From the NCBI GenBank assembly GCA_951406725.2, contig OX597819.1, positions 35,650,001 through 35,714,000 of the forward strand: 64,000 nt of DNA, in the 5' to 3' direction. Source of the DNA: Octopus vulgaris (taxonomy: Eukaryota). The notes beneath the pieces were generated by a model. That model was not told where the DNA came from. It worked only from the letters and a program-made list of their open reading frames with translations, and made no database searches. How positions within the stretch are numbered: position 1 is the stretch's first letter; the number at the start of each line of letters is the position of its first letter. The position numbers were made by a program, and so were the translations under genes. Shown here piece by piece: positions 1 through 64,000 of this stretch.

Positions 1-470
<470 letters not shown>

Positions 471-744
471 TTTTATTTTATAGAAGGAGCTTCTACAGGA
501 CTAGAACTGTTTCATTCAGATATATATAAGCATATCTTAAATAAAAATGGTCCGAAGACTGAAGAATACTTTGTAAACATCTCTTGGAGTACACCAAGAA
601 TATAATCTTTTAAAGACAGAAGTTCAAATTGATAACTTGCTAGCTTTAGATTGATGAGTCTTGTCTTTGGAGTTTTGAGATTATGTCTGCGAATCAGTTG
701 TAATGTAAAGTACTATGTCAGGACGATAAAGAAAAGGAAGATTC

Positions 745-885
<141 letters not shown>

Positions 886-1257
886 TAAAAAACAAAAAAC
901 AAGCATAGTATTTTCATCGTCTGGTGGTTGGTATGGATTCTAGGTATACCAACTTGAAGTATCAAGTTTAAAAACAAAAACTGTTCGTGTGTGCTTGTAT
1001 GTGTGTGTGTGTGTGTGTGTATAAGTTTGAGTGAGTTAATGAAGGGAGAGGCAAGGAGGGGGAAGGAGTGGGAGGGAGTGGGAAGGAGGGGGAAGGAGGG
1101 GGAAGGAAGGGGCAGGAATGTGAAGGAGGGGAGGGAGTGGGAGGGGGAATGAGTAGGAGGGAGTGGGAGTGGTGAGAGAGGGTGGTAAGAGTGAGTGTGA
1201 TAGAAGGAGGAAAGTGGGGAAAAGAGAATGTGCATATATAAATATATTATCTGTCTG

Positions 1258-1297
<40 letters not shown>

Positions 1298-1532
1298 CTT
1301 TCTCTTTCTTCCCCCCCTCTCTCTCTCTCTTGCTATATATATATATATACATACACACACACACCAGCACCCCACCCCATGTATATATTTATACACTTAG
1401 AGAGAGAGAGAGAAAGAGGAAGAGAATGTTTGAGTGCATGAGTATGTGTTTTTAAAAGTGAGATAGAGAAGGAGAGGGAAATGAGAAGAGAGTGATGTTG
1501 GAGGTTGGAGGGTATGGTTAGAGATGGTGTGC

Positions 1533-1563
<31 letters not shown>

Positions 1564-1899
1564 TGTGTGTGTATGTGCATGTGTTGTGTACACCTACACA
1601 TACAAGCATTTACCCTTCCCCCTCTCTCTGTTGCATGCATACAGATGCATACATACAAGCACATGTTTATACTCATGAATATAGACACACACACACACAC
1701 ACATGTTTACATATTAATTCTCAACCAAAAGAAGACCATTCTGCCAATTGGTTGACTGCAACTCTTTCCCAACACCACTACCAATGGCCAATGGACACTC
1801 CCTTTCCTTCCATGTACAAGGACTCCTGTCCTTTGACCTTGTTGCTGTTTTAGTATTGTGGCTACTTTATGAATATTTAGAATATATAACTGTTTCTGT

Positions 1900-2280
1900 A
1901 ATGATGAAGAATATACGCCGCATCCTTCGTGTCCAATGGCATCACTTTGTCTCCAACAATTTGGTGCGACACCAGTGCAGAATCACCTCCCTCCGACAAG
2001 TCATCCTAATGAGACATCTGCGTTGGCTGGGTCATGCCCTCCGTTGTCAACCAGGAGAATTCATCCATGAAGCAATTGCCCCAGCTCACTTTCATGGTTG
2101 GCGAAAGTGATGTGGTGGACAATGAAAATCCTGGCTGATGACAGTCAAGGCTGATCTGGAACCCAACCTAGGCCCCATATCTACGGCGTTCGCTGCTGGA
2201 ATAAGGAGTAGTTGGAGATCATGTGGTCGTTAGCCTCAAATTGCCAGGCCTGGTCAGCGTTTGTGAGAGATGCAGAATGC
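1900..2280 (+). mobile_element. Decayed RTE-clade LINE 3' fragment
   Basis: Translation RRILRVQWHHFVSNNLVR...RHLRWLGHALR...W..TVKADL matches the post-RT region of RTE LINEs; interrupted by stops. Confidence 0.7.
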
Positions 2281-2299
2281 GGTAAGAAGAAGAAGAAAA

Positions 2300-2872
2300 C
2301 TGTTTCTAATTTAGGAGCAAGGTCATCAGTTTTCAGGGGACCGAATTTGTTGAAGCCATGAACCCTTGTAGTTGACTGATGCTTTGTTTCATTGCCCCAG
2401 GAGTGATGAAAGACAAAGTTGACTTCGGTAAGATTTGAACTCAGAACAGATAAGGATTTCACATTTTGGCACAAGGCCAGCAATTTTAGGGGTTTGAGTG
2501 TGTCAATTACATTGGCCCCAGTGTTCAACTAGTACTTATTTTATCAACCCCAAAAGGATGAAAGGCAAAGCTGACCTTGAAAGATTTGAACTCAGAACAT
2601 AAAAAGCCAGAACAGATAATGATTTCAAATTTTGGAACAAGGCCAACAACATTAGGGGTTTGGGTTAAGTCAGTTACATCAACCCCAGTGTTCAACTGGT
2701 ACTTATCTTAAACACAATGAAAGGATGAAAGGCAAAATCTATCTCTGCAGCATTTGAACTCATAAGGTAAACTTGACAAAGTGCTGCTAAGCATTTTGTC
2801 CTGTGTGCTAATGAAACCAGAACAAATAATGTAAGGCATTTTGTCTGATGCTTAGCAATTCTGTCGCTCCAC
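2300..2872 (-). mobile_element. Tandem decayed copies of SINE family B
   Basis: Repeated gatgaaaggcaaag..gac..tttgaactcagaac and ccccagtgttcaactggtacttat blocks shared with 41365-41967 and 55728-55960. Confidence 0.7.
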
Positions 2873-3094
2873 CACTCAATGTACAGATTATACGATAAAA
2901 TAAAATTGAAGTGTTTTTTATTATTCATTTAAAGTATGTATTGTGTACAAATATTTTACTTTTGGTTTGCCAGTCCAAGCTATGATATGCAGTTTCACAG
3001 ACACATTACATTACTTTGTAATTGATATATATATACATCATCATCATCACCAACGTCTGTTTTCCGTGCTAGCACGGGTTGGACGGGGAGCACG

Positions 3095-3153
<59 letters not shown>

Positions 3154-3169
3154 TATATACATATATACA

Positions 3170-3407
3170 TATCATGTGATCACGTGACCGACCAGACCAT
3201 CAGACGTTACACATCACTGGTCACAATGCGTTCGCATTGTTTTAGCCTTCGAATGATGCCACCCCGCTGGCTAAGCGAGCAGGCTAACAAAAGAAAAAGT
3301 GAGAGAAAGAGTGGTGAAAGAGTACAGCAGGGATCACCACCCCCTGCCAGAGCCTAATGGAGCTTTTAGGTGTTTTCGCTCAATAAACACTCACAACACC
3401 CGGTCTG
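3170..3407 (-). mobile_element. SINE family C, partial
   Basis: Reverse-strand match to 37626-38038; same orientation as 14586-14904. Confidence 0.8.
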
Positions 3408-3447
<40 letters not shown>

Positions 3448-3512
3448 GATTCAGATGAATATGGTACTAAAGTTGAAGGCACCAAAATTTAGTATGGTAT
3501 TATCCATATAAT

Positions 3513-4124
3513 TTAAAATAAGGTAATTAGAAATATTGAATTTCTAAATGTCGCAGAGAGACATAAGTGGTGGTGAAGCGATATAGTGGTCATATACTGT
3601 CAACTCAATGTGACAGTCCCGTGAGGGAATTACACCACTGCCATTTAGCCCTAGAAAACATCGACGTCTCCTGTCAGCTGTGACGCATTTTCTGTGTCAG
3701 CGGTGGTGTAATTCCCTCACGGGACTGTCACATTGAGTTGACAGTATATGACCACTATATCGCTTCACCACCGCTTATGTCTCTCTGAGACATTTAGAAA
3801 TTCAATATTTCTAATTTCCGTGATCAGTAAATAAATTTTACTGATAATATGATATGTTTGCAGAGAGGTTGCAGTCATCTCAGCGAGCGAGACAGGCTAC
3901 CCTGAACTGACCATGAGCAATACACTCAGAAACATATGTCTTCAGGTGCTAGTCCCAGCTGGCGGGGGTGATTGCCTCCCCTTTGCAAATATAAGGACAC
4001 AGAAAATGTGTCAAAGCCGACCGGAGACGTCGATGTTTCCTAGGGCTAAATGGCAGTGGTGTAATTCCCTCACGGGACTGTCAGATTGAGTTGACAGTAT
4101 ACGACCACTATATTAAAATAAGGT
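3513..4124 (+). mobile_element. Hammerhead-bearing retrozyme-like element, family R1 copy 1 (inverted piece + 353-nt redundant monomer)
   Basis: TSD ttaaaataaggt at 3513-3524 and 4113-4124; inverted segment 3525-3698; gtggtgtaattccc repeated at 3703 and 4056; homologous to 40356-40728. Confidence 0.75.
3901..3946 (+). ncRNA. Minimal type I hammerhead ribozyme motif (G8C core mutation, probably inactive)
   Basis: cctgaa-CTGACCA-tgag caataca ctca-GAAAC ATAT GTC-ttcagg: stems I and II pair, stem III palindromic. Confidence 0.75.
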
Positions 4125-4128
4125 GATT

Positions 4129-4625
4129 ATAATCAAAATAAGCAACAAGGATATCCAGAGGTAATGCAGCATGATCATTTCGTGTGACTCCATTTAATTG
4201 AATAATGCAAACATTACATCAATTTAAAATGTAGAGCAACCTTCAGCTGCATAAAAATATAGAATTTAGTTAAATTCAAAGGACTCATTTGTATAACTGA
4301 ACCCTCCCCACCCCCACCATAAATAAATCTAAATAACAGAAATAGTCAGTGATAAGCAGTGTCTTTTTTGAAAAAATCTCAGTTACAACTGTAATGTTGT
4401 TGGTAAAACATGTTCTTTGTCTATCTCTTTATTCTCTTGGAGATTTTGGGTAAAATTATACAAATGAGTCCTTTGAATTTAACTAAATTCTATATTTTTA
4501 TGCAGCTGAAGATTGCTCTACATATTAAATTGATGTAATATTTGCATTCTTCAATTAAATGGAGTCGCATGAAACGATTGTACTGCATTACCTCTGGATA
4601 TCCTTGTTGCTTATTTTTAGATTAT
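4129..4625. repeat. Inverted repeat, ~168-bp arms (4129-4296 / 4456-4625), hammerhead element family R2
   Basis: Arms are reverse complements at roughly 90% identity; right end abuts (TA)n. Confidence 0.85.
4500..4588 (+). ncRNA. Type I hammerhead ribozyme motif with extended stem II
   Basis: atgcag-CTGAAGA-(~58-nt stem II)-GAAAC gatt GTA-ctgcat; core intact, predicted cleavage after 4582. Confidence 0.7.
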
Positions 4626-4753
4626 ATATATATATATATATATGTATACATATATAGGAAAAATTTTATCATCACTAATTGTGACTGAGGGTGCCAAAGC
4701 ACTTATATTACAAGAAATAAGACTTCAAAACTCTTTCTGCTGTAAGAAGCATG

Positions 4754-4837
<84 letters not shown>

Positions 4838-5092
4838 CTGAAAGATTAAAATTAATCAAAGGACATACTAAGTATGTCTACCTGCTGGAAATAACAGTCA
4901 AAACTCTTATTTAAATCACCAAAATACACTGATGATAACAACAGAAATCAACCATCTGAAGGCAAACGGGCTAAGACAATCTCTCAGCATACATTCAAGT
5001 ATTTGGACTCATGTGAACCAGTTTCTGCACTAGCAAAAATATCCTCAGCTTCCTCCACATGCATTACCATGATAGAGACTCCCAATCTGTCT

Positions 5093-5140
5093 TGTTGAAG
5101 TCTGTGCTGTAACGAATCAGTTACAGCACAGACTTCAACA
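5093..5140. repeat. Perfect 21-bp hairpin with 6-nt loop
   Basis: tgttgaagtctgtgctgtaac-gaatca-gttacagcacagacttcaaca. Confidence 0.9.
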
Positions 5141-6126
5141 CAACGGGTTAGGGCTGTGAATTTCAAGAAACTTTGAAATATTCAGTGGCAGCAATTTGTG
5201 TTTTAAAGTAAAATTAATGAATTGAATTAACCACAGACTAATGTAGCTTATAAGGAATATGTTGTGAATACAATGACTCTAGTATTTTGATTGGTACTTT
5301 ATGAATCCAAGGGTGACAAAGGATAAAGTTGATTTCAGCATGATTTGAACTCAGAATATATACAGCTAGAACAAATACTGTAAAGTGTTTTGTTTGATGC
5401 TCTAATAATTCTGCCAAACCACCAATAAAAATATACAGCAATCTGAAATTCAATAATCTTTAATTCATTGAAATTTCAAGATTAACTTGATCATATTTCA
5501 TTCTTTTCGTATCAGTTTTTGATAAGCATGAAGCATTGTATTTGATGGCATAAAAAATGCACAAACATTAAATGCATTGTAATTTCAGCTATTCATATTT
5601 AGTAAAAAGAAATTTTTCATGCATTAACTAAAGTGATATAGACCCAATTTCACATAAAGGACCCAAGGTGGTTTTTGATTAAATATTTTGGACAAAAATG
5701 CACCTTATGTGTCATCAAATACACTACTGACATATGTCATATTAATTTAAAGACTCTTGAGTTAATTCATTCACATCAAATCAAATGCGTATTCAATTTT
5801 ATGCTATATTTTGCCATTTTTTATGCAAAATTGAAACATCTTATGCAATTAACCCAAATTGATTATTATTTATATATGCAGTTAATCAATCAATTTTATA
5901 TAGATTTGATGTAAAATAGTTTGATGGTTATGCAACTATCTGAAATATGCATTAAAATGGAGCTGACATTTATCAATTCCATTTCTTTGTGTTTTAACTC
6001 TTACTGCAGAAATCAGATATATTCAATCGAACTTTCTTTACCCTTAACTACAGAAAGCAGTTTTGTACATCAATCTGTCTTTTGTTGAGGAATGTCATGC
6101 TTGAAACTATTTTTTGTTAAGATATG

Positions 6127-6537
6127 TTACTCTTTTACTCTTTTACTTGTTTCAGTCATTTGACTGTGGCCATGCTGGAGCACCGCCTTTTAATCGAGCA
6201 ACTCGATCCCAGGACTTATTCTTTTGTAAGCCCAGTACTTATTCTATCGGTCTCTTTTGCCGAACCGCTAAGTAACGGGGACATAAACACACCAGCATCA
6301 GTTGTCAAGCAATGCTAGGGGAAGAAACACAGACACACAAACACACACATACATATATATATATACATATATACGATGGGCTTCTTTCAGTTTCCGTCTA
6401 CCAAATCCACTCACAAGGCATTGGTCGGCCCGAGGCTATAGTAGAAGACACTTGCCCAAGATGCCACGCAGTGGGACTGAACCCGGAACCATGTGGTTGG
6501 TAAACAAGCTACTTACCACACAGCCACTCCTGCGCCT
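6127..6537 (-). mobile_element. Full-length tRNA-derived SINE family A
   Basis: Minus strand starts ggcgcaggagtggctgtgtggtaag (A box) ... gggttcagtccc (B box), has an internal TA/TG microsatellite and a (gtaaaaga)n tail; more than 10 copies in window. Confidence 0.9.
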
Positions 6538-7473
6538 ATATGTCAAGTTTGTCAAGGCAATGGGACTTGCAGAAAATACCATTTCTATTTTTTTTGGTAG
6601 ATATTTAACATCATGATTGAGCATGAGCAAACTAGCTCAAAAGTGAATCAGTCATGCGGTCCTGTCTTTTATTGGAGGAGTATAGGGATTCACTCCCTTG
6701 CTGGCAATATGTACTGGGTGCTGACTGCACCTATAACCAGCTGGTGAAAGATCTACCTGGGGTTAAACTAGTAGTAACATTGAACAGCCATATTAATGTG
6801 GTGATTAACTTTATTTATTTAACATTATTACTGGTATAACCAGGATATTCAATTTTGCACTTAAAAGTTAAGGTCAGTTTAGTTTGGGTAGGTATGACCT
6901 TTCATTCTTCTGGGATTGATTACAATAAATACCCAGTTGTGTGTAGTCAATAGTTACAATTTGTTTGCTGCACAGCTTGGGCGTCACTATGCTTACTGTC
7001 CAATTTATAAAGCCTTTCTTTAGTTACATATGATTTATTACAAAATGTCATTAGTTACTATTGATTTACTTTGTACCCTGGGTGGCATTAGTGTTGCTAT
7101 TGGATCTATAAAGCCTTATTTTGGTTACAAATATTTGAATACACATCACTCCACCCCCCACTTCTCTATTTGGAGCAATGGTTGATGTGATCACATTAAC
7201 TTATTTAACCCATATATAAGTAAAAATATATAAGTAAAAAATATACAGGATTAAGATAAAGAGAATAAAAAGGAAGTTATGTTGCATAAATAGCATATCG
7301 TTTATTAGTTACTGTGAGTTATATCAACCTAATTATTATGCTGTACTAAACAAATTATTTTTTGCAGATTATAAAAAAAAAAGAATTTTTTTTGCCCTGT
7401 TTGTAACTAACATTAAATAAATCAATAATTTTGTCTCTTTTACTAGAATGAAGAGTTTGCACATGTCCAGAGA

Positions 7474-7521
<48 letters not shown>

Positions 7522-7760
7522 GCTGATACTACTGCTGCTGCTGCTGCTGCTGTCCCTGTTATTGCTAATAGGTATATCTTTCTGCTGGTTTTGCACTAAA
7601 TGATTGAAATATCAAGCATTGATGATGGTAAGCCTCCAATTAGGTAGCAGCCATTAAATTTCATTTACTAATTAACCTTGTATCCTTCCCAACCCATCGT
7701 CTAATATCTGTTCTTACTGACTCAGTCAGGTTTCCAGTACTGTTATAACCTCTTTACTCA

Positions 7761-7798
<38 letters not shown>

Positions 7799-8064
7799 AA
7801 GAAAGTCAGTATATATTTATATACTCCTCATGAAATAATTTTCAATGACTAGATTTACTGGATTTCAACTACATAAGACTCTACATTACACTCTTACATA
7901 TTGGTTTACTATGTGGTTTGTAACCAAGTCTGCTTAAGGAGTTTTTTAGTGTTTACCACTGAATTATATAAATCTATATATTGTACAATCATCACATTTC
8001 ATTCCATAAAGGCTACTTCTGATGAGTGTATATCAGGAAATCTTCAGTGTTTGTTGAGTTTATG

Positions 8065-8148
8065 GTTGATAAAGGAAATGGAAGATAGATTTAGTACAAA
8101 TCTTTATAAAGATTTGTACTAAATCCATCTTCCATTTCCTTTATCAAC
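8065..8148. repeat. 84-bp loopless palindrome (42-bp arms, 1 mismatch)
   Basis: gttgataaaggaaatgg...tcttta|taaaga...ccatttcctttatcaac, next to (TA)n. Confidence 0.9.
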
Positions 8149-8153
8149 AATAC

Positions 8154-8207
<54 letters not shown>

Positions 8208-8210
<3 letters not shown>

Positions 8211-8591
8211 TCTTTTACTCTTTTACTTGCTTCAGTCACTTGACTGCCGCCATTCTGGAGCACCACCTTTAGTCGAACAAATCGACCCCAGGACTTATTC
8301 TTTGTAAGCCTAGTGCTTAAACTATTGGTCTCTTTTGAACTGTTAAGTTACGGGGACGTAAACGTACCAACATCGGTTGTCAAGCAACGGTAGGGGACAA
8401 ATACAAACATACACACATGCACATGGGTGCATACGCACACACACACACACACACACACACCACACACACACATACGATGGGCTTTCAGTTTCCGTCTACC
8501 AAATCCATTCACAAGGCTTCAGTCAGTCAGAGGCTATAGTAGAAGACACTTCCTCAAGGTACCATGTAGTAGGACTGAACCCAGAACCACA
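8208..8591 (-). mobile_element. SINE family A, 5'-truncated
   Basis: Colinear match to 6127-6537. Confidence 0.85.
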
Positions 8592-10003
8592 TGTATATTA
8601 ATACAGCATTATATATCACAAACCATATTTGGTCAAGAATAGTTACTGGATTGTTTCCTATGCAAGGATAACTTTCTAAGCAGAAAGCATTAAATAATCT
8701 TCAGGCATGGTTGACTGGAAAAATATAGTCAGAACTCTTTTACCCTTAAGTTGCAAAAGTTACCATCCAGCCAGACCATAGGCTAATGGTAAATACAAAC
8801 TGCTAGGCTTCAGCTAAAAAATGTAAAACTGAGGAGGGTATAGTTAAGTAAAAAAAATATAAACCAAATGTAAAGTCATCCAGGACAGTGTCATGTATAA
8901 ATCTCATGCAAAGTCATATATTGCAACAAGGAGAAGTATATGCACTTGTATTTCAGATTGAAAGGGGTGGGGGGAATAACAGGGGGAGGGTGATAGAGAG
9001 GGAGAGACAGAGAGGGGGGATAGGTAATGAGATGAAAAGAGGTCAAGAAGATAGGGTGTGAGGCAAAAGTGGACTGTATATAATTGTGTTGGGTAGAAAG
9101 ATGAAAAAAAAAAGAGAACCTGGAGATATCATAAGGGAATAAAACTCAGATAAGGTCAATGATGTTTCTTTCTGGTTGGTGGGACTGAACTAATTATACT
9201 AAAAAGTATTTATACTCATTTTGTAGCTCAAAAAAAAGCTCCCTGGGTAGAGGGAATTCTTCAGGACTGTATGCTTTTTCTGCCAAACAGAGGATGTGCA
9301 TTCTGCTGCTGATAAAATATGGTCAAACAACATAAGCTAAAAGTTGCTTGAGAAACAAAGGACCTCTAGCTAATCTTGTATGATGGAGCCTGGCTAGCGT
9401 CATAGCATTTTGATTTCTTGGATTTTAAAGGAGGACCTGTAGTGTTTAGTCAGATCTTGAAGAAACTTCCATTACTTCAAAATATTGCTGTACTTGCATT
9501 ATCTTACTGGGGTCACTAGATGCTATTTCTGCTTCATATAGAGCAGCTGCTACGTGGTCATGCGTTATTATCTTTGCCTAAACATCGTGCCTCTGTGCTT
9601 GGTTTGCAACTATTGGATAAGATTCATTTCATATTCTGTAATAGTTTTTATACTTATGTATGGGTGGAAAATGCTCATGTATTAATCTGAGAAAGGCCTT
9701 CACAGGTCTTAATTCTTAGAGAATGTAGGGGTGTAAGCCAAATGACTTTACAGAGGCACATTTCCTTCGTGGGGCTAGTGTTTGGTATTTATGAATATGG
9801 TCCTTGAAACTGCTAACAGTCAAGGTCTACCTGTAGTATGTGGGTACTGCATCAAAGATCTCCTAACTGAAAGATAGACTGGAGATCATCCTGCTAACAC
9901 CTTTCATAAATTATTTGAATAGCGGGCCAGGTGGCAGGAAACCATTAACTTCATGTTATGGTTTGGGAAAGGTTTATAGGAACTAGTATCTAGATCTATC
10001 ATC

Positions 10004-10034
<31 letters not shown>

Positions 10035-10134
10035 TGTATGTATGTATGTATGTATGTATGTATGTATGTATGTATGTATGTATGTGTGTGTGTGTGTCTA
10101 TATATGTAAGCATGTATATATGGATGTATGTCTG

Positions 10135-10166
<32 letters not shown>

Positions 10167-10312
10167 GACATGTAGGAAGTAAATAGACACATTTAATTTT
10201 CAAAATTTCTGATCTAAGTGTCTTAATATGTTTTCGGTGGTGTAGAATTTATAATGTAATTATTCCTTTTCATTTCAGGTGCCATTATATTAAACATCTG
10301 CGAAGAGTAACC

Positions 10313-10505
10313 ATGCCATACACAAAAAAATTCAGCAGAACTGTCAGATTTTCAAAGAGGTCATATTGTTGGGCAATCTGAGGCTGGTCTTAGCCAGCGA
10401 AAAATTGCTGAAAATCTTCAAATTCCTCTTGCTACTGTTAATAGAATTATAGTGCAATTCAAAAGCCAAGGAAAAGAATCAACAGATTCTTGTCCCAGCC
10501 AACCT
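10313..10505 (+). pseudogene. Tc1-like transposase N-terminal HTH fragment
   Basis: After a frameshift reads [44 protein letters not shown], a typical Tc1 paired-like DNA-binding start. Confidence 0.7.
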
Positions 10506-10536
10506 GTGCCCTATGTATATATGTATATGTATATAT

Positions 10537-10873
10537 TGTTGTAGTGAAAATGGTAGACACCTTCCCATGCGACAAAATGGTATGAAGCAGCCACTATAAA
10601 GTCAGATAGTCAGTTGTTGTAGGAGGTCAGTAATAGTAGAGTCGCTGTATGAGTTCCCATTTGGTGTCAGTGTCAGTTATGTGATATATACGAGTTTGAG
10701 TCACCGTCAAGGTAAACATTACAAAGTTGTTATCTTGCAGAGCTATCAGCAATAGTACGATAGACAAGCCAAAGATAATAAGATGCAGATGACTGCCACA
10801 ACATAATAGTGGCAACAAGAGCATTACAAGACTCACAACAACATATTAGTGGACGAGGATCCACATTATAACA
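10537..10873. mobile_element. Possible solo LTR
   Basis: 337-bp unique block between microsatellites with TGTTGTAGTG...CATTATAACA inverted termini; no clear TSD. Confidence 0.3.
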
Positions 10874-11031
10874 TACATACATACATACATATATATATAT
10901 ATTTTCTTATGCTTAGCTCTACAGTGTATTATCAGGTCCCAAAACATGTTGTCTTAAGGCTTCTCTAGAGAGTGGCCCCTCTAGAACATGGTGGAGGAAA
11001 TGATCTCACTAGACAATGTCAACAACAGGGG

Positions 11032-11128
<97 letters not shown>

Positions 11129-12410
11129 ATGTATATATATATATATATATACATACATATATATATATATCATCATCATCATCATCACGTTAAACGATGA
11201 TGATGATGATATATATATATATATGTATGTATATATATATATATATACATACACACATACATACATACATACATACATACATACATACATACATACATAC
11301 ATACATACATACATACATACATACATGCATGCATAAATACATACATACATACAAACAAAAATACCCTGTTGATGTTGAAATTCCAATGAAGGGTCATTGA
11401 ATCTAGGTTAGAAACCGATTCTTTCTCTATTGGCAAGACATCTTGAAATAAACTGAATGACATACATACATACATACATACATACACACACACATACATA
11501 CATACATGCATACATGCACACATAAACACACACACACATATATATGTGTGTGTGTGTATAAACAAGCGCACACACACATACACACACACATTTATACGTG
11601 TGCGTGTGTTCAGTAATGGAATCTTCATACAAACTGTCTTGAAACAAAAGGAAACTGTCTACATTACATGCACAATAACAGAATATAATAAACTGCATTT
11701 TAAAATCTACCATCTATTCTAGAAAGCTGATTCTATTCTTCTCAAATCTCTTTTATGCCTTCATAAAAGAAAAGAACAATGAAACCGACGGAGACTTAAC
11801 ATAATCTTAATTGCATTTAATTCTTCCAGATATAAATTTGCCAATCTGTAATTTGATTGATTTTTAATTGACAGATCTTAATAATCGATATTATAAAGAG
11901 ATAATAGAGTGGGTGTGTGAGTGGTATATCAACAGTCTGCTTTTAGGAACAAAGCTTCCGTTGTATCCTTTCATTTATTTAGCTGTTCTATCATCTAAAG
12001 CCACATAATCACAAATCAATGTTTGAAGCAATTCGTTTCCCATCAGTTTGCTCATCTAAGTCGTTGTCAATTCACTTAATGATGGATAGAAAAGTCAGTG
12101 TGTAAAAATCTGTTAACGATGGGATCAGTCTGCTTGCTTTAAACTTAAGAAGATTGTACACTTAACTCAGAGAAAGCTTTATTTATTCATGGCTTTGTTG
12201 AAAGAGTGAAAATCAATAGGAAAAAAAACAAACAAACCAAAAACCCTTTAATAAACTGTAGGAATCAAACAGCAATCCATAATAATCCATAAAGTCAGAA
12301 TGTAGGTTTAAAATGTCTGTTAAATCATCATTGATAATGGTGATAATCTAGGTTTTTGTAGCACTGTAAACAGGGATTGTTAGTGAGGAAAGCTGGATGT
12401 TAAATTGATG

Positions 12411-12833
12411 GGATCTTTTCGGTTTGAACAGCAGTTTTTAACATAATTTCTTGGTAACTAAAAAATTTTAAACTTCATATACTGGTAGAATGTGTTTATA
12501 AAACATATTTTTCTCTTGGCTTTATTGAAAAAATTCTATAGTTTGTAAGATATTTGTTGTTTTTTTTCTTCAATTTCTGCAATTTCAACCAATCACTGAC
12601 GTCCATTGAGATAAAAAACATTCTGTGCCATATGAATATGTCCCTCGTTTAAGAAACAGATTGGGTTTTTTTACATTTCTGAAGAAAAAAAGATACCCTT
12701 TCCCCCACTCCTAACCCTAACCCTAACCCTAAAACAGATTGAAATGCAATAAATCGATACTAGGGTCATAATTATGGGTGACAATTTCATATGACACCAC
12801 TAGAAAAAACTGCTGTTCAAACTGAAAAGATCC
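12411..12833. mobile_element. MITE with ~29-bp TIRs, 8-bp TSD and internal telomeric repeats
   Basis: TIR ggatcttttcggtttgaac...gttcaaactgaaaagatcc; TSD aattgatg at 12403-12410 and 12834-12841; (CCCTAA)n near 12710-12732; second copy at 56176. Confidence 0.9.
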
Positions 12834-12888
12834 AATTGATGTTGTTGTTGTTCTTGTTTAGCTTCAGGTTTGACCTCAACAAACAAAA

Positions 12889-13047
12889 CTATCATCAAAG
12901 ACGTTCCATTCCTGACCTTCATGTTTGTTGCTATTTTCTAAAACTTTTATCATCCAATGTTTTCCCCTCACTTTTTGAGGTAGTAGGCAACAAGTTGCAG
13001 GAAGATTTAGCTGCTATATATCTTACAGGTTGTGTAGCTGTATAGGA

Positions 13048-13106
<59 letters not shown>

Positions 13107-13492
13107 AAGGATGATGATGACAACAGAAGATGCTGGCAATGTTGTGAGATTGTACAGATGATGATGATGATGATGATGGTGGTGGTACCAATGACGGTGG
13201 TAACAGTGTTGATGATGATGGTGATAATGATGATAGGGGTGATCTTGATGATGACGACAATGACAACAATGACAACGAGGATGAGGATGACGAAGACAAT
13301 GATAATGTTGATGATTATTTAACAATAATGGCCGCAATGATGATGATGATGATGACGATGATGATGATAATAGAAGATGGTGGTAATATTGTGAGATTGT
13401 AGCAATGATGATGGTAGTGGTACCAATGACAATTACAACAGCATTGATGATGACGATGACGATGATGATGATGACGATGATGATGATGATGG

Positions 13493-13523
<31 letters not shown>
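12889..13523. repeat. Left arm of local inverted duplication (partner 18186-18768)
   Basis: Unique and cryptic GAT-rich sequence align colinearly in reverse complement. Confidence 0.9.
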
Positions 13524-13812
13524 AACGATATAGGCTGTACTGAAAATAATGCACAAGTGGGCATAACTTCTGCTATAAGTCCTCAGTTAATCAATGCTTT
13601 ATGAGAGAATTTGTAGGAGAAACTGTAGGAATCCCATCGTGTATTTCTGTTTGTGTGTATCTGTGCATGTGTGTGAGTGTGTGTGTGTATGTGTGCCTAT
13701 GTGTGTGCATATGTGTATCAGTGTGTGTGTGCTTGTATCTGTGTGTGTGTGTGTATGTGTATATGTGTATCTCTGTGTGTGCATGTATCTGTGTGTGTGC
13801 GCATATGTACCT

Positions 13813-13843
<31 letters not shown>

Positions 13844-14534
13844 CATACATGTGAGCGTGTGTGTGTGTGTGTGTGCATATATGTGAGCATGTGTGTGTGT
13901 GTATTTGCATGTGTGTATATATCTGTGTGTGTGTTTGTGAGTACATCTGTACATGCATGCTTGTGTATTAGTGTGTGTGTGTGTATGTGTGCACATGCAA
14001 TGAATATGCATCAACGTTAACAGTCCATGCTTGTCACCACCTGAGCACAAATGTAATAAATGTTGACATTCCTTGTTGACATTGTGACCAGTTGATCTGA
14101 AATTTTGATGACATTCAGAATAAAAAAAAAATCTCTTGCTTAAAAAACCTATTAGAGTTGGTGACAGGAAGAGCATCCAGTCATAATATTCCTGCCTCAA
14201 ATAAGTAGCTATCCAACTCATGCTTACATGAAAAGATGAACGTAAAACAAACGAATGAATCAGTTTTGACTTGGAGTATTCAGTTGTTTGACCAACGGAA
14301 TTCTTATTAATGAAATCAACTGGATGGTGGCTGAGTATTCCACTGATCTATACACCCATAACAGATGCAAGCATAGCTGTGTGGTTAAGATGCTCACTTT
14401 GCAACCACATTGTTTCAGGTTCAGTCTCACTGTATGGCACCTTGGGCAAGCGTCTTCTATTATAACTGTGGACCAACCAATGTCTTGTGAGTGAAGTTGT
14501 TAGTTGGAAACTGTATAGAAGCCCATCATATATG

Positions 14535-14583
<49 letters not shown>

Positions 14584-14585
14584 CT

Positions 14586-14903
14586 CTGTGACCGCTGTGA
14601 TCACCGTGACTGACCAGGCTATCAGATGTTGCTACACATCGTTGGTCACAATGCGCTTTGCATTGTTTTAGCCTTCAAATGACGCCACCACGCTGGCTAA
14701 GCGAGCAGGCCAACAGGAGAAAGAGTGAGAGAAAGTCATGGCGAAAGAGTACAGCAAGTATCACCCCCCCCACCCCCTGCCGGAGCCTTGTGGAGCTTTA
14801 GGTGTTTTCATTCAATAAACATTCACAACAGCCGCTCTGGGAATCGAAACTGCAATCCTACAACCGCAAGTCCGCTGCCCTAACCACTGGGCCATTGCGC
14901 CTC

Positions 14904-14904
<1 letters not shown>
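14586..14904 (-). mobile_element. tRNA-derived SINE family C
   Basis: Minus strand ggaggcgcaatggcccagtggttagggcagcggac...ggttg..gtttcgattcccag tRNA-like head. Confidence 0.85.
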
Positions 14905-14935
<31 letters not shown>

Positions 14936-14962
14936 CACACACGCATGCATGTGTTTGTACAG

Positions 14963-14994
<32 letters not shown>

Positions 14995-15254
14995 ATCAGG
15001 TAGGTAAGGTAAAGTTACCTTCTTGAGTTATGTCTACTGGTAAGGGCCAGTTTCCGGGTCTCCATGGCTTATAAATTCCCCACCTGGATGGGACGCTGGA
15101 ATTGAAACCACAATCTTACAATCATGAGTTTAACTATTAAGCTACACACCTCCATACACACGCACACACACGCGCGTATATATATATGCTTATATGCATG
15201 AATGTATATGTGTGTATGTCTTTGTCCCACTACCACTTGACAAATGGTGTTCGT

Positions 15255-15645
15255 TTACTCTTTTACTTGTTTCAGTCATTTGACTGTGGCCATGCTGGAG
15301 CATCACCTTTAGTCGAGCAAATCGACCCCAGGACTTATTCTTTGTAAGCCTAGTACTTATTCTATCGGTTCTCTTTAGCCGAAACCGCTAAGTTACAGGG
15401 GACATAAACACACCAGCATCAGTTATCAAGCGACGTTGGGGGGGACAAACACACACACACATACATATATATATACATATATACGACAGGCTTCTTTTAG
15501 TTTCCGTCTACCAAATCTACTCATAAGGCTTTGGTCGGCCCAAGGCTATAGTAGAAGACACTTGCCCAAGGTGCCACACAGTGGGACTGAACCCAGAACC
15601 ATGTGGTTGGTAAACAAGCTACTTACCACACAGCCACTCCTGCTC
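15255..15645 (-). mobile_element. SINE family A
   Basis: Colinear match to 6127-6537. Confidence 0.9.
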
Positions 15646-15884
15646 CCATAACTTAGTGCTATGGCTGATTTGTTTGGCTAAGCCCTCCAAGTTGATGCCC
15701 AAACTTTACTGCAGTCCACCAACTGAAACAAGTAAATAATAAAAGATGCCCTTTACATAATTCTTAGACTAAAATGAATATGAAACAGTGTGACATGGTT
15801 GTGCTTTTGAACCACTGCTGTAATCAAGAGACAAAAGAAAAGAAAAAGAAATGATGAAGAAGACATGACTCTTGTAAGCCTCAA

Positions 15885-16095
15885 TGAGACCTTCAACCAG
15901 CAGAAGCGAGGAAAACATTGCAGATGGGTTGCAGCAGTGAGGGGGAAATCGTTGAATCACCATCCATGAATTATCAGAGGATGTGCAGATTAATTACGGT
16001 TCAATTCAATTCATTATCAGTAAATATTTGGGTGTGAGACGCATGTCAGCCAAGTTTGTGCTAAAACTGCTTTCAGCTAACCAGAACGACACTCT
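15885..16095 (+). pseudogene. mariner transposase fragment (second HTH and linker)
   Basis: RPSTSRSEENI...ITIHELSEDVQINYGSIQFIISKYLGVRRMSAKFVLKLLS; overlaps homologously with 54080-54235. Confidence 0.75.
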
Positions 16096-16667
16096 TGATT
16101 GGGTCAAGAATGATGTAAACTTTTTGAAAACTTTGTGTAGGCTTCTGAATAGGTATCGCTAAACTTTTGGAAAAATTTGATGCAGATTCTCTACTCAACC
16201 TAAAAGAACATTAACTCTGAAGCATTAACCCTGGAAAAGAAACTAGTACAAGGCAGAAAGAGCTCTTTATTCTTGCCAACATATATATAGTAAAGTGAAT
16301 GCAGACAGACAGTACATTTAGCTGTGAAAAACACTGCTATAATAAAACATTGCATCTACAGCAATAGAGATTAGAGATGATGATGATGATGACAATCATG
16401 ATCATCATCATCATCGTCATTATCATCTTGATGATGATGATGTTGGTGGTGGTGGTGGTGTCAGTAGTGGTGCTGGGTTGTCAGTGTTGGTTGTGGTGAG
16501 GGGAGGTTATCATTGGTGGTGGTGGTGATGGTGGTGGTGGTGGTGGTGGTGATGATGATGATGATGATGTTGATGGTAGTGACAATCATGACGGCAATGA
16601 CAGCAACATGTATGATGAAGAGAGATGAAGGAGGAAAAGGAGTAGAGAAGAAAGTGAATATCACTCC

Positions 16668-16704
<37 letters not shown>

Positions 16705-16717
16705 ATACATACATACA

Positions 16718-16766
<49 letters not shown>

Positions 16767-16784
16767 ATATACATACATACATAT

Positions 16785-16815
<31 letters not shown>

Positions 16816-17043
16816 CAAATATGTTTCATATCTGGTGTACAATGAATGAAGCTACAATCTCAATAAACTATAACCACTTATAAAGCACAATCTCCTTGCA
16901 ATGTAACATTTCCTCTAACAAGCATCCAATTCATTCTATAAAACTATAACAATGAACAATACCAAACTTATTTACAACACGCACTTAAAACAATACAGAC
17001 CCATACACTCATATACATATACATATATCTATATATATATGTG

Positions 17044-17596
17044 CAAGGTCTGATCAGTAAGTATCCAGACTGTTGCCATAGTAACAAAGCTAAAGCATGC
17101 AGAGTAAAGCTGCTTGGCAAAGATTGACTTTTAACATTTTAGCTCACTTCTGCTCTTTACAGCAGTGCTTGGAAGGAAAGTGTGTAGCGTGTGATTGTCA
17201 CATTGATCTCGACAGAGAAAGTTATCATAGCGATACCTGCTCAGAGGTCAACGCAAAGTTGCAGAAAATTTATAGAGAGGGGTGTATGAGCCACACAGAA
17301 GTGTACGAGTGGTTCAGATATTTTCCAGACGGGCAAAAAAAAATGTTGATATTGACGAACGTTCTGGGAAAAAAATGTTGATACTGACAAACGTTCTGTC
17401 AAGGTCAATGCCATGACCATACGTTACACATCTTCCTTCCCAGCACTTCTGCAAACAGCAGAAGTGAGCTAGAATGTTAAAACTTAGTTCACATGCACAG
17501 CAAAGTTCAAGGTCAATCTGTGCCAAGTGGCTTCACTCTGCATGCTTTAGCTTTGTTACTATAGCAACAGTCCTGATACTTATTGATAAGACCATG
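17044..17596. mobile_element. mariner 5' end folded back on itself (long-TIR derivative)
   Basis: 17044-17215 is the reverse complement of about 17396-17596; encloses HTH EVNAKLQKIYREGCMSHTEVYEWFRYF; same family as 53731-54235. Confidence 0.8.
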
Positions 17597-17622
17597 TAGA
17601 GAGAGAGAAACATAAATATGGT

Positions 17623-17925
17623 CTCTCATTCAATTGTGTCCCACACGTAATAATCAAAGTTGTTGCTGTCTGGGGGATGAGGTGGCCAGATGTTAGAGGT
17701 GATGTGGTCACAGAATTTGTCTGACAGCCGCGACTGAGTTCTCCTGCTTGTGTGGCATGGTACAGAGTCCTGTTGTCAGACATAGGATCGTCCAGCAGCC
17801 ACCCTCTTGACCCAGAGCAGCACTACCTCCTTCAGGCAGTTGATGTAGACCTACATGTTGAGTTTGAAGCTGTGTGGGAAGATGAATGGAGGCATAACGT
17901 TACCATCGCAAGTGATCACTCCATC
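17623..17925 (-). pseudogene. Tc1/mariner (maT-like) transposase catalytic-domain fragment
   Basis: GVITCDGNVMPPFIFPH...QQDSVPCHTSRRTQ...IWPP...DYYVW with stops and a frameshift. Confidence 0.75.
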
Positions 17926-18185
17926 CATGTGTGCATGCATGCTTGCATATGTGTGCATGCGTGCATGCATGTCATTGGACATGTAATTGCTAAGGCAATG
18001 CCAATTTGCAGGCTGAAAGGTTAATGACATCAATCTTGACACTAATGTTGTAGAGGAAGAGATTTCAGGTATTACTAAAATGCCATTAATTGTGTTGATG
18101 GAGGTGGGGGGGGGATTGCTATTTTCAGAAATGCATTCTTGTGACAACCTGGAATCCTTTGCATTTGGAATCCATGTGAAGAAAC

Positions 18186-18230
18186 CATCATCATCATCAC
18201 CATCACCACCACCACCACCATCACCACCAC

Positions 18231-18269
<39 letters not shown>

Positions 18270-18768
18270 GATCGTCATCATCAATGCTGTTGTCATTGTC
18301 ATTGGTACAACTACCATCATCATTGCTACAATCTCAATATTACCAGCATCTTCTGTTATCATCATCATCATTGCGGCCATTATTGTCAAATAATCATCAA
18401 CATCATCATTGTCTTCGTCATCCTCATCCTCATTGTCATTGTCGTCATTGTCGTCATCATCAAGATCACCACTATCATCATCATCACCATCATCAACAAC
18501 ACTGTTGCTACAGTCATTGGTACCACCACCATCATCATCATCATCTGTACAATCTCACAACATTGCCAGCATCTTCTGTTGTCATCATCATCATCATCAT
18601 CATCATCATTCCTATATAGCTACACAACCGGTAAGATATATAGCAGCTAAATCTTCCTCCAGTTTGTTGCCTACTACCTCAAAAAATGAGGGGAAAATAT
18701 TGGATGATATAAGGCTTAGAAAATAGCAACAAACACGAAGGTCAGGAATGGAACGTCTTTGATGATAG
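18186..18768. repeat. Right arm of local inverted duplication (partner 12889-13523)
   Basis: Reverse complement of 12889-13523 at roughly 90% identity. Confidence 0.9.
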
Positions 18769-19521
18769 AATTCCTTTCTCTCTTCCCATCACCTTCTACT
18801 TCTCCCCTCCAAATACACCCAGAACATACCCCAAACTTTTTCATTGGTCAAAATTCATTAACAACCCTCAGTTATACATCTACTGCTTCCAACATAAATG
18901 CCATATCACCTGAAGAAATGAACACATGAATATGATCCACCATGGATACTATGGACTGTACTGTAATCATCCCAACAATACAGTCTATGATCATTAGAAA
19001 CATGTGATTTGTGGAAATGCCCGTAGTGATGCATTAACATATATATAAATTCCATAGTTTATTATCATTATTATTATCACTATATTTCTCCTACATTATA
19101 TTGGAACAGCTCAGTGCAAACCCCCAAAATCTGCTATTGCTAGTTGGTATCATTAAGCTGTTGCCTGCATAATAAAGTCAGAGCCTTTGAGCATTTATAA
19201 GCATAGTCAGGAACATTTCCTGTAAATGAACCTAAAGGATAAACATATATATATGTGTGTGTACATATGTGTGTGTGTATATATATATGTATATATATAT
19301 ATATATATTACTGTCACTGTCACCATGACCGACCAGGCTATCAGATGTTGCTACACATCGCTGGTCACAATGCGCTTTGCATTGTTTTAGCCTTCAAATG
19401 ATGCCACCCGCTGGCTAAGTGACCAGGCCAATATATATATATATGTACACACACACATAGCTATGTTTATATGCATATAAACATATATTTATACACATTG
19501 ATATGTTTATATGAACATATA

Positions 19522-19555
<34 letters not shown>

Positions 19556-19558
<3 letters not shown>

Positions 19559-19783
19559 CTTTCTTTTACTTGTTTCAGTCATTTGACTGTGGCCATGCTG
19601 GAGCACTGCCTTTAGTCGAGCAAATCAACTCCAGAACTTATTCTTTGTAAACCTGGTACTTATTCTATCGGTATCTTTTTCTGAATCACTACGTTACAGG
19701 GACGTAAACACACCAGCATCAGTTGTCAAGTGATGTTGGGGAGGCAAACACAGACACACGAACACATACACACACACACACAT

Positions 19784-19816
<33 letters not shown>

Positions 19817-19973
19817 CATACATATATACGATGGGCTTCTTTCAGTTTCCGTCTACCAAATCCACTCACAAGACCTTGGTCAGCCCGAGGCTATAGTAGA
19901 AGACACTTGGCCAAGATGCCACACAGTGGGACTGAACCCATAACCATGTGGTTGATAAGCAAGCTACTTACCA
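19556..19973 (-). mobile_element. SINE family A
   Basis: Colinear match to 6127-6537. Confidence 0.9.
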
Positions 19974-20360
19974 TGTAAATACATCTATATATGTATATAC
20001 ATGCATATATATATATACATGTATGTGTCTGTTTTGTGTGTGTTGTGTGTATATGCATCTGTTTGTATTTTTCTATGCATGTATATATATGTGCTTCACA
20101 CACACACGCACGCACACACACACACACACACATATCACACACACACACACACACACACACATATCATACACACACACACATATACACTCTACATGTTGAC
20201 TAGGGACACTCACTGCTATTGTGAACTTTAGGATTCTTACCATTGATATTTGAAACAGTATTCAGAAAAGAATAAATCAATATTTATGGTATCAGCTGAC
20301 TTCTAGAGAAAAAAACAACAACAAAAAGCAAAAACAATAAACAAAAAAACAAAAACTAAA

Positions 20361-21126
20361 CACTTTGGTAAGTATCTTTATCTCTTCAACCCCAATAGAA
20401 TTATATTATTGGTCACGTTAGCTGCTGACTTAGAGAAAACTCACCCTTCATATATACAATGCTACAATCAAAATGTAATTAGATTTATTCACATATTTTT
20501 CAATGCTTCTGTATTTATGTTCTAAATGTAAATAAACTTACTTGCTGTTAAGATGAAAGTGTTTAATTTGATGGGAGAAATATGTGAGGTTCCTTTAGTT
20601 TAATTGGTAGTATGTCTGGCTTAGAGAAGATGTGTGATTTGAGTTTGAAGGCAGCTTTTTGACTTTTTTTTTCTTTTCTCCATCCAATTTATTATAAGAT
20701 ATTATTTATAGCAGAATTTGCTTTGAGATGAATCGTTGATAAAAAATTGATTCTTATAATTAGACATGGAAAAAGACCAGCTGAATCTATAAAAGTGCAA
20801 ATCTTCCACAGATGTTGTCAAAGGATCACTAAGAATTTCTTGTGATGGCCAAGTGTATGTAGTGTGTGCATGTGAGTATGTGTGTGTGTTTGTCTGTACG
20901 TGTAAGTGGGTTTGTGCGCATGCACGTGTGTTTGATTGTGTGTGAGTGTGTGTGTGCATGTGTGCGTGTGTGCTTGTGTGTGTATGTGTGTGTGCTTGTG
21001 CGTGTGTGTCTGTGTTTGTGCATGTGAGTGGGTTTTTGTTTGCATGTGTGTCTGTTTGTATGAGTGGGTTTGTGTGCATGCATGTGTGCTTGCATGTGTG
21101 CTTGCATGTGTGGTGGTGGTGGTGGT

Positions 21127-21161
<35 letters not shown>

Positions 21162-21593
21162 TTGTATCTATGTCTGTGTGGTGTATGTGTAATCTACGGG
21201 ATACTAATGCTATGAGGTGATGGAAGATGCTCAGCTGTTTACACATAACCACAATGAGGTCAGAGAGGGGTCATAAGAAATGATACAGACCTGTCAAGAC
21301 TTGATTGGCAATGGTAGAAGAGAGCTGAACAGACATGGGCCTGGTCTGGAAGCAGGTCTATGACAGGGTTTGTGACTGTAAGGTAGTCACAAAACAAAAC
21401 AAAAAAAAACCCCACTTTGGTAAGTATCTTATCTCTTCAATCCCAATAGAATTATATTATTGGTCACGTTAGCTGCTGGCCTAGAGAAAACTCACCCTTC
21501 ATATATACAATGCTACAATCAAAATGTAATTAGATTTATTCACATATTTTTCAATGCTTCTGTAATTATGTTATAAATGTAAATAAACTTACT
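20361..21593. repeat. ~182-bp direct duplication (20361-20542 / 21413-21593)
   Basis: cactttggtaagtatc...gtaaataaacttact occurs twice with few substitutions, each preceded by an A-rich tract. Confidence 0.9.
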
Positions 21594-24500
21594 GTATATA
21601 TGTTCTAAATGTAAACTGTTTCACATAGATCATTGGGTGGTGCTCATCACCCAATGCTCTATGTAGAACAGGGGAATTAAGAGTATGATAATTAGATGTT
21701 AAATTTTCTTAACAGAATTGATGTTATAATGATCATCCATTATATGCAATAAAATGAGTTCTAGCAGCCACTGGTGAGAAGTTAGATGAATTTCTGCCTT
21801 GTTAAGCATTATCAATAGTATATACTCACAGCCAACCACACCCCGAGATGAAATTTATCACTATTCATGTAGGATAACAATGAGTAAGCAATCACTGGTG
21901 TTGTGAATAGCTGCTCAGTTGAATAAAGGCATTTTATATGCAACAGGTGCAATATTAGATCAAAATAGCCATCTTTGTATCATACATAATGTACATACAT
22001 CTACCTTAGATATATATATTGTGCAGTTAAACATAGAACATTTGTAAAAGATATCTCTGGATGACACCTACGCTTATCCCTCTTTCATACTTTAGCCTTT
22101 TAACACCTGGTATACAAACAATCACCCCCAACTTTCCCTCCCAAATCCTTCTTCATAGTTGTGGTAGCTTTTTTTCCTTCCTTTCTTTTTCCTCCTTCTC
22201 TGTTCTTTTCTGTCTTGCAAGTTACATGGCTATCTCACTGGCGCTGGTGGCACAGGGAAAGCACCTAGTTCACTCTGTAAAGTGGTAGCACTGGAGGCAC
22301 GAAAAAAGCACTCAATACATTCTGTAAAGTGGTTACTGATAGGAAGGGCACCCAGCTGTAGGAACCATGCCAAAAATAACATTGGTGGTTGATGCTGCCC
22401 TGCAGCTCACCAGTCCCATGTCGAACTGCCCTACTTACGCCAGCATAAGAAAGTGGACATTAAATGATGATGATGATGATGGATACTGCAGTAAATTTGC
22501 CTTTCACAAATGTATTTGCATTAAGCATGTGTGAAAGTGCATGGTTTAGTGGTTAGGGTATTCAACTCTGTAAAGTACTATCTGTAAAATGGTTAGTATT
22601 AAGGAAAGGCATCCAGCCATATAAACCATGCCAAAACAGACAAATGGAGCCTGGTGTAGCTCCCTAGCTTGCCAGCTCCTGTTGAGCCATCTAACCCATG
22701 CCAGCATGGAAAGTAGACGTTAAATGATGATGATGATGATGTGCTTGTGTGTGTGTGCACGTGTATGTGTGTGCGTGTGTGTGTGTGTATGTGTGTGTGC
22801 ATGTGCATGTGTGTGTGTGTGCATGTGTACATGTGTATGTGCATCTATATGTGTGTGTGCATGTGTGTGTGTGTGCATGTGTGCGTGTATGTGTATGTGT
22901 GTGTCTTTGTATCAATGTTTGTCCCCCATCACTGCTTGATAACCCATGATGGTATGTTCATGTCCTCCTGTAACTTAGCAGTTCAGCAAAAGAGACCAAT
23001 AGAATAAGTACCAGGCTTAGATAAAAAATAATGAGGTACTTGGGTTGATTCATTTGATGAAAATTCCTCAAAGCGGTGCTCCAACATGGCCACAGTCTAA
23101 TGACTGAAACTAATAAAAGATAAAAAAAACCAAAGAAGAAATCTATATTTTTAAAATCTAAAGATAAGAATATTGAATTGAGATTGAAATCTCTAAACAG
23201 AATTATTAAACTTCAATATAATAGAAAAATGTATTTGCTGATAATGTGATAATGTGTTATGTGACCAGTGAAACTGTTGAGAAAGTTTAGTATATGGACA
23301 TAGGTATGGCTGTGTAGTTAAGAAGTTCACTTCACAATCATGTAATTCTAGTTCAATACTACCATGTGGTACTTCAGGAAATCATCTACCACTGTATCTT
23401 CAGATCAGCTCAAGGCTTGTAAGAGGAAATGGTTGTTAGAATATATGTGGAAGACAATTTTATAGATTGTATCTGTTCTTGGGTGGTAAACCCAATTTGT
23501 CTTCTGGTCCTATGTCACCACCTGGTCTTTTGGTACCATTTTGGATGAGACTCCTGTATTGCAGTCCTTTAAGCCAAGTTACCAGTCAGAAGATAACCCA
23601 TGAATTATGGTTTCTTCCCTTTTTCCTGCTCCATCAATTTGGAAGAGACTGTAAAAAAAACAACTTAGAATTGCTAATCTTCCTCTTTTAGTAAAACCTT
23701 TGAAAAACATCCATAAATTTTAAGTTAACGAAGCATTACTAATTGTAGATTAACTGTATAGCTCCAGCATGGCATGTCTCAATGGTTTGAATCGGGCAGA
23801 GTTAGTGCAAAGTTTGTATCTTGATGTCACACCACTCGTCTTCAGTCAAGTCTGTCTCCTTTCTCGTTTCTTCTAATTAATAAATGGAGAAATGGAAGGT
23901 AATAATATATTAAAAACGGTAACAACGGAATGTAATAAGGCTATAATCTGGTAGAATCATTAGAAAATCTGGCAAAATACTTCGTGGCATTTCACCCATT
24001 CTTATGTTCTGAGTTCAAATCCCGCTGACGTTGACTTTGCTTTTCATCCTATTGAGGTTGATATAATAAGTGCCAGTTGAGCACTGGGGCTGATGTAATC
24101 GACTTACTCCTTCCCTGAAACTGCTGGCTTTGTGCCAAAATTTGAAACCAGTAATGGCAGGAAATAATACACTAATAATAGTATGTTTTCATGGAACAGA
24201 TTTATTAAATTTTTTCATTATTTTCATAATTTTCATTACAGATGAAAATCATGATTTATTCATTTCACTTATACCTTGACATATTATCATACCTGGACAT
24301 ACTACTTTAGGCCTTAAGCTCTTTCATTTGTTTTACCTATTGCAGTTGAGACCACACAGGAGCAATGTCATATGTATTCTTATTCATTTAGTCATTTGAA
24401 GGTTACTTTTCTTTTGTGTAACTCTAAATATAGAAGACAAATAAATTGGGGAAAGCAAAAAAAAAAGTACAAAAGAATTAAACGGTGATTTTTCTCATGA

Positions 24501-24599
24501 AAGCACAAACTAGTCAACCTTGACATAGATTTCACTTCTATTGCTGTTCTCATACTTCTTTCTGATTCTTTTTTATTGACGTCACTAGGACTGGGAATC

Positions 24600-24618
24600 C
24601 ATCATTATCATCATCATC

Positions 24619-24650
<32 letters not shown>

Positions 24651-25135
24651 CATTTAACATCTGTTGTCCATGTTAGCATGGGTTGGACGATGTGACCAGA
24701 GCGGGCAAGCTGGGGGGACTGCACCAGTCTCTAGTCTGATTTGGCATGGTTTCTACAGCTGAATGCCCTTCCTAACACCAACCACTTTACAGAGCATGTA
24801 GCACTGCATGGGCATTTTTATGTGATACTGCATGGGTGCTTCTAAATAGTACTGCATGGGCGCTTTCATGTAGCACTATGCAGGCACTTTTATGTGATGC
24901 CACATGGGTGCTTTTACATGACATCACCACAAATGCTTTACAGTCAACATATCCAGTGGAGCACACTAGCCTCATTCCTTTCTAACCTTTGCATGTCCTC
25001 TGCATTCAGGGCCCATGTCTCACTACCATATAGAATTGCCGTCTGCACACATGCATCATACAATAGAGAGAAACCTTTCATAGCCAACAGAGGTAAGAGC
25101 TCTCTGAATTTCCCCCAGCTTATTCTTATTTTAGA
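24600..25135 (-). mobile_element. RTE LINE fragment joined to (GAT)n-tailed repeat family E
   Basis: LYDACVQTAILYGSETWALNAEDMQRLERNE at 24944-25135; 3' part matches 50714-51042. Confidence 0.75.
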
Positions 25136-25742
25136 TATCCAATGGTGTGTGATAATTAGTGATTTGCACAGAATTACCGTAAAAACACATGTAATTTGTG
25201 CACTCGTGTAATTTACACAGGTGATTTCCAGGATAGAATTTGTTAAAAAAAAGCTTCTACTCATGTAAAATTCGCTCTCAAAAGTTTTCAGAATTGCCGA
25301 TGTAGCCAGGGGTAAAAGGTTTCCAATTTAGTTGTATTTTAGCATAATTTCACTTACTTATGACTAGATTTTATAAAATTTTCATTAAATAAAAATAATT
25401 TCTGTTTAATAGGTATTACATTGAAAGTTATTAAATTACAAAGTGTTTGTGTTGTTTATAATAAACTTTATTTAACATTTCTTGCCCACAAGGGATTATG
25501 TCCGATCTTCAGCATACTGCTGTATGTCTTCTCAAATCATGATCAGAAGAAAAGTTGTTGATAAGAATTACCAACAAAAACAAAGCTGATAAATACACAC
25601 AGGTGTTTCAAATTAAGTTTAATTACCAATAAACATCAGCTTGGATGTTACTTTACTCAACCAACAGAGGAAGGTGACCAATCAAACTGATTATGTAAAC
25701 AGAATTCTTTTCCACCTATTTTTGTGGAACCTTTGATATGGA

Positions 25743-26112
25743 GTATCAAAATTTTAATCCCTTTCACACTTATAAAATGTCAAGCAAACTTAAAAATTTG
25801 TCATTACTGTTATTGTCAGTATGTGCAGAACTTATGAATCGTTTACTGCAAAAGAGAAATTAAATATGTTGAATATACATATGTTGAATGTATACATATG
25901 TTGAATATACATATGTTGAATATGCATATGTTGAATATGCATATGTATATTCAACATATGTATACATTCAACATATGTATATTCAACATATTTAATTTCT
26001 CTTTTGCAGTAAACGATTCATAAGTTCTGCACATACTGACAATAACAGTAATGACAAATTTTTAAGTTTGCTTGACATTTTATAAGTGTGAAAGGGATTA
26101 AAATTTTGATAC
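25743..26112. repeat. Perfect inverted repeat, 173-bp arms, 24-bp spacer
   Basis: 25743-25915 is the reverse complement of 25940-26112; centre is a 16-bp tandem catatgttgaatatr. Confidence 0.95.
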
Positions 26113-26877
26113 ACAAGAAGCTGGAGAAGTTTGAAATAGCAACTAAATCACTCTCAAATACCACTACTGTCTTCAATAATGAAGGACACATTCATTGTTC
26201 AATGTAGACTCTGATATAATAAAAGAAGGACGGTTCCTGTGGAAAAGCATTTAATCATAGGTCTGACCAGGAGCTAAACATTTAATCAAGGCTGATCAGG
26301 AGCTAAACAATAACATTGACAACAATATGTTAAATAGGCAACATGCAAAATCAGATATTCCAATGGAAAGCAACAACTGATCTATTGTGCCTGTGTTAAT
26401 TTTAGTCATCATCATCAAGACTATAGTTTCAAGGTGCCTTCAGTATAGTTAAAAACAGAGAAGTATTGGACCAAACAATAACATGTACAGAAATTTTAAG
26501 AGCGATATTAAGCAAATGATAGGACCCAAAACACTAATTATAGTCCTCCAAAATATTAATTATTAATCTCCAAAATGATACTTATAGACTCCCAAAATGA
26601 TTATTATTGGCTTCCAAAATTATAAATACAGGTTTCCAAAATGATAATTATAGATGACCACAATTATTATTATCATAGATTAGATTTCTAAAATGATAAT
26701 TATAGGCTTATAAAATCAATTTTAAATCTACTGAAGTACTTTTTAAATGTTTTTTTTTTTTGCTGTTGATTTGTTGACATAATTTATGCTAATTTTCAAA
26801 AGGTAACTACTACCTCAAGTACTATACTGCTGTTATCAAATCCTAGATAATATCCAAAGAAAGGTCACCAGTCTCAT

Positions 26878-27194
26878 TGTTGTTGTTGTTTGTTTGTTCC
26901 TTCTTGAGCCATGCCTGGTTCATAAGGGCCGGATTCCTGGTTTCTTGGGGTATAGGTTCCCCACCTGGATGGGATGCCAGTCTGTCGCAGGTGAGCTGCA
27001 AGATGCAGGAGGAAAGAGTGAGAGAAAGTTGTGGCAAAAGAGTCAGCAGAGGTTCACCATTACCTTCTGCCAGAGCCGCATGGATCTTAGGTGTTTCACT
27101 CATAAACACACACACCGCCCGGTCTGAGATTCGAACCCGCGATCCCTCGACCACGAGTCCGCTGCTCTAACCACTAGGCCATGTGCTTCCACCA
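26878..27194 (-). mobile_element. tRNA-derived SINE family C variant
   Basis: Reverse complement of 53163-53465; (aac)n tail. Confidence 0.85.
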
Positions 27195-27480
27195 CCAGTC
27201 TCATTGGTAGGAAGCTACTCATCAATAGATTCCAAGCTCTGTCTTTCCAATGATACTACATCAGTCTTTACCAATCTGGCTAGATGGCAGGCCCTCATAA
27301 ATGCAGCTAAATTATAATCCTTTGTTTCATTCAGTTTGGTTGAGGTGTTGGACAGTTGATGCTGAGAAATAGATTTAGATAAGCAGTTAAATAGTTGATA
27401 CTTTGAACAAACATTTACAGGAGTTACTAGGATGTTTAGTTCTATGGTAACTGCATCAATGATTTTGTAAATCTTTATAT

Positions 27481-27482
<2 letters not shown>

Positions 27483-27518
<36 letters not shown>

Positions 27519-27990
27519 AATTATTGTATACAGTGATCAGGTGCACCACAATTTGTCAGAAAGTGCATATAAAGTATATGCAGTAATGTACAAATGTCTG
27601 GGAAGTGAACAGTGTATAAGTCAGATACATGCTTGCGTGTGTATGGAGGCAAGAAAATCAGGTGTAGTGTTGGCGAATCTCAGGAAGCATGGAAGTTTTG
27701 AAGGATGCAGTGCTCTGACAACTAACAACTGATGCCAACAGTTTGTTCCATGCTTCAGCAACTCTTAGCATGAAAAAATGTTTCCGAAAGTCATGGGAGC
27801 TGTGCTGTTTTCTGACTTTGTGAACATGTCCGCGGGTGTTAGAAAGGTGGAGTTTGAAAAGGTGCTCAGAGTTATTGTTTGTAAGATGGTTAATAATTTT
27901 ATGGGTGTCTGCCAAGTCAGCTGCCAGACGTCAGAGTTTCACTGTGTCCATGCCCAGGGAAGTAAGGCATTCAGAATATGGCAGATGCCA
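27483..27990 (-). mobile_element. CR1/L2-group LINE 3' end
   Basis: LFKLHLSNTRGHVHKVRKQHSSHDFRKHFFMLRVAEAWNKL (TRGH..K / FF..RV...WN.L motif) followed by a short UTR and (ATT)n tail. Confidence 0.8.
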
Positions 27991-28603
27991 TAAATTATAA
28001 TCCTTTAATGAAATTTTAACATCTAAACCAAATGTAAAAATATTAAAACAACAAAAATGCTAAATTTAATGTTAGTGTTTAAAAACTAGTTCAGGAAAAA
28101 CTGGGATATTTACTAATGGTGGAAGGGGATTTGCTACTACAAAAAAAGAATTAAATTTATTGTGGAGTCCCTGTCAACACAAAATTTGTGGTTAACTCTT
28201 TAACTGTGAAATTAAATTTCATGGTTAATTCAATAATGATCTTAAATATATACCAAAAATTAGAATTGGTATTTTCAGCAAGTTACTTGCCTCAATAAAC
28301 TTGACATATTTCAACAAAAAATAGTTTCAAACATGATATTTCTCAACAAAAGATAAATTGGTAAATAATACTGCTTTCCTCAGTTAAGGGTAATGAAATT
28401 TTGAGAGGATATATCTGATTTCTACAGTAAAAGGTTTAAAACAATAAATCAAAGTGTAGAATATAACAATGAATTGTAAAGTTAGTGTTAATATATTTAG
28501 TGTAAAGGAACATAAAAAAATGTAATGAGAAGTAATTATGTGGTAAGAAGACAAAATTAGCACAATGACTACTATTAATTAATTCTTTTAACTCCAGACA
28601 CAT

Positions 28604-28926
28604 TTAACTTTTTAGCATTGAAATTACTGTCAAATGTACTGCTTATTTATTCACTTTTGAATTAATCATGCATTATCACATGGCTTTGACATTTCGATGA
28701 TATAATTGTTTATTTTTAGAATGATTTTTTAGGGTAAATATGAGACTTACCCTACAAAATCATTCTAAAAATAAACAATTACATCATCGAAATATCAAAG
28801 CCATGAGATAATGCATGATTAATTCAAAACAATGTGAATTAGATAAAGTCTGAGTATGGCCAGTTTGGATATAAAACAGGTAGAATATATGAACCTGATT
28901 TGTTGGTTTAAATGCTAAAGGATTAA
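28604..28926. mobile_element. TTAA-flanked MITE with internal fold-back (83-bp arms 28655-28737 / 28747-28829)
   Basis: Ends ttaactttttagcatt...aatgctaaaggattaa; a non-rearranged relative lies at 31062-31484. Confidence 0.7.
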
Positions 28927-29752
28927 ACACTATCAGCTCTTCATAGTGATTCATAAGCTTTATCTTAATTATCAAAATAGTTATCAGAGATCACTAAGTA
29001 GAAATATATTTTATATGAGTAGGCATGAAAAATTAGCATTTTTTTTAAAAAAAAGAAACAAAATTATGTTAATTTCTCAGAGATGTCTTTCACATGAAAA
29101 CCAACAGTAAATTTCATGTTAACAAATGTCATGAGTATTTTTTCTGACACTTGGTGCTCTGAGTTCAAATCCTGTCAAAATCAAATCTGCTTTTCTTCCC
29201 TTCACAGTTTGATAAAAAATATCAGTTCAGGGTTTCGGATTCATGTAACTGTAAGAACATTAGATTGGATGTCTTGTGGTATTTGTGCCAGTGCTTTGTG
29301 TTTTCAGTTCAAAGCCTGCTATGATCTACTGGTAGACTCAATCCGTGGATGGTAGACTAAATCTTTTGCCTAGTTTAATACCATGATTAACTGAATAGTC
29401 TAGTTGCTTTTGATGTAAAGAGATCTATGTGATTCAGTGTTCTACACCAGTATACTCAAACAGACACTAATATATATCACTCTCATTGATCAACCTCAGC
29501 TTACAATAAAGGCATTTTCCCCAGAGATCCTGAAGTGTGACAGGACATGAAACTATATGGCTACACAATGAACGTTTTAAGCAGATGAATATGCTTGCAT
29601 CTGTCTTGGATATGTATAATTTCAGTAATCGTAAAAGCACTCTTTACACTCTTGTAGTGGTTGGTGTTAGAAAGGGCATCCAGCCATAGAAACCATGCCA
29701 AATCAGACTGGAGTCTGGTGAAATCCAAGATGCTGGCAGAGCAGCAGAAGCG

Positions 29753-30110
29753 GTGGAGGTGCAATGGCCCAGGGGTTAGGGCAGTGGACTCGCGGTCGGA
29801 GGATTGTGGTTTCGATTCCCAGACCAGGTGTTGTGTGTGTTTATTGAGCAAAAACACCTAAAGCTCCACGAGGCTCCAACAGGGGGTGGTGGCGACCCCT
29901 GTGGTACTCTTTCGTCCCAATTTTCTCTCACTCTTTCTTCCTGTTTCTTGTACTCGACTTCCTACACAACCGCAGAGCCTGGATGCGCATTCATCCATCC
30001 GTTGATGCTCTCAGTGTCAGGGGTTGACCTGCTTTCTCTTCTGTGGGTCTTATGAATAGCAAAGGACCACGTTTCTGACCACTTGGACCGAACCGATCAA
30101 CAGCAACAGC
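29753..30110 (+). mobile_element. tRNA-derived SINE family C variant
   Basis: ggaggtgcaatggcccaggggttagggcagtggactcgcggtcgg...gtttcgattccc head. Confidence 0.85.
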
Positions 30111-31061
30111 AGCAGCAGCAGAAGCAACTCCATATGGAAATTGCTCATGACATACTGGACTATGCAAACCACATATAATGTCACTATATTGTTGACATTG
30201 GTAGTACTGCTAAAGTGGTTGCAAAACAGGCTTCCTAACCACACAACCATGCTTGTGTCTACAGATGGAAACAATGGCAGCATGCATTATTTCTGTGATC
30301 TTTCTTGCTTAATCCCAGGTAACAAATACTATTTCTCTTTGTTCTTTTTATATGGTAGCTGGAAAAGATTTGAAACTCAAAGACCATAACAACAATATAT
30401 TGGACTTCTGGTTTCTAATCTGTAAATGGTGCCATGATTGAGGATAGTAAAACATTATCGATTACTTCTGTCATGCAGATAGCATATTCATGAAAGACAA
30501 ACAGTAGGTAGATTTATATATTTATATGTATGTAGGAAGATTAGTTTTGATATGCTAGAGGTGTCTGCATGTAGATATCACAACTGCTGTGATAGATATA
30601 TATCATATCGTATTTATTTTTATTATTCCTTTGTTGTTTGGACAATGTTGCATATCTACATAAGAATTTATTTCTATATACATTTGTCCAGGTATTGAAT
30701 AAAAAAAAACAAAGAAATACCTTGAACATTATTCAATTTCTTGTCATTGTATAAAAATTCAAAGAGAAATATAAAAGAACAATGAATATCTAAATATAAA
30801 TATATTCAATAACGTAGTTTGGTTTTTTCTGCATTGTTTGTTATTTAAATCATTACATATACAAATAAAACAATCATTTAAAATAAAAATCTTCATTTGT
30901 TGATAGATTTCTCAATAATTACATCTACTAGAGTAGTAGAGAAGATCAAAGCAGTAGAATGTTGGATTTGATATATTAAAATATCTAATTTTTTCCCCCT
31001 TCACATTCTCTATAGAAATCCTGATTACAAGATGGTATCGACTTTGACTTTCATTACTCTA

Positions 31062-31484
31062 GACCTTTAGCATTTACACTGGCTATATCTGGTCTAAATA
31101 TTCTGTTTTAAGTTCAAAGCAGCTAGATCTGGGCTCTCATAGCTATCTTTCTATGTCATTCTAAAAGTAAACAATCACATCATCACAACCTTGAAGCCAC
31201 GCCGAGCGAAATGCTCATCGGTATTTCGTCTGCTGTTACATTCTGAATTCAAATTCCGCTGAGGTTGACTTTGCCTTTCATCCTTTCGGGGTCGATAAAT
31301 GAAGTACCAGTTACGCACTGGGGTCGATGTAAATGACTTAATCCCTTTTTCTGTCCTTGTCTGTCCCCTCTATGTTTAGCCCCTTGTGGGCAGTAAAGAA
31401 ATATATTAGAAAATGCATGATTAATTGCAAACAATGTGAATATATAAACATTACAAGTAAAAGAGTAATTTGAATGTTAAAGAG
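31062..31484. mobile_element. MITE (family of 28604) interrupted by SINE family B at 31201-31403
   Basis: cctttagcattta...cattctaaaagtaaacaatcacatcat [SINE B] aatgcatgattaatt...tgaatgttaaag. Confidence 0.7.
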
Positions 31485-32001
31485 CCAGAGTTTATAGAAT
31501 ATGTAACAAAAAGAGACTGAAGATTTTCCATTTGATTATATTGCAAGATGCCTGTTTCTATCCCTCTATCATATTTTCATCACCTGGTATCAAGCCACCT
31601 CCCTCACTACTGCAACATCTACTTCAGTTATTTGGTGACCTCACTAGTTCTATTGCCATGTAAAAAAAATACTTAGTTCCGGCTGTGAAGTGGCTGATGT
31701 AAGGAAGGGCATGCAGCTGTAGAAACTGACAATGATAATGACGACAATGACAATTATGATGTTGATGATGGTGATGGTGGTGATGGTGGTGGTGGTGGTG
31801 GTGGTAATATTCTTCTTCCCTTGCCAGAATTGGCTTTGTGACTATTCAAGAACAATCAAGATTCTTTGTTACTGTGGCATGTTTACTTTTCATACATTTT
31901 CAGGCCATTCATTTTGAGTTAGTCCTCATGGCATGTGTGTGCACACTCACATACACATGCATGCACACTCACACACAGACACACACACAGACACACACAC
32001 A

Positions 32002-32062
<61 letters not shown>

Positions 32063-33089
32063 TTTATGAATTGAGTCGATTTTTTTGGCTTATATAGATG
32101 CAGTATAGCAAAATATTTCAGTAGTTCACTTGGAAACTACTTAATCCTGAGACTGTTCACACTGCACAGTGTCTTGTGTGAATGTCACTTTCTGGTGGGC
32201 CCATACCTAGTGAGTGAAACTTGGTTGATGGAAACTGTACAGAAGCCCATCAGATCGATTGTATCAGTAGTTCAAAAGGCACAGCCTTGTTACACTGAGT
32301 CACACTGATTCTGACCAAGAATTACATTAAGGATAAATATGCCTATTAAATGCATGGCTATTTATATGCTTACTCAGTGAGCAGGTAATCGAGTTGCTTA
32401 AACCATTGAAATCTCATTGTCAAAACTGATGGAGGAACATTTCTTTACTGGTAAATAATTCCACCTTGACTAGTTTCTTTGTTTTTTCTTTCTAAAATAA
32501 CATTTTTTTTACTGCATTCAATTTTAGTCCACTTTGTTCTGAGTTCAAATCATGCACAGGTCGATCATTTAAGAGCTACCAAAGTACAAGTGTTTAACTG
32601 ATTCTTTCCTGATATTGACATTTGTCTTACAGCATTCCAGAATAACTCTGTTCATCATTGATTCCTTCCTGCTTTTAGTCATATATTTTTAGTAGTTAAA
32701 ATTTCATATTTGAGGTAAAATAATTATATCCTATCCATGTTTCCAAGTAAAAATATTATTATTATAATTAAGAATATCAGTGGTTAGGTTAGAGGACAAC
32801 TCAATGGTTACTTTGATGTGTGTATTGACTGTAATTATAGAACAGAAACAAAAGTGGTAATTAAATTTCTGGAATGTTTAGTAGTACAATTGATTAAGTT
32901 ATCTTAAAGACAAACTTGTGAAAACTAATTGGCAAACTTTACAATCTGATAAGATCAGGAATAAAACTGGTTTTGTTTGCTTAGAAAATAAAAGTGAAAA
33001 AAAAAAAGCAAAAAAAAAAAAAAACCCCCTGTAATGACTGAAAATCAATTTTAGTAGAAGAACATTATTCTAATATAAATTATAAGTAA

Positions 33090-33592
33090 ATGGCTGTGTG
33101 GTAAGAAGCTTGCTTCCCAACCAAATGGTTCTGCATTCAGTCCCACTGTATGGCACCTTGGTCAAGTGTCTTCTGCTATAGCGTTAGGCTTACCAAAACC
33201 TTGTGTATGGATCTGGTTGATGGAAATTGAAAGAAGCTTGTTTATATATATATATATATATATATATTTAAATAATAAGGGTGAAAAACTGAATATTAAT
33301 TTGATTAATATCAATTTAAAACCAGTGCCCTAGCATATTGAAAAATCTGAAGATTTAAAAAAATTATATTACATACATATAAGAGAGATAACCACTAAGT
33401 GGACATCCATTATGATAGAGGTAGATCCCATATGTTCTGACCATTAAGAAAAGATTGTTCTCAAGAAAATTCAGCAAACACCAGACATTCTGGCATTTGC
33501 TGAATTTTCTTGAGAACAATCTTTTCTTAGTGGTCAGACCATATGGGATCTGCCTCTAGCATAATGGATGTCCACTTAGTGGTCATCCCCCT

Positions 33593-33624
<32 letters not shown>

Positions 33625-33654
33625 TGTATGTATGTATGTATGTATGTATGTATG

Positions 33655-33717
<63 letters not shown>

Positions 33718-33955
33718 GTATAAATCTGTGTATGTGTCTCTTTGTGTTTTGTTTGTGCCCCCATCACTGCTTGAGAAGCAGTGTTAGTTTGTTTACATCT
33801 CCGTAACATTATGGTTTGACAAACGAGATCAATAGAATAACTACCATGCTTAAGAAAAGAAGTCTCAGTTGTTGATTTATACAACTAAAGTACTTGAAGG
33901 CAGTCATCCAGCATGGCTGCAGTCAAATAACTGAAATAAGTAAAAAAATAAAAGA
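33090..33955 (+). mobile_element. SINE family A split by an insertion in its internal (TA)n
   Basis: Head at 33090-33240, tail at 33730-33955, with a hairpin element between. Confidence 0.75.
33370..33604. repeat. Fold-back hairpin, ~116-bp arms, 3-nt loop
   Basis: Centre ccaga-cat-tctgg; under 10 mismatches; shares tttgctgaattttct with the 50381 hairpin. Confidence 0.9.
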
Positions 33956-34237
33956 TAAATTTCATATTAAAAGCTTTCCAGTTACTTATTGGGGAGTAAT
34001 GGGGAAGTAGGCAAGAGCTTTCATGCAATACTGATGTAAAATATACACAAAATGTGGCCTATGAGGATGATGAAAGACTGTATAGAAAACAGGGGAAAAA
34101 AATTAAGGACATAGATGTGCTCACCTCTCTTCAGTTATCAACCAAAAGTCATCACAATTTCAGTACCTTATCAATAGTATTGTGATGAGTGAACATGAAG
34201 GACAGAATGAGACAAGTACCAGAAAAAAAAGACATTT

Positions 34238-34292
<55 letters not shown>

Positions 34293-34412
34293 GACAGGAT
34301 CTCTAGACTGAACAACAGAAAAGATGAGCTACAAGGAGAACAGCAATAAAATATAAAAAAAAAAATCAAAGACAGGGAAAAAAACATAATAAATGAAACA
34401 AGCACATATATA

Positions 34413-34455
<43 letters not shown>

Positions 34456-34601
34456 TGTATATACATATATATACATATATATATACATACATATATATAT
34501 ATACATATACATCATCATCATCATCGTTTAACGTCCGTTTTCCGCGCTAGCACGGGTTGGATGGAGAAAGATAGGCGCTGCCCCAATACGTATATACATA
34601 C

Positions 34602-34666
<65 letters not shown>

Positions 34667-34705
34667 TATAATATGTATGTATATATATATATATATATAT
34701 GTATA

Positions 34706-36047
34706 TAAGGGCCTTTCTATGGAAAATACTTAGCAAACTTGGATGTCCGGATCATTTTGTATCTATAATTAAATCATTTCATGATGGGATGGAGGCTTGG
34801 GTCAATGTTGGTGGTGCCATGGTGGGACCCATTCCTGTAGAGAATGGTGTCAAGCAGGGTGACATCCTTGCCCCAACTCTCTTTTCTTTGTACTTTGCTG
34901 CTGCTTTTACTCATGCTTTTGCTAAGGTTAGCTCTCTGGGAATATATGTCAGATATTGATCTTCTGGCCGCCTCTTTAATCTTCACCGATTTGCTGCCAA
35001 TTCAAAGGTTTCCCAGTCTATTATTTGTGACCTCCTTTATGCAGATGACTGTGACTTAGTCACTCATACAGTGGATGACATGCAAATACTCATGAATTGC
35101 ATTTCTGCTTCTTGCAGGGCATTTGGACTCAGCATTAGCCTGGACAAGACTGTTGTAATGTTCCAGCCTGCACCAGGAAATCCATATATAGAACCAGCTA
35201 TCTTGGTTGAAGGAACAATTCTGAAGGTAGTAGACAAGTTTGTCTACCTGGGCAGCACACTCAGCCGTTCTTGCTCCCTGGATGAAGAAATATCTTTCAG
35301 GTTGCAGAGAGCAACTAATTCCTTCCGGTCTCTTTAGTCTCGTGTCTGGTCCCAACATGGCATCGCAAGGAGAACAAAAGTTGCTGTGTACCGTGCTTGT
35401 GTACTGACATCGCTTCTCTACTCATGTGAGACATGGACTCTGTACAAAGGTCAGGTAAGGGTCCTTGAACGTTTTCATCAGAGATGTCTCATACGCATTC
35501 TCATTGTTGGCTGGACCTCAAAAATTCCAGACACACAGATCCTGAGGACAGCTGATATCTTGAGTATTGAGGCGATGGTACACAGGCACCGGTTGCATTG
35601 GACTGGACACCTTATTAGAATGGAGGATAGAAGGATTCCTAAGCAGATGCTCTATGGAGAACTTGTGAATGGAAGGAGACTCCAGCAGAAACCAAGGCTA
35701 CGATTTAAGGACTATGTCAAGTCCTTGTTAAAGGCTTTTGATATACAGGACACTGACTGGGAGAACAATGCCTGTCATCGCCACAGATGGAGAAAGCAGG
35801 TTAAGGAGGGGATCGACACTTTTGAGAGAGCACATATCCAGTATGAAGAACTTAAGCGAGCTGTGCGAAAGCGCATGGCTCGTATAGTGAATGGGGAAAG
35901 CTTGGTCTGCAATGTTTGCAGTCGTGTATGCTTGTCAAGAGCAGGGCTAATTAGCCACCAACGGAGCCGCAAATGCAAAATATAAGTTAGTCCTAGAGTG
36001 CACAATGTTCCTGAAGGTCGGCAATGGTCTTCCTCGGTCACGAGTGG

Positions 36048-36057
<10 letters not shown>
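34706..36057 (+). mobile_element. 5'-truncated RTE-clade (BovB/RTE-1-like) LINE: RT domain, post-RT region and C-terminal zinc finger
   Basis: One reading frame with two in-frame stops (34957, 35335): GVKQGDILAPTLFSL, LLYADDC, FVYLGS, LLYSCETW, RLHWTGHLIRMEDRRIPKQMLYGEL, CNVCSRVCLSRAGLISHQR; flanked by (TA)n. Confidence 0.95.
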
Positions 36058-36130
<73 letters not shown>

Positions 36131-37518
36131 AGGAGGTCTTTTGGCTACATGACAGAGTTAAGATAAAACATGTGCAAAGGCAACGCTAATTGAAAAGAAT
36201 GTGGCCCCCACAGACTGGAAATGATGCATGTGAAGAAACAAGATAAAACATACACAATATTATATATATATATAATCAATTGTATTAATGAATTAATATA
36301 TTGTAAGTTGCACACATTGTGTGTTTGTAGAAGAAGCTGGCAGAGGTGGAGTAATCTAATAAATCAGACTTTAAAGATTAGAATGTTGTGTTTATGATTA
36401 GGCTAGTTGTCTTACAGAATACATGGCAACCTTACTTATGTTGATATCATGAATGATAAAAATGCACCCAGTACATTCTGTAAAATGGTTGGTAGGTAAA
36501 TAGGAATGGTGTAGGGTCAAGAGGTCTTTCTTAGCATTGTTGCAGCCTTGACAACTTCCTTAGTGCTGGAATCACAATAAAAAGTGGCTAATACTTCTTG
36601 TAAATTGGTTGGTGATAAGAAAGAGTAAGCAACCATAGAAACCAAGCCTAGGGTGAAGTGCTTGAGCAAGACTTAGCCCTCTAACCAGTCTATTTGGGCA
36701 GTAACTCTTGATAAGAATCAACTTGGACTATAACGACCTGTCCAACCATGTCAGCACAGAAAGTCAATGTAAAATAATGATGATGATGATGATGATGATG
36801 ATTACTCTAACAGAGATGATAACGATGGTATAACAATAATGATGATGATGACGATGGCTTATGATGACGACAATAATGATGATGATAGTGATGATCATGA
36901 TGATGCCGATGATGGTGATGGCTATGACGGTCTTGATGCTGATGCTCATGATGATAATGATGGTGAGATAATGATGACACTGATGATGATGGTGATGGTT
37001 ATTAGGAGGAAGACGATGATGATGAGAAGAGGAGAAAGTAGCATTAAATTCTATTGAAAGTTTTAGCAACAAGTTTACCTAACTGAGACAAATACTAATG
37101 ACAGAATGAAGTTTTTCAGATGTCTTCAAGAAGATGAAAGCCAGGTGGTATTTAAAACTGCAAGACAGAGCAGAGAAAATTAGAATTAAATAAAAATATC
37201 ATTATAGAAAACAATAAAATTTATTGATAGAAAAAAATAAAGAAAATAGAAAAAAACCCTGAAATAATTACATCATGATAAAATGATAAAGATAAACATT
37301 TTAATCACACAGAACCTGTTAGACTTTCATATGGTGAGAAAATGTGTTTGTAAGTGACTACACTCGCACCTACGGCAGTTAGAGAAAATATGGTACAAGC
37401 TGCTTAGTCAAGCACCAGTGTGAGTGATGGCTATGCATGCATGAATACATACATACATACGCATATACATATATATACATACATATGCACATACATATAT
37501 ACATACAAACATACATAC

Positions 37519-37592
<74 letters not shown>

Positions 37593-37625
37593 AATATTAT
37601 TATTACTACATTATATATATATATG

Positions 37626-38035
37626 GGAGGCGCAATGGCCCAGTGGTTAGGGCAGTGGACTTGCGGTCGTAGCATCGCGGTTTCGATTCCCAGACCAGGC
37701 GTTATGAGTGTTTATTGAGCAAAAACATCTAAAGCTCCATGAGGCTCCTGCAGGGGGTGGTGGCGATCCCTGCTGTACTCTTTCGCCACAACTTTCTCTC
37801 ACTCTTTCTTCTGTTGGCCTGCTCACTTACTCCCCGGCAATCAACCAGCCGCACATAACTCGGCGCACTCGTGCACTCGACTGAGAACTCTTGAAAGTGA
37901 AATCGCCGCTTTGTGCCTCGTCGATAACACACGGACACACACACTCGTGGTCTTCGTCATACTCAGACTTACTCCCAGCGATGTGTAGCAACATCTGATA
38001 GCCTAGTCGGTCACGATGATATCACGGTGACAGTG

Positions 38036-38038
<3 letters not shown>
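37626..38038 (+). mobile_element. tRNA-derived SINE family C with a foreign internal segment
   Basis: tRNA-like head and standard tail; 37835-37976 replaces the usual body. Confidence 0.85.
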
Positions 38039-38098
<60 letters not shown>

Positions 38099-38626
38099 GA
38101 TAATTTTATAACTTCATTAGACCGAAGTGCAAAAATAAAACTAGGACTGCCGCTTGAAGTGCTCAGGTGATACCGAGGTGAAAGGAGAAATAAGTTGAAA
38201 GGTATAATGATGGAACATTCCAATGGGTCAGAACAACTTTATATCATTCCCAAATTATCAAAAATTGAATATGCATATATGCATACATACATGTACACAC
38301 ACACACACACATATTTTGCACACTATAAGCATATAAGTTGTGGACTTGTGATATCATTCCTCTCTGATCCTGTTTGGGTATGTAATGCTGATAAGTCACA
38401 AAAATAATGAGTCATTGATATCCATCACTCCTGGATGGGATTAAAGGAGAGTTACCTTACCTGTCCATGACTTTCAGGAATTTTAACACCTGGTGCTTTG
38501 GGAGAGTATTCTCCACCAAGCTAAGTAGTCACAGTCTACCTGCAAACACATGAAGCATGTATACATCTATATGTATGTATATATATAAGTATGATATGTG
38601 TATATATATATATATATATATGTATG

Positions 38627-38658
<32 letters not shown>

Positions 38659-38723
38659 GTAGGTCCCGGGTTGATTCGGGGTTAACCACAGTAAGTAAGG
38701 TACTCAATACATAGCAGAGTAAA

Positions 38724-38848
38724 ATTAATTTATTATATAGTAGGAGCTTCTACAGGACTAGTACTGTTTCATTCAAGAGAAATCTTCAGGAAGATTTCTC
38801 TTGAATGAAACAGTACTAGTCCTGTAGAAGCTCCTACTATATAATAAA

Positions 38849-38853
<5 letters not shown>
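38724..38853. repeat. Perfect 130-bp palindrome (64-bp arms, 2-nt loop) containing a truncated hammerhead core
   Basis: Minus strand CTGAAGA-tttctcttgaat-GAAAC agtacta GTC-ctgtag; one arm also appears at about 478-517. Confidence 0.9.
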
Positions 38854-38888
<35 letters not shown>

Positions 38889-39111
38889 TGTATGTATATA
38901 TAAATTATTAAAGTGGCTACTCACAATTTAAAACCAAAAGGCACAATCATATATGTCCCTAAAAGTAACTAAGGGTGCAAGTAAGCACCATCGTTGCTAG
39001 AAATAAGAGTTAAAACAACTCTTAGCTACAAACAGAACATTTTCTGTTACAAAAACACTTATCTATTGACTCACAAAGGAGACAAGCTCCCTAAGCAAGC
39101 AAGGGCGTCAT

Positions 39112-39527
39112 ATACTCTTTACTCTTTTTACTCTTTTACTTGTTTCAGTCATTTGACTGTGGCCATGCTGGAGCACCGCCTTTAGTCGAGCAAATCGACC
39201 CCGGGACTTATTCTTTGTAAGCCCAGTACTTATTCTATCAGTCTCTTTTGCCGAACCACTAAGTAACGGGGACGTAAACACACCAGCATCGGTTGTCAAG
39301 CAATGCTAGGGGGACAAACACAGACACACAAACACACACACATACATATATATATATATACATACATACGACAGGCTTCTATCAGTTTCTGTCTACCAAA
39401 TCCACTCACAAGGCATTGGTCGACCCAGGGCTATAGCAGAAGACACTTGCCCAAGATGCCACGCAGTGGGACTGAACCCGGAACCATGTGGTTGTTTAGC
39501 AAGCTACTTACCACACAGCCACTCCTG
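39112..39527 (-). mobile_element. SINE family A
   Basis: Colinear match to 6127-6537. Confidence 0.9.
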
Positions 39528-39804
39528 TGATTTCAGATCAAGTTAATCCTCATTGGTGACGTTACTACAGTGCCTAGGGTTAAAGGTAACTGACCTTGCC
39601 AGTTTGTAGAAAATACTGTCCAAATCATTTGCTGATTCAGTACAATGGTAAAGTGATAATTATAAATTATTAAAGTAGCTAGTTGCAATTTAAAACCAAA
39701 AGGCATTTCTTTTATTCTTTTATTCTTTTACTTGTTTTAGTCTTTTGACTGCGGCCATACTGGAGCACCACCTTTAGTCGAGCAAATTGATCCCAGGACT
39801 TATG

Positions 39805-40260
39805 TTGATTTAAAATTTTGGCACAAGGCCAGCAATTTTGAGGAAGGGATTAAGTCGATACATTGACCCCCGTACCTAACTGGCACTTATTTTATCAACC
39901 CTGCAATGATGAAAGGCTTAGTCGACCTTGGTGGAATTTGAACTCAGAATGTTAAAGATGGATGATCTGCCATTAAGCATTTTGCTCAGTGTGCTAGCTT
40001 GTCACCTTATGACTGTAAATATATTATTATTTATAAGACACAAGGTGGCAAGCTGGCAGAATCATTAGCATGCTGGATGAAATGCTTTGCGGTATTTTGC
40101 CTGTTTGTTACATTCTGAGTCCAAATTCTGCTAAGGTTGACTTTACCTTTCATCCTTTTGGGGTCGATAAATTAAGTACCAATGAAACACTGGGGTCAAT
40201 GTAATCGACTAGTCCCCTCCTCTAAAATTTCAGGCCTTGTGCCTTTAGTAGAAAGGGTTA
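39805..40260. mobile_element. Two SINE family B copies in opposite orientation (39805-40008 minus, 40043-40260 plus)
   Basis: Both match 55728-55960. Confidence 0.8.
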
Positions 40261-40299
40261 TTTATAAGAAGCACAGAAAATCTTGAAAAATGGTGAAAT

Positions 40300-40740
40300 A
40301 AATTTAATATTAGAGTGGTTGTATACTGTCAACTTAACCTGTCATCAGCCCAGGATTAGAAATTTAATATTTCTGATTACGGTAACCAGTGAATAGATTT
40401 CACTGTAAATATATATATTTGTGAAGGGTGGACAGGCACCTCAATCAGCAGATCTCACTATCCTGGGCTGATGACGGGTTAAGACCCAGAAACATGCATG
40501 TCCTCAGGTGTGAATCTTGGCTGGTAGGGGTGCTTGCCTCCCCTTCACAAATATAAGGACGCAGAAAATGTGTCAAAGCCGACAGGAAGTGTTCGATGCT
40601 TCCTAGGGTTAAATAGCGGTGGTGTAATTCCCATACAGGACTGTCACGTTAAGTTGACAGTATACAACCACTCTATCGCTCCACCACCGCTCATGTCTCT
40701 TTGAGACATTTAGAAATTTAATATTTCCAAATTTAATATT
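40300..40740 (+). mobile_element. Hammerhead-bearing retrozyme-like element, family R1 copy 2
   Basis: TSD aaatttaatatt at 40300-40311 and 40729-40740; inverted piece 40312-40355; ttagaaatttaatatttc at 40356 and 40710 (354-nt period). Confidence 0.8.
40462..40508 (+). ncRNA. Minimal type I hammerhead ribozyme with intact core
   Basis: cctggg-CTGATGA-c gggt taag accc a-GAAAC ATGCAT GTC-ctcagg; palindromic stem III; predicted cleavage after 40502. Confidence 0.85.
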
Positions 40741-41364
40741 GCAGCCTGGAAAACCTGGGTAGCTGAATTTCACAACACTTTTTGAATGTTTCTTCTAAAT
40801 AATAATAATGATAATAATTATAATAATTATAATAATACAGAGATTTATAAATAGATAGATTAATACATACATACATACATACATACATACATACATACAT
40901 ACATACACGCACATACACATACACCCAGTTCATTGATATTCTACTCCATTCTGTTTGCTGAAATGACCAGAACGTGGTAATATCCATTTCAGTATACAAG
41001 TTCACATTGAATTCTTTGCTAAATAATTTAAAAGAAATGAATAGAAGCTTGTTTCTAAAGAATAACATTCATGACACCAGGATTGTTATTAACAATTTCA
41101 GCAATCTATAAATCAACTACAAATCTATCAGGTATTTGTACAAGCGATTGTATCAACTAACAGCACCTAAAATAACTATCATTCTTCCAGTTCTCATTCC
41201 AATTATGAACAAATTCCTGTTTGTGAAATTCATGTTGACACTAACTCATAACGCAGACACTGGAAACTTTCAGTGATCAAATATCTTGTTCAGAAAAACT
41301 AAAACTATACTCCCTTGGCTTATGTGTTATATGTGCCTAATTCATACATTGATAACCATGTACC

Positions 41365-41967
41365 TGTTTCTTATTTGTTTATTGCCCACAAAGGGCTAAA
41401 CATAGAGGGGACAAACAAGGACAGACAAAGGGATTAAGTCGATTACATCGACCCCAGTGCGTTACTGGTACTTAGTTTATTGACCCTGAAAGGATGAAAG
41501 GTAAAGTCGACCTCGGCAGAATTTGAACTCAGAACGTAACGGCAGACGAAATACCTATTTCTTTATTACCCACAAGGGCTAAACATAGAGGGAACAAACA
41601 AGGACAGACAAACGGATTAAGTCGATTACATCGACCTCAGTGCGTAACTGGTACTTAGTTTATTGACCCCGAAAGGATGAAAGGCAAAGTCGACCGTGGC
41701 AGAATTTGAACTCAGAATGTAATAGCAGACAAAATACCTATTTCTTTATTACCCACAAGGGGCTAAACATAGAGAGGACAAACAAGGAAAGACATAGGTA
41801 TTAAGTCGATTACATTGACCCCAGTGCGTTACTGGTACTTAGTTTATTGACCCCGAAAGGATGAAAGGCAAAGTCGACCTTGGCAGAATTTGAACTCAGA
41901 ACGTAATGGCAGACGAAATACCGCTAAGCATTTCGCCTGGTGTGCTAACATTTCTGCCAGCTCGCCT
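41365..41967 (-). mobile_element. Head-to-tail trimer of SINE family B
   Basis: Three ~185-bp units; only the rightmost keeps the 5' head (ggcgagctggcagaaatgttagc on minus). Confidence 0.9.
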
Positions 41968-42029
41968 ATAGCAAGACAACTGTTTCTGCCTCTCTGTCTC
42001 TTGGTCACCCTCTGACCTTTAATCCTCTG

Positions 42030-42390
42030 ATACAAGTTCTCTTCTCAAATGACCCTGCCCCTCTCAAAATTCCTTGTCTTATGATTTGCTTGGTGACTCC
42101 GCCAGTGCTAGTGCCAAGTAAAAAGCATCCAGTCCACACTGTAAAGTGGTTGGCATTTGGAAGGGCATCCAACTGTAAAAATCATGCCAAAACTAACCTT
42201 GCTTGTGCTAGTGCCATGTAAAAAGCACAAAGTCCACTCTGCAGGGCAGTTGGTGTTAGGAAGGGCATCCAGCCATAAAAACCCTGGCAAAACAGACACA
42301 GTGGCCTGGGATTGTCTTCTACCTGGCTGGCTCCTGTCAACCATTCTACCCATGTTGCAGACATTAAACAATGATGATGATGAGGATAAT
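42030..42390 (+). mobile_element. Repeat family E ((GAT)n-tailed, RTE-associated SINE-like)
   Basis: ggttggcg/tgttaggaagggcatccagc core with internal duplication; relatives at 22200-22740, 36465-36790, 45800-46520, 50714-52130. Confidence 0.7.
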
Positions 42391-42922
42391 GACGATACAT
42401 GTGTGTGTTTGTGTGTGTGAGTGTGTGTATATGTGTGTGAAGGCACAGAACTCAGTGGCTAGAGTGTTGCACTCATGATTCTGTGTCAGTGAGACATGGA
42501 GGAATATAGTGAAAATCAACAGAATGCTAGATGTATTCCATTAATGATTCTTGAGAAGGATTTTCAAGAATGTCCACACCCAATGAAAACATTTAAAAAA
42601 GAGACAACACAGGACCACTTGGTGAAATTGTCAGAGGGTGAAGATTACAGCTAGCAGATCATATACTCCAGCTATCAAAACAAATTTATTCTAAAACAGC
42701 TTTAAATAGACACCACCAGAGAGAAAAAGTTAGAGAGGAAGACTGAAAAGTACACGGCACAGAATATTCATAACTGACAAAAAGAGGTCAATATCCCATG
42801 GATGGATGAAGGGAAAACTGCAGCGAATAGAAACTGATGGTATCAACTTGCTACCCAATGTACTCAAGCGAACAGAAAAAACTGATTCTGATATAGTATA
42901 TATATATACATTATTATTCTTT

Positions 42923-43302
42923 AGGCGTAGGTGTGGCTGTGTGGTAAGTAGCCTGCTTACAAACTACATAAGTGGCACCTTGGACAAGTGTCTTCTACTA
43001 TAGCCTCGGGCCAACCAAAGCCTTGTGAGTGGATTTGGTAGACGGAAAGCCAGTCGTATATATGTATATGTATGTATGTGTATATGTTTGTGTGTCCATG
43101 TTTGTCCCCCCAACATCGCTTGACAACCGATGCTGGTGTGTTTACCTCCCCGTAACTTAGCAGTTTGGCAAAAGAGACCAATAGAATAAGTACTTGGCTT
43201 ACAAAGAATAAGTCCTGAGGTCGATGTACTCGACTAAATGCGGTGCTCCAGCATGGCCACAATCAAATGACTGGAACAAGTAAAAAAGTAAAAGAGAGAG
43301 TA
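42923..43302 (+). mobile_element. SINE family A
   Basis: Matches 56939-57340 with small internal deletions. Confidence 0.9.
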
Positions 43303-43365
43303 CATGTGTATGTGTGCGTATATGAATGTATGTATATATGTATGTATGCATGTATGTATGTATAT

Positions 43366-43430
<65 letters not shown>

Positions 43431-43896
43431 TGTATATATATATGTTCTTCTGGTCTTCATACATTTCATTAACAACTGCAGGACAAATTTTTCAAAAATA
43501 TGATCCTCAACCAGATAGTGTCGATGCAAAGACACATGGATACACTCACACACCACACACACACACATACACACACACACACACACACAAACAGTACAGA
43601 TAAAACTGCATGTAATGATGTAATGCAATAGGCATATACAATAAGTACTCAGGTTGGTTCACTACTAAAACTCCAACTTGACCTTGCAACTAAAACAAAA
43701 GTGGTGTTTTAGTTGCCAAACAATGATGATCTGAAAGTGGTTCCTGATTGGGTGAAGAGATTGTTGTATAGTGAACCTGTACATCCTTCCAAGTAAAAAG
43801 CTATTATAAATAGACCGGTAGCCATCAACAGGAAGAAGGTCGAGTGTACGTGTAGACTGTGTTGATAGTCGTGTTTGTGCTGATATAGTAATTATA

Positions 43897-44468
43897 CTGT
43901 TGTTGTTTGTTCCTTCTCAAGCCATGCCTGGCTCATATGGGCCAGTTTCCCAGTTTCTTGGCATATAGGTTCCCCACCAGGACGGGACGCCAGTCCGTCG
44001 CAGGTGAGCTGCAAGATGCAGGAGGAAAGAGTGAGAGAAAGTTGTGGCGAAAGTGTTAGCAGAAGTTTTACCATTACCTTCTGCTGGAGCTGTGTGGAGC
44101 TTAGGTGTTTCGCTCATAAACACACACATCGTCCGGTCTGAGATTTGTACCCATGATCCCTCGACTGCGAGTCCGCTGCTCTAACCACTAGGCCATGTGC
44201 TTCCACCAAACAAATAAATGATCCCTTTTTTAAAGCCTAGCCAGGCTCATGGGCCCGGTTTCCTGGTTTCTATGGCGTATATGTGCCCCACCTGGATGGG
44301 ATGCCAGTCCATCGCAATATTACTCATTTTTGCCAGCTGAGTGGACTGGAGCAACATGAAATGAAGTGTTTTGCTCAAGAACACAAGGCGTCGCCCGCTC
44401 CAGGAAACAAAACCACAATCTTACGATCATGATACTGACACCCTAACCACTAAGCCATGCGCCTCCAC
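43897..44468 (-). mobile_element. Two adjacent tRNA-derived SINEs (family C variant 43897-44206; related family 44222-44468)
   Basis: Both have tRNA-like heads (tggcctagtggttag / tggcttagtggttag) and share the ccatccaggtgggg...gaaaccgggcccat tail. Confidence 0.8.
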
Positions 44469-45181
44469 AATTATACTGTGATACTGAGTGGGCGTTATAT
44501 CGACCCAACCTTTTGAGGATAATAACATTGTATGACTGGAGATTGTACAGTACAAGATAGAACCATTTTATTAATGACTTTGGAATATAACACTGTCTGT
44601 CAGAGCTCAACCATCATCAAAAGACATATACAACAGTGGCAAAAAAACCGCTTTACTACAGTGGCGATGAAGAAAAACAAATTTACATGGAGAAAGGAAA
44701 AACATTCACACGGAGAGTTTAAAACTAATTCACATGGAGAATTAAATATATTGACAAAATAAAAACAAAAATCTTTGTTGTGCAAACTTACGAAAATTGT
44801 AAAATATGGAAAACTTGTTAGCTGGGATAGCTGAGTTGCAAATATATTCTGTAAATAATAATAATGGTATTTTTATATAAGCTTAAAGCTTATGGCGATC
44901 ACCATGCAATGATTAAGGAAAATAGTTTTATAAAGGGGCATATAATCCCTCCACAGAAAAAAGAAGGCTTTCCTACTGATAGGAAAGCTTTCTTTTTCTG
45001 TCGAGGGTTTATACGCACCTTTATTAGACTATTTTCTTTAGTCATTGAACGGTGATTGCCTTAATCTTTATGCTTATATAAAAATACCACTATTATTATT
45101 TACAAGATTGTAAATCACGGCACCATAATAAAAAACCATTTGCACTGAAAACACACACACACACATATATGTATATATGTA

Positions 45182-45716
45182 CATAAGGTAAATTTAGATT
45201 CAGTAGGGTATATAACACCACTTGTTAAAATCAGAGCCAATGCTCCAAAAACCACCGAAAACTCACAATAAAGATACACATGAGCAATGCAATAAACACA
45301 TGAGAAATAGGTTTATCTTTGCGTTGAATACATCAGTAAGTAATCTATATTTCAATATCAATTGATTTCACACTTTGCATGACAAACATACCCTGTGATT
45401 TTCTGTTGAAAATAACATTTTAACATTAATAATAAGGCAGCCAGCAAGTTCACACTATTACATGCACAATATGAAGTAAATTTAGATTCAGTAGGGTATA
45501 TAATACCACTTGAAATATACATTACTTACAACACAAGGGTAAGCCTATTTCTCATATGTACATTGTATTGCTCATGTGTATCTATATCGTGAGTTTATGA
45601 TGGTTTTTAGAGCATTGGCTCTGATTTTAGCAAGTGGTATTATATACCATACTGAATCTTAATTTACCTTATATTGTGCCTGTAATAGGGTGAACTTGCT
45701 AGCCACCTTATTATTA
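45182..45716 (-). mobile_element. Retrozyme-like element family R3: 288-nt redundant monomer plus inverted copy
   Basis: gtaaatttagattcagtagggtatataa at 45188 and 45476; 45510-45716 is the reverse complement of monomer parts; lies between microsatellites. Confidence 0.65.
45350..45411 (-). ncRNA. Decayed type I hammerhead motif
   Basis: tttcaa-CAGAAAA-tcac...gtgt-GAAAT caattg ATA-ttgaaa; stems I-III pair, two core mismatches versus CUGANGA. Confidence 0.55.
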
Positions 45717-46607
45717 CTTTATTAATGCTACTAATAACAGAAATAATACTTCTTTATATTGATATATATATATATATATTTATATATATCATTAGCATCA
45801 TCATCATTTAGTATCTGTTGTCTATGCTGGTATGAGTTGGACAGTTTGACCAGGGCTGGTAAGCTGAGGGGCTGCACAGATTCCAGTCTGATTCGGCATG
45901 ATTTCTTATTTCTTTATTGCCCACAAGGGGCTAAACATAGAGAGGACAAACAAGGACAGACAAAGGGATTAAGTCGATTACATCGACTCCAGTGCATAAC
46001 TTGTACTTAATTTATTGACCACGAAAAGGATGAAAGGTTAAGTCGACCTCAGCAGAATTTGAACTCAGAACGTAATGGCAGATGAAATACCGCTAAGCAT
46101 TTTGCCCGGTGTGCTAACATTTCTGCCAGTTTGCCACCTTATTTGGCATGATTTCTATGGTTGGGTACCCTTCCTAGCACCAACCACTCTAAGAGTGTAA
46201 TGAGTGTTTTTACCTGACACCTATCTTCTGCGACTATGATTTCACTCAACTTGATGGGTCTACTCAAGCATGGCATATTGCCAAAGGACTTGGTCATTTG
46301 TCATTGCCTCTGTGAGGCCCAACGTTTGAGAGGTGCTTTTATATGCTACTGGCATCGGCCACATTGCCTCCATGAGGCCCAATGCTAGAAAGGTGCTTTT
46401 TATGTGCCACTGGCATGGATGCCAGTTATGTGGCTCTGGCATCAGCCACGACTATGATTTCACTTGGCTTGACAAGTCTTCTCAAGCACTGCATATTGCC
46501 AAAGGTCTCATTCACTAGCTTTGCTTCATCCCTCATCCCATGTATATATACATACATACATATACTGCTTCACCACCTCATCCCATGTATATATACATAC
46601 ATACATA

Positions 46608-46942
46608 TACTCTTTTACTTGTTTCAGTCATTTGTCTGTGGCCATGCTGGAGCACCGCCTTTGGTCAGGCAAATCGACCCTAGGACTTATTCTTTGTAAG
46701 CCTAGTACTTATTCTATCGGTCTCTTTTGCCAAACCGGTAAGTTATGGGGATGTAAACACACCAGCATCGGTTGTCAAGCGATGTTGCGGGGACAAACAC
46801 AGACACACAAACACACACACACACACACATATGACGAGGCTGTAGTAGAAGACACTTTTCCAAGGTACCACACGGTGGGACTGGACCCGGAACCATGTGG
46901 TTGGTAAATAAGCTACTTACCACACAGCCACTCCTACGCCTA
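46608..46942 (-). mobile_element. SINE family A with internal deletion
   Basis: Matches 6127-6537. Confidence 0.85.
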
Positions 46943-47608
46943 TATGTGTATATAGATAATAACACATGCATACAGATACATGTATAATGTTCAAATGACT
47001 TGTTGACTTGTTTGCCTAATGGGATTATCACGAACAGATGATTTTGCAAATAACAATTTGTTCAGAGATACACACAAAGAAACGCATCGAAGATAGATAG
47101 ACAGATAGAGAGAAAGAAAAAGGAAGAGAGAGAGATAGCGGGAGAGGGAGAGATATAGAGAGAAAGGGGGATGAGATATATGATATATACCAGTCTGTGA
47201 GTTTATGAACATGTGATATGCAGCTCGGGTATTGAGTCAAGTGTCAACCACATTATCTACACATGTTTGACAGTGCTTCTTGCTGCTGCTGCTGCTGTTG
47301 TTGCGATTGCAAGTGGTGGTGGTGGAGGTGGTGGAGGCTGTTGCTACTCTAGTTGTTGTTGTTGTTGTTGCTGTTACTGCCATTGCCACTATTGTTGCTG
47401 CTACTCTGATCATCCATTGAGAAGGCATTATTTGTCAAAGACATTTCAGCAGTGGCCATCACATCTTATTTATTTGCATCTACATAAAGCAAAATGCCCT
47501 TATTTTTTATTTTTTTTAAGATGATAAGAGGTGGTTTGGGGAAGAATTGACTGCTTTATCTAGCAAGTCAAGCAATCATGTAAAAACTTCCTGTTTGTTT
47601 GCTTTCAT

Positions 47609-48122
<514 letters not shown>

Positions 48123-48398
48123 TGTTGAGAGTTTTACCTTCTAGAGTACCAATTCCTGAGTGGAATACTGACCTTGAATACCTTTTAAGGACTTTTATCA
48201 TTTTACCATTTCTTGAGAGTAGTACTGACCTTGAGGGGTTCTTTTCAAGATGTTTGGCATTTAAAGATTTCTTTTAAAAGATTTGATTAAGAGTGCCATG
48301 TACTCAGCGGAGTACATACCTTGAAGTATCTCTTTATAGGATTTCAGTCAGAGAAATGTTTTATGTTAGACAGCAAAATGGAAGCTGTTGTCATTTTA

Positions 48399-48439
<41 letters not shown>

Positions 48440-48644
48440 CTGAGTAAAACTGTTACAAGATATCAGTCAATATGTTAATATATCAAATTCTTTGAAATTT
48501 CTCTTAAGCAATATATTACCAGAACCAATTGACCTTTGTTTTCTCTCTTCTTCCCTTTCTCCTTTTCCCTTTCTTCCTCTTCCTCTTCTCTGTGTGTGTA
48601 TATGCATATGTATGTGTATATGTGTTCATGTATGAGTGTATGCA

Positions 48645-48716
<72 letters not shown>

Positions 48717-48808
48717 TAGATAGATAGATAGATATAGATATAGATATATTGATAGAAATGGCAAGACAACAAAAGAATGAAAGAGACCTCGATATTATGT
48801 AAAAAGGG

Positions 48809-48846
<38 letters not shown>

Positions 48847-49519
48847 TAGATAGATAGATAGATAGATATAGATATAGATATAGATATATTGATAGAAATG
48901 GCAAGACAACAAAAGAATGAAAGAGACCTCGATATTATGTAAATAGGGGAATTCATCTGTAAATATAATATGTGCCTATATGTATATACTCATCTATCCT
49001 CACTTGGAACACACACATGCTCACCCACATATTCCCCAAAAAATATATACATACCTGCATACATGCATGCACACACACACATGCATACAAAAAGGTTCAT
49101 ACACACGTCTATATATGCACATGCACAAGAAAAAACAGGGCTAAAGGCAAAATACAGAAAATGTGTTAAAAAAGTGTAAAAAATAAGCAATAAGAGTAAA
49201 ACACTTCTATATATGCATATACTGGCATGCGCACACACGCATGCATCTATATATGCACATACCCACACACATGCACACATACACACATCCACACGCGTGC
49301 ACAAAAAATTCCATATACATGTCTATATATGCACAGGAAAAATGCAGGGTGGAAGGTAGAATACAGAAAAATTATGTGTAAAAAATATATGAGCAATAAA
49401 ACTATAAAACAATATCGTTATAAATATGTAAAAAATATTTAAAAAATATATAAGAAATATAAGAAAAAAAGATAGAGAGATAAAAAGCTTGTATGTGAAC
49501 ACAATATAGAAAGCAAGTC

Positions 49520-50089
49520 CTATCTGTAATCTTGAGGGGGCCAAAAACGCAACAAATATTTACCAACGTATGGACATGACCCGAAAAGTTCACTTCTTGA
49601 ATTTAGACATGTAGCGGGGTCTAAGCTGCTTTTCCAGATGAGCCATCTTTCCATATCACAAAGACCACACTTTCCACTGCCGTTGGTGTAGGGCTTACAC
49701 TTGGCTAAGATCTTCCAATGGATGTTGTAACTGACACCTTTATATTTTAAGGACCATATGTGACTGGATAATTTAGTTGTTTTCCTTTTATCCCAGTGTC
49801 TGAAGCTCAAGGTGTGATTATTGAACCTGGCATTGAAATTACCCTCTGTAAGGCCCATGTATTTCTTCGTCAAAACCATGTCCTTAGTGGATATAGAGTC
49901 CACAGTGGCTTCATAAATGATGGTCTTGGACATGCAAGCTCCATTTAGCGGGCACAGATTTTTATCCCTGCATGAACAGCTGGTTTCACATTCTGGTTTT
50001 TGTGTGTTGTGTGTGATTATATGTTCAAAATTAGTAGTTGAGCTGAAACTGATTTTTAAGTTATGTCTATTGAAGAGCTTTCTGTGTGC
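49520..50089 (-). pseudogene. Penelope-like element (PLE) GIY-YIG endonuclease domain, 5'-truncated
   Basis: Stop-free frame KLFNRHNLKISFS...CSCRDKNLCPLNGACMSKTIIYEATV...YMGLTEGNFNARFNNH...WKIL...CGLCDMERWLI...LNSRSEL. Confidence 0.85.
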
Positions 50090-50245
50090 TTACGCAATTA
50101 CTATGAACATTTTTACTCCCTTACCCTTACTCCCACCCATTACTTAGTGGTCATTCGAATAGCTCTTTTGTCTTAATAACAGTCAATCACACAGTAATTT
50201 CCCTTTGTTTTAACAGCTATTTTCATAGCATTTTTTTTGATGACC

Positions 50246-50308
50246 TGATAACTGAAGAGATATCGGCATGGGTTTCTGCCCCGACATCCAAAACTCGGAG
50301 ATTTATCA
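50246..50308 (+). ncRNA. Decayed type I hammerhead motif next to the PLE fragment
   Basis: tgataa-CTGAAGA-gatatcgg...ccgacatc-cAAAAC tcggag at-ttatca; GAAA and UH positions mutated. Confidence 0.5.
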
Positions 50309-50394
50309 TGGCTACTGAATAATTGTCACATATTATATTTACAGATATATATATATATATATATATACATTATTTATCATCAGCAGAAAATTCA

Positions 50395-50443
50395 GCAAAT
50401 GTTACTCTGAGTTTCACGTTCCCGTTCGTCGGACAGTTTTTGC
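50395..50443 (-). ncRNA. Minimal type I hammerhead motif, CCGACGA core variant, within hairpin 50381-50495
   Basis: gcaaaaactgt-CCGACGA-acg ggaa cgt-GAAAC tcaga GTA-acatttgc. Confidence 0.6.
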
Positions 50444-50713
50444 TAGAACGGGAATGTGAAACTCAGAGTAACAGGTTTTGTTGAATTTTCTGCTGCTTTT
50501 TTCTGCATATTACTCTACCACTGGTATTTGAGTACTCTTTTTTCCACCTTGTTTCACATTTATGTGTTTACTCCGGTATATATATATATATTTGAAAAAC
50601 TGAATAGAAAGGACTTTTGTATTAAAGTGGAAAAAATCATCAGAAAAGCTATTTCTATTCATTTTTTCAAATATACAATACTGTACCACGGATTTTCTAT
50701 TTCTTATTCTACT

Positions 50714-51039
50714 ATCATCATCATCGTTTAACGTCCGTTTTCTGTGCTAGCATGGGTTGGATGGTTCGACTGGGGTCTGGGAAGCCCGAAGGCTGCACCA
50801 GGCTCCAGTCTGATCTGGCAGTGTTTCTACAGTTGGATGCCCTTCCTAACGCCAACCACTCCGCGAGTGTAGTGGGTGCTTTTACGTGCCACCGGCACAG
50901 GTGCCAGGGGAGTCTGGCAGCAATCCCCGATCGGTTGGTACTTTTGACATGCCACCGGCACGGAAGCCAGTCGAGGCAGCGCTGCATCGGCCACGTTTGG
51001 ATGGTGCTTTTTATGTGCCACCGGCACAGGTATCACAAC

Positions 51040-51042
<3 letters not shown>
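50714..51042 (-). mobile_element. Repeat family E, well-preserved copy
   Basis: catcatcgtttaacgtccgttttc...ggatgcccttcctaacgccaaccac plus repeated tttt.tgtgccaccggcac units. Confidence 0.75.
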
Positions 51043-51088
<46 letters not shown>

Positions 51089-51093
51089 ATATA

Positions 51094-51129
<36 letters not shown>

Positions 51130-51186
51130 TGTATGTATGTATGTGTGTATCTATCTACCTATCTATCTATATATATATATATATAT

Positions 51187-51403
51187 ACTAGGGGAAGTCA
51201 AAAATTATTTGTACTTTCATCATAACATATCTTTATTATTGTTGCACTGCCTTCTGCACACGCATGCTTATAGATGGTACTATTGTGGTCACATGATCGA
51301 AGTTTGAGCTTGATTGCACCATTTTTCTTTCTGGCTTTACAGTGTAATCATGGCTGCTCTACTAGCAATGTGCACCAAGAAAGAATAAAAAGCGGTGATC
51401 TGA
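51187..51403 (+). mobile_element. mariner 5' end relic
   Basis: TA-ctaggggaagtcaaaaatt TIR-like start; MAALLAMCTKKE*KAVI resembles a mariner transposase N-terminus. Confidence 0.55.
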
Positions 51404-52724
51404 GGGATGATAACGGTTCACCACTACCATCTCTCAGATCAGACTAGACCTGGTACAGCCTTCTGGCCTCCCAGACCCCAGTTGAACCGTCCAACCCATG
51501 CTAGCATGGAAAGCGGACGGTAAATGATGATGATGACACACCTTCCGACCAGAGAAATCGGATCACTGCTCTTTGTTCTTCTCTGGTGCACAATACTAGT
51601 ACAGCTGCCATGCTTACACTGTGAAGCCAGAAAGAAAAATGGCATAATCAGGTTCAAACTTCAATCATGTGACCACAACAGTACCAACTATAAGCACGCA
51701 TGCACAAAAGGCAGTGTGACAATAATAAATATAAGTTATGACGATAAGTTTTTACTTCCCCTCATATATACGTATATAAGTCATCATCATCAGCAACATC
51801 ATTTAATGTCAGTGTTCCATTGGGCATGGGCTGGACAGGTTGACAGGAACTAATGTGTCCAAGGACTGCATTGTGCTCCAATGTCTGCTTTGGTGGCATG
51901 TTTCTATGGCTGGATGACCTTCTTAATGTCAACTACTTTACGCAGAGTACTGGGTGCATTTTTTTTGTGGCACCTGCACTAGTGAGGTTACCATGTAACT
52001 TTCAAGATGAAACCCTTCAATTGAGTGGGAGTATAGCACTGAGGGAGGTCGAATTATAATAGAGGGGCAGGAAGAGGTGTTTTGCTGAAGAGGATATACA
52101 TGGCTTCTCCAGATGGGGGGGGGGGAGAGAGAGAAAGAGAGAGTCAGATGCAAGACAGAGAATAGGGATAGAAAAACAGAAAGGGTTGGAGGGAAGGCAA
52201 ATGCACTGGAGTGTGAAAGGAGGTGTTACAGATTATTAAAACTGGGGCTAGAGGTGAGGGGCAGTGAATGGGGCACATGGTGGAGGCATGGTCAATGGTG
52301 AATATTAGTTTGGAGAGAAGTGAAAGGAATAGGAGTGAATCAAGCAAGGAGTAGGAGGGGGTATGTGATGGAATATGGAAATGTCAAAAAAATAAATGCA
52401 GGTCTATAAAATATAAATGAAAAGCAGAGGATAGTGACAAATAAAGATAAGCTACATTAAGAATAAATCCCCAAAAAACAAAATGATTCACTCCTTGAAC
52501 ACCTTGAATTATAGAATACTTAGACTATTATGTTTTCATCATCATCATCATCATCGTTGTTGTCATCGTCGTCGTCATCATCATCGTAGTTTTCATTGTC
52601 ATCATCATCATCATCGTCATCATCATCATCATTGTCAGCATCATCATCATCATCATCATTGTTGTTGTCATCATCATCATCATCATCATATAGTGTCCGT
52701 TTTCCAAGCCGGCATGGGTTAGGC

Positions 52725-53066
52725 CAGTGGTTCCCAACCAGAGTCCCCATGACCCCTGAGGGTCCATATCAGATTTTTGTGGGTCCACACAGCAAAATAA
52801 CTAATTGGAGATCCACAATAAGTATTTTAAGGGTCTCTGAAAAAAATTTTGTTTTAGATGTATGTATTGCAGGAAACAGCTAGGTTTCTTTCTCTAGCAT
52901 TTTATGTAGTTCTACCTACACAAGTTAATGTGTGAATAACAAAATAAGAATTTTGAAAGAAGTTTCTATAAAACTAGTTTTTAAACATCAAATGGCTATG
53001 GGGGTTCACCAAAATATAATAGTTATCAAAAGGGGTCCATAGATGAAAAATGGTTGAGAACTCCTT
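52725..53066. mobile_element. hAT-like MITE inserted in a family E copy
   Basis: Termini cagtggttcccaacc...ggttgagaactcct; family E sequence resumes after it; TSD not clear. Confidence 0.6.
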
Positions 53067-53162
53067 AAACTGGAGAGCTGCACTAGGCTGCAGTCTGTTT
53101 TGGCTTAGTTTCTATGGTTGGATGCTCTTCCTAGCACCAACCACTCCATAGAGTCTACAGAG

Positions 53163-53465
53163 TGGAGGCACATGGCCTAGTGGTTAGAGTAGCGGACACG
53201 CAGTCGAGGGATCGCGGGTTTGAATCTCAGACCGGGCGATGTGTGTGTTTATGAGCGAAACACCTAAGCTCCACGCGGCTCCGGCAGAAGGTAATGGTGA
53301 ACTTCTGCTGACTCTTTCACCACAACTTTCTCTCACTCTTTCCTCCTGCATCTTGCAGCTCACCTGCGACGGACTGGTGTCCCATCCAGGTGGGGAACTT
53401 ATACGCCAAAAAACTGGGAAACCGGTCCTTATGAGCCAGGCATGGCTCGAGAAGGAACAAACAAC
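53163..53465 (+). mobile_element. tRNA-derived SINE family C variant
   Basis: tggcctagtggttagag...gggtttgaatctc head; matches 26878 and 43897 copies. Confidence 0.85.
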
Positions 53466-53730
53466 ATAGAGTATACAGGATGTCTTTCATGTGTCACTGG
53501 CATGGGTGCCCTTAACTTCAAACTCTCTCTTTGTAAATTACACTTGCTCTTGAAAGTGATTATTCTGCTGAACAAAATTGTGACATCGAGAAAATTATGT
53601 GCTAAATCTAATTCATATTTATTAGTTTATTATATCAAAGCTAATATATTATAGATTTAAAAAAAAACAGCACATTTTTGCTATCACATGTTAGTTTGTG
53701 TGCAAGTGTAACAGAATTTTATCAGGATTT

Positions 53731-54235
53731 TACAAGGTTTGATCAATAAGTGTCTGGACTGTTGTCATAGTAATGAAGCTAAAGCATGCTGAGTAAAACT
53801 GCTTGGCAAAGATTGACCTTGAACTCTGCAGTGTATGTGCACTAAGTTTTAACATTCTCGCTCACTTCCGCTGTTTACAGCAGTACTTGAAAGGAACGTA
53901 TGTAGCGTGTGATCATTGCATTGGCCACGACAGAAAAAGTTGTCATGGTGATACCTGCTCAGAGGCCAATGCAAAGTTGCAGAAAGTGTATGGAGAGGAG
54001 TGTATGAGCCACACACAAATGTACAAGTGGTTCAGACATTTCTAAGATGGCTGAAAAAATGTCTCTATTGATGAATATTCTGGGAGACCTGGAACCAGCA
54101 GAACTGAGAAAAACATCGTAGATGTGCATGCAGCTGTAAGAGGAAGTCATTGAATTACCATCTGTGAGTTATCAGAGGATTTGCAGATTAGTTATGGTTC
54201 AGTTCAGTCCATTATTGCTGAAGATTTGGGTACGA
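53731..54235 (+). mobile_element. mariner 5' half (TIR plus decayed transposase N-terminus)
   Basis: tacaaggtttgatcaataag start; EANAKLQKVYGEECMSHTQMYKWFRHF; homologous to 17044 and 15885 fragments. Confidence 0.8.
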
Positions 54236-54441
54236 GTCTTGACTCAAGACTATTGAAAAGGTTGCAAGATGCAACGAAAATTTTAGAAAAATAAAGAAGG
54301 AAATAAGTGGAAATTTTACCGGTGAGTGTGTTAAATCATAAGGCACTAAAAGAGAATGACTCTCCCCAGACACAACAGAATATGCTTCAACACACGAATC
54401 TTGCATATAAAGAATCTTGCAAACCAAATCCAAAAACGAAA

Positions 54442-54495
<54 letters not shown>

Positions 54496-54517
54496 TATCA
54501 TCATCATATTATCATCA

Positions 54518-54564
<47 letters not shown>

Positions 54565-55479
54565 ATAATAATAATTATTATTATTATTAGTATTATTGTT
54601 AGGGTAGCGAATTTGCTGACTGAATAGATCATTGGATAAAATACTTAGTAGCATTAGTTTTGGCTTTTTTACATCCTGAGTTCAAAACTATCAAGGTCAA
54701 ATTTAACTTTCAACTTTCCCCAGTGTCAATAAAATTAATAGCCAGTTAAGTTCAGGTATGGGTATGATGTAATTGAGTAACTCCATTTCCTCTCAAAAAA
54801 AAAAAAATCATTTAAAGTTGATTGGACTGGGGTTGTCACATTTCAAAATTGATTGAATCTGTTGGCTAAGTTGATTATTTATAGCTTCTATAACTACCTA
54901 AACAAACCCCTCTTTTTATTTTCTCATCCCTTCCTGTTCTTACATAAACCTTCTTTCACTCCCTTTTCCTCTTTGATTTATTTTTGCATCCTATCCTCCA
55001 TGTCAAATTTATTTATTTCTTTATATACTTGTTTGCTCTTATTTGAGTTGTAATTTTATTTGTCAACTTACTTCATCTATATTTCTTAAAATCTAAATTG
55101 GCCTTCGCTTAATTTTCTCTCTTTGCTAACAGAAATTATAATTTCCCTTCATGAAAGCATAACACTTCATTTTATTTAACTTTATTTCTCTCATCATTAA
55201 TGTTTATGTTATTTTCCTCAATGGTTAATTGACTTACCTAAACGATTCCATTGATCATGAAATATGAAAAATCCGGTCCAATTAGCTTTAAATGCTTATT
55301 TGATGAACTGCTTCCTTTGATTGCTTCCTTCAACATTTGAAACTACTGTATTGTTTCAAAAGTTAGTTTCTCTCCAATGATTGCTTATGTAAAATGCAGA
55401 GCAATAGTTTGTGAAGTTTTTCAGGTTTAATAAAACCCTAACACTATTTCTGTAGTATTTTCCCCAAGCTTGTCTTGCA

Positions 55480-56165
55480 TTTATGTGTTCACATATCAGC
55501 CATCATGCAGGTATTGTCTTCCTTGTGTCCAAAGATCAGCTTGGTGCAACTCTCCAGTTTCCCTCTTTTGTGCTGCATGCATACAATCAACCAGGCACTT
55601 GTTCCCAGTCCATTCTTTGAGGTCATCAATGCGCAAACGTCTTTGATGGCCTCTTGCTCTCTTTGCCTCAACAGCTCCTGCTAGAATGATCTTGGGCAGT
55701 GACTTATGGTACATAGTATGTACCATAAAGGCAGCGAACTGGCAGAAACGTTAGCATGCCAGGCGAAATGCTTTGTGATATTTCGTCTGCCGTTACGTTC
55801 TGAGTTCAAATTCCGCCGAGGTCGACTTTGCCTTTCATTCTTTCAGGGCCAATAAATTAAGTACCAGTTATGCACTGGGGTCGATATAATCGACTTAATC
55901 CGTTTGTCCGTCCTTGTTTGTCCTCTCTGTGTTTAGCCCCTTGTGGGTAGTAAAAATAGGTATGTCCAAAATAATAAGACAGCTTTGTGGACTAGATACT
56001 TGATGATAGATGTCTTTGGATTCTTAGCTTTTCTAGTACTGCAGCATTTATAACCTTGTCTTTCCAGTTTAACCTGCCCAATCAATGGAAGATCTACATA
56101 TCAAAGACTGCTATTTTTTTCTCCATAGCTGTGTACATTATTCAAGCTCCTGCTCCAAAGAGGAC
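55480..56165 (-). mobile_element. Decayed RTE LINE 3' fragment interrupted by SINE B (55728-55960, plus)
   Basis: SLPKIILAGAVEAKRARGHQRRLRIDDLKEWTG; SINE flanked by approximate TSD gtatgt.cca. Confidence 0.7.
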
Positions 56166-56175
56166 AATTGTCGTA

Positions 56176-56622
56176 GGATCTTTTCGGTTTGAACGGCAAT
56201 TTTTAACATAATTTCTCAGTAATTAAAAAATTTTAAACTTCATATACTGGTAGAATGTGTTTATAAAACATCTTTTTCTCTTGCTTTTATTGAGAAAATT
56301 CGATAGTTTGTAAGATATTTGTTGTTTTTTTTCTTCAATTTCTGGAATTTCAACCAATCAGTGACATCTATTGAGTTAAAAAGCATTCTGTGCCATAAGA
56401 ATATGTCCTTCGTTTAAGAAACAGATTGGGTTTATTTACATTTCTGAAGAAAAAAAGATACCCCTTCCCTACCCTAACCCTAACCCTAACTAACCCTAAC
56501 CCTAACTAACCCTAACCCTAAAAGAGATTGAAATGCAATAGATCGATTCTAGGGTCATAATTATGGGTGACAATTTCATATGACACCGCTAGAAAAAACT
56601 GCCGTTCAAACCGAAAAGATCC
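56176..56622. mobile_element. Second copy of the telomere-repeat MITE
   Basis: Same TIRs as 12411; TSD ttgtcgta / ttatcgta; longer (CCCTAA)n tract near 56468-56521. Confidence 0.9.
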
Positions 56623-56938
56623 TTATCGTAATATAACTAGTACTCTATTGGTTATGATGAAGAGTGTTCCAGTTGATCCAGTCAACAGAAAAGCCTGCTC
56701 ATGAAATTACCATGCAAGCAGTTGAGCACTCCGCAGACCTGTCTACCCTTAACATAGTTCTCAGGAGGGGATTCAGCATGATACAGAATGTGACAAGGCT
56801 GGCCCTTTGAAATACAGGTACCACTCATTTTTGCCAGCTGAGTGGACTGGAGTAATGTGAAATAGACTGTCAAGCTCAAGGACACAACACGCCACCAGGA
56901 ATTGTACTCTTGACCTTATGATTGCAAGCCAAATACCC

Positions 56939-57064
56939 TAGGCGCAGTAGTGGCTGTGTGGTAAGTAGCTTGTTTACCAACCACATGTCTTCTACTATAG
57001 CCTCGGGCCGACCAAAGCCTTGTGAGTGGATTTGGTAGACGGAAACTGAAAGAAGCCCGTCGTA

Positions 57065-57095
<31 letters not shown>

Positions 57096-57340
57096 GCGTG
57101 TGTGTGTTTGTGTGTCTGTGTTTGTCCCCCTAGCATTGCTTGACAACCGATGCTGGTGTGTTTATGTCCCCATTACTTAGCAGTTCAGCAAAAGAGACCG
57201 ATAGAATAAGTACTGGGCTTACAAAAGAATAAGTCCCAGGGTCGAGTTGCTCGATTAAAAAGGCGGTGCTCCAGCATGGCCGCAGTCAAATGACTGAAAC
57301 AAGTAAAAGAGTAAAAAGAGTAAAATGAGTAAAGAGAGTA
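56939..57340 (+). mobile_element. SINE family A inserted at another tRNA-SINE relic (56660-56938)
   Basis: ggcgcagtagtggctgtgtggtaag head and (gtaaaaga)n tail. Confidence 0.9.
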
Positions 57341-58296
57341 ACCACAGAACCACAAACCTTCACAGCCATAATATAACCGTTTTCAGTCCTCAATCTTTGA
57401 TGCAGTGAATGACTTTTTTTTAGGTGAACAACTTTTTATATTCTTATAAATGTTGCTTTGACTTTTTTTATTCTTTGAGCAACTTCTTCACAGCTGTCTT
57501 CTTGTTTTATTATTTGTCACAAATGCTTGAAGTATTTTACTTGCTCTGGTTTCTGTTTGTCTACCTCTATATTTGTTTACTTTTGTTCTGTCTTACTAAT
57601 AACCATTGTCTTTGTCTTGCACACACACACACACACATGCACACGCATGCACACACACACATGCACATGCACACACACATGCACACGCATGCATATACAC
57701 ATACATATACACATGCACACGTATACACACACACATACATGCACATATATTTATATTTAGATTGCTACAGACACAACACACATGCACACACATTTATAAA
57801 TAAATACATATGCACATGCACACACACACAAGCACATATACACACTTATATATACATATATACACACACACCCATGTACATGTATACACACACATACATG
57901 CACACATATTTATAAATAAATACACATGCATATACACATGCATACACACACAAGCACATATACACACTTATATATACATACACACACACCACACATGCAC
58001 ACATATACACACACATACATGCACATGTACACGTACACACACACATCCACAAACACATGTGCACATGCACACACAAACACACAAACATGCACACACATTT
58101 ATATATACATACACACCCCACACATACACACACACAAACACACATGCACACATATACACGCACACATATATGCACATGTACACATACATGCACACACACA
58201 CATATGCACACTGATTTATATAAACATGCATACACACATCCCACAGATACACACGCATGTACATGTACACATTTATATATATATATTTATTTACTC

Positions 58297-58531
58297 AAGG
58301 CGGCGAGCTGGCAGAAACATAAGCGCGCTGCGTGAAATGCTTAGTGGTATTTCATGTGTCATTACGTTCTGAGTTCAAATTCCACTGAGGTCGACTTTGT
58401 CTTTCATCCTTTCGGGGTCGATAAATAAAGTACCAGTTTCACCCTGGGGTCAATGTAATCGACTTAATCCGTTTGTCTGTCCTTGTTTGTCCCCTCTATG
58501 TTTAGCCCCTTGTGGGCAGTAAAGAAATATA
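58297..58531 (+). mobile_element. SINE family B inside a CA-rich degenerate microsatellite (57620-58803)
   Basis: aaggcggcgagctggcagaa...gagttcaaattcc...gccccttgtgggcagtaaagaaata. Confidence 0.9.
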
Positions 58532-58760
58532 TTTATTTATTCATACACTACACACATGCACACACACAAATGCACACACATACATGCACATATATTTATA
58601 TATGCATACATGCACACAAGCATACACACATGCATGCACATATGCACACACATACACACACAAGCACATATACACACTTATATATATACATACTCACCCA
58701 AGCACACACACACACACACATGCACACACACACACACGCGTGCACACACACACACACACA

Positions 58761-58797
<37 letters not shown>

Positions 58798-59496
58798 ACA
58801 CACATTAATGGGACAAAAATGAATGCTTTTCAGAATGGAAAATAGAGTCAAAGCCTTATTAAACCGATGCAAGTATTTATAGTAGAATGCACTCAAGGAT
58901 CAAACGATGGTCCTTCACAGGGGAATCTAATGCAAATTGTTTTGAACATTACCCAAAACAATTGAAATGGCTTGCAAGTTAAGAAAAGGTCAAATGTGGG
59001 AAGAAATTATGTTTTTAAAAATAATTAGTGAAGTGTAAAAAATGATGCACTGACGAATATTTTGACCACGAATATATGTGAGTGTAATAGGGAAATGGGA
59101 ATTTGTGCTTTTTGCTTTAACAACCCATATATGGCTATATGGACTGTAGCTGTATAATGTGCCATTAACTCACTTAATGAGAGCTCTATTACTAAGTTCT
59201 CTGATAATGATGAATGCCAAATTAACTGAACAAGATAGATGGATGAAATCAATAAACTTATTCTGAATTATAATTAAACTAAATTTATTATTTTGGAAAA
59301 AATTCTGGAATAAATGATCAAATAGGTGTAGGCATGACTGTGTGGTAAGAAGTTTGCTTCCCAATCACATGATTCTGGGTTCAGTCCCACTGCATGGCAT
59401 CTTGGGCAAATATCTTTTACTATAGTTTCAGGATGACCAAAGCCTTGTGAGTGGATTTGGTAGACAGAAACTGAAAGAAACATGTTGCATATACAC

Positions 59497-59715
59497 ATGA
59501 GGGAGTGCTGAAAACTTCCTAGCTTTAAGGGTATCACGAAAGGCTTGGTTGGAGGCCCAACCTTCCGATTTCTTTTACAGGGCTTACAAAAACTGAAGGA
59601 CCACTGCAGTAAGTGTGTGACTCTGAGAGGGAAATATGTTGAATAAAATCATAATTAACTGATCCTCCTGTATTTTCTTATACCCAAAGCTAGAAACTTT
59701 TCACTACCCCTTCAT
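59497..59715 (+). mobile_element. mariner-derived MITE
   Basis: TIRs atgagggagtgctgaaaacttcctagcttt / aaagctagaaacttttcactaccccttcat; holds transposase C-terminus KLKDHCSKCVTLRGKYVE*. Confidence 0.7.
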
Positions 59716-60359
59716 CTGTGTGTGTGTGTGTGTGTATACACACACACATTGAGCATTCTCGCCTAATGGCTTAAACCTGCAGTCACTAACAATGCTGTAT
59801 AAAAACAAAGCAAAACATAGTTTATTCAATGAGAGACCCCTTATAACATCACCTGATGAGATGTGCCCGTACTGAGGGATGCACCACAACCAGTTCCAAT
59901 TGTACAGTATCCCACCAGTAAATTACTTACATTTCTGCATTAATATAAACAATCCTGAAATTAATAAATTTATGACTTTATACATTCCTTGTTGTTTTCT
60001 CTTGTATTGTACTACATATTCTATGTTTTGTAGAATGATGCATTAAGGAACTTTTTTATGAGCACTACTAGATTACTTGAATCTTTATATTGTGACTTAT
60101 ATGTATATATATATATATATAGGGAAAAATAAGTTCAAAAGAGAACAGTTCAAACTTTTTGAGCGGTCCAAAAAGTGAGAAAGAATGATTTCTAATAAAG
60201 ATTCATCATATACATAAAAAAACAGCCAGAGCAAGTAATAAGAATACGAAAATAATAGTTGAAAAATATCGTTATAGGTATAAATATATCCTAAACAAGT
60301 ATAGAAAAATGGAGGAGAAAAAGGTGTTGAATCAAAATTAGATTTAATACAAAATAGGA

Positions 60360-60468
60360 TTCGATACATACGCATGTTTCAAAGGACAATACAAATATGT
60401 AAGAAAAATATTATAACTATAGTAATTATAATTAAATTTATGCATTGTCATTTTCATCAGTGTGAGAA
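60360..60468 (-). ncRNA. Candidate type I hammerhead with long stem II
   Basis: ttctcaca-CTGATGA-aaatgacaatgca...tgtattgtccttt-GAAAC atgc GTA-tgtatcgaa; core intact, stem I weak. Confidence 0.5.
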
Positions 60469-61795
60469 AATTTTGTAAGGACATCAAAAAAGGTTTAATA
60501 AAATATAGAAAATTAAAATAAGTTACAATAAGGGAGAATACAAATGGGGTAATTGGGAAAGAAATCGGATATTTACAAGCTAGTTGTAAAAGGGAAAAAA
60601 TAACAGTAATAATAATAGTAAGAGAGATGAAAGAGAAAAAAGACAGGCATATCAATATGTATGCACGCCTATATGTGCAGTAGACTATAACATAAAAATA
60701 AGAATAAAAATCTAACGGATACGTTTTAAAAAGTGGTAACAGATTGAGATAAAGTATAATAAACAGGGCCATGTGTGTATAGTAGATTATAATGTAATGG
60801 GTGGACTAGTAGAAAAAAAACCCATCGAGAGTTATACATAAACATATTAATATTGAAAAACGAAATATATATATATTTTTTACATGAGGCTAAAAAGTTA
60901 TAGGCAAGACTGTTTGAAAAAAAGTTACAATATTTAAGTAAAAATGTACATTACATGCAGAGAAAAAGCTAAAGAGAACTTAACAAGGAAAAAAACGGTT
61001 GGTGTATTCAAGATAGTTACCTTACTCAAAAAACTAGCCCGGGGTAGGGGAGACAATCAGGAAAAAGTAGGAACAAAAAACGAATATATGAAGGAGAAAA
61101 TTATTATAAAAATACAAGTGATAGAAAAAACGTATACATTTAAGGCATAAGGATATATAGTCATACACATATACATACATACACACATACACATAGCAAA
61201 AGAGACCGATACAGCAAAAGAGACCGATACAGCAAAAGAGACCGATACAATAAGTACTAGGCTTAGAAAGGATAAGTCCTAGGGTTTATTTGTTTGATTA
61301 AAAAACCCCTTTAATGCAGTGCTCCAGCAAGGCCACAGTCAAATGACTGACACAAGCAAAAGAGTAAAAGAGTAAATGGTAACAGCCAGAAAATGCCGAA
61401 ATGGAAGTGAAAATAAAATAATAAAATAAAAGTGGAATTGGAAAAAAAGAACTAGAAAAATCATTAGCATAAAATTATACTGTAGGGTATGGAATGAACT
61501 TCCTGAAAGTATAACGGACTTAAGTACTTATAATGAATTTCAGAAAACATACATTAAAACACACAAACAATAATGTACAGAAATGGTTTGTCAATACTGT
61601 CAGCCAGTCTGCATCTTTAAGTAGTCTTGACAATGATGAAAATAAGGATTAAGATGATGACAACCATGATGGTGACAATGACAATGGTGATGATGATGAG
61701 GATGACAATAACACATGATGATGATGGTGATGATGATGATGATGATGATGATGACACTGATGATGATGATGACAATGGTGATGATGATGATGATG

Positions 61796-62875
61796 GTGAC
61801 ACTAATGATGATGATGAGGAGGAAGAAGTGGAGAAGAAGGAGAAGGAGAAAGATAAGAAGGAGGAGGATAAGGAGGACGAGTGACACTAACGATGATGGT
61901 GGTGATGATGATGAGAATGACGACGATGACAATGATTATGATGATGATGAAGACACTGATGATGATGATGATGATGATGATAATAGTGATGATAATGATG
62001 CTGTTGATGGTGACACGAATGATGATGATGAGGAGGCAGAAGGAGGAGGAGAAGGAGAAAGATAAGAAGGAGGACGAGAAACAAGGAAGAACAGGAGGAA
62101 GAAGAGGAAAAGGAGGACGAGGAGGAGAATGACAAGAAGGAGAAGGAAGAAGAGCAGGAGGAGGAGGATGAGAAGAATGAGAAGGAGAAGGAGGAGGATA
62201 AGGAGGACAAGTGACACTTATGATGATGGTGGTGATGATGATGAGGATGATGACGATGACACTGATGATGATGATGATGAAGACACTGATGATGATAATA
62301 GTGATGATAATGATGCTGTTGATGGTGACACGAATGATGATGATGAGGAGGCAGAAGGAGGAGGAGAAGGAGAAAGATAAGAAGGAGGACGAGAAACAAG
62401 GAAGAAGAACAGGAGGAAGAAGAGGAAAAGGAGGATGAGGAGGAGAATGACAAGAAGGAGAAGGAAGAAGAGCAGGAGGAGGAGGATGAGAAGAATGAGT
62501 AGGAGAAGGAGGAGGATAAGGAGGACGAGTGACACTTATGATGATGGTGGTGATGATGATGAGGATGATGACGATGACACTGATGATGATGATGATGATG
62601 ATAATAGTGATGATAATGATGATGATGATGGTGACACGAATGATGATGATGATGAGGCAGAAGAGGAGAAGGAGGAGGAGGAGAAGGAGAAAGATAAGAA
62701 GGAGAAAGACAAGAAACAAGGAAGAAGAACAGGAGGAAGAAGAGGAAAAGGAGGACGAGGAGGAGAATGACAAGAAGGAGAAGGAAGAAGAGCAGAAGGA
62801 GGAGGATGAGAAGAATGAGAAGGAGAAGGAGGAAAAGGAGAAAGAGGAAGAAAAGGAGGAGGATGACGACAGCAC
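61796..62875. repeat. Higher-order tandem repeat of a compound (GAT)-rich + (GAG/GAA)-rich unit
   Basis: Units start gtgacact at 61881, 62211 and 62529 (periods 330 and 318). Confidence 0.85.
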
Positions 62876-62892
62876 TGATGATGATGATGATT

Positions 62893-62951
<59 letters not shown>

Positions 62952-63275
62952 AGTATTAAGGAGGTAGGTTAGAACCGTACATCATTTCCGGTTTTTCGCA
63001 GGATAGGGATTATCCCCAACCTCCCCTCCACATCCCGCCATCCGTCCACACCTGGCAGTGGAAAAAATGATGGTAGTTATTATTTACCTAGAGCATTTTC
63101 TACTTCTTTTTTGCCATTTTGTTTTTTTTTTTTTATCTTTCAGCTGCTGTTAAATGAGGCTTGTAGTTGTGAACAGGATATACGAAGAGGAACAGCGAAG
63201 AGGAACAGCGGTCTCATTGCATAAACAGATGACATTTGCAACACAGAAACACTGTGTTATATAGCATTCTATTTG

Positions 63276-63958
63276 CACACACACACACACATACACACAC
63301 ACACACACACACGCACGTGCATATATACACACATAGACATAGCAACACACACAAACACATACACACACTCAAAAACACACACACATACACACATAAACAA
63401 ACACACACATACACACACGTACACATGTACACACATACACACACAAACGCATACACACACAAACACACACACACACACACAAACTCATACTCACTGAAAC
63501 ACACACACACACAAAAGCACACACACAAACACACATACACAGAGAGAAATACACACTCCTACACATGCACACACAAACACGCACACACAAAAACACGCAC
63601 ACACAAACACGCACACACAAAAACACACACACACAAACACACATACACAAACACATGCACACACAAACACACACAAACATACACATACAATCACACGCAT
63701 ACACACAGTCAAACACACATTCACTCACACACATGCACAAACATACACACACATACATACGTATGCACACATACACATACACAAACACATACACACACTC
63801 AAACACACGCACACACACACATTCACTCACACACATGCACAAACATACACACACATACACACACATGCACACATACACACTCAAACACACACACAAAGAT
63901 ACACACATACACACACACGCACAACCACACACACACACACACATATACACAATCACAC
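63276..63958. repeat. Degenerate (CA)n microsatellite
   Basis: Read directly. Confidence 0.95.
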
Positions 63959-64000
63959 AAAATATTTACACACCTACTCTCATGCATTATTTACACACCT

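Follow-up and report, generated by a model that had tools for sequence, protein, structure and literature searches.

A predicted hammerhead repeat of Octopus vulgaris, likely inserted in trans by a Penelope-like enzyme

Two inserts in the window and their families

The window, a 64-kb stretch of Octopus vulgaris DNA, contains at positions 3513–4124 an insert (copy 1) that belongs to an abundant repeat and is presumably dead. The AT-rich 12-mer TTAAAATAAGGT flanks it as left (3513–3524) and right (4113–4124) target-site duplication, neither being assigned to a strand, and has no third exact occurrence in the window. The chance of such a flanking repeat is about 4e-5, even allowing 100 registers. 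The left part of the insert is an inverted, 5′-truncated arm of 174 nt (3525–3698, minus strand) that lacks the hammerhead and is 94% identical to 3996–4113 and 97% identical to 3703–3819. Its outward-facing 3′ end is a long site, L, with the tail included. The direct arm (3699–4113, plus strand) spans 414 nt or about 1.17 units and ends at a short site, S. Its period of 353 nt is the unit length of family A, to which copy 1 belongs. The redundant 5′ part of the arm is a partial, pLTR-like upstream unit (3700–3760, plus strand) that recurs at 4053–4113; 56 of 58 positions match from 3703 and 4056, and BLAST widens the repeat to 58 of 61. The preliminary description, which had read the locus as a 353-nt monomer with about 58 nt of terminal redundancy, preceded by an inverted 174-nt piece of itself and framed by a 12-bp direct repeat, was accurate in each of these elements.

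All further features of copy 1 lie on the plus strand. The tail covers 3761–3815, from one fixed 3′ end (S, 3760/4113) to the other (L, about 3815–3817), and contains the 3′ strand of a stem, P1, and two hairpins. It is followed by a side hairpin (3825–3843) that covaries across families A to D and by a predicted long rod (3854–3992) whose outer stem pairs 3854–3865 with 3981–3992. The tip of the rod carries a type I hammerhead motif (3901–3946) with stem I formed by 3901–3906 and 3941–3946, the core CTGACCA at 3907–3913, a palindromic stem III, and a predicted cut after 3940. The 5′ part of a conserved 3′ domain (3993–4113) comprises two hairpins, the stems P2 and P3, the 5′ strand of P1 (4053–4061), and a single-stranded linker that ends at S. 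Just to the right of copy 1, an inverted repeat of about 75 bp (89%, 4128–4200 and 4552–4626) begins, perhaps belonging to a small DNA transposon.

Copy 2 is built from the same parts. Its direct arm (40356–40728, plus strand) consists of one 354-nt unit of family B plus 18 nt and has L as its 3′ end; the core CTGATGA is undamaged at 40468–40474, and the predicted cut falls after 40502. The short inverted arm (40311–40356, minus strand) ends at S and is a chimera of the hammerhead 5′ side and S-proximal sequence, in which the S-proximal hairpin loop passes into the hammerhead stem II loop at a common 6-nt word, suggesting a template jump. The left flanking 12-mer (40300–40311, no strand) recurs at 40729–40740. 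It is a less clean target duplication than that of copy 1, since it is also found inside the element (40360 and 40714).

The direct arm of copy 1 is colinear with 40356–40676 at 77.5% identity (252/325) and then wraps to 40615–40733 at 88%, which agrees with the earlier observation that copy 1 keeps the sequence order of 40356–40728 from another starting point. Copy 1 ends at L in its inverted arm and at S in its direct arm, and copy 2 at S and L, respectively; these opposite ends, together with unlike 5′ truncations, account for the apparent permutation between the two. Both are close to their own family consensus (9 of 353 positions differ in copy 1, 8 of 354 in copy 2), and no ORF of at least 120 aa is found at either. 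Elsewhere in the window, at 34960–35985 (plus strand), lies a disrupted ORF for a LINE-like reverse transcriptase whose C terminus bears a C2H2 finger (weak Pfam matches).

The host genome (2.8 Gb, 227 contigs) is rich in microsatellites. Each copy, used as query, retrieves its own family: copy 1 yields 2473 first-look candidates of family A with best matches 89 to 95% identical, and copy 2 yields 2931 of family B with best matches 88 to 97% identical, neither figure being a copy number. The intact core-to-cut-site motif has 68 exact matches in family A and 44 in family B, and the controls have none. Further relatives are family C (352 nt) and the younger family D (360 nt). The group comprises at least five families, those beyond A to D being represented by single stubs. 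Consensus sequences of A and B are 80% identical, and the other pairs among A to D are 53 to 62% identical. Another, distant family is represented by a decayed stub at 6600–6869 of the window (plus strand; covariance model, 43 bits), and a similar stub adjoins the end of a young Neptune-type copy elsewhere (L092:6591–6737).

Insertion ends and the template RNA

Outer ends were mapped onto the circularised unit in two sets of loci, each of which takes in the window's own copy. The loci were collected with queries containing neither end: a mid-unit query for family A (29 kept, one duplicate of 30 removed) and an internal 3′-block query for family B (28 after removal of two duplicates). The preliminary description had expected copies to start anywhere on the circle and had named fixed ends as the observation that would speak against this. 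Fixed ends are what the 3′ side shows: 38 of 43 outer 3′ ends in family A fall at S (19) or L (19), as do all 45 in family B (28 at S, 17 at L). Together, 83 of 88 lie at two sites about 56 nt apart, whose scoring windows cover 31 of about 354 positions. S is equivalent to 4113 of copy 1, and L to 3815–3817. In contrast, the 5′ ends scatter, as the one-armed inserts show (26 outer 5′ ends). Close to S and at the rod base, 5′ ends seemed to be in excess; this was discounted, as full-unit queries favor length. Randomly permuted reverse transcripts of a circle, with any start and any end, would fit the unlike starting and stopping points of copies 1 and 2 as well as the scattered 5′ ends. However, the concentration of outer 3′ ends at two sites, with which families C and D agree in using the same pair, makes such an origin scarcely credible, and it was rejected.

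Head-to-head, two-armed inserts occur at 14 of 29 loci in family A and 17 of 28 in family B, and they carry one S and one L end in 11 and 16 cases, respectively. A survey of families A to D (159 inserts, drawn in part with full-unit queries) contains 69 two-armed inserts: 51 with one end of each kind, one with two S ends, one with two L ends, and 16 with an unclassified end. Among classifiable two-armed inserts, 51 of 53 hence follow the one-of-each rule. Target duplications other than microsatellites are present at 19 of 57 loci and measure 8 to 14 bp (12 bp in 11 of the 19), and the flanks are, on inspection, AT-rich or (TA)n. At one location (L007/L012, G000:C6:39902394–39903840), two inserts of family A share their 5′ breakpoint and point towards each other across about 260 bp, a pair that resembles a local inverted duplication.

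The inverted arm might instead stem from fold-back self-priming, which has been proposed for Penelope palindromes (PMC3846280), or from a rearrangement at the DNA level rather than from a second priming event. The 5′ ends of both arms do lie within 6 nt of each other in 6 of 59 two-armed inserts, where 2.2 are expected, but they are offset in the remaining 53. Moreover, the arms stop at different fixed sites and the duplication lies outside both. A general fold-back origin was rejected for most inserts, and an inverted arm made without second priming is very unlikely.

The 5′ ends also bear on the template. Only 1 of 77 in family A and 1 of 81 in family B come as close as 5 nt to the predicted cut, against uniform expectations of 2.4 and 2.5. 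As 5′ ends do not pile up there, the cDNAs run through the cut site, and a cleaved linear monomer was rejected as template; an uncleaved multimer or a circle is the likely one. Copies longer than one unit continue upstream into that unit once more (40 of 77 pieces in A, 27 of 81 in B, in samples partly selected for length). The earlier proposal that RNA longer than one unit is reverse transcribed is supported by cDNAs that pass the cut site and often exceed one unit. Variants common to laps or to the two arms of one insert occur at about three times background (47 versus 17, 33 versus 12, 21 versus 6, and 50 versus 14). Rare non-CpG variants common to laps number 7 in A, 3 in B, and 2 in D (background about 1.5, 1.1, and 0.1), and those common to two arms 0, 7, and 1, respectively. 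This sharing fits one template sequence per insert, coming from one molecule or two.

A specific form of this template would be a 353-nt RNA circle, produced by double hammerhead cleavage and ligation and copied for more than one round by a Penelope-type enzyme, which we regard as quite possible without favoring it. It agrees with the exclusion of cleaved linear monomers, with arms of up to 739 nt in family A and 944 nt in family D, and with the rare variants common to laps. Long source arrays were not seen, with one same-strand pair a unit apart among the 68 and 44 exact core matches. The palindromic stem III, retained with four different sequences, suits dimer cleavage, and RNA circles have been demonstrated for mussel, coral, and axolotl retrozymes (PMC7229834). 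Yet an uncleaved linear multimer or template jumping leaves identical footprints, and unprocessed RNA is described as the main substrate of Penelope in vitro, where ribozyme cleavage was dispensable (PMC11167929). Copies 1 and 2 furthermore hold one whole hammerhead apiece, so neither alone could release a unit circle. Partial tandems are frequent. Tandem whole hammerheads are rare in family A, with one pair among the 68 exact matches, and are present in family D, but not in copy 1; none was found among the 44 exact core matches in family B.

RNA fold, covariation, and the hammerhead

The units of copies 1 and 2 fold at z = −8.7 and −9.0, and none of 100 shuffles was as good. Consensus circles of families A to D share a branched plan (z = −9.6, −8.7, −5.3, and −5.9; 40 shuffles). 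The predicted plan runs from the side hairpin to the long rod with the hammerhead at its tip, and on through two hairpins, a junction, and the tail hairpins to L. Within the junction, P1 is predicted to enclose P2, P3, and the single-stranded linker with S.

Covariation was scored in 21 natural sequences (five each from families A to D, chosen as closest to the consensus, plus one stub), with controls that disregard relatedness among about five lineages and with a structure drawn from the same families. In the 3′ domain, both bases change in 18 of 43 pairs (in at least five sequences for 12 of the 18), a result that was matched by none of 500 shuffles and compares with 4 to 8 pairs in slid registers, kinship being ignored. 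In the hammerhead, 6 of 12 pairs change on both sides, among them C3-G8 to U3-A8 in family D, a core swap that is already known (PMC4209133). This count was reached by 11 of 500 shuffles, the score by none. The covariation claimed in the preliminary description is real, both in the hammerhead and in the domain enclosing S, and the evidence of compensatory change, though good, falls short of formal proof. As had been stated there, stem I, the outer stem, and the side hairpin do pair, but stem II had been compared out of register; its homologous pairs, GAG/CTC versus GGG/CCC, hold one compensatory pair, and its base is T-A or C.A. The covariation is most simply explained by selection on the element's own RNA, as had been suggested; the sequences compared represent the master lineages A and B rather than sister copies.

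All four families carry a predicted type I hammerhead motif in which stem III is a perfect palindrome of a different sequence in each. The family A core is CTGACGA, and 25 of 29 rows keep CTGAYGA. CTGACCA, a change of G8 to C, occurs in a single one of these 29 rows, that of copy 1, and is a private lesion. In a Penelope hammerhead, G8C abolished cleavage (PMC11167929), so that loss of cleavage is predicted for copy 1, in line with the earlier judgment that it is probably dead. A scan of the window against Rfam gave no match at the gathering threshold.

Penelope-like enzymes and the kinship of the repeat

A C-terminal endonuclease fragment of a Penelope-like element lies in the window at 49520–50089 (minus strand); a genome search with it gave 21631 candidates. 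Among these is a very young, near-identical family with intact 717-aa ORFs and 2590-bp tandems and inversions, and a search for the GIY-YIG family led to a young family with a 781-aa ORF. Pfam gave no name to the fragment or to the 717-aa ORF; from their motifs, we take the fragment, the 717-aa ORF, and the other ORF groups to be of Neptune or Poseidon type, the 717-aa family being Neptune-type and the 781-aa family Poseidon-type. Both families possess two 3′ ends, about 62–67 and 40 nt apart, respectively, and hammerhead-like motifs occur near the 3′ ends of young ORF-bearing Penelope-like families. In the 781-aa family (L160–L164), the ORF follows a second long ORF (359–479 aa) within a 4.7-kb unit that has about 1.1 kb of 3′ UTR and, close to its end, a U3-A8 hammerhead-like motif. 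Penelope-like elements do not usually have a second ORF. At one locus (L025:1398–1501), the short 3′ end of a family A copy abuts a 5′-truncated, 99% identical piece of the 781-aa family that runs in the same direction; the junction reflects either insertion into AT-rich DNA or a switch of template from one RNA to the other.

The retrozyme unit was not found as terminal repeat of a Penelope-like ORF at about 100 ORF-anchored loci searched by BLAST, nucleotide HMM, and covariance model, the latter being applied to retrieved loci rather than to the whole genome. These loci come from three groups and are a small sample of the 21631, 6136, and 11692 candidates. In the 717-aa family, a second Neptune-type group, and the Poseidon-type groups including the 781-aa family, no homologous terminal repeat was found at the loci searched. 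Hits of the covariance model near Penelope-like ORFs were set aside as separate insertions, as lying on the opposite strand, or as falling past the element's end. None of the three autonomous groups sampled in this genome has terminal repeats that resemble the 3′ domain.

The copies might be truncated stumps of a longer Penelope-like element with an ORF, of which the unit would be no more than the terminal repeat. Hammerheads are present in Penelope terminal repeats (PMC4209133), and Xenopus retrozymes are related to such repeats (bioRxiv 10.64898/2026.07.22.740005). But the sequence beyond one unit is the same unit, in the pieces counted above, and no same-strand Penelope ORF lies directly upstream among 150 family loci (with overlaps). 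We consider stumps an unlikely origin. An ORF combining reverse transcriptase and GIY-YIG is likewise absent from the unit and from directly upstream of the copies examined.

Judged by sequence, the families behave as non-autonomous Penelope-like elements and show, at family level, the non-coding unit, the type I motif, and the target duplication by which animal non-LTR retrozymes can be recognised. Copy 1 is very probably an old, dispersed, non-coding 353-nt repeat with a predicted hammerhead, i.e., an animal non-LTR retrozyme, that was inserted in trans by the enzyme of a Penelope-like retrotransposon. We infer the mobilising enzyme, the RNA fold in vivo, and self-cleavage, the enzyme because the insertion scars match the published Penelope footprint. 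This footprint comprises a partial tandem, an inverted 5′-truncated copy, and a tail on one end (PMC8557442, PMC3846280). In vitro, a Penelope protein cuts AT-rich DNA on both strands, extends them, and begins reverse transcription at two positions within the RNA that mark the limits of the tail (PMC11167929). In the octopus, a Penelope-like enzyme would nick AT-rich DNA on either strand, at positions some 12 bp apart, and each freed DNA end would prime reverse transcription of the element RNA at S or L, two fixed internal sites about 56 nt apart that would be embedded in the conserved fold. The two cDNAs would halt at variable points, often beyond one unit, and would be joined back to back, frequently via a few bases of microhomology.

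The elements described as Penelope/Poseidon and Neptune (PMC8557442, PMC3846280, PMC11167929) share the partial tandem, the inverted 5′-truncated arm, the one-sided tail, the two fixed 3′ ends, AT-rich targets, a short duplication, and a hammerhead in the repeat. Compared with endonuclease-bearing Penelope-like elements as reported there, the families described here have no ORF, and their tail measures about 56 nt instead of 30 to 40. Their hammerhead lies about 170 nt upstream of S on the tip of the long rod. With minimal Penelope hammerheads (PMC4209133) they have the dimer-type helix III and, in family D, the U3-A8 core variant in common; differences are the 6-bp stem I, extended here into the long rod, and a stem II of 3 to 4 bp instead of 7 to 8 bp.

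Animal non-LTR retrozymes, as portrayed in PMC7229834 and bioRxiv 10.64898/2026.07.22.740005, have the same non-coding unit of about 350 nt (350 to 390 bp in mussel), type I hammerhead with weak palindromic helix III, low GC, lack of LTRs, target duplication of more than 4 bp, tandem tendency, and proposed dependence on Penelope. The units of 353 and 354 nt are inside the range of 150 to 450 bp set for this class. Unlike the retrozymes in those accounts, families A and B are mostly dispersed inserts of one to two units rather than long arrays, the base of stem II has a mismatch, and a terminal-repeat relative was not found among the ORF-anchored loci. Li, Clavereau and Pollet (2026, bioRxiv 10.64898/2026.07.22.740005) call a retrozyme active when it has two complete hammerheads; copy 1, with a single one, is not active in this sense. 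A plant LTR retrozyme, with a type III hammerhead in its LTRs and a 4-bp duplication, is excluded by the type I motif and the 12-bp duplication.

Retrozymes as non-autonomous Penelope derivatives, as well as the tail on one inverted repeat and the two start sites, are already described in the publications cited here. In the openly readable literature, we found neither cephalopod retrozymes nor a covarying domain at the start sites of an ORF-less family, although published family lists and structure figures could overlap with ours. The new element here is the cross-family covariation around the start sites. Mobilisation of animal retrozymes by Penelope has so far been argued mainly from co-occurrence and terminal-repeat similarity. 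In the octopus, the insertion scars themselves bear the Penelope signature, in that two-armed inserts nearly always pair a short end with a long one, and the covarying 3′ domain points to an RNA element that an enzyme would need to recognise. Tentatively, and with more doubt than confidence, we propose that a single RNA domain, kept by compensatory change in at least five ORF-less families, may serve as the landing pad of a Penelope enzyme, offering two starts, one for each cut DNA strand. It would do this on a small circular RNA and would be unrelated in sequence to the terminal repeat that belongs to the enzyme. The unit of about 350 nt provides a compact substrate for the existing in vitro assay. 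If the proposal is true, the landing-pad domain would be a structure-encoded, two-start copying signal.

Follow-up and report, generated by a model that had tools for sequence, protein, structure and literature searches.

Non-LTR retrozymes have been described in coral, mussel and axolotl (about 353 nt) (PMC7229834), and cleavage and ligation have been shown for the mussel, coral and axolotl elements. Molluscs are already represented by the mussel Mytilus, whose retrozymes of 350–390 nt are accompanied by circular RNAs (PMC7229834), so the view of the octopus element as the best candidate for an undescribed system, put forward in an initial annotation of the sequence, is not supported. A review from 2020 describes retrozyme repeats as lacking a conserved motif that would indicate a helper (PMC7761336). 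A preprint from 2026 makes the case that retrozymes in animals are non-autonomous sequences belonging to Penelope-like elements (PLEs), on the basis of co-occurrence and of similarity to PLE pseudo-LTRs (pLTRs; 24 of 57 Xenopus families); the sampling it describes includes no mollusc, and the mechanism is left open there (10.64898/2026.07.22.740005).

PLE insertions comprise partial tandems, an inverted truncated arm and an optional tail of 30–40 bp at one end (PMC8557442, PMC3846280). In Anolis Poseidon, this tail is the stretch between two internal start sites of the reverse transcriptase (RT) downstream of the hammerhead; one start site lies in an AC-rich stem-loop, and AT-rich DNA is nicked on both strands (PMC11167929).

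Here, we analyzed an insertion in a 64-kb stretch of Octopus vulgaris DNA (the window). It is very probably a dispersed copy of a 354-nt, ORF-less, hammerhead-bearing non-LTR retrozyme, likely inserted in trans by the RT/GIY-YIG endonuclease of a PLE. The retrozyme class is known and a link between retrozymes and PLEs has been proposed; the new part is junction-level evidence on the helper question. So far, the helper enzyme of animal retrozymes has been argued from co-occurrence and similarity, and it is the junction ends in octopus that name the enzyme class. Our literature search returned no report of a cephalopod retrozyme (the supplements of PMC7229834 and 10.64898/2026.07.22.740005 may list cephalopod elements) and, in the texts it covered, no analysis of retrozyme junctions. 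The words 'ribozyme' and 'hammerhead' have no occurrence in the main text of the 2026 Octopus vulgaris repeat annotation (PMC13282606).

Comparison with described elements

The octopus unit resembles metazoan non-LTR retrozymes (PMC7229834) in its non-coding length of ∼354 nt, 44% GC and strong self-pairing, in a type I hammerhead with a weak stem III and head-to-tail copies, and in target-site duplications (TSDs) of more than 4 bp and co-occurrence with autonomous PLEs. It differs in that family 1, to which the window copy belongs, is mostly dispersed as insertions of 0.8–1.8 units with inverted arms, and in its host, which that work does not cover. We found no fixed two-point ends among the features given for metazoan retrozymes in PMC7229834. 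With a length of 354 nt and a GC content of 0.44, the unit falls within the 150–450 nt and <50% GC that delimit retrozymes. It shows every feature of non-LTR retrozymes that can be read from sequence; lacking an ORF, it does not qualify as an autonomous PLE.

With the vertebrate PLE-derived retrozymes (10.64898/2026.07.22.740005) it shares a proposed dependence on PLEs, dispersed monomers and rarer multimers; the octopus unit has no pLTR homology among 60 Neptune-like loci, but its junctions carry the PLE signature. The likeness to EN+ PLEs (PMC8557442, PMC3846280, PMC11167929) extends to the two end points, the optional tail, the inverted 5′-truncated arm, TSDs on the scale of 8–10 bp, AT-rich or microsatellite targets and an AC-rich initiation region past the hammerhead. 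Unlike these PLEs, the retrozyme has no ORF, its tail measures 44–59 nt (30–40 in PLEs) and the unit closes on itself. Non-autonomous PLEs of Chlamys, such as MRC1, are likewise ORF-less, head-to-tail and PLE-mobilised; however, the 3′ end of MRC1-type PLEs resembles autonomous partners, and their clades are reported to be without canonical hammerheads (PMC8557442).

Anatomy of the window copy

The insertion region spans 40300–40740 of the window, with unit position 1 at 40356. One full 354-nt unit lies on the plus strand (40356–40709), with an 18-nt direct repeat at a spacing of 354. On the same strand, a type I hammerhead motif (40462–40508) is found at the tip of a long stem (40414–40555) that covaries between subfamilies. 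The parts named in the initial annotation are directly seen: an intact CUGAUGA, GAAA and GUC, the last ending at the predicted cut after 40502, together with a palindromic stem III (40492–40501). Stem I has 6 bp. The description of the motif as 'canonical' is too strong, given a C·A mismatch at the base of stem II and an Rfam scan, a check suggested at the time, whose 31 matches at E ≤ 5 include none to a hammerhead model. The perfect part of the long stem had been given as 14 bp, which is correct for the family; in the window copy it reaches 15 bp (40414–40428 with 40541–40555), owing to G40428, a base unique to it; of 34 other aligned units, 32 have C there.

Downstream on the plus strand follows a structured domain (40557–40691) of two hairpins and a multiloop closed by 40615–40624/40682–40691. 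Its position is conserved in three families, and it is likely a module that recruits the RT. Near its 3′ side lies end point 1 (plus strand, 40671–40681; unit 316–326), in a predicted single-stranded, AC-rich stretch ∼173 nt past the predicted cut. From here the tail between the two end points (plus strand, 40676–40727; ∼56 nt in the family) runs on into the next unit. In the window copy it contains the 18-nt redundancy (40710–40727) and ends 4 nt short, at unit position 18. The terminal redundancy is thus present as first described, but it is not a fixed feature: it marks where the 5′ truncation of this copy fell, other insertions ranging from 0.83 to 1.81 units.

Upstream of the unit is an inverted leader of 46 nt (40311–40356), made of two minus-strand parts. 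The first (40311–40338, unit 320→293) begins at end point 1, and the second (40333–40356, unit 128→105, or 122→105 past the shared word) runs antisense to the hammerhead's 5′ half. Both share a 6-nt microhomology word at 40333–40338, in agreement with the chimeric leader noticed earlier. We infer a second priming site where the leader starts at end point 1, and a template jump at the microhomology. The two arms of the window copy end at unit 320 and unit 18, one point per arm.

A dimer of the unit has a longest stop-free stretch of 67 codons and a longest ATG-started frame of 29 codons; no RT/GIY-YIG ORF of an autonomous EN+ PLE was found in the unit, nor a tblastn match to one in the window. 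The whole insertion folds with a z-score of −11.5, equalled by 0 of 100 shuffles, a value inflated by the inverted arm, and the 354-nt unit alone, folded as a circle, has a z-score of −8.7 against shuffles. With its one hammerhead, the window copy is probably an inert product and an unlikely source, which on its own would release no monomer. The weight of our argument rests on the conserved two-point ends of the family and not on this single copy.

The insertion is flanked by a target-site duplication

A 12-bp sequence is present on both sides of the insertion, at 40300–40311 (its final T common to the inverted arm) and at 40729–40740, where one extra C (40728) separates it from the element. 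This 12-mer also matches unit positions 5–16 exactly. We considered an origin from the element and rejected it, as paralogues of the flanking repeat hold the 12-mer singly at the same place: among five such paralogous empty sites, two carry the same 12-mer once, two carry a one-base-shorter variant once and one lacks the stretch. Because the 12-mer occurs only once in these paralogues, the duplication is a true TSD, as had been proposed.

Of 40 family-1 junctions, 12 lay in non-simple sequence and had exact duplications of at least 8 bp, as did a further 6 of the 40 in microsatellites, compared with 1 of 200 shifted controls; TSD lengths ranged from 8 to 18 bp. Duplications of family 2 in non-simple sequence (2 of 19, against 3 of 95 controls) were not clearly above control.

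Copies end at two fixed points

For family 1, 2,919 first-look candidates emerged from a search of the genome (2.8 Gb, 227 contigs). The best 40 of these were scored, and the near-full-length best matches among them were 88–100% identical and lay on many contigs. We mapped 40 distinct insertions (29 from 30 loci, one being a duplicate, and 11 fetched additionally), which are the best-scoring copies and not a random sample. Nine 10-kb stretches at arbitrary positions contained no family-1 and one family-2 insertion, too few for an estimate of copy number. The view of a dispersed, TSD-forming, non-coding retroelement of the retrozyme type was borne out, with copies on many contigs and without an ORF.

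Almost all outward 3′ ends of the 40 insertions (57 of 59) fell at two points ∼56 nt apart, 30 at unit 15–25 and 27 at unit 316–326, with 2 elsewhere. The outward 5′ ends were scattered over 21 values, from unit 9 to unit 347. Two arms were present in 19 of the 40 insertions, and in 16 of these 19 each arm used one of the points. From the two-point ends and the use of one point per arm, it follows that the inversion of the leader and the 'terminal redundancy' are by-products of PLE-type insertion. What had been listed as a separate inversion is therefore part of the known PLE insertion signature.

Runs longer than 1.15 units were seen in 19 of 40 insertions (range 0.83–1.81 units), with units arranged head-to-tail and no ORF. 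A tandem of more than four units is present at locus L215 (G000:C14, about 15.9899–15.9914 Mb), and 4 of 29 loci from a dimer search had two parsed hammerheads on one strand. The permuted ends rule out an LTR layout.

TSDs of 8–18 bp and 5′ inversions are also produced by LINE machinery. A repeat of SINE-like or satellite origin that a LINE moves through twin priming, or that multiplies by duplication at the DNA level, would share these features, and RTE-like fragments, identified by eye, are present in the window. Yet the copies have no poly(A) or simple-repeat tail of their own, their ends lie inside a unit that is circularly permuted, and the inverted arm begins at a second fixed 3′ point and not upstream of the truncation. 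We consider such an origin exceedingly unlikely.

A second family insertion in the window belongs to subfamily 1b (3513–4125, plus strand; ∼80% identical). Its inverted arm starts from end point 2 and its main arm ends at point 1; it has a 12-bp duplication, read by eye, and a decayed hammerhead core (G8 to C). A genome search with subfamily 1b gave 517 candidates. Separately, six loci on G000:C17 (L168–L171, L177 and L178) have in common a single truncated copy with identical junctions, which suggests that this contig has undergone segmental duplication.

Two further families share the layout

Beside PLE loci, we found two more retrozyme families. In family 2 (360 nt, U3-A8 core, 2,822 candidates), 22 of 30 ends fell at two points, as exemplified by L061:940–1490, which ends at unit 132 and unit 191. 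Family 3 (353 nt, 2,285 candidates) had 38 of 39 ends at two points, and in 16 of 16 two-arm loci each arm used one point; this tally was taken from a printout of 23 loci, which include two duplicates of each other and 12 loci chosen for multi-unit matches. Family 3 targets (TA)n, with arms of up to 6.0 units and insertions of up to 6.0+1.8 units (for example L097:1–465 and L231:470–3209). Judged by the identity of its copies (98–99%), it is a very young retrozyme family.

The three families are homologous and colinear, with 52–58% identity over 353–360 nt (0 of 200 shuffles reach the score), and their predicted hairpins largely match. In families 1, 2 and 3, the cut site precedes end point 1 by 173, 176 and 174 nt, respectively. 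These comparisons bear on the possibility that the copies are 5′-truncated pseudo-LTR stumps of an autonomous PLE and have no independent life, for which the ends, the inversions and the hammerhead, all the same as in PLE pLTRs, could be cited. A stump of one autonomous element is unlikely because the three families keep length, fold and end points while diverging. The initial annotation had itself proposed looking for a permanent connection to a Penelope ORF; past end point 2, the copies run into the next unit and never into an ORF. Furthermore, in a tblastn search of 219 sequences with the Neptune protein (see below), PLE fragments lay near only three distinct family-1a insertions (L003, L182 and L204) among the top-scoring matches. 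We regard this explanation as largely refuted and very unlikely.

Conservation of the hammerhead and its predicted fold

The hammerhead core is intact in 28 of 35 aligned family-1 units, and 27 of these 28 have the C·A mismatch at the base of stem II. Between subfamilies and families, changes in stems I and II compensate one another, and the core stays CUGAYGA between subfamilies. Stem III remains palindromic in all three families (10, 8 and 6 nt), also across an indel between subfamilies. In the long-stem arm, 89.7% of cells are paired, compared with 38–49% in slid controls, and 14 of 47 pairs show two-sided change; the pair-type count was not above shuffles (500 of 500), and the two subfamilies provide few independent events. 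Within subfamily 1a there was no covariation signal (term 0.03).

In the predicted monomer fold, stem III has a probability of ≤0.01. In the natural dimer L004 (G000:C18:59357909–59358550), the two palindromes are predicted to pair with each other, which would correspond to a double-hammerhead arrangement as described in PMC4209133. As for activity in related systems, 8 of 9 Xenopus retrozyme dimers showed no cleavage in vitro (10.64898/2026.07.22.740005), and the hammerhead of Anolis Poseidon was dispensable for insertion in vitro (PMC11167929).

Search for the helper element

The octopus genome contains young PLEs with intact 781-aa RT+GIY-YIG frames in many copies (L051, L053 and L062), which we take to be of the Neptune clade from their linker motif. 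An upstream frame overlaps the 781-aa frame at a T-run, a possible frameshift, and the elements carry a U3-A8 hammerhead. Their ends, too, fall at two points within (TA)n, ∼70 nt past their own hammerhead, compared with 173 nt in the retrozyme. By sequence, we found no solved structure like the Neptune protein.

To compare the retrozyme with PLEs at the DNA level, we used 60 PLE stretches from 40 of 148 GIY-YIG matches (themselves from the best 150 of 6,136 candidates), all of them Neptune-like by similarity. The only DNA similarity between the unit and these 60 loci came from (TA)n matches and from a family-2 retrozyme nested in one. Likewise, the GIY-YIG search, BLAST and tblastn found no autonomous homologous partner among the Neptune-like loci. 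The tblastn search with the Neptune protein also gave weak matches at L132 and L150, and none was continuous with the unit where inspected.

That the helper belongs to the PLE class is well supported by the junctions. As to which PLE, we lean slightly towards the Neptune type as the most likely helper. The predicted start positions are exact and shared by three diverged families, and the genome also holds intact young PLE frames and a very young retrozyme family. A defined in vitro test thus becomes possible, with a 354-nt RNA, two predicted start sites and one candidate protein, and it would bear on whether PLE partial tandems arise from circles.

Circular or linear template

None of 30 loci (12 of which repeat earlier ones, with 7 sharing one junction) had a 5′ end within unit 146–150, at the cut site. 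Cut linear monomers are therefore not the usual template, and templates run through the site. In 38 of 43 head-to-tail comparisons and 22 of 24 inverted ones, which are not independent, units resembled each other more closely within an insertion than across insertions, and in family 3, single-locus variants at L238 recur in every pass of both arms. Likeness of units within an insertion and locus-specific variants running through both arms are what a circle predicts. Three tandems are mixed: L192 has two stem II variants, L215 includes two units without a hammerhead core, units of L215 and of L192 carry different hammerhead variants, and L233 is mixed as well. These tandems are incompatible with a single monomeric circle; multimeric or switched templates also occur. 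At L012:1365–1436, the inverted arm ends exactly at the hammerhead GUC, without microhomology to the flank (1 of 59 ends), a single sign of cleavage in vivo that we treat as a hint. Taken together, the template was probably a circle.

The same element and helper could also work with a linear multimer that is left uncut and stems from read-through of a tandem locus, with a weak or occasional hammerhead and no circle. Unprocessed RNA was the main substrate of Anolis Poseidon in vitro (PMC11167929); the mixed tandems and the C·A mismatch in stem II point the same way, and the absence of 5′ run-off at the cut site fits equally. Against it stand the core and the palindromic stem III, kept through compensating changes in three families, the homogeneity of arms that reach up to 6 units, both arms carrying variants specific to the locus, and the hint from the GUC end at L012. 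We consider the linear multimer less likely than not.

In contigs from four runs that we guessed to be RNA, depth was far higher over unit 200–350 than over the hammerhead; as contig depth sums all copies and the subfamilies differ upstream of about unit 170, we read neither expression nor circularity from this profile. In two of the four runs, a joint skips the element; it is probably a paralogue of the flanking repeat.

For the favored circular template, a plausible sequence of events would begin with read-through transcription of a source locus with two or more units. Two palindromic stems III may then pair into the predicted double hammerhead, from which a monomer would be released and ligated into a circle. 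A PLE protein would nick AT-rich or (TA)n DNA with a stagger of ∼8–18 bp, the length of the observed duplications. The nicked strands could prime cDNA inside the RNA at two fixed points, ∼173 and 229 nt past the cut, which would yield the observed ends of the main arm, the inverted arm and the optional tail, by analogy with the biochemistry of Anolis Poseidon. The enzyme would next continue past the hammerhead site over a variable distance; the simplest route, in our estimate also the probable one, would be round the circle, the alternative being the uncut multimer. Finally, the two cDNAs would be joined by microhomology, in the window copy after one template jump.

More tentatively, and somewhat short of probable, at least three families may represent an old, self-standing lineage of ∼354-nt circular-RNA satellites of PLEs. 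Such satellites would have no sequence in common with their helper and would have kept a folded RT-recruiting module and a first priming site half a circle (173–176 nt) from the ribozyme, and they would be copied by rolling-circle reverse transcription in which both strands of the target supply primers on a single circle. If true, the genomic junctions would be the first direct footprint of the enzyme that moves animal retrozymes and of its start site.

Other features of the window

A near-perfect hairpin with ∼50 bp per arm lies at 38738–38839; its matches to miRNA models were all below gathering scores. Fragments at 34960–35985 and 49520–50089 resemble, by eye, the RT of an RTE-type LINE and a PLE-type endonuclease end. 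At 39840–40227, immediately upstream of the insertion, a common repeat occurs in two opposed copies that make up a long inverted pair.
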